Shown: positions 1 through 34,789 of the stretch, in pieces
How the letters are laid out: each line of letters starts with the position of its first letter
How positions within the stretch are numbered: position 1 is the stretch's first letter
DNA from: Silvanigrellaceae bacterium
Lineage (GTDB): Bacteria; Bdellovibrionota_B; Oligoflexia; Silvanigrellales; Silvanigrellaceae
NCBI GenBank assembly: GCA_049423385.1
Contig: JBMSQQ010000031.1
Span: 1-34,789, forward strand
Reading direction: 5' to 3'
Length of the DNA: 34,789 nucleotides
Program-made: the position numbers and the translations under genes
The notes under the pieces: model-generated
What the model saw: only the letters and a program-made list of their open reading frames with translations
Told to the model about the DNA's origin: nothing
Databases searched by the model: none

Positions 1-69
1 CGCGTGCGGCTCTTCCCGCACTCTGTGACTTCTTTCTTCTCTTTTCAAAGAACCTTGCTCTGCAGGAGC

Positions 70-145
70 TGGTGGCGGGGGCAGGACTTGAACCTGCGGC
101 CTTCGGGTTATGAGCCCGACGAGATACCAACTTCTCCACCCCGCG
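70..145 (-). tRNA. initiator tRNA-fMet (anticodon CAT)
   Basis: Reverse complement reads CGCGGGGTGGAGAAGTTGGTATCTCGTCGGGCTCATAACCCGAAGGCCGCAGGTTCAAGTCCTGCCCCCGCCACCA: 76 nt, CAT anticodon, three consecutive G-C pairs in the anticodon stem, C1:A72 mismatch, GTTCAA T-loop and encoded CCA. Confidence 0.97.
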
Positions 146-163
146 TCTCTCAGAGCGAACCGG

Positions 164-192
164 TGTTTACCCACGCCGCGTGGGGCTGTCAA
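164..192 (-). promoter_or_regulatory. sigma70-type promoter for tRNA-fMet
   Basis: Minus strand: TTGACA (192-187), 17-bp spacer, TAAACA (169-164), with an upstream T-tract resembling an UP element. It ends about 18 nt before the tRNA 5' end. Confidence 0.65.
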
Positions 193-210
193 CACCCTTT
201 CAAAAAAAAT

Positions 211-1131
211 TTACGCGTTGGCCACAACGCCCTTGAGCCGCTGCCTCAAAAAGTTGGGAAGTGCAAAAGATCCCTTGTGAATATCCATATTGTAATAACG
301 TGTGGATTTCTCGATCGCGAGAGCGCGTTCAACATCAATCGCCTCAAAAGGATGCGACGTCGCACTGGCGAATGCCCATGACCAATAACCGAACGGATAG
401 GTGGGGATACTTCCGGCAAACGCCCACACCTGACCAATTTCACGCAAATTTCCATAGACTTTCGCGAGATCAATGCCATTCTCCCAGGGCGATTCGCATT
501 GTGCCATGACAATTCCATCGGGTTTCAGAATGCGGCGAACTTCCTTGTAGAATGCTCCGGAGAACAAACCAACACCAGGCCCAATCGGGTCAGTTGAGTC
601 GACAATGATAACGTCAAAGCTCTGATCTGCAGAGTTTTTAACAAACTCCACACCGTCGGCGATGTTCACCTTCGCCCGAGGATGATTAAGTCCAACGGCC
701 GTGAATGGCAGATATTGTCTCGAGAGCGAAACCACATCGGGATCAATTTCACACAGGATAGCTTCGCGGACCGAGTCGTGACGCAAAACTTCTCGCAGTG
801 TCCCGCCATCTCCGCCTCCAATCACGAGAACTCTCTCGGGCTTGCGATGAACAAGACATGGAACATGTGCAATCATCTCATGATAAACGAACTCGTCTCT
901 CTCTGTGACCATCATAAGGCCATCGAGGGTCAAGACCCGACCGAATCCTGAAGTTTCAAGTACATCGACGCGCTGGAAGGGAGACTGTTTGGATGCCAAG
1001 ACCTTTTTTACATGCAGGCCCAACGAGATTTCGTCGTTGTGACGTTCCTGGTACCAAAGGTCCAGGACAACACCCTCCTCGGCTGACGACTCGGGACTTG
1101 AGCTGTTTTGATTTCTCTGTGAATAATACAT
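211..1131 (-). CDS. speE: spermidine synthase (polyamine aminopropyltransferase)
   Basis: Motifs SPFQRVDV, LDGLMMVTERDEFVYHEM, VLVIGGGDGG, EID, DVIIVDSTDP and PTYP. Start taken at ATG 1131 (MYYSQ) rather than the ORF-track start at 1200. Confidence 0.95.
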   Translation of the reverse strand: MYYSQRNQNSSSPESSAEEGVVLDLWYQERHNDEISLGLHVKKVLASKQSPFQRVDVLETSGFGRVLTLDGLMMVTERDEFVYHEMIAHVPCLVHRKPERVLVIGGGDGGTLREVLRHDSVREAILCEIDPDVVSLSRQYLPFTAVGLNHPRAKVNIADGVEFVKNSADQSFDVIIVDSTDPIGPGVGLFSGAFYKEVRRILKPDGIVMAQCESPWENGIDLAKVYGNLREIGQVWAFAGSIPTYPFGYWSWAFASATSHPFEAIDVERALAIEKSTRYYNMDIHKGSFALPNFLRQRLKGVVANA

Positions 1132-1234
1132 ATTTAAGCCTCGCTGGATGATAGTTTTCATCGACGGGCGGCTTCTAGCACCCAGTGAACAGCGAGACAA
1201 CCCGTTTGAACAATCTCGGAGAGACCTCTTGAAG

Positions 1235-2488
1235 ATGGCTACCGATCAGAGAACTCAAAACGATTTACGAGTTGAAGAAAAATCAAACGCGCTTGCTGGA
1301 GTATCGGTCGGTCTGTGCGTTGGAGGTGGCATCGCGGCGCTCGAGAGCCCGAAGCTTGCACGGGAATTGAGAAGGATGGGCGCAAAGGTTCGCTTCATTG
1401 TGACCGAAGCTGCTCTGGACTTCGTTGGACGCACAGCTTTGGAATGGTCCAGCGCAAACCAAGTCACCCTGGAACCCTCTGGGCTTGCGCAACACATCGC
1501 AGGCGAAGACTTGGTGCTTGTCTTTCCAGCAACGGCTGACCTTATTGGCAAGGCAGCAAATGGAATCTGTCCGGACGCCTGCAGCACATACATCCAGAGT
1601 GCACTTGGCGAAAAGCTGCCGCTCTTTTTTCTTCCGACAATGCATGACTCTTTGAGAAACTCACCTGCCTTCAAAAACAACGTCACAACCCTCGAAGCGT
1701 TTCCTTCGGTTTATTTTTTGCCTCCGAGGGTCGAGGAAGGAAAATGGAAAGCTCCATCGCCATTTGAACTGGCTCTTGAGTTGGCCTTCAGGTTCAATCG
1801 CCTCAGATTGAAAAACCATCACGGAACAAATCCCACTGCTGTTGTCACCCTTGGGGGAACTCATTCGAATATTGACGTTGCACGAATATTATCCAACAGG
1901 TCGAGTGGAACGTTGGGAGCACTGCTCATCCGAAATCTTCTTGAAAGAGGAATTTCAGTTACGGCACTTTGCGGCAACATGAGTGCTCGTCTCGAGAATT
2001 GTTCAGGACTCAACCGACTGGAAGCGGCCGAATTTGATCAGATGCAGAACCAGCTCAAAGTCGTCAGCGCAAATCCGGATATATCTGCACTCTTTCATTT
2101 GGCCGCAGTTTCGGATTATGCAGTGGAAAAATCGTTCGCCGGGAAAATTTCAAGTTCCACCGCTGAGATCGAGTTGAAACTGAAGCGTCTGCCCAAACTC
2201 ATCGCGCTTTCTGAGCTGAAAAATATCGAATACAAAGTGGGTTGTAAGTTCACGGCATCAAATGATGAAAGCGAAATGTCCAAAGCACGCAGACTCTTGA
2301 TTGACCATAAATTGAATTCGGTGCTTTGGAATTGGGGGGAATCGGCGTTCGGGAATTCCTCGAGCGAAGACCATATACTGATCCAAGACAACGGCCTTCA
2401 AACCACTCTTTCGGGAAAAGCGGAAATTGCACAACGGATGGTGGATGATTTTATTAATTTTATCTCCAGCAAAAGAAGCAAAACATGA
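1235..2488 (+). CDS. coaBC: bifunctional phosphopantothenoylcysteine decarboxylase/synthase (Dfp/CoaBC), archaeal-like motif set
   Basis: N-terminal HFCD flavoprotein domain (GGIAA, HI, PATADLIGKAANGI, PTMH). C-terminal CoaB domain (TLGGT..ID.AR.LSNRSSG, AAVSDY, KISS). Start at ATG 1235 after GGAGA. Confidence 0.88.
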   Translation: MATDQRTQNDLRVEEKSNALAGVSVGLCVGGGIAALESPKLARELRRMGAKVRFIVTEAALDFVGRTALEWSSANQVTLEPSGLAQHIAGEDLVLVFPATADLIGKAANGICPDACSTYIQSALGEKLPLFFLPTMHDSLRNSPAFKNNVTTLEAFPSVYFLPPRVEEGKWKAPSPFELALELAFRFNRLRLKNHHGTNPTAVVTLGGTHSNIDVARILSNRSSGTLGALLIRNLLERGISVTALCGNMSARLENCSGLNRLEAAEFDQMQNQLKVVSANPDISALFHLAAVSDYAVEKSFAGKISSSTAEIELKLKRLPKLIALSELKNIEYKVGCKFTASNDESEMSKARRLLIDHKLNSVLWNWGESAFGNSSSEDHILIQDNGLQTTLSGKAEIAQRMVDDFINFISSKRSKT

Positions 2489-3282
2489 GCAGTTCAGACG
2501 CAGGTAACATTCCAATGGTTCTCAATGAAGGCTCTCCTACAATCGGGCGCAACCAATTTTACGGAATTTTGATTGCAGCCTACTCTTGGTTCGTTATTTC
2601 ACTTCTGACGATCACTTTTGCCACTCTCGTGATAGTCTGTTCCCCGCTTGCAATGATCTTTGACAAACGCAGAAACACGCTGCACAAAATCGCAACTGGT
2701 TGGGCAAAATCAATTGCAATCAGTAATCCATGGTGGAAATTCAATGTTGATGGCCGTGAAAATTTGCCTGCAGAGAGCGTTCCCGTCGTATACGTGGCCA
2801 ACCACCAAAGCCAGGCTGACATCATCAGCGTCTTCATGATCTCACGGCAATTTCGATGGCTCGCAAAGGATTCCCTCTTTAAAGTTCCATTCCTTGGCTG
2901 GGCAATGGCTGCAGCTGGTTATGTTCCTGTAAAACGAGGCGACAGACGATCGCACAGCGCCTGTATGAGAAAATCCCTTGAGCATCTCTCTGACGGAACA
3001 TCAATGCTGTTTTTTCCCGAGGGAACAAGGTCTCCCGATGGAAGATTGTTGCCATTCAAATCGGGTGCATTCAAGCTCGCCATGGAAGCAAAAGTTCCCG
3101 TCGTTCCGTTGACCCTGCAAGGTGCTTCAGAACTTCTGCCGAAGGGCTCCATGATTCCATCCACGGCCGAGGTCCAAATAACGGTTCATCCCATGATCAA
3201 ATGTGATGGTCTCAGCGAAGCCGACTTGATGAAGGAAGCCCGGCGCGCCATCGAATCTGCTCTTCCAGCCAGAATGACTTGA
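2485..3282 (+). CDS. plsC: 1-acyl-sn-glycerol-3-phosphate acyltransferase
   Basis: NHQSQAD (HX4D) and FFPEGTRS acyltransferase motifs, N-terminal TM segment, ATGA overlap with coaBC. Confidence 0.92.
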   Translation: MSSSDAGNIPMVLNEGSPTIGRNQFYGILIAAYSWFVISLLTITFATLVIVCSPLAMIFDKRRNTLHKIATGWAKSIAISNPWWKFNVDGRENLPAESVPVVYVANHQSQADIISVFMISRQFRWLAKDSLFKVPFLGWAMAAAGYVPVKRGDRRSHSACMRKSLEHLSDGTSMLFFPEGTRSPDGRLLPFKSGAFKLAMEAKVPVVPLTLQGASELLPKGSMIPSTAEVQITVHPMIKCDGLSEADLMKEARRAIESALPARMT

Positions 3283-3372
3283 ATTTGTCGCTTGCTCACA
3301 CCTTGACCAACTGACTTCTCATGTGACTGATGATACACTGCGTGCAAACTCGTATTGCAGTGGAGATTCGGC

Positions 3373-5142
3373 TTGAAATTCAAACCGTCGAAACCTTCGG
3401 AAGTCACTCTCGCTGGCTTGTGCATCATTTTCTCAAACTCGTGCACAAGCACGGAACCCAGCAGCTCCACGGCACCAAAACTTTCAGACCGTGCAAATTG
3501 CGCACTTCCAAAAAGTCACCTCGATTGGACTTCATCCAGGCCACCAAAACTGGTCTTCATCAGCATTGACAGCCTGAATGCTGCAGGACTGGAAGAATAC
3601 GTTGGCAAATTTTCGAGCCCACATCCTGATGGCTTCAAAAAGATTCTCAACAATGCAAACAAGAACTCATCGCTGTCAATTGCAAATCCAACAATCACAG
3701 CTTCATCTCACACTTCCACCATCACCTGCTCTTCGGCCGAGAAGCATGGAGTTTTTGCGAACTCCCAATGGAACGGTGAGAAGATGGTGAGCGGCTTCAA
3801 TACCCCAATTCAAACAGAGACATTCGCAAGCACGCTCGCAAAACATAGGCTTAAAGTTGTCACTGCTGGTTATCCGGCTCTCGACAACTCCGAACAAGGA
3901 CGGCAAGTCTCTGCGGGGTTTGCATATGGAGATGTTTATTCTCAGTCTGCAATCCTGAAGCTCGAAAAACAGTCAACAATCCAGCACTCATGGAAAGACA
4001 ATTCAGGAAAAGAGATCGCAATGGTCTCTATTGACAGTGAAAAAAACAACAAACTCCTGGTCAAGTGCCTGGATGAACGATGCAAGGTAATGGATCGCCT
4101 GGCCAGCGGACTTGTTCCATTGGAGCTTTTTTCGAACAAGCGCAGAAGCACGGCCTATATTGTGCCTTTGGATGAAAACCTCAGGCAAGTTTACGTCTCA
4201 CAGGTTGCAAGCAACATCTCCTTTCCGGAATCAACCGCCACCAGCCTTGATGAATGTGGAATCATTTTTTCACCTGGCAAAGATACATCTTTGTCGAAAT
4301 TCGGAGCCAAGGCATTGGTTGCCGGAATGGAACATAGGCTCAATTTTTTTCGCGACGCATGGTCCCGGTTTCTCCCCAGTACCAACGCCGATGCCATTTT
4401 TCTCTATCTTGAAGATTTGGATGCTCTCAGGCACCAATTTGCCGGCGATCCAGCGGCTGACACGACTGTGGTGAAGCACCTGGAAAAAGTCGACCAACTG
4501 TTGGGAGAGTTCTTGTCTTCCCTGCCAAAAGCAACGAACGTTGTCATCATGGGCGACCACGGCATGTCTACAGTTCAGCGTGAAATCAATATTCGAAAAA
4601 TCTTGCCCAAGGAAACCCTGGAAAACGCCCTCATGGTGACTTCGGGAGGTGCTCTACTTGTTTACGGCAGGCATTCGCAATCAGGAAAATCAATCAGCAG
4701 CAACCCGAGTGCTGCTGACCAGAAGTGGCTCCAGGACGCAAAAAAAGCGTTGGAAAAATTCCGCGTCGACAGCAACAGCCCACCCGTCTTCGAACAGGTG
4801 CTCATCAAGAATTCAAAAGAAATGAAAGCAGCTGGACTTAATCATCCTCAGGCCCCATACCTGATCGCATTTGCAAATGAAATTTTTTCTCTCCAGAACT
4901 CGCTCGAAGAAAAACTCATTCTGGCGGATTTGAAAAGCAGCCCAGCTTCCACCCCACGCCCGCGAGGACAGCATGGTCACTTCAATCAGAACCCATCTAT
5001 GAAATCTTTCCTTTCAATTTGGGGCCCGCAACTGAACCAAGTTGATGCGAGTTCAATCAAGGCAAACCTCGATGTTGTTCCAGCTATTGCCGGAGCGCTG
5101 GCATGGCCATTGCCTGACCAATGTGCAGGGCGTCAACGATGA
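3373..5142 (+). CDS. alkaline phosphatase superfamily / nucleotide pyrophosphatase-phosphodiesterase lipoprotein
   Basis: Metal-ligand and nucleophile motifs FISIDSL, PTITASSH (Thr nucleophile), DLDALRH, GDHG and GQHGH. Possible lipobox (..IIFSNSC). Start at TTG 3373 after GGAG; the ORF track starts at 3355. Confidence 0.8.
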   Translation: MKFKPSKPSEVTLAGLCIIFSNSCTSTEPSSSTAPKLSDRANCALPKSHLDWTSSRPPKLVFISIDSLNAAGLEEYVGKFSSPHPDGFKKILNNANKNSSLSIANPTITASSHTSTITCSSAEKHGVFANSQWNGEKMVSGFNTPIQTETFASTLAKHRLKVVTAGYPALDNSEQGRQVSAGFAYGDVYSQSAILKLEKQSTIQHSWKDNSGKEIAMVSIDSEKNNKLLVKCLDERCKVMDRLASGLVPLELFSNKRRSTAYIVPLDENLRQVYVSQVASNISFPESTATSLDECGIIFSPGKDTSLSKFGAKALVAGMEHRLNFFRDAWSRFLPSTNADAIFLYLEDLDALRHQFAGDPAADTTVVKHLEKVDQLLGEFLSSLPKATNVVIMGDHGMSTVQREINIRKILPKETLENALMVTSGGALLVYGRHSQSGKSISSNPSAADQKWLQDAKKALEKFRVDSNSPPVFEQVLIKNSKEMKAAGLNHPQAPYLIAFANEIFSLQNSLEEKLILADLKSSPASTPRPRGQHGHFNQNPSMKSFLSIWGPQLNQVDASSIKANLDVVPAIAGALAWPLPDQCAGRQR

Positions 5143-6413
5143 TAATGCGGTGCAAAAAAATTATTGCATTTTCAATCTTGACTGCTTGCGCGACCTATAC
5201 CGATCAGACTGCAGAGGTTCGAAGCAAGCTTATTCATGGTCAAACCAGCGAAGCAATTCAAACGCTTGAATCGAGTTCAATCGCGTCCAGAAAGCGGGAT
5301 GAAGTCTTGTACCGGATGGAACGCGGAATGCTTCATTACCTTTCGGGAAATTACGACCGTGCGAACAAAGACTGGGAAAGGTCTTTCAGACGGTCTGAAG
5401 AGCTTTACACCACAAGTATCGCGAATACGGCCGCAAGTATCGCCATGTCTGAGGACATGACGGATTATGAGGGCGAGGACCACGAAAAGGTTTTCCTGCC
5501 TATATTTTCTGCCATGGCTTGGTTTTCAACAGGTGACCTGAATGCTGCCTTGGTTGAAATTCGCAAAGCATACAACCTGATCAGCAAATTGAAACTCGAC
5601 AGTGATGGAGAAGTGGCGCGCATTGATGGATTTCCTTTCCTGGTCTCGGGGCTACTGTACGAAGCCAACACCAATTGGGATTCAGCAATCATCGAATACA
5701 GGAAGGCTTTGAAGTTTTATCGCAAAGCTCAGAGTGATGCATTCAGGTCAGTGATAAGGCTGACCGCAGATTCGCTTTGGCGAGTTGCGGAATTTCGCAA
5801 TCGTACGGAGATAGTGAAAGAACTCGAGGAAAATGGGTTTGCTCGCCCAGTCAACAATCTCGAGACCGTCATGTCCAAAGGCGAAGTATTTGTGGTCGTC
5901 GAGGGAGGACAAAGCCCAATCAAGGTGCCCCGCGATCATACCCTCCAAGGTTCGGAAGGTATCATGAACATCTCATTTCCCACTTATCAGGCCATCACGC
6001 GTGCAAGCTCATTCACCGTCATGAACTGCGATGGAAACGAGTGTTTGCGAACCTCCAAGGCGTCGGACATTGGAATTTTGGCGGAAACTGCTCTTGAAAA
6101 GCGCCGAATCAGGGACTTTGCAAAACTTGTGGCTCGTCTTGCCATCAAGGCCGGAACCCAGGCTGCCGTCCAAAAACAATTCGGAGAGGCTGCCGGTTTT
6201 GCAATGATGTTGGCAAACGCTGCAACGGAACGCGCAGATACCAGAAGCTGGACTCTGCTGCCCGAAAACATCCAAATTGCCAGAATTGTAGTGAACCCAG
6301 ACACTCCTGTGAGATTTTCATCGGCCAATCAATATACCGTGAACGGTAACTCCTGGGTCGTCAAAGTCCCTCGAGGCAAAAAGAAATTTCTTCGCATCAG
6401 GACGATGTACTGA
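5139..6413 (+). CDS. COG3014-like TPR-containing lipoprotein
   Basis: Lipobox ILTAC, TPR-like segment LYRMERGMLHYLSGNYDRA, Y.GE..E motif, 'AALVEIRK' and C-terminal ERADTRSWTLLP, as typical of this family. ATGA overlap with the upstream gene. Confidence 0.75.
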   Translation: MIMRCKKIIAFSILTACATYTDQTAEVRSKLIHGQTSEAIQTLESSSIASRKRDEVLYRMERGMLHYLSGNYDRANKDWERSFRRSEELYTTSIANTAASIAMSEDMTDYEGEDHEKVFLPIFSAMAWFSTGDLNAALVEIRKAYNLISKLKLDSDGEVARIDGFPFLVSGLLYEANTNWDSAIIEYRKALKFYRKAQSDAFRSVIRLTADSLWRVAEFRNRTEIVKELEENGFARPVNNLETVMSKGEVFVVVEGGQSPIKVPRDHTLQGSEGIMNISFPTYQAITRASSFTVMNCDGNECLRTSKASDIGILAETALEKRRIRDFAKLVARLAIKAGTQAAVQKQFGEAAGFAMMLANAATERADTRSWTLLPENIQIARIVVNPDTPVRFSSANQYTVNGNSWVVKVPRGKKKFLRIRTMY

Positions 6414-6416
6414 TGG

Positions 6417-7823
6417 TCAATGCCGCGCTATCCAGCCATATTCAGCCATCAGCCCTTGAATCAGGGCCGGTGCATCGAAGGAGACCAAACGTTCTGTGCC
6501 ATAGCTCAGCGGCATCGTTGTTCTGAGCAGCGTGTGCACCTGGGTCTTCATGTCGACTTCGGGATACTGCGAGGCAGTCATCGAGAGTACAGCAGCAACT
6601 TGAGCAGCAGCCAACGAAGAGCCGCTCATGAAGCCATAATCATTTCTTGTCAGTGTCGAATAGATTCGTTCTCCCGGAGCCAACAATACGGTTCCAAGAT
6701 CGTTCGGTTCCAAATTACTGAACCAAGCTGGACGCGAACAAAAATCCATTGCCCCCACGGGCAACAATGAACCCGGAAGATCCTGGAAGCGGTTCGACCA
6801 AGATGCCGGATAGACTCGCTGCGCAGCTTGTTTTCGACCCGTTTCCAAATTTCCGGATGGTACAACAACAACGACATCGTGCTCGAGAATCGTACGCACC
6901 TTTTCTTCTAGACTTTCCAAAAACTCGGGGGGTATCCCGTCGGATTCGAAAAAAGCCCAAGAGAGAAGAATCACACGGGTCAATCGGGTTCCTCGGCTCT
7001 CTTGTGCAAGCAATGAAACCTTGATGGAGTCCAATGTGTTCGCTACGTCCTGGCCGGTGATTCTTGGACCCTCTTGCGTCGAGTGAACGGTCAGGGGGAA
7101 CAGGGTGGATCGAAGACCAGGGATCACTCCAACTGCACCATCGCCGTTTCGTAGTGCCGACATCGTTCCTAGCACATGAGTTCCATGTGAATCCGGCGAG
7201 GGAAGCGGATTCCGACCAATTTGTTTGACTTTGACCAACCCTTGCAGATCAGGATGAGACAGCTCCGCCATCGAGTCGCTCACCCACACTTCCCCGTAAT
7301 GCTCACCCGGATTCAGCATTGCTGAATCCCAAATTTTGGCTGATGAAGGAGTCAATGGATTGGTTTGCGGGCAAGTCAAAGTTCTTGAAGTAAAACGTTT
7401 GCCGCCCAGACCTGGACTGGTCCAATACGAGTTCTCCTCAGCCTGTGCCCCACGCGCGGAGTTCAAGTTTTGGTCAAGCGTCAAAGGAAATCTTTCAAAC
7501 CAGGAATTGGGCCATGACAATAGATGCCATTGCAGTGCGAGCCCACCATCTTGCACAGGCACCACGTTCATCGCCTGCAAACGCCCCAAAACGCCGTCCG
7601 AAAGTGTATTCAAGGGAAAGCGCAAGCCCGACGCATGATCCAATGACCTGGCCCTCATGCTCAATCCGGTCGCAGGTAATATCTGGATCATCAAGAAAGA
7701 CAGGCAACTTATAGAGACGAGTCCCAACCCGACAACGGAAGCGACCGAGGGGTTTTGCCAGCCGACTGGCACATAGGACAGAAATCTCTTAATAATTGGG
7801 TGCACGGCACTTCTCCAATCCAT
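6417..7823 (-). CDS. subtilisin-like S8 serine peptidase (divergent), membrane-anchored or exported
   Basis: Catalytic segments V.VSDS..HPDL, HGTHVLG, oxyanion SGN, LLAPGERIYST and SGSSLAA. N-terminal hydrophobic segment. Confidence 0.85.
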   Translation of the reverse strand: MDWRSAVHPIIKRFLSYVPVGWQNPSVASVVGLGLVSISCLSFLMIQILPATGLSMRARSLDHASGLRFPLNTLSDGVLGRLQAMNVVPVQDGGLALQWHLLSWPNSWFERFPLTLDQNLNSARGAQAEENSYWTSPGLGGKRFTSRTLTCPQTNPLTPSSAKIWDSAMLNPGEHYGEVWVSDSMAELSHPDLQGLVKVKQIGRNPLPSPDSHGTHVLGTMSALRNGDGAVGVIPGLRSTLFPLTVHSTQEGPRITGQDVANTLDSIKVSLLAQESRGTRLTRVILLSWAFFESDGIPPEFLESLEEKVRTILEHDVVVVVPSGNLETGRKQAAQRVYPASWSNRFQDLPGSLLPVGAMDFCSRPAWFSNLEPNDLGTVLLAPGERIYSTLTRNDYGFMSGSSLAAAQVAAVLSMTASQYPEVDMKTQVHTLLRTTMPLSYGTERLVSFDAPALIQGLMAEYGWIARH

Positions 7824-7902
7824 TACTCAAGATCGGAAAAATTTGCCGAAGCATTAGTTTTTATCTGATATTTCGCGCATTCGAGCGCGCTGAGAGGGGT
7901 TT

Positions 7903-9705
7903 TTGGCTGATTCTCAAAACGGTCTAAAGCAGGAATTGCCCCTACACAAAAAGAAGGCTTTTCTCCTTTGGTTACATATAGTTAAAAACCACAGAATGGA
8001 GTACATTTTCAGTCTCCTGGCAGGACTTGTCTCAATTGTTCCCTCGACTGCCCTCGTGCTGCTCGTGACGTATTCAATTTCTCTGCTTCAGGGCTCACCA
8101 AGACCAATTACCTGGGCAGAGCTGTTGGGAGAACATGCGAGTCGCTGGTTGGGTCCCATTGTCCGTGAAACACAATATGAATCGGGCTTAAGCCTCGAAT
8201 TTCAGAAATGGTTTATTGCACCAATACTGCTCGCCGTGGGTCTGTGCGGCAATTTGCTACGCTTTTATCAAGAGTTAAGCATCGAGAATATTGGAGAAAA
8301 AATTACACGAGACCTCAGAAACAGCATCACCTCGAAATATTTGGGTTCAGCCTATTCAGCAGCACGGAAAACATCCGGCTCGCTGATTGCAAGTTTTCTT
8401 GGCGATGACAGTCGCGAAATCCGTCAAAGCTTCACGCGTCTCTGCGGAAGTGTACCGATCGAGTTCCTTTCTTCCTTTGTTTATCTCTCAATGCTTGCAC
8501 TGTTGGACACCCAATTGTTCGTGCTTTTTTTCGCGATTTTTTTACCCTCGGGCATCGTCATCAGAGCGAGTGGAAAATATCTGAAAACGCTTGCACGCAC
8601 GGGGGTGAGTGTTCAGACCGAACTCACGCAGTCATTCCTTGAAAAAATGAAGGGCTGGCAAACAATACAGTCATTCTCTTCACAGCAGTTCGAACGTTCC
8701 AGATTCGAAAACAAAAATTTCACAATCTACAACATCTGGAGAAGATCAGCGAGAGCCAAGGCTCTTTCATCGCCGAGCGTGGAATGGCTTGGGATTGCTG
8801 CCGGCGCATGTGTCCTGATTCTTGCCTTGAGAAGGGTTGCAGAGGGTGCTCTGCCCAGCAGTATTCTGATGGCATTTCTCGTGACAGTCGCTCAATTGTC
8901 AAATTCTTTTCAAACCTTGGTCAATCAATTCAACAACACGAAAAAAGGAACCGCTGGTCTTCGCCGGATTTTTGAATTCCTTGATGAAGTAAAATGCCTT
9001 TCCACTGAAGACTTTAAAACATCCGGACAATCCGACTCCCATCAGAAAAATTTTAATTCCACTTCTGCGTCTCAAATCGAAATCAAGAGCGTTTCCATTC
9101 GACACCCGGAACGACCCGGATTGTTTCTGTGCACGGATGTCAATTGCGAGCTTCAGTCTGGGGACACACTCTTCATTTCTGGTCCTTCGGGTTCCGGAAA
9201 ATCGACTTTGCTTGAGTGTCTGGCAGGATTGCGTCAGCCAGACTCCGGACAAGTGAATTTGCGGGTCGACAATCATGGAATTATTGTAAATCCATTCATC
9301 CCGGAGCATCTATCCATCTCTTTTCTCTCTCAGGAACCATTTGTGTTTGATGGCACGATTCTGGAAAACGTCATTTATCCGGAAAAAGTGATCCCGAATT
9401 CGGCCGATCAGCTGTCTCGGGCGCGGAATGCTCTTGAAAAGGCTTGTCTTGGGACGAAGCGACCAGATGAAAACGCATTATTTTTGTCGGGTGGAGAAAA
9501 ACAGCGACTGGCATTTGCCCGAGGTTTCATTCAAAATCCTTCAATCTGGATGATTGATGAAGGAACATCGGCACTGGACTCCAAAACCGAGATTGAACTC
9601 ATGCAAAACCTTCAAAAGCATTCAACAGATTCCATAAAGATACTTGTTGCCCATAGAAAATCTTTGCAATCGCTTGCCAACAAGCGAATCAATTTTGGCA
9701 GTTGA
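7903..9705 (+). CDS. ABC exporter, fused TMD+NBD (MsbA/MdlB-like)
   Basis: N-terminal multi-TM domain, Walker A GPSGSGKS, Q-loop SQEP, signature LSGGEKQR, Walker B WMIDEG and H-loop VAHR. Confidence 0.88.
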   Translation: MADSQNGLKQELPLHKKKAFLLWLHIVKNHRMEYIFSLLAGLVSIVPSTALVLLVTYSISLLQGSPRPITWAELLGEHASRWLGPIVRETQYESGLSLEFQKWFIAPILLAVGLCGNLLRFYQELSIENIGEKITRDLRNSITSKYLGSAYSAARKTSGSLIASFLGDDSREIRQSFTRLCGSVPIEFLSSFVYLSMLALLDTQLFVLFFAIFLPSGIVIRASGKYLKTLARTGVSVQTELTQSFLEKMKGWQTIQSFSSQQFERSRFENKNFTIYNIWRRSARAKALSSPSVEWLGIAAGACVLILALRRVAEGALPSSILMAFLVTVAQLSNSFQTLVNQFNNTKKGTAGLRRIFEFLDEVKCLSTEDFKTSGQSDSHQKNFNSTSASQIEIKSVSIRHPERPGLFLCTDVNCELQSGDTLFISGPSGSGKSTLLECLAGLRQPDSGQVNLRVDNHGIIVNPFIPEHLSISFLSQEPFVFDGTILENVIYPEKVIPNSADQLSRARNALEKACLGTKRPDENALFLSGGEKQRLAFARGFIQNPSIWMIDEGTSALDSKTEIELMQNLQKHSTDSIKILVAHRKSLQSLANKRINFGS

Positions 9706-9723
9706 ATTTGAAGGAGGAACATC

Positions 9724-11280
9724 ATGTCAGCACTTCAGGCGATTATCGCCGATCAAGAGATCCACTCGCAGGCTTCGCTGTTCCAGTCAAAAAATCCAGC
9801 CAATCTTGAAGATATTGTTGGAACATATTCAAATTCCGACATCGATATTTGTCGCAGCGCCTGTAAAACGGCACGCGACGCGCTGGATGCTTGGTCAAAC
9901 ACACCAGCACCCGTGCGTGCCTCAGTCCTGCAAAACTTCGCGCGCCTCCTCGAAATCAACAAAACAGCCTTGGCACAGTTGGTCACCCGAGAAATGGGAA
10001 AGCCATTCAGGGAAGCGCTGGGGGACGTTCAGGAAGCAGTGGACACATGCTATTTTTTCATTTCGGAAGGCCGAAGACTTTATGGTCAAACAATCCCGAG
10101 CGAAATGCCAAACAAGGAACTGTTCACCTACCGACGACCGGTTGGAGTTTTTGCATGCATAACGGCCGGTAACTTTCCAGTTGCTGTTCCCTCCTGGTAT
10201 TTTGTGCCTGCGCTGTTGTGCGGTAATACCTGTGTCTGGAAGCCCTCCGAGGACACACCAGAAACTTCTCTCGCATTCTACAAGCTTCTGAAGGCTGCAG
10301 GAGTGCCAAAAGGTGTATTCAATATCGTTCTCGGCGAAGGCACAACCACCGGCGCTGCACTGATTCAATTGGTCGATGAAGGTCTGATAGATAAGGTTGG
10401 CTTCACCGGAAGCACGACAGTTGGCCGCAGAATCGGAGAGATTTGTGGCCGGAATCTGCAGACTCCCTGTCTGGAGCTCGGCGGCAAAAACCCTTTGGTC
10501 GTTGCACCCGACGCGAATCTGGACTCCGCGCTTCACGGTGTCCTCTGGGCAGCTTTCGGTACCGCAGGGCAGCGCTGCACATCACTTGGCAACCTGATCC
10601 TCCACAAATCCGTCAAGGATTCGTTTTTGAAGCGACTTATGGAAAAGCTTTCAGAAATTGAGATTGGCGATCCAAAATCAACAAAGACGTTTTACGGTCC
10701 TCTGATCAGCAGCAAATTTTTAGAGAGTCACCTTGCAAACCTGCGGACCCTCGTGAAACCACACCACAAGCTTCTGACGAGCAAAAATGGCAAGATAATG
10801 GCTACTGGGGACTGGAAAAATTTTACCGGGGACGCCTCGAAAGGTCTCTATGCCTTTCCAAGCATCGTCGACAACGTCCAACAAGACGATGAAATCTATT
10901 CAACCGAAACCTTTGGTCCACTCATAAACGTCATGCAATATGAGACTTTGGACGAGGCAATTCAATTGGCCAACGCGACGGGATACGGCTTGAGTTCATC
11001 CATTTACACGAGCAGCATGGACAGCGCCTATCAGTTCAAAACGCGCATTCGCGCGGGCATGACAAGTATCAACAACAGCACAACGGGCGCAGAAGCGCAT
11101 CTTCCTTTTGGTGGAAATGGGAAAAGTGGAAACGGAAGCCGCCAGTCGGGAATTTGGGTTCTTGATCAGTTCACCCGTTGGCAGGCGGTCAATTGGGACC
11201 TGAGCGGAAAACTTCAGCTCGCACAGATGGACACTGGGTATATTTCACCCAGTGACGTTATTTTGCCCACACAATTTTGA
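9724..11280 (+). CDS. NAD(P)-dependent aldehyde dehydrogenase
   Basis: GNFP, WKPSE, GFTGST, LELGGKNP, AGQRCTS (catalytic Cys), ETFGP and PFGG. Strong SD AGGAGG. Confidence 0.95.
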   Translation: MSALQAIIADQEIHSQASLFQSKNPANLEDIVGTYSNSDIDICRSACKTARDALDAWSNTPAPVRASVLQNFARLLEINKTALAQLVTREMGKPFREALGDVQEAVDTCYFFISEGRRLYGQTIPSEMPNKELFTYRRPVGVFACITAGNFPVAVPSWYFVPALLCGNTCVWKPSEDTPETSLAFYKLLKAAGVPKGVFNIVLGEGTTTGAALIQLVDEGLIDKVGFTGSTTVGRRIGEICGRNLQTPCLELGGKNPLVVAPDANLDSALHGVLWAAFGTAGQRCTSLGNLILHKSVKDSFLKRLMEKLSEIEIGDPKSTKTFYGPLISSKFLESHLANLRTLVKPHHKLLTSKNGKIMATGDWKNFTGDASKGLYAFPSIVDNVQQDDEIYSTETFGPLINVMQYETLDEAIQLANATGYGLSSSIYTSSMDSAYQFKTRIRAGMTSINNSTTGAEAHLPFGGNGKSGNGSRQSGIWVLDQFTRWQAVNWDLSGKLQLAQMDTGYISPSDVILPTQF

Positions 11281-11360
11281 ACACAGGGCTGCATTTCCTA
11301 GTGGACTGATTTGTACTCCCGCCGGTTACTCTGGAATTGAGTCGCCGTCGGGAGATTTTC

Positions 11361-14300
11361 ATGGACGTATCCTCATCTATTGAGACATATCTTGGTGCAG
11401 AGATTGAATCCGAAAGATGCAGGTTGATTCCATCTTTGGTTGATTCAAAAGACCCTTGTCTGTCTGCATTGAGACAATGGTCGGTCCTCTCGTTTCTGCC
11501 TTCGCGACTTGAAAAGGTGCAAGTGGCAAGTTCCCTCAGCTTGAGCAAAATGCCCAATGGAAGTTGGACGGTTTGCAGTCACCTGCTGAGGGATCAAGAA
11601 CAGGATGTCGTTGGAAATGCAATCAACTCAATGACACGTTCAAAAGTCAGAGGCTTCGCACATCGTGCGTTCCATTACTTCAAGAGTCCAGAACGTCCTC
11701 AACGCATCCTTTACTGTCTTGCCAGATATTGCGAAGAAGCAGAAGACAGAAGAATTGCAGAACAGCTCGCGCCTACACTCGCTTCGGACTTGTCGGACGC
11801 CTATCTCGCGAGGTCCTTCAATGCGCTTTACAAGCATGGAATAAAAAGTGATGCAGCATTGAAAGTCGCAATGGAACTGGTTGAATCACACATTGATGCG
11901 ACCAACATGGACAGAAAGGCAGCTGTCGCCGCAATCACTTATTTGTTCTTTGCAGGGTCTCGCAGCCAAATATTGGAAATTCAAAGGATTCAGGACAAGG
12001 TGAGCATTCCCGAGCTCCGACGCCTTCTGAATTGGGGATTGCAGGAAATTGCCAATCTTTCAGAACAAAGCAGTCCAGATGAAAAGCAATTTTCATCAAC
12101 TCGATTCTGGAAAAACAATTTGGGTGCGATAAATCCAAACTTCACTGGCTATGGGTGCTTTGAAGCAGATGACCTTGTCTCAGGATTGGATGAGCTGGAC
12201 AAAAACAAAAATCTTCCCAAAAATCCTCAACTGACAGAGAGAGTTCTCAGTCTTGGGGACCTTTCCTGCTCCAACTGGCTCGCAAATCACAAGGAATTTG
12301 GAATCCAGAATGTTTTGGAAAGCGATCCTGTCGCAGTTCAGATCTGGAAAAAGCATGCAACACAGAACTCTGAGGCATTCAGGGATTCGGTCTTGAACTT
12401 CTCGCATTCATCTTTTTGGCACAGTGAAAGCCCCGAATTGCTCGCTCTCGCGCTTCCACCGCTGTTGATCAGAAGTCACTCTTACCTCAAGGCCAACTGG
12501 CTCTCGAAGACGGACTATTGTGACGACAAGCTGGCAATCAACATTCTCCTTGGTTTGTTTCTTGCGATTGAAAATGACGTTTTGAACGAGTCGACTCCAG
12601 AGAGCAATTTTGATGAAACCATCAATGAAATCTGCTCCTGCCTCGCATCTCGTCTGCATAAATCCTCAAAATCGGGAGACAAGACTCATCTTGAAATTTT
12701 GAGCTGCGTCATTGGCACGCCCCTGCGCAACCGAAACATTGCCGACCTTGTCTCGAATTGCACATTGTCGATTGGGTGGTGGGACATTGCACGTGCATTT
12801 CTTCACGAAACACCATCTCAAGACATCGAGTCGGTGCTGAGTCGATTCGACTCGCTTGCAAAACAGCCCCCTGGAGGCTCGTTTGATGAAAAAGAAATAT
12901 TGACTCTCGCGCGCACAACGGCGTTGTCAATCCTCAACGCCAAAAACAACAAGCTCGATGAAAAAACAAAACAGGAACTGAAGAAATTCGCTCAACTGTC
13001 GGAATTTCTTGACCCGAACAGCAACGTGTCCACTCTATCCTCAGACAGTGAAGAAGAAACACAAGAAGGAGAAGAACAGGAAGGAGTTGCCGCAGATTGG
13101 TCTGGACATGCCGTGGTTGATCGGCCAATTGCGCGCTGGGGTGCAATTTTGGAAGTTCAAGTCATTTCCAAGGGCAATCCCGAACAATCGAGCCATGGGT
13201 CGAAAAGCACAATAGAGGAAATGCTCATCGAAGCCATGAGGACTGCAAGCCATGTTGAAAAAAGGTGGATCGCCAGAGCTCTTGCCACTCTTGGATCGGA
13301 CAAAGCAGTCAAGGCGCTTTTGTATCAGGGTCTGCAACACATAGACTCTGAATTTGTGGCCCACACCATTCGTGAGCTGCTCCCATCCGCACACCCTCGT
13401 GCTCAGCAAGCCCTGATCCGCTGTGTTGGAAGAAACGCAATTTCCGACGAGTTGAAGCTTGGAATTCTTGAGGACATGACAATCCACAATCCTGCAGAGA
13501 TACTTCAGGAGCTGAGGACGCTTGAGATTCTCCGCCTGCCACAACATATCGACGATGCCGTCAGGGACGCTGTGGGCCGAGTGGCGGCAATGATTGATGA
13601 AAGTGAATCGATTCAAACCGAAGCCGACCAGGGCAAAATCATTCGAATCAGTGGACAGGACATTGATTCAACCATCCGAAACCTTCTTCCAAATCATGAT
13701 CAACTCAATGTTGATTCCAGGTCTGCATTGCGAACGGCGGAAATGATACTCGTGCAAAGCAAGAGCTGGACTCAGGGCGGCATGGACCTGAGCCCGATCG
13801 TGAATATGCACTGCAAGGCTGTTGAACTTGTATTAAGAGAATCTTTCGAGCCATTTACAGATGCGCTGTTGCGCAGGGGACAGTTGTCCAGAAAATTGGA
13901 TATCCTTGGATACGCACGACCAATTCCGGAAAAAATGCAGGTTTTTGAAGACACACTTGCAAATCTGCCAATCATTAAAACAATTCCCTACTTTTCGAAA
14001 TTCAAATTACGCAAAATGCTCCGTGGTGTCTGCCTGTATCGTCCGGGAAAGCGGTTCACACTCGATGGTCCCAAGGCCTTCGCACTGTTTTTTCTTGTCG
14101 TGTCTAGACAGAGTTGTCCATTCGGTTTGGACAAGATGCTGACTCTCGGCTTTGAAAACGATAAAGACCTCTTCGAATACATCAAACTCATTCATTCCCT
14201 GCAGGACAGCAGAAATCGTGCAGTTCACGAAGGCCTCACCTGGGAGGCAAAAGATGAGATTGAATCCATGCGGGCACAAGCTTTCAAAATTATCGAAATC

Positions 14301-14378
14301 ACGCTCAAGATCAAAAGGCATCTGGTGGCAGGCGACGGCAAGCAGCAAGCGAGTGGCGCAATCGGATTGGGAGCATAA
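11361..14378 (+). CDS. large (~1005 aa) HEAT-repeat-like protein with C-terminal HEPN-like domain
   Basis: Long ORF with SD GGGAG before ATG 11361. HEAT-like helical repeats (e.g. KRWIARALATLGSDKAVKALL), an acidic linker, and C-terminal DLS..KAVE and RNRAVH motifs. The domain call is by eye. Confidence 0.65.
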   Translation: MDVSSSIETYLGAEIESERCRLIPSLVDSKDPCLSALRQWSVLSFLPSRLEKVQVASSLSLSKMPNGSWTVCSHLLRDQEQDVVGNAINSMTRSKVRGFAHRAFHYFKSPERPQRILYCLARYCEEAEDRRIAEQLAPTLASDLSDAYLARSFNALYKHGIKSDAALKVAMELVESHIDATNMDRKAAVAAITYLFFAGSRSQILEIQRIQDKVSIPELRRLLNWGLQEIANLSEQSSPDEKQFSSTRFWKNNLGAINPNFTGYGCFEADDLVSGLDELDKNKNLPKNPQLTERVLSLGDLSCSNWLANHKEFGIQNVLESDPVAVQIWKKHATQNSEAFRDSVLNFSHSSFWHSESPELLALALPPLLIRSHSYLKANWLSKTDYCDDKLAINILLGLFLAIENDVLNESTPESNFDETINEICSCLASRLHKSSKSGDKTHLEILSCVIGTPLRNRNIADLVSNCTLSIGWWDIARAFLHETPSQDIESVLSRFDSLAKQPPGGSFDEKEILTLARTTALSILNAKNNKLDEKTKQELKKFAQLSEFLDPNSNVSTLSSDSEEETQEGEEQEGVAADWSGHAVVDRPIARWGAILEVQVISKGNPEQSSHGSKSTIEEMLIEAMRTASHVEKRWIARALATLGSDKAVKALLYQGLQHIDSEFVAHTIRELLPSAHPRAQQALIRCVGRNAISDELKLGILEDMTIHNPAEILQELRTLEILRLPQHIDDAVRDAVGRVAAMIDESESIQTEADQGKIIRISGQDIDSTIRNLLPNHDQLNVDSRSALRTAEMILVQSKSWTQGGMDLSPIVNMHCKAVELVLRESFEPFTDALLRRGQLSRKLDILGYARPIPEKMQVFEDTLANLPIIKTIPYFSKFKLRKMLRGVCLYRPGKRFTLDGPKAFALFFLVVSRQSCPFGLDKMLTLGFENDKDLFEYIKLIHSLQDSRNRAVHEGLTWEAKDEIESMRAQAFKIIEITLKIKRHLVAGDGKQQASGAIGLGA

Positions 14379-14384
14379 TCGATC

Positions 14385-15308
14385 ATGGGTCTGAGAATAC
14401 AAACCAACATTCAATCGATAAACGCTCAACGCCAATTGGGATTGTCAACGTCACGATTGAATTCCCATATGGAAAAACTCTCAAGCGGCTTTCGCATCAA
14501 CAAGGCTGCCGATGATGCTGCGGGATTGGCCATCAGTGAAAACTTGAGAACAGAAGTTCGAGGAATGCAGCAGGCTCGACGAAATGCCCAGGAGGGAATC
14601 AGCCTCGTCCAGACCGCCGAAGGTGGATTGAACTAAATCACAAACATTCTTTCGCGACTCCGGGAACTCACAGTCCAGTCTGCCAGCGACACGATTGGAC
14701 CGGTCGAGCGTGGTTTTTTGCAAAAAGAATTTGGTTCACTCAAAGAAGAAATCGACCGCATTGCGAATTCTGCCGACTTCAACGGCACGAAGCTCCTCGT
14801 GGGAACGAACCAGTTCCCCATGGAGATTGAGGAGCAAGGCAATACGCCGCCACTGGAAATTCAGGTTGGTACGAATTGGCATCAGATTCTTGATGGCCGG
14901 GAACAAGAAAATCCGGTCAACATTATTCGCATCGATGTCCAAAACATGAACGCCCTGACAGACGGTCCTGGTTCCCTTGACCTCGGGAGTTCCCAAAATC
15001 CGGAGGGAGCACGAATCGACACGAAGGAGTTGGCGCAACTGAGCATGGATAAGATTGATCGCGCGATTGAAAAAGTGAATGGTTACCGTGCAGACCTGGG
15101 CGCGGTCCAAAACCGGCTGCAAAGCGCAGTGAGCAACCTTGGCATTCGAATCGAAAACCTCGACGCGGCCAAGTCACGAATAAAAGATGCTGATTTTGCT
15201 GAGGAAACTGCCGGAATGACCCAGCAACAGATCCTCCAGCAGGCAGGTGTCGCTGTGCTCTCCCAGTCGAACCAGCTGCCCCAATTGGCGCTCAAACTTT
15301 TGGGTTGA
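14385..15308 (+). pseudogene. fliC: flagellin interrupted by an in-frame TAA at 14634-14636 (nonsense allele or sequence error)
   Basis: N-terminal flagellin motifs ([37 protein letters not shown]). After the TAA the same frame continues ITNILSRLRELTVQSASDT and ends in the C-terminal flagellin domain (RADLGAVQNRL, SRIKDADFAEE, QLALKLLG). Confidence 0.9.
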
Positions 15309-15375
15309 ATTGCCCGAGTCTTTCATATAAGACGCCGAACCCTCGAGGAATTTCTCGGGTCTATCTGAGGCGTCA

Positions 15376-16299
15376 ATGTTCTCATCAAACAATACTTCAA
15401 AGATTTTCGTGCGGAATGTCACCGTGCTGGATTGCGCTGTCTGGACCCTCAACAAGGGGCCTGTTGGCAGGTCCTGGTCGGTCGATGTGGAATGGTCTGG
15501 CCAGACCGACTTTGAAGGCGTGGTGATCGATTTTTCGAATGCAAAGAAACTTGCCAAGAAAGTGATTGACGATGAATTTGACCATCGCCTGATCATTTCA
15601 AGCAAGTCCGTGTCCAAGCGGTCCAATGGAAGAATCCTTTGTCTTCCTGCGTTGCACAGTCAACACGAAGACCGCTTTTTGCTCGAAACATACTCTGATT
15701 CTCTTGCAATATTGGACCAAAATATTCTCGAGGAATTGACTCGCGATTCGCTTGGATTGCTCGAGGCCGAAATTGCAAATGCAATTTTGAAAAAATCTCC
15801 GGAAAACGTCAGCAACGTTAAAATTCGCCTCACTCCCCACGCACAGATGACAAGCCCACGCTATTTCAACTACTTGCACAGCCTCAGACTTCACTCGGGG
15901 AACTGTCAACGATTTCATGGTCACTCAAACATCATAGAAGTTTTCAAAAATGACAGTTTGGATGAGAACGCTTCAATAGATGCTGCAAACCTCCTGAACG
16001 GTAAATACCTGATCGCTGACTGCTACTTCAAAACTCCTGAGGATTCTGTCTTGCTTTCCGAGATCGACGCCATCCTCAATGGTTTTGAAATGAACTCCGA
16101 CCAATACACATGGCTTTCGTACGAAGGGACTCAAGGGGTTGTGAATGTTCGTGCTCCGCGCAGCCGCATCATCACGATGCCCTCGGAAAGCACAATTGAA
16201 AACATAGCCTCTTGGCTTTTTCAGAGTCACTTCAATGCCTCTGCCGAGATGAGGGTTGAAGCTTACGAAGGTCATCATAAAGGCGCGATTTTCCCATGA
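15376..16299 (+). CDS. queD: QueD-like 6-carboxytetrahydropterin synthase, long two-domain form
   Basis: Segments GVVIDF..K....D..FDH, H.L..H.GNCQRFHGH (Cys/His metal motif) and STIENIA. Coupled to queE. Confidence 0.75.
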   Translation: MFSSNNTSKIFVRNVTVLDCAVWTLNKGPVGRSWSVDVEWSGQTDFEGVVIDFSNAKKLAKKVIDDEFDHRLIISSKSVSKRSNGRILCLPALHSQHEDRFLLETYSDSLAILDQNILEELTRDSLGLLEAEIANAILKKSPENVSNVKIRLTPHAQMTSPRYFNYLHSLRLHSGNCQRFHGHSNIIEVFKNDSLDENASIDAANLLNGKYLIADCYFKTPEDSVLLSEIDAILNGFEMNSDQYTWLSYEGTQGVVNVRAPRSRIITMPSESTIENIASWLFQSHFNASAEMRVEAYEGHHKGAIFP

Positions 16300-17036
16300 G
16301 CTCCCCAGTCTCTTTGCTGGTGAATGAAATCTATCCCTGTCTGCAGGGAGAGGGAATCAATCTCGGAACACCTTCCATCCTGGTCAGGTTGCAAATCTGC
16401 AACCTCCGCTGCTCATGGTGCGACACGCCATACACCCATACTGCCAAAAGCGATCCTATGGATTCGAACGACAAAAGCAGCAAACAGCGGTTCCAACGGA
16501 TGCTGATTTCAAAAATCGTCGAAGAAATTTCCAGACATTCGACCACACGCCATGTCATATTGTCGGGCGGCGAACCAACTCTTCAGAATTTTTCGTCACT
16601 TCTCGAGCAACTCTCTCAGACGCACTCGATAGAAGTCGAAACAAATGGAACTCAAATTCCTCATCAGCTGCACAGTACTTTTCAGTTCAGTCATTATCGA
16701 ATGGCACAGTGGAATATTTCACCCAAAGGCAGGAACGCGGGAGAAGATGTTGATTTTGAAGCACTGAAGCACTGGGCAGATCTTTCCAGGACTCAAGACA
16801 AAGTCTTCTTCAAGTTTGTTGTCAGACAGAGGCATTGGCAGAACGACGCCGAAGAAATATTCGAAATTTCCGAAAAACTTTCATTGCCCACCGAGAGAAT
16901 ACTGGTCATGGCTGAAGGCACAACTGCCGAGAGTCAGCTCAACAATTCGTGGCTGGAGAAGATTTGCTTGACGCGGGGATGGAGAATGAGTCCCAGGCTT
17001 CACGTCCTGATTCATGGTCCGCGCCGAGGCGTCTGA
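16296..17036 (+). CDS. queE: 7-carboxy-7-deazaguanine synthase (radical SAM)
   Basis: NEIYPCLQGEG, CNLRCSWCDT (CX3CX2C), SGGEP, VETNG, ISPK, KFVV and R.SPRLH. ATGA overlap with queD. Confidence 0.92.
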   Translation: MSSPVSLLVNEIYPCLQGEGINLGTPSILVRLQICNLRCSWCDTPYTHTAKSDPMDSNDKSSKQRFQRMLISKIVEEISRHSTTRHVILSGGEPTLQNFSSLLEQLSQTHSIEVETNGTQIPHQLHSTFQFSHYRMAQWNISPKGRNAGEDVDFEALKHWADLSRTQDKVFFKFVVRQRHWQNDAEEIFEISEKLSLPTERILVMAEGTTAESQLNNSWLEKICLTRGWRMSPRLHVLIHGPRRGV

Positions 17037-17042
17037 CAAGCC

Positions 17043-17642
17043 TCAGGATTCTTCGAAAAGGCTCTCCGGTTTTTTCCAACAGAGACTGTATCGCCTCTGT
17101 TGATCATTGTTCTCGTGGAAAATCGAAACATCAAGGACCCGTCGGGGCTTTTTGCAACCCGTTTGATCGAAAAAGTACGACCAGCCGGATGTTTCGACAT
17201 TCTCCGCCCATTCAATGATGCAGATTGCCTTTGAGTTCAATTCAACTTCGAGACCAAGGTGCAAGAGCTCATCGGCACGCTTGATTCGATAGAGATCAAG
17301 ATGGCAGAGCTTGCGAATCCCGCTTGCCCCCTGCTCATTCTCAATAACGTTGACGATTGCATATGTTGGGCTGCTGACTTTCTGGACAAAACCCAGCGAA
17401 GAAGCAATTTTCTGAGTCAATGTGGTTTTTCCGGCTCCAAGATCACCACTCAACAACAACCAATCGCCAGGCATCAAACTTTGTGAAATTGCCAAAACGA
17501 GCGGTTCAATGTCAGCCAATGCACAATCGAATGTGAATTCAACTCCGGACAGGAGCGACCGCTGAATTTCTTCCTTTAAAAAATCAGACATTCCAAAGCC
17601 CAACTCCGGCTGAGAATCAAAAAGGTTCCACGACTTTTTCAT
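17043..17642 (-). CDS. tsaE: t6A biosynthesis ATPase TsaE
   Basis: GDLGAGKTT, VSSPTY, HLDLYR and IIEWA motifs. Start position uncertain. Confidence 0.93.
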   Translation of the reverse strand: MKKSWNLFDSQPELGFGMSDFLKEEIQRSLLSGVEFTFDCALADIEPLVLAISQSLMPGDWLLLSGDLGAGKTTLTQKIASSLGFVQKVSSPTYAIVNVIENEQGASGIRKLCHLDLYRIKRADELLHLGLEVELNSKAICIIEWAENVETSGWSYFFDQTGCKKPRRVLDVSIFHENNDQQRRYSLCWKKPESLFEES

Positions 17643-18753
17643 GCTTCAAAAACGAACTGAGCAAGGCAGCAACACGGGACGCGGTTTCAGCACCTGGTGC
17701 ACTTTCCAATTTCGCCCTGAAGTCGTCTTTTCTTTCGCGAAGTTGCCCAACAAGCGAGATGATCTTCTCCCTGGACAACTCTTCTTCATTGCACCAGACC
17801 GCCCAGCCCTTGTCCGCAAAAATCTTGGCATTGATAATCTGGTCGCCGCGACTCTGATGAAGTCCGAGTGGGATGAGAATCATGGGCACCCGAGCTGCCG
17901 CCAACTCGAATATGGAACTCGCTCCTGCCCTGCAGATTGCAGCATCCGCAAGCGCATAGGCCAGCGACATTTCCGCCGAAAGAAATTCATATTGCCGATA
18001 GTTGACCAGGTTCGAAACCTGGAAGCCCTTTCCCTTGCCAACGATGTGAACAACGTTCCAATTGCCATCGAGGTCTGCAGCTGCATTCGCAAATTTCTTG
18101 TTGAGTGCTTCGGCACCAAGACTCCCACCAAATACGAGCAAAGTGGGTAGATTGTTTTCGAATCCAAAAAACTTTCGCGCCTCATCCTTGTTTCTCGCAA
18201 ACAGTTCCGACCGCAGCGGAATTCCCGAAACACGAACCTTCTTTTTATAACGCTCAGGTATCCACTTGAGAGTCTCGGCAAAAGACACCAACGCACGATG
18301 GGCAAACGGCAAAGTCAGTTTCGTGGCCAATGCCGGAGTCGCGTCGGACTCATGAATCACAACGGGAACCCGATTCAACCATGCTGCCCAAACAACAGGC
18401 GCAGAAACAAATCCTCCCTTCGAGAATACACAACGAATCTTGTACTTCCTGATCCAAAACACAGCAGAAAGAAAGCCAATCACAATATTGAAGGGATCAA
18501 GAAAATTCTGAACGCTGAAATAACGTCTCAGCTTTCCGGTTCGGATTCCAACGTAAGTCCAATCGGGTTTGTTTTTAAAGACAAGGTCGCGCTCAAGGCC
18601 GAGTTTGCTGCCAAAGTAGTAAACTTTAATCTGACCTGAGTTGACCAATGGCATCAGCGGTGAATCCTTGTTTGACACTACCGCAAAGTGAGGAAGTACG
18701 TGACCAGCAGTGCCTCCGCCGGTCAGGCCCAACGCCACGCTTTCATTAGCCAT
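17617..18753 (-). CDS. murG: undecaprenyldiphospho-muramoylpentapeptide beta-N-acetylglucosaminyltransferase
   Basis: TGGGTAGHV, GKLRRY, KGGFVS.P, HESD, GGSLGA, RAGA and DQ..NA motifs. ATG 18753 with SD GAGGTGG. Confidence 0.95.
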   Translation of the reverse strand: MANESVALGLTGGGTAGHVLPHFAVVSNKDSPLMPLVNSGQIKVYYFGSKLGLERDLVFKNKPDWTYVGIRTGKLRRYFSVQNFLDPFNIVIGFLSAVFWIRKYKIRCVFSKGGFVSAPVVWAAWLNRVPVVIHESDATPALATKLTLPFAHRALVSFAETLKWIPERYKKKVRVSGIPLRSELFARNKDEARKFFGFENNLPTLLVFGGSLGAEALNKKFANAAADLDGNWNVVHIVGKGKGFQVSNLVNYRQYEFLSAEMSLAYALADAAICRAGASSIFELAAARVPMILIPLGLHQSRGDQIINAKIFADKGWAVWCNEEELSREKIISLVGQLRERKDDFRAKLESAPGAETASRVAALLSSFLKHEKVVEPF

Positions 18754-18780
18754 GTTCCACCTCTTCAAGACTTTCGGAAT

Positions 18781-19956
18781 TCAAAGATGTTCCTTGGTGT
18801 TCCAGCTGTAATGGTAATTATCATCTTCAAATTCCATGGCAGCCTTGGTCATCTTCAAAGGCGCAAACGTATCGACCATGACCGCAAGTTCATTGGTCTC
18901 GCGCACACCCACGCTCATCTCATACTTTTCAGGATGAGGACCATGGGGAATTCCGCAAGGATGATAGCTCATACTGTATTGCTCAATCCCTTTTCGGCTC
19001 GTGAATTCGCCCTTCACGTAAAAGAGAATTTCATCACAATCAACGCTGCTGTGTGGATAAGGACAAGGAATGGCATTCTTGGCGTAATCGACAATCCGTG
19101 GAACAAAATTCATCATGTAAAAGCCACGTGCTGCAAAAACTGTATGAATCGTCGGTGGCAAATGAATTGAGCTTGTTTTGGGCTGATAAGCATGAACTGA
19201 AAAGGCAAACGGATAACACCAACCATCCCAACCGACAACGCGGTAAGGAAATTCGGTGTACTCGCGACGAGACATCTGATTCAATTTTTTCACGAAAAAT
19301 GGTGGATTTTCGTTCTCCGGCAGCTGCAGCAAGCGACTGGGCGACCGAAAATCACGATGAGTGAATGGCGCATCGAGTCTGAGTTGCCCCTGAGCCAAGC
19401 GAAACTCTCGCGGGATGCCAAAGTCTTTCGTACCTTCAACGATCATAAGGTACAAAGGTTTTGAAAATTGCAAGCGGGATGCCACTCCCTTTGGAACAAA
19501 CAGATAATCACCTTCCGAAAAATCAATCTCTCCAAAGATTGTCTGGAGCACGCCCGCACCCTCAGCGACAAAATACATTTCATCAGCATCGGCGTTGATG
19601 AAAAATCCGTTTTCAGGCTTGTCGGGTCGAGCGACACCAACGGAACAATCGCTGTTGAAAAAGAGCGTTTTTCTTGACTCAAGGAGAGTTCCCCCCTGTG
19701 CCAACTTTGGAGTTTTCACATGCCGGCGTTTGAGAAGATCAATTCCGTCTGCAGGATCATGTGGAAATCCCGGATTTTTGAAACTGACAGGTTCAACTTT
19801 CACTTCATGGGTCGGTGCTCGACGCTGATAGAGTATCGAGTAGACGTCACTGAAGCCATCGCGGGTAAAGACGTGCTCAGCAACCATCTTTCCCTCATAT
19901 TCAAAAACTGTATGAGGCTTGTCGGAAACGGCTCCCAGCCTTCTGTAATCGATCAT
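18781..19956 (-). CDS. hmgA: homogentisate 1,2-dioxygenase
   Basis: NADADE, VVGWDG, IHLPPTIH, FVPR, PYPHS.VDCDE and HPCGIPHGPHP iron-ligand region. Start at ATG 19956 (MIDY) with SD GGAG. Confidence 0.9.
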   Translation of the reverse strand: MIDYRRLGAVSDKPHTVFEYEGKMVAEHVFTRDGFSDVYSILYQRRAPTHEVKVEPVSFKNPGFPHDPADGIDLLKRRHVKTPKLAQGGTLLESRKTLFFNSDCSVGVARPDKPENGFFINADADEMYFVAEGAGVLQTIFGEIDFSEGDYLFVPKGVASRLQFSKPLYLMIVEGTKDFGIPREFRLAQGQLRLDAPFTHRDFRSPSRLLQLPENENPPFFVKKLNQMSRREYTEFPYRVVGWDGWCYPFAFSVHAYQPKTSSIHLPPTIHTVFAARGFYMMNFVPRIVDYAKNAIPCPYPHSSVDCDEILFYVKGEFTSRKGIEQYSMSYHPCGIPHGPHPEKYEMSVGVRETNELAVMVDTFAPLKMTKAAMEFEDDNYHYSWNTKEHL

Positions 19957-20044
19957 GTCTGCTCCCGCGTCTGTTGTTCCACACCCGTTCCAAGTGCGGT
20001 ATTGTCTCCACCCGGGTAGGAAAATCAACCCGGTTTGGCGATTA

Positions 20045-21109
20045 ATGCGGAGGGTCACGGACGCAGTGGATAAAACTCTTTTGATCATTGGTGACCCCTT
20101 GGATGGGCTCAATTATGCTGGCGATTCTTCACTGGCTTTGGCTCAGGGTGGGCTCGAGTCGGGCTTCCGAATTCATTGGGCACTGCCTGAGCACATCGCA
20201 CTCCTCAACGGTGAACCCATTGTTTCATTCCTCAAGGAAGTTCTTTCTGTTCCTGCGGGAATGCCGCCTGTTTGCGGTGATTCTCAAGAAAGTTTCCCAT
20301 TGAGACTGGATTCCTATGAAAAAATCCTGGTCAGAAAAGACCCACCATTCGATGACTCCTACACAGACCTGTGCTGGATTCTTTCGCAATGTGCGCCGAG
20401 AAAGGTGATCAATTCGCCCGAATCACTGCTGAAACTTCATGAGAAACTGGCACCCTGGCGGATGGCAAAAGATGGAATTGTGCCCGACCACATGCTGGTA
20501 CCCACATTGGTCTCTCGAGACCCCAATCACCTCTCCTCATTTGTGGATGAGCAGTTCTCGCTCGCAGAGTCGTTTCTGAACAGTCAAAGAAATCTGAGCG
20601 AATTCCACAATTTCAGGTTCCGTGTCTTGGCAAAACCCTGGCGGGGTCATGGCGGCCGAGGGGTTCATACATTTACCTCACGGTCGGAATTCGACGCCTG
20701 GACAAAGACAATTTCAGAAACACGAGGGACTCGTCCCGGACTCAACGACCTATGGATCGTTCAGCCATTGCTGCCCGAAATCCACACTCATGGCGACCGC
20801 AGGGTATTTATCGTCAATGGGAAAATTGCTTTCGATTTTGTCCGATGGCCAGCAGCCGGTCGCATTGAAGCGAACTTGGCTCAAGGTGGAACAGCAACCC
20901 TTGAGCCATTGCCCGAAGAGCTTCAGTCTGTATCCTTGACGATAGCGCGCATCTTGAAGAATCAGGGAGTCCTTCTCGCAGGCCTGGATTTCATCGGAAG
21001 CCGGTTGACCGAGGTCAATATCACCTCGCCCACTGGCATCAGAACATTTGAAAACCTGTCTGGTCGCAAGATTGCCACAAAGCTTTTGAGTGATTTGCTT
21101 AAAGACTAA
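20045..21109 (+). CDS. gshB: glutathione synthetase (ATP-grasp)
   Basis: DP..L....DSS, RKDPPFD, N.P..L...EKL, KP..G.GG.G, GDRR, ANLAQGG, GLDFIG and TEVNITSPTG. Start is ATG 20045 or GTG 20066. Confidence 0.9.
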   Translation: MRRVTDAVDKTLLIIGDPLDGLNYAGDSSLALAQGGLESGFRIHWALPEHIALLNGEPIVSFLKEVLSVPAGMPPVCGDSQESFPLRLDSYEKILVRKDPPFDDSYTDLCWILSQCAPRKVINSPESLLKLHEKLAPWRMAKDGIVPDHMLVPTLVSRDPNHLSSFVDEQFSLAESFLNSQRNLSEFHNFRFRVLAKPWRGHGGRGVHTFTSRSEFDAWTKTISETRGTRPGLNDLWIVQPLLPEIHTHGDRRVFIVNGKIAFDFVRWPAAGRIEANLAQGGTATLEPLPEELQSVSLTIARILKNQGVLLAGLDFIGSRLTEVNITSPTGIRTFENLSGRKIATKLLSDLLKD

Positions 21110-21131
21110 GCCATTGGAGACGGAAAAAGAC

Positions 21132-21845
21132 ATGTCCCGACACTTTTTTTGCTTTTTGCTGTTTCCTGCTCTCCTGCTAACTCAGGCATGCATCTCGACT
21201 CAACCCTACACTTGGCCTCAACCTGCACTGAAAGCCCACCTCTCCGCACTCCGCGAAGGGTGTAAACTTGGAGAAACAAGCGGATTCAGCGCAGACGTCT
21301 CATTTTCCAGCCAAGGTACTGCAAGAATCGAGGCTGCCTGGGACCGTTCAGGAAATCTCAATGGCCAGCTCGTCAATCCACTCGGTGAAGATCTTCTGAA
21401 TTTTCGGATTGAATCGAACGGCATATTGAACACCGATGTTGGGCTGCGGAACAGCCCGTCGTTGGCAATGGCCCTTGAGTTTCTTGCCGAGCTTGGCACA
21501 TTGAAGACGAGATACCTGTTGTGCTCTGGTCTTTACTTTGCCGCCATGGATCAACTTGCGCCAAAACTCGGAGATGAAGTTTCCAGGGTCGAAGAAACCC
21601 TCAAGACACAATCATCGATTTGGAAGTTTTCGTCCGAACTGGTGCCTGTTATCAAAGGAAAAATAGCCACCGTGGATGAAATCCAGATCGCAAGCACAGT
21701 CAAATTGGCCGATGCAATCTTCAATAAAAAAATTGTTTCAATTCTTTGGACTGGAAAAAAAACAGGAAGGAGAATGGCGCCACAATTCCTGACCATCATC
21801 TCGAATCAAAACGAAATCAAATTGTCGTTCCTCGACTTTGACTGA
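21132..21845 (+). CDS. hypothetical lipoprotein, possibly LolB/LolA-fold
   Basis: Signal peptide with lipobox LLLTQAC, beta-rich pattern and 'LVNPLG' motif. Confidence 0.55.
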   Translation: MSRHFFCFLLFPALLLTQACISTQPYTWPQPALKAHLSALREGCKLGETSGFSADVSFSSQGTARIEAAWDRSGNLNGQLVNPLGEDLLNFRIESNGILNTDVGLRNSPSLAMALEFLAELGTLKTRYLLCSGLYFAAMDQLAPKLGDEVSRVEETLKTQSSIWKFSSELVPVIKGKIATVDEIQIASTVKLADAIFNKKIVSILWTGKKTGRRMAPQFLTIISNQNEIKLSFLDFD

Positions 21846-22119
21846 CTCGCTTGCCAACTTCGTTGATAATATCCGTGTTTTTTGCATTTTCTTTCTCTTT
21901 TGCCTCTTCATTTTTCTTGCGTCTGGCTTCAAGTGTCGTCACCATTGAAGAAAACGTGGCAAATGCCGACTCAAAATCTTCATCTGAAAGGCCTTGAACC
22001 CGTGTCAGAAGTTGCTGGAGGATAAAGTTGCGTTTCTGCAAGCGGCCCATGCTCTCGAATCGGGCAGCCTGATCTTCCATGGCTCGTGCCAGCTCCATTT
22101 CGCTGACTTGGTTCTTCAT
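21817..22119 (-). CDS. small hypothetical coiled-coil protein (100 aa)
   Basis: Strong SD GGAGGTGG before ATG 22119. Charged helical sequence. Confidence 0.65.
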   Translation of the reverse strand: MKNQVSEMELARAMEDQAARFESMGRLQKRNFILQQLLTRVQGLSDEDFESAFATFSSMVTTLEARRKKNEEAKEKENAKNTDIINEVGKRVSQSRGTTI

Positions 22120-22273
22120 GCACCACCTCCCCGCACTTGCTCTGTTGCTGGAGAGATCGGAATCGAGGTGAGGTTTTTGAGCCTGCGCCACGCTGTTGAC
22201 GTGTGCAAAACATTGCAAACCTTATGATGCCGTTTGCGGTGCTGTACCATTCAAGGGGTGGAGGATGTAACGG

Positions 22274-23302
22274 ATGTTTCGAGCGCTCCTGGCACTTTTT
22301 GCACTGTTGATGATATCTGTTTGTGCCGCAGCCTACTGGGCAAATTACTGGTGGAATGTTGAAACCGTTTCGTTGAGCGCGCCAATCGATCTAGAAATCA
22401 AGGAAGGCGCCACAATACATGGTGTCTCAAACGACCTTTTCAAAAAAGGTTTGATCACGAAGGACCCAAAATTGTTTCACTGGGGGTGGAGAATCGTACT
22501 CCCGAAAGCAACCCTGAAGGCTGGTGATTACAAGTTTGAAGGCAAACTCACTCCAGCGAAAATCGCCCATATTCTTGCAAGCGGGCAGACAATCACAATT
22601 TCTTTCACCATTCCCGAAGGCTGGAATATGTATCAAATTGCGGAAAAACTGGAATCAGTCTTTCCGGCAAAACGCAAACCGGATTGGCTGAAGCTGATGA
22701 CCGACAAAAAGCTCAGTGATCAGCTGCCCGGAAAGCCAAGCACTGTCGAGGGATTCTTGTTTCCCGATACCTATACCTTCAATCCTAAGTCTGCTCCGAT
22801 TGATGTTCTCTCTACGATGATTCAAACGTTCAAAAAGAACTTTTCAGATGATCTCGTCGCAGCTGGAGAAAGACTTAATTTGAAGCCAATCGAAATCGTG
22901 ACCCTGGCGTCGATCATTGAGAAAGAAACTGGAAAAGAAGAGGAGCGCCCACATATTTCGTCCGTTTTTCACAACCGGATGAGAATTGGCATGCGCCTTC
23001 AAACAGATCCAACGGTGATCTATGGGATTTGGGAGCGCTACGACGGAAATATCCGTCGTGATGACCTTAAGACACCAACTCCCTACAACACCTACGTCAT
23101 ACCTGGACTGCCACCTGGTCCCATCGCAAGTCCAGGAAGAGCTGCTTTGAAAGCTGCTGTAGAACCGATCAAAACCGACGACCTCTATTTTGTGAGTCGG
23201 GGAGACGGCAGCCACATTTTCTCAAAAAATCTTCGTGATCACCAAAAAGGTGTATATCAATACCAGATTCAGCCGGCACGGAATCGATCTGTCCGCAATT
23301 GA
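22274..23302 (+). CDS. mltG: endolytic transglycosylase MltG
   Basis: N-terminal TM, TIPEG, EGFLFPDTY, LASIIEKE, VFHNR, LQTDPTVIYG, PYNTY..GLPPGPI and LYFV. SD GGAGG. Confidence 0.96.
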   Translation: MFRALLALFALLMISVCAAAYWANYWWNVETVSLSAPIDLEIKEGATIHGVSNDLFKKGLITKDPKLFHWGWRIVLPKATLKAGDYKFEGKLTPAKIAHILASGQTITISFTIPEGWNMYQIAEKLESVFPAKRKPDWLKLMTDKKLSDQLPGKPSTVEGFLFPDTYTFNPKSAPIDVLSTMIQTFKKNFSDDLVAAGERLNLKPIEIVTLASIIEKETGKEEERPHISSVFHNRMRIGMRLQTDPTVIYGIWERYDGNIRRDDLKTPTPYNTYVIPGLPPGPIASPGRAALKAAVEPIKTDDLYFVSRGDGSHIFSKNLRDHQKGVYQYQIQPARNRSVRN

Positions 23303-23305
23303 AAA

Positions 23306-24568
23306 TTGGAGCCCCCATTGGAATCAAAGTCAAACTGGTGGAGCCGTGAACAACCTGCGGATGTGTTGTCGGGCCCGTCTTTTATTCGCCATTGGACAAC
23401 CCAATCTTTTGGCAGCCACACACCCACCACGCAACAACTTCAGTCCATGACCGATTTGACTTCGCAGCTTTGGAACAAATTCAATACCGATCGTGCAAAT
23501 CTCGATCGTGATTATATGTCGGATGAAAAGTCCTTGTCGGCATACATGGCGTCCTTTTTGCTGCCAAACATCGAACGCGTTCGGGCTGTCTTGTCCCATT
23601 CCAGAATGGTGAAAAAAGTTACGCAGCTTGCAGAAATTGAAACAATTGATGTGCTTGATTTTGGCTCCGGGCCTCTGAGCGCCACGATAGGCCTTCTTCT
23701 CGCAATGAATGATGTCAACAAGTCCACGGGTAAAGTGAATTGCAGCACAAAAAAAATAAGACTTACAGCTGTTGAACGCTCAGAAAAGGCAGTCAGGCGA
23801 GCACAAATCCTTCTTGAGCAGAGCCTTCACCCGAGTGTTGGAATTGAAGTTGAACGCGTCACGGCGATCCCGATGAATCGTTCTTTTCACGTCATTGTTG
23901 CAGCCAATGTTCTCAATGAAATTCCGGAAAAACACAGATTCAAAGTGATCAATTCCCTTTTGGGGAGCATGAACACCGAGACAGCAGCCATGACCGTGAT
24001 TATTGAACCGGGGCAAGATGAACATTCAAAAAAACTTGCATCGCTGCGTGACTCCATTTTTTCAAGCGACCTCTCCAGGCAAATTGACTTGATTGCACCA
24101 TGCCCGCACAAGAACGCCTGCCCATTGGGCCCGAAATCCCAACGTCGCGATTGGTGTTGGTTTAAAACCGAATTCGATCGCCCCTCGATTCTGATCGAGC
24201 TTGATCGTCGAACAAAACTGGATCACTCGCAACTTGCTTTTTCATGGTTGGCATTGGGTCGGGAGAACAGTGTTTCCGGACAGGAATCAGTAGCTGTTTG
24301 TGTCAGCGACGAGATGCCGGTGGGGCATATCAACGACGCTGACAGGCGGATGGAATATTTTAAGAACAATATCCTCTCTTCACAGAACAAGGACTCTTCC
24401 GTTGTGTTGGAGAAAATTGCACGCTCAGGACACAAGACGATGCTTTGTATGCCCACAGGACAGCTCGCAGGTGGCTTGCGGCTTCGCTCCGAATCCGACG
24501 AGAAAATTCAAAGAGGCAACGAACTGAATCCTTCATCAGCCTTTTCAATTGTCATCGCCGAACGCTGA
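23306..24568 (+). CDS. Rsm22/METTL17-family SAM-dependent methyltransferase-like protein
   Basis: AY..SFL, VLDFGSGP, NVLNE, IIEPG and APCPH...CPL...WCWF Cys motif. Confidence 0.8.
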   Translation: MEPPLESKSNWWSREQPADVLSGPSFIRHWTTQSFGSHTPTTQQLQSMTDLTSQLWNKFNTDRANLDRDYMSDEKSLSAYMASFLLPNIERVRAVLSHSRMVKKVTQLAEIETIDVLDFGSGPLSATIGLLLAMNDVNKSTGKVNCSTKKIRLTAVERSEKAVRRAQILLEQSLHPSVGIEVERVTAIPMNRSFHVIVAANVLNEIPEKHRFKVINSLLGSMNTETAAMTVIIEPGQDEHSKKLASLRDSIFSSDLSRQIDLIAPCPHKNACPLGPKSQRRDWCWFKTEFDRPSILIELDRRTKLDHSQLAFSWLALGRENSVSGQESVAVCVSDEMPVGHINDADRRMEYFKNNILSSQNKDSSVVLEKIARSGHKTMLCMPTGQLAGGLRLRSESDEKIQRGNELNPSSAFSIVIAER

Positions 24569-24584
24569 TGACAATTGAAAAGGC

Positions 24585-25190
24585 TCAATGGGCCTGATTG
24601 CGGAGCTTGCGTGCATAATCCCAAATATATTCGCCCGCACTCCAAAGACTGACGACAAGTGCCAGCCACATCGACACCAGTCCCCAAAATGAAAACGAAA
24701 AGAAGCCCCACTGCGAAGACAAGGTAATTCCAACGATGCCAACGTCGAGGAAAAAAGTCTTGGTTTTTCCCAACCAGCTGGAGGAAATCACGATTCCATC
24801 TTCATGGGCGGCCAAACGGAGAGCATTGATGCCGAGGTCTCGAACAATCAGAATCACGGCAATCCAGCCCGCCAATCGATGCTTTTCAACAAGAATAATA
24901 AGTGCGGACACGACCAATAATTTATCTGCAAGCGGATCCAGCAACTTTCCAAAGAGACTCTCTACGCCATATTTTCGAGCAATCCAGCCGTCAAAAAAGT
25001 CTGTTATGGCGGCCAGCGCAAACAGAATGGCCGCAGCCAAATCTGTCGAAGACAAAGGAATCACTTGACCGAAAGCCGAAAGCTCTTCCCCTTGATTCAT
25101 CAATGCGACGACGCCTGGAATACAGGCAATACGCAGCACGGTCAGTTGATTTGGCAGCCGGCGTAGCCACGGGGAAACGTTCTGATTCAT
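24585..25190 (-). CDS. pgsA: CDP-diacylglycerol--glycerol-3-phosphate 3-phosphatidyltransferase
   Basis: LPNQLTVLR and the CDP-alcohol phosphotransferase motif TDFFDGWIAR...S.FGKLLDPLADK, plus GK.KT. Confidence 0.93.
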   Translation of the reverse strand: MNQNVSPWLRRLPNQLTVLRIACIPGVVALMNQGEELSAFGQVIPLSSTDLAAAILFALAAITDFFDGWIARKYGVESLFGKLLDPLADKLLVVSALIILVEKHRLAGWIAVILIVRDLGINALRLAAHEDGIVISSSWLGKTKTFFLDVGIVGITLSSQWGFFSFSFWGLVSMWLALVVSLWSAGEYIWDYARKLRNQAH

Positions 25191-25348
25191 GCACATTGAC
25201 CTTTCGCACGACGATTGAGGCGCGCGTACACCATCACACCCGGGGTTGCCATTAACACGAACGACCTGCAAGGGAAAACAATTCAGCCGGTTTAACCTTC
25301 CCCATTTCGGCCAGGCTACTTAATAAAGGGCAAAAGCCCTGCATTTCC

Positions 25349-25377
25349 TTGACGCACCAGTCGCACACGTTTAGTTA
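25349..25377 (+). promoter_or_regulatory. candidate sigma70 promoter for ahpC
   Basis: TTGACG-N17-TAGTTA, about 55 nt upstream of the GTG start. Confidence 0.4.
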
Positions 25378-25431
25378 CTGCACGTTCTCTTCAAAAATCA
25401 AAGTCATATAAAGACTGCAAGGAGGTAACCC

Positions 25432-26016
25432 GTGAGCGTTCTTGTTGGCCGTCAGGCTCCGAATTTCAAGGCTGATGCTGTTGTCAATGGCGACTTCAAA
25501 GAAATCCAACTTTCCGACTATCGTGGCAAGAAAAATGTTGTGTTGTTTTTCTACCCACTGGACTTTACATTCGTGTGCCCAACCGAGCTTCATGCCTTCC
25601 AGGAAAAACTCGCAGAATTTCAGAAGCGCGATGTTGAAGTTCTCGGCTGCTCTATTGACAGCAAATTTTCCCACTTTGCATGGCTCAATACTGCAAAGGA
25701 CCAAGGCGGTATTTCTGGAGTCAAGTATCCACTGATTTCTGACATCCACAGAACCATCGCTCGCGATTATGACGTCCTGAGCGACGGTGGTGTCGCTTTC
25801 CGCGGACTCTTCCTCATCGACAAAAACGGCGTCGTTCGTCACCAGCTCGTGAACGATTTGCCATTGGGCCGCAACGTCGACGAAGCTTTGCGCTTGGTGG
25901 ACGCCCTGGCACACGTCGAAAAACACGGTGAAGTCTGTCCAGCAAACTGGAACACCGGCAAAGACGCCATGAAAGCAACGAAAGAAGGCGTTTCAAGTTA
26001 TCTCGCTAAACACTGA
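25432..26016 (+). CDS. ahpC: typical 2-Cys peroxiredoxin (AhpC/Prx1)
   Basis: [19 protein letters not shown] and [18 protein letters not shown] before GTG. Confidence 0.96.
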
Positions 26017-26037
26017 GTAACTTGTCGCACACGAGAG

Positions 26038-26071
26038 ACGCGGAGTTGATTCACTTCAACTCCGCGTTTTT
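26038..26071 (+). terminator. Rho-independent terminator after ahpC
   Basis: Perfect 12-bp stem ACGCGGAGTTGA / TCAACTCCGCGT with a 6-nt loop, followed by a T-run. Confidence 0.85.
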
Positions 26072-26115
26072 GCGTCAAACACACGTCTTTTAATCCAGCC
26101 GAAATGATCCAAAAA

Positions 26116-26124
26116 TGCTATCCT
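26116..26124 (+). promoter_or_regulatory. candidate extended -10 promoter for the OmpA-family pair
   Basis: TGcTATCCT (TGn-TAnnnT) about 80 nt upstream of the ORF. Confidence 0.35.
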
Positions 26125-26203
26125 TCTGATTGAACGTGTTTTTTTCCAAGGGACCAAAGCGTCGCCCGGACGACAACGTTGATTCTCTTATATTTGCTTT
26201 AAC

Positions 26204-27571
26204 ATGGTGCAAGTGTTTATGAGAAAACCTGAAATGTTGAAAATGCTGCTTACCACTGGGTTTCTTTTTGCCGCAAATTTGGCTCAGGCACAGGAGGAAA
26301 TTCCCTCACCCACGGGCACACCTGAAAAGGACAGCAAAAGTCCCGTCACCGTTGGTTCTGAGGAAAACGTGGACGAGGGAAAGGCCTCCAAAACTGTCCA
26401 ACGAAACAAAATCGCTGGCACAGGAATCATCTTTACGGCCCCAGCTGTTGATTTTGGCTACCTTGGCACCACGCCAAGCTCTTCGAACATCTTCAGCAAA
26501 CTGGAAGCACCGTCATCCGGGTGGCTGGTCGAACCAAAAATTGGCTTCGGGATATTCAGCGAAAAAATTTCCTTGGACGTTCTCGCAGGAATTCAATTGG
26601 CAAACCTTTCCGGGAAGCGACTTGGAACAGTGCCGACCAATCGGCTTGCGAATGAGTCCCCGGACGCAGACTACAACAAACTGGATCCCGCCCAGCCCTA
26701 CACAAATCAGAAGACAGCAACAATTGTTGAGGGTGATGGAAGAATTCGTTTTTCGGGTGGTTCGATGCAAGCAGGTCTGGCTGCTTCTGCCATTTTCGCC
26801 ACCGCAGATCAAAAGATTTATTCATCAATTGCGGAGATTGGCGCACCTTATATCGTGATGGTCGGACCGCAATTTGTTTATGAACAAAGAATTCTCGGAA
26901 ATATTTTCAGAGTGGGTGGCTCAGCCCAGTTTTCGGCGACCGGAAACCAAAGAAGCGCGATGAACTTCAGGATTGGGGCATCATACTCATTCCTGCTGAA
27001 TTCTCCTTACTTGAAGGTCACTGAAAAGAAAGTTGTCAAATCGAAGACAACGATCCAAAAATCGATCGTGACTACACGGGAACAGAATGTGATCCAAAAT
27101 GAAAATGTGACTTTCATTTTCGATTCGCAGACAATCAACTTCAAATTCAACAAATCTGAGCTATCCGAAAAATCGAATGCCTTTGTGTCGGGTCTGGGTC
27201 AGATTTTTGCTGCGCAGCGCTCCGACTGGGAGAAACTGACAGTTGAAGGCCACACAGACTCGAAAGGCAATCCGGAATACAACAAGCGGCTATCCCAGGC
27301 CCGTGCTGAAACGGTCAAGAAAGTATTGATTGAAAACGGCCTGAGCTCAGGTGATATTGACGCCATCGGTTACGGAAAAGAACGTTTGTTGATCGACCCC
27401 GAAAAAACCGAAATCGACTTTGCCAAAAACCGTCGGGTGGAGATTAAGGTCAAGGGCCTCAAGGATAGCCGAATTCTTCAACGTTCGATTACCAGATTGC
27501 AATCTGAAATTTTCCCGTCTTCGCAAACGCCACAAAATCAGGATGGCGCAGGTCAGGGAGAGCCCCAATGA
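26204..27571 (+). CDS. OmpA-family outer-membrane protein (beta-barrel plus OmpA-like peptidoglycan-binding domain)
   Basis: Signal peptide (..AQA-Q), amphipathic beta strands, and C-terminal INFKFNKSEL, VEGHTDSKG..YN..LS..RA, GYG and NRRVEI. The true start may be a later ATG. Confidence 0.9.
   Translation: MVQVFMRKPEMLKMLLTTGFLFAANLAQAQEEIPSPTGTPEKDSKSPVTVGSEENVDEGKASKTVQRNKIAGTGIIFTAPAVDFGYLGTTPSSSNIFSKLEAPSSGWLVEPKIGFGIFSEKISLDVLAGIQLANLSGKRLGTVPTNRLANESPDADYNKLDPAQPYTNQKTATIVEGDGRIRFSGGSMQAGLAASAIFATADQKIYSSIAEIGAPYIVMVGPQFVYEQRILGNIFRVGGSAQFSATGNQRSAMNFRIGASYSFLLNSPYLKVTEKKVVKSKTTIQKSIVTTREQNVIQNENVTFIFDSQTINFKFNKSELSEKSNAFVSGLGQIFAAQRSDWEKLTVEGHTDSKGNPEYNKRLSQARAETVKKVLIENGLSSGDIDAIGYGKERLLIDPEKTEIDFAKNRRVEIKVKGLKDSRILQRSITRLQSEIFPSSQTPQNQDGAGQGEPQ

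Positions 27572-34789: not shown

Follow-up and report, generated by a model that had tools for sequence, protein, structure and literature searches.

A HEAT-repeat protein with a predicted C-terminal HEPN domain, inherited across the class Oligoflexia, as a candidate domesticated endoribonuclease

The DNA analysed here, referred to as the window, is a stretch of 34,789 nucleotides from a Silvanigrellaceae bacterium. It contains a gene that an earlier note, made from the sequence alone, had described as encoding a giant HEAT solenoid with a C-terminal HEPN-like RNase motif (Table 1). Translation bears out the reported open reading frame, and all of the motif positions given in that note match the sequence, with LLRDQEQDVV at residue 75 (nt 11583), SSDSEEETQ at residue 560 (nt 13038), EKRWIARAL at residue 633 (nt 13257) and DLSPIVNMHCKAVE at residue 809 (nt 13785). 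The ATG of this frame is the start codon; initiation at a TTG at 11337 would yield 1,013 residues, and the ATG form of the start is found in all 22 aligned orthologs. Homologs (n=91) include full-length proteins of ∼1,000 residues named in Silvanigrella, Fluviispira and Pigmentibacter, which span 94–100% of the query. The gene sits among housekeeping genes, as had been stated, with an aldehyde dehydrogenase gene upstream and a flagellin gene immediately downstream, and no antitoxin gene adjoins it. Scanning the window for Rfam families and for tRNAs yielded a tRNA-Met only.

Table 1. Positions of the HEAT-HEPN gene, its predicted modules and motifs, and the adjoining flagellin gene in the window.
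Feature	Position	Strand	Basis or remark
HEAT-HEPN gene, type A	11361..14378	+	1005 aa plus stop; open reading frame and translation
N-terminal helical module, aa 1-555	11361..13025	+	acidic, pI 5.7
Acidic low-complexity linker, aa 556-578	13026..13094	+	0 K+R, 8 D+E (composition)
Conserved DW-G...D-P..RW motif, then HEAT/PBS-type repeats, aa 579-745	13095..13595	+	
Predicted HEPN domain, aa 780-995	13698..14345	+	basic; h1 784-800, h2 811-839, h3 934-957, h4 961-995
Helix-2 motif K819-A-V-E822-L-V-L-R826 (Ex3[KR])	13815..13838	+	
Basic insert between helices 2 and 3, 93 residues, aa 841-933	13881..14159	+	pI 10.0
R951-N-R-A-V-H956, Rx4H motif	14211..14228	+	C-terminal end of helix 3 (model, DSSP)
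Last codons of the gene, GGGAGCATAA	14369..14378	+	carry Shine-Dalgarno-like GGGAG of the flagellin gene starting at 14385
Flagellin gene	14385..15311	+	6 nt downstream; translation; neighbour, functional link only a possibility

We favour, with moderate confidence, an organization in two modules, in which an acidic HEAT/PBS-like solenoid of ∼750 residues with an acidic linker is joined to a basic C-terminal HEPN domain. The predicted HEPN domain has a pI of 9.4, and the rest of the protein is acidic. The N-terminal module (residues 1–555) matched no family in a Pfam scan, and residues 1–560 resemble HEAT-repeat clusters by language-model features only (score 0.93). Residues ∼6–233 match the N-terminus of Oligoflexales proteins, residues 251–560 form the least conserved part of the protein (16–64% identity among orthologs), and residues 579–745 are 42–83% identical. 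The acidic linker, which the earlier note had placed at ∼13040–13085, is evident from its composition and varies in both length and sequence between orthologs. The HEAT/PBS repeats are clear across the family but sub-threshold in the window protein itself, where Pfam HEAT_2 reached an E value of 0.016 and 15.9 bits against a cut-off of 27.7 at residues 620–691, with HEAT_PBS also sub-threshold over the same residues. Among the relatives, 23 of 26 gave HEAT-type Pfam matches at E≤0.01, 13 of these 26 lying above the cut-off, and the family profile matched designed HEAT-like alphaRep proteins with an E value of 5.6e-30. Searched against PDB sequences, this profile returned HEAT/alphaRep matches only, and its HEPN part gave nothing.

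The C-terminal domain was modelled with AF2 (pLDDT 93.6) and its helices were assigned by DSSP. The definition of HEPN domains, as worded in PMC3710099, comprises an insert between helices 2 and 3, an Rx4-6H motif that ends helix 3 or starts the loop to helix 4, a polar residue (N, D or H) after the arginine, and an acidic residue on helix 2, typically within Ex3[KR]. The modelled domain has this layout: there are four core helices, the insert contributes three further helices, the last residues of the helix spanning 934–957 hold R951-N952-R-A-V-H956 with the loop 958–960 coming right after, N952 is the polar residue, and E822 is the helix-2 acidic residue. The 'final amphipathic helix' remarked on earlier corresponds to helix 4 of this core. 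The model also resembles solved HEPN domains, since HEPN-type proteins filled all of the top 10 rows in a structure comparison with 48,161 chains and all of the top 12 rows in one with 991 chains. The best Z was 10.8, a value that, as the comparison tool itself notes, chance matches between helical bundles may also attain. A Foldseek search of the PDB gave no match at E≤0.001, with Csm6 and LsoA among the top insignificant rows, and language-model features of the domain resemble the RnlA-DBD and HEPN_RnaseLS clusters (0.92 and 0.89). Because the HEPN-type structural matches are consistent and the motifs well placed, and not on the strength of Z alone, we assign the C-terminal domain, as modelled, a HEPN fold with an intact and invariant R-N-x3-H, which upholds the earlier motif claim together with its acidic residue on an upstream helix.

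Taken by itself, the Rx4H motif is not beyond chance; it becomes meaningful through its conservation and position. Rx4-6H occurs three times in the window protein compared with a mean of 4.6 in shuffled sequences, and RNxxxH arises in 6.45% of 2,000 shuffles. Of the three matches only R951/H956 is kept in all 23 orthologs, and both residues, whose conservation the earlier note had proposed to check, are also invariant in all 105 family members, as are N952, K819, K882 and R916. All 107 type-A proteins have E822 and R826, and position 822 is Asp in type B. Conservation within the protein is highest in the insert, with invariant K882, K885, R898, F899, T900, D902, K905 and R916. The domain as a whole is 67–98% identical among orthologs, and its dN relative to a close ortholog is 0.024 versus 0.10–0.28 elsewhere in the protein, dS being saturated. 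That the domain is instead a generic helical bundle with a chance R-x4-H is very improbable, as all four hallmarks of sequence and topology are invariant and in the prescribed places and both sets of top structural rows are HEPN-type throughout.

At the level of sequence, the domain represents a HEPN family that lies outside Pfam, NCBIfam and the solved-structure searches that were run. No Pfam HEPN family matched the window protein at E≤1 or the isolated C-terminal domain at E≤10, HEPN_RiboL-PSP was sub-threshold in 2 of 53 members (E values of 0.03 and 0.19), and NCBIfam gave no match to the window protein, so that the statement in the earlier note that no named family could be recognized still stands. 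The lack of a Pfam match argues for a new family and not against membership of the superfamily, as HEPN families are described in PMC3710099 as mutually very divergent. Judged by titles and the beginnings of abstracts, a literature search combining HEPN, HEAT repeat and RNase found no paper on the family among those listed, and searches for HEPN in the literature on Oligoflexia, Silvanigrella, Oligoflexus and Bdellovibrionota found none among the matches listed, an earlier description being possible. Because the domain libraries searched miss this HEPN family, ∼100 species-level proteins are now labelled 'hypothetical' or just 'HEAT repeat'.

The structures closest to the modelled domain are those of RnlA and LsoA, the HEPN toxins of E. 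coli RNase LS (PDB 4i8o, 5hy3 and 6y2r). The residues R255/E258 and R318/H323, which are essential in RnlA (PMC8266594), are spaced like K819/E822 and R951/H956, a likeness limited to spacing and to position on the helices. No relationship is detectable in the sequences: neither PF18869 (HEPN_RnaseLS) nor the RnlA-toxin DBD family matches the protein, a search of the whole genome with PF18869 at E≤10 found nothing, and when the domain alignment was compared with E. coli RnlA in hhalign, the probability was 0.26 and the E value 0.23, with the Rx4H motifs unpaired. The architectures differ as well. E822 and R951 are 129 residues apart compared with 60 for E258 and R318 in RnlA, the insert being much longer here, and the N-terminus of RnlA/LsoA consists of TBP-like domains instead of a HEAT solenoid. 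Unlike RnlA and LsoA, which are prophage or plasmid cargo, the HEAT-HEPN gene lacks an adjacent antitoxin of the RnlB/LsoB type and belongs to the core genes of a bacterial class.

Of 131 genomes of the phylum/class, 111 (73 of the 83 high-quality ones) were matched by a profile restricted to the HEPN domain. Only 132 representatives matched among 1.84 billion, and in every case the domain was either C-terminal in a protein of 550–1,030 residues or part of a fragment. The domain is not essential for the class, since 20 of the 131 genomes are without it, including four near-complete genomes from one family. The genome of the window also has a diverged paralog, located behind recA. Gene order is specific to each order: aldehyde dehydrogenase is upstream in 19 of 23 Silvanigrellales loci, while the 57 Oligoflexales loci have as neighbours BamA (36), a hypothetical protein of 326 residues (43), FabG (38) and FabH (39). 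The 326-residue neighbour had no match in the genome of the window in a single query, which is not evidence of absence. Inheritance in the class Oligoflexia is vertical and near-universal, with an ancient paralog, and the gene looks like an inherited core gene of Oligoflexia and not a mobile anti-phage weapon. A 266-nt metatranscriptome contig matches positions 13844–14109 with no differences listed, contaminating DNA being a possible source.

We propose, with a probability of about 0.55, that the protein is a domesticated and probably self-restrained HEPN endoribonuclease that cleaves cellular RNA, its HEAT solenoid serving as an adaptor or regulator. HEPN RNases characteristically cut RNA independently of metals and leave 2',3'-cyclic phosphate ends. 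By analogy with HEPN proteins that have an intact Rx4-6H, the HEAT-HEPN protein would be a metal-independent endoribonuclease, domesticated for processing or regulated decay of the cell's own RNA. HEPN-HEPN dimerization would probably be needed to form a composite active site, and the substrate would probably bind to the surface of the basic insert, which is very highly conserved. Adaptor, self-restraint or both are the probable roles of the solenoid together with the acidic linker; self-restraint would account for the cell's tolerance of a potentially toxic RNase that has no antitoxin. This is the domesticated regulatory role, or autoinhibition, that the earlier note had offered as its alternative, and it is the reading that the evidence favours.

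A sensor-nuclease system in the defence sense, which the earlier note had put forward in its heading, is not supported. The solenoid would sense a phage cue and unleash the HEPN RNase to abort infection, the gene being fixed in the chromosome and encoding an antitoxin-free Abi-like protein. Such a role would suit the anti-phage function of the closest folds, RnlA and LsoA, the membership of most prokaryotic HEPN families in conflict systems stated in PMC3710099, and the repeat-plus-HEPN fusions among conflict systems in its Table 1. The C-terminal ∼160 positions of PDLC02907 'TPR', a PADLOC defence candidate, also match 7 of 53 members weakly, spanning the whole domain in three of the seven, but the best E value is 6.7e-4 and these matches are marginal. 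Patchy spread, variable location and a defence neighbourhood, by which defence genes are recognized, were all lacking. The gene behaves in a way opposite to that of a defence island because it is near-universal in the class, holds a fixed position among housekeeping genes, evolves slowly and is under strong constraint, most of all in its presumed effector domain. No defence genes lie nearby (the neighbours give only generic PADLOC matches to an ABC ATPase, a radical SAM protein and a subtilase), and the GC content is that of the surroundings. We regard a defence function as quite improbable. A non-cutting HEPN domain, whose ligand would be RNA, a nucleotide or a protein partner and which would make the protein a scaffold or regulator, has precedents in Roquin, sacsin and nucleotidyltransferase-associated HEPN domains. 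It is nevertheless rather unlikely, as the HEPN families that serve as binding modules have lost Rx4-6H (PMC3710099), while here the arginine, asparagine, histidine and helix-2 acidic residue are invariant or conservatively replaced (E/D) in two paralog lineages.

Other repeat-HEPN and housekeeping HEPN proteins provide points of comparison for the proposed endoribonuclease. The prokaryotic families LA2681 and C6orf70/DUF4209 likewise combine a helical-repeat solenoid with a C-terminal HEPN domain carrying a conserved Rx4-6H (Table 1 of PMC3710099), but their repeats are TPR and not HEAT, they occur in restriction-modification or defence contexts, and their Pfam models do not match the HEAT-HEPN protein. 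Las1 is a precedent for a HEPN nuclease outside conflict, acting in housekeeping RNA processing at pre-rRNA ITS2 (Table 1 of PMC3710099; PMC10942766), although this eukaryotic enzyme acts together with the kinase Grc3 and lacks a HEAT solenoid. In RNase L and Ire1, as predicted here, a repeat or sensor region is N-terminal to a C-terminal HEPN RNase, in their case of the KEN type. Both act on the cell's own RNA and are controlled by oligomerization. They differ in being eukaryotic and in having ankyrin repeats and a kinase or pseudokinase instead of HEAT repeats with no kinase domain; RNase L has the known ligand 2-5A, and none is known for the HEAT-HEPN protein. Table 1 of PMC3710099 records a fusion between KEN and ankyrin repeats.

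By this analogy, we tentatively raise the possibility that the HEAT-HEPN protein is a bacterial counterpart of the RNase L/Ire1 design, a solenoid-restrained HEPN endoribonuclease that is a near-universal core gene and would cut its own cell's RNA in a regulated manner. To our knowledge, nearly all HEPN nucleases described in prokaryotes belong to conflict systems, namely toxin-antitoxin and Abi systems, CRISPR ancillary nucleases and retrons. If true, the protein would be a rare example of a HEPN nuclease that a prokaryote has domesticated, with no antitoxin, for RNA decay of a housekeeping or regulatory kind. Its intact motif, HEAT fusion, vertical class-wide inheritance, early duplication and lack of antitoxin would make it well suited to studying how such an RNase is both prevented from doing harm and turned to cellular use, a question that is testable at the bench in the cultivable hosts Silvanigrella, Fluviispira and Oligoflexus. 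The RNase L/Ire1-like activity is possibly coupled to flagellin expression in Silvanigrellales, because the flagellin ribosome-binding site lies inside the last codons of the gene.

The junction with flagellin could also be read as the mark of a motility-linked regulator. The protein would then regulate flagellin or flagellar mRNA, or some other reason would underlie its co-expression with flagellin, and the operon-like character of the junction would be accounted for. The flagellin start 6 nt past the stop, with GGAG inside the last codons, recurs in the window and the 20 loci examined (exact GGGAGC in 11 of these 21 sequences and GGAG-like purine runs in the rest), flagellin is the next gene downstream in 21 of 23 Silvanigrellales-type loci (the remaining two reach a contig edge), and no terminator-like site was found between the two genes. 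Among the 131 genomes, 11 of the 15 without flagellin are also without the HEPN domain compared with 9 of the 116 with flagellin, six of these nine being under 80% complete. Against this, the genomes without both are small, which makes genome reduction a confounder of the co-loss, and related genomes are not independent samples. One family (three genomes) has the gene without flagellin, and three near-complete flagellated genomes are without the gene. In Oligoflexales the gene adjoins BamA, FabG and FabH, and tblastn with the halves of the window's flagellin matched 0 of 57 loci. Only one of ∼8 flagellin matches in the genome adjoins the gene. We give this reading little credence.

Promoter and terminator counts around the gene were not above those in shuffled sequences. 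Within 200 nt upstream of the flagellin start, neither the window nor 17 of 20 related loci contained a sigma-28-like −10 element ([GC]CGA[TA]A); the only matches were GCGAAA in the other three loci. None of the RNA contigs spans the junction, which has no bearing on co-transcription. In the window assembly the flagellin frame contains an in-frame TAA at 14634–14636, and homologs and two other assemblies have no stop at this position. An alternative genetic code was considered for this codon and rejected, as the homologs and the two other assemblies have Glu/GAA there and the other open reading frames of the window are intact under table 11.

The 1005-residue product of the gene described here is a HEAT-type solenoid fused to a C-terminal domain of modelled HEPN fold that carries a complete and invariant catalytic signature. 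The ORF reported in the earlier note was found intact, with every motif quoted there in its place. A TTG eight codons further upstream could also serve as the start, although the ATG form begins 22 of 22 aligned orthologs. The N-terminal module is acidic (pI 5.7) and is split from the rest of the protein by an acidic linker. Basic charge prevails in the C-terminal domain (pI 9.4; its insert, pI 10.0), and the protein has no hydrophobic stretch indicative of a membrane segment. An NCBIfam scan of the protein gave zero matches, and Pfam returned nothing but sub-threshold HEAT_2 (E 0.016, residues 620–691) and HEAT_PBS, so the repeats claimed previously were not recovered at threshold from this protein alone. 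They were recovered at family level: 23 of 26 relatives have HEAT-type Pfam matches at E≤0.01 (13 of 26 above the Pfam cut-off) and the family profile matches the designed HEAT-like alphaRep proteins (E 5.6e-30), which makes the profile-based HEAT assignment of the family firm. Residues 1–560 resemble HEAT-repeat clusters by language-model features only (score 0.93).

Coordinates of the HEAT–HEPN gene, its product and associated features
Feature	Location	Strand	Details
HEAT–HEPN gene	window 11361-14378	+	ATG start, 1005 aa
Acidic linker	aa 556-578		8 acidic, 0 basic residues (composition)
Core helices	aa 784-800, 811-839, 934-957, 961-995		AlphaFold2 model
Insert between second and third helices			93 residues, three helices (AlphaFold2 model)
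Flagellin Shine-Dalgarno region	window 14369-14387		GGGAG inside last codons of HEAT–HEPN gene
Flagellin gene	window 14385-15311		in-frame TAA 14634-14636 at position of flagellin Glu
QueD-like gene and QueE	window 15376-17036		double-length QueD-like (307 aa, PTPS domain); QueE radical SAM
tRNA-Met (CAT)	window 70-145	-	sole Rfam/ARAGORN match in window
Type-B paralog, same genome	contig C171 (L084: 47-1204 and 1363-3276) and contig C109 (L082: 2-880)		broken across two contig ends
326-aa neighbour, Oligoflexales-type locus	L031:4125-5105	-	example locus

A search of 1.84 billion representative proteins with residues 757–1005 gave 132 matches, in which the domain is always C-terminal in proteins of 550–1030 residues, fragments aside. 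An AlphaFold2 model built from an alignment of 105 of them is all-helical (mean pLDDT 93.6, pTM 0.90). In it, R951-N-R-A-V-H956 closes the third core helix and E822-x3-R826 lies on the second. The HEPN survey (PMC3710099) describes the fold as four core helices, the second and third separated by an insert; an Rx4-6H motif that sits at the close of helix 3 and extends into the loop toward helix 4; a polar residue after its R; and, on helix 2, an acidic residue that is typically part of Ex3[KR]. The predicted topology and motif placement fit this definition, bearing out the HEPN-like domain of the earlier note, and as modelled the domain is a HEPN fold. The K819/E822 and R951/H956 spacings equal those of R255/E258 and R318/H323 in RnlA, an equivalence that is positional only; each of these RnlA residues is essential for activity according to PMC8266594. 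By language-model features, the domain is also similar to RnlA-DBD and HEPN_RnaseLS clusters (scores 0.92 and 0.89).

Conservation is concentrated in this domain. K819, K882, R916, R951, N952 and H956 are invariant in all 105 aligned members, and all 30 positions invariant among 107 type-A proteins (the type of the window protein) lie inside it. E822 and R826 are among these, as is a large part of the basic insert (F878, S879, K882, K885, R898, F899, T900, D902 and K905). Silvanigrellales orthologs share 67–98% identity with the window protein in the HEPN domain and 42–83% in the HEAT part; the values are 21–88% for residues 1–250 and 16–64% for residues 251–560. With a close ortholog as reference, dN comes to 0.024 for the HEPN domain and 0.10–0.28 elsewhere, dS being saturated.

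By sequence comparison the domain appears to be a new family, in keeping with the view of the earlier note that the protein belongs to no named one. No Pfam HEPN model matched the whole protein at E≤1 or the isolated domain at E≤10. A scan of 53 family members at E≤10 gave sub-threshold HEPN_RiboL-PSP matches over the motif region in two type-B proteins (E 0.03 and 0.19) and matches to no other Pfam HEPN family. PF18869 (HEPN_RnaseLS) had no match anywhere in the genome at E≤10, and profile comparison with E. coli RnlA was not significant. The C-terminal ~160 positions of the PADLOC model PDLC02907 ‘TPR’ matched seven of the 53 members marginally (best E 6.7e-4), covering the entire domain in three; this is at most a pointer to a TPR-fused protein, in a defence candidate, that may be related. 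The HEPN superfamily and repeat–HEPN fusions were already known, as PMC3710099 records. What is new is the sequence family, the HEAT–HEPN architecture and, above all, that a single bacterial class conserves it as a core gene and also has a paralog of it; no earlier account of a HEAT–HEPN family was found in the part of the literature inspected.

A word-indexed search found 91 homologs, the full-length ones (~1000 aa) named Silvanigrella, Fluviispira or Pigmentibacter and those of ~830 aa matching mainly over the C-terminal third. Across 185,579 species, each represented by a single genome, 108 loci encoded a relative, and the 80 retained are titled Silvanigrellales, Oligoflexales, Oligoflexus, Pseudobacteriovorax, Bdellovibrionota or with generic MAG names, the last probably mislabelled. 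In a sample of 131 genomes from the window's phylum, each assigned to its class or closer, the full profile matched 113 and the HEPN-only profile 111 (73 of the 83 of high quality), with the domain in 22/22, 21/22 and 30/32 genomes of families f18, f19 and f1 and 0/4 of f15. Each order has its own fixed arrangement of neighbouring genes. Silvanigrellales-type loci (n=23) have an aldehyde dehydrogenase upstream (19) and flagellin downstream (21), with QueD-like and QueE genes coming next and truncated contigs accounting for the exceptions; Oligoflexales-type loci (n=57) have BamA (36), a divergent 326-aa hypothetical protein (43), FabG (38) and FabH (39). The other genes of the window are housekeeping (CoaBC, acyltransferase, spermidine synthase, MurG, TsaE, glutathione synthetase, YceG and YidC), GC content is flat around the gene, PADLOC gave only generic superfamily matches for the neighbours, and nothing here resembles a defence island or mobile cargo.

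The window's genome contains a second, diverged copy (type B), ~27% identical in the domain, that keeps the K, R, N and H residues and has D in place of E. In a tree of 106 domain sequences, 16 type-B rows stand apart from 90 type-A rows (SH-aLRT 100) and the nine Silvanigrellales type-A rows form a single group (support 100). Type B occurs in several families of the class, directly behind recA in the window's genome and two others of the genus (L086, L088); its context differs in L087 and L089, which come from other families. The family shows vertical inheritance across the class, with an old duplication. At the L082 end of the broken copy, the type-B stop and the start of a 281-aa ORF overlap.

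We propose, at a probability of roughly 0.55, that the protein is a domesticated HEPN endoribonuclease for cellular RNA with the solenoid as adaptor or restraint. Since HEPN domains retaining Rx4-6H are argued to be RNases in PMC3710099, the intact motif would predict an active, metal-independent endoribonuclease. Its domesticated role would be the processing or regulated decay of cellular RNA. It would act as a dimer like canonical HEPN RNases (PMC8266594), and the acidic solenoid and linker could be an adaptor, a self-restraint on the basic nuclease face, or both. The RNxxxH motif by itself is not remarkable: the protein has three Rx4-6H matches, fewer than the 4.6 averaged by shuffles that preserve composition, and 6.45% of 2000 shuffles contain RNxxxH. 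R951/H956 is the only one of the three kept in 23 of 23 orthologs, and we consider a non-catalytic binder unlikely. A domain that is not HEPN at all seems very improbable beside the modelled topology, even with no Foldseek match of the C-terminal model to the PDB at E≤0.001.

A defence role, the sensor-nuclease of the earlier note's heading, is unlikely given the breadth of the domain, its vertical inheritance, the fixed gene order and the lack of any defence context; the housekeeping, antitoxin-free setting which that note described does stand. A flagellin-linked regulator is a minority hypothesis with slightly slimmer prospects. It draws on the 6 nt between the HEAT–HEPN stop and the flagellin start codon, on the placement of the flagellin Shine-Dalgarno (GGGAGC exactly at 11 of 21 junctions, GGAG-like runs in the remainder) and on suggestive co-variation with flagellin (PF00669) over the 131 genomes (both 107, neither 11, flagellin only 9, HEPN only 4), counts confounded by the small size of the genomes lacking both, by incompleteness (six of the nine flagellin-only genomes are under 80% complete) and by the non-independence of related genomes. 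However, the gene persists in one family that lacks flagellin, and the two are not adjacent in Oligoflexales. The conserved ‘...G(L/M)GA’ tail of close orthologs probably reflects the Shine-Dalgarno constraint.

The HEAT–HEPN and flagellin genes have no terminator-like site between them. Transcription in nature is hinted at by metatranscriptome contigs with no differences listed, a 266-nt contig (run X8) over 13844–14109 in the HEPN-coding region and contigs of runs X8 and X10 over the 3′ part of the flagellin gene (14965–15314), none of those matched spanning the junction and DNA carry-over being possible. The flagellin gene itself has an in-frame stop that is private to this assembly, because the aligned codon is GAA or GAG in 18 of 20 homologous loci (Glu is one codon on in L048 and L020) and contigs of two other studies (runs X1 and X3) have G at 14634, giving GAA, with further differences at 14594 and 14615. 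Recoding was rejected on the same evidence; the stop probably stems from a consensus or assembly error between flagellin paralogs (8 matches in the genome) or marks a strain-specific pseudogene. The QueD-like and QueE genes keep their order after flagellin in most Silvanigrellales-type loci, and the presence of 7-deazaguanine genes beside a putative RNase may be coincidence. The ~326-aa protein of Oligoflexales-type loci, which a single query did not detect in the window's genome, has no Pfam family, is divergently transcribed immediately upstream of the type-A gene, and is a possible partner of the type-A protein in that order.
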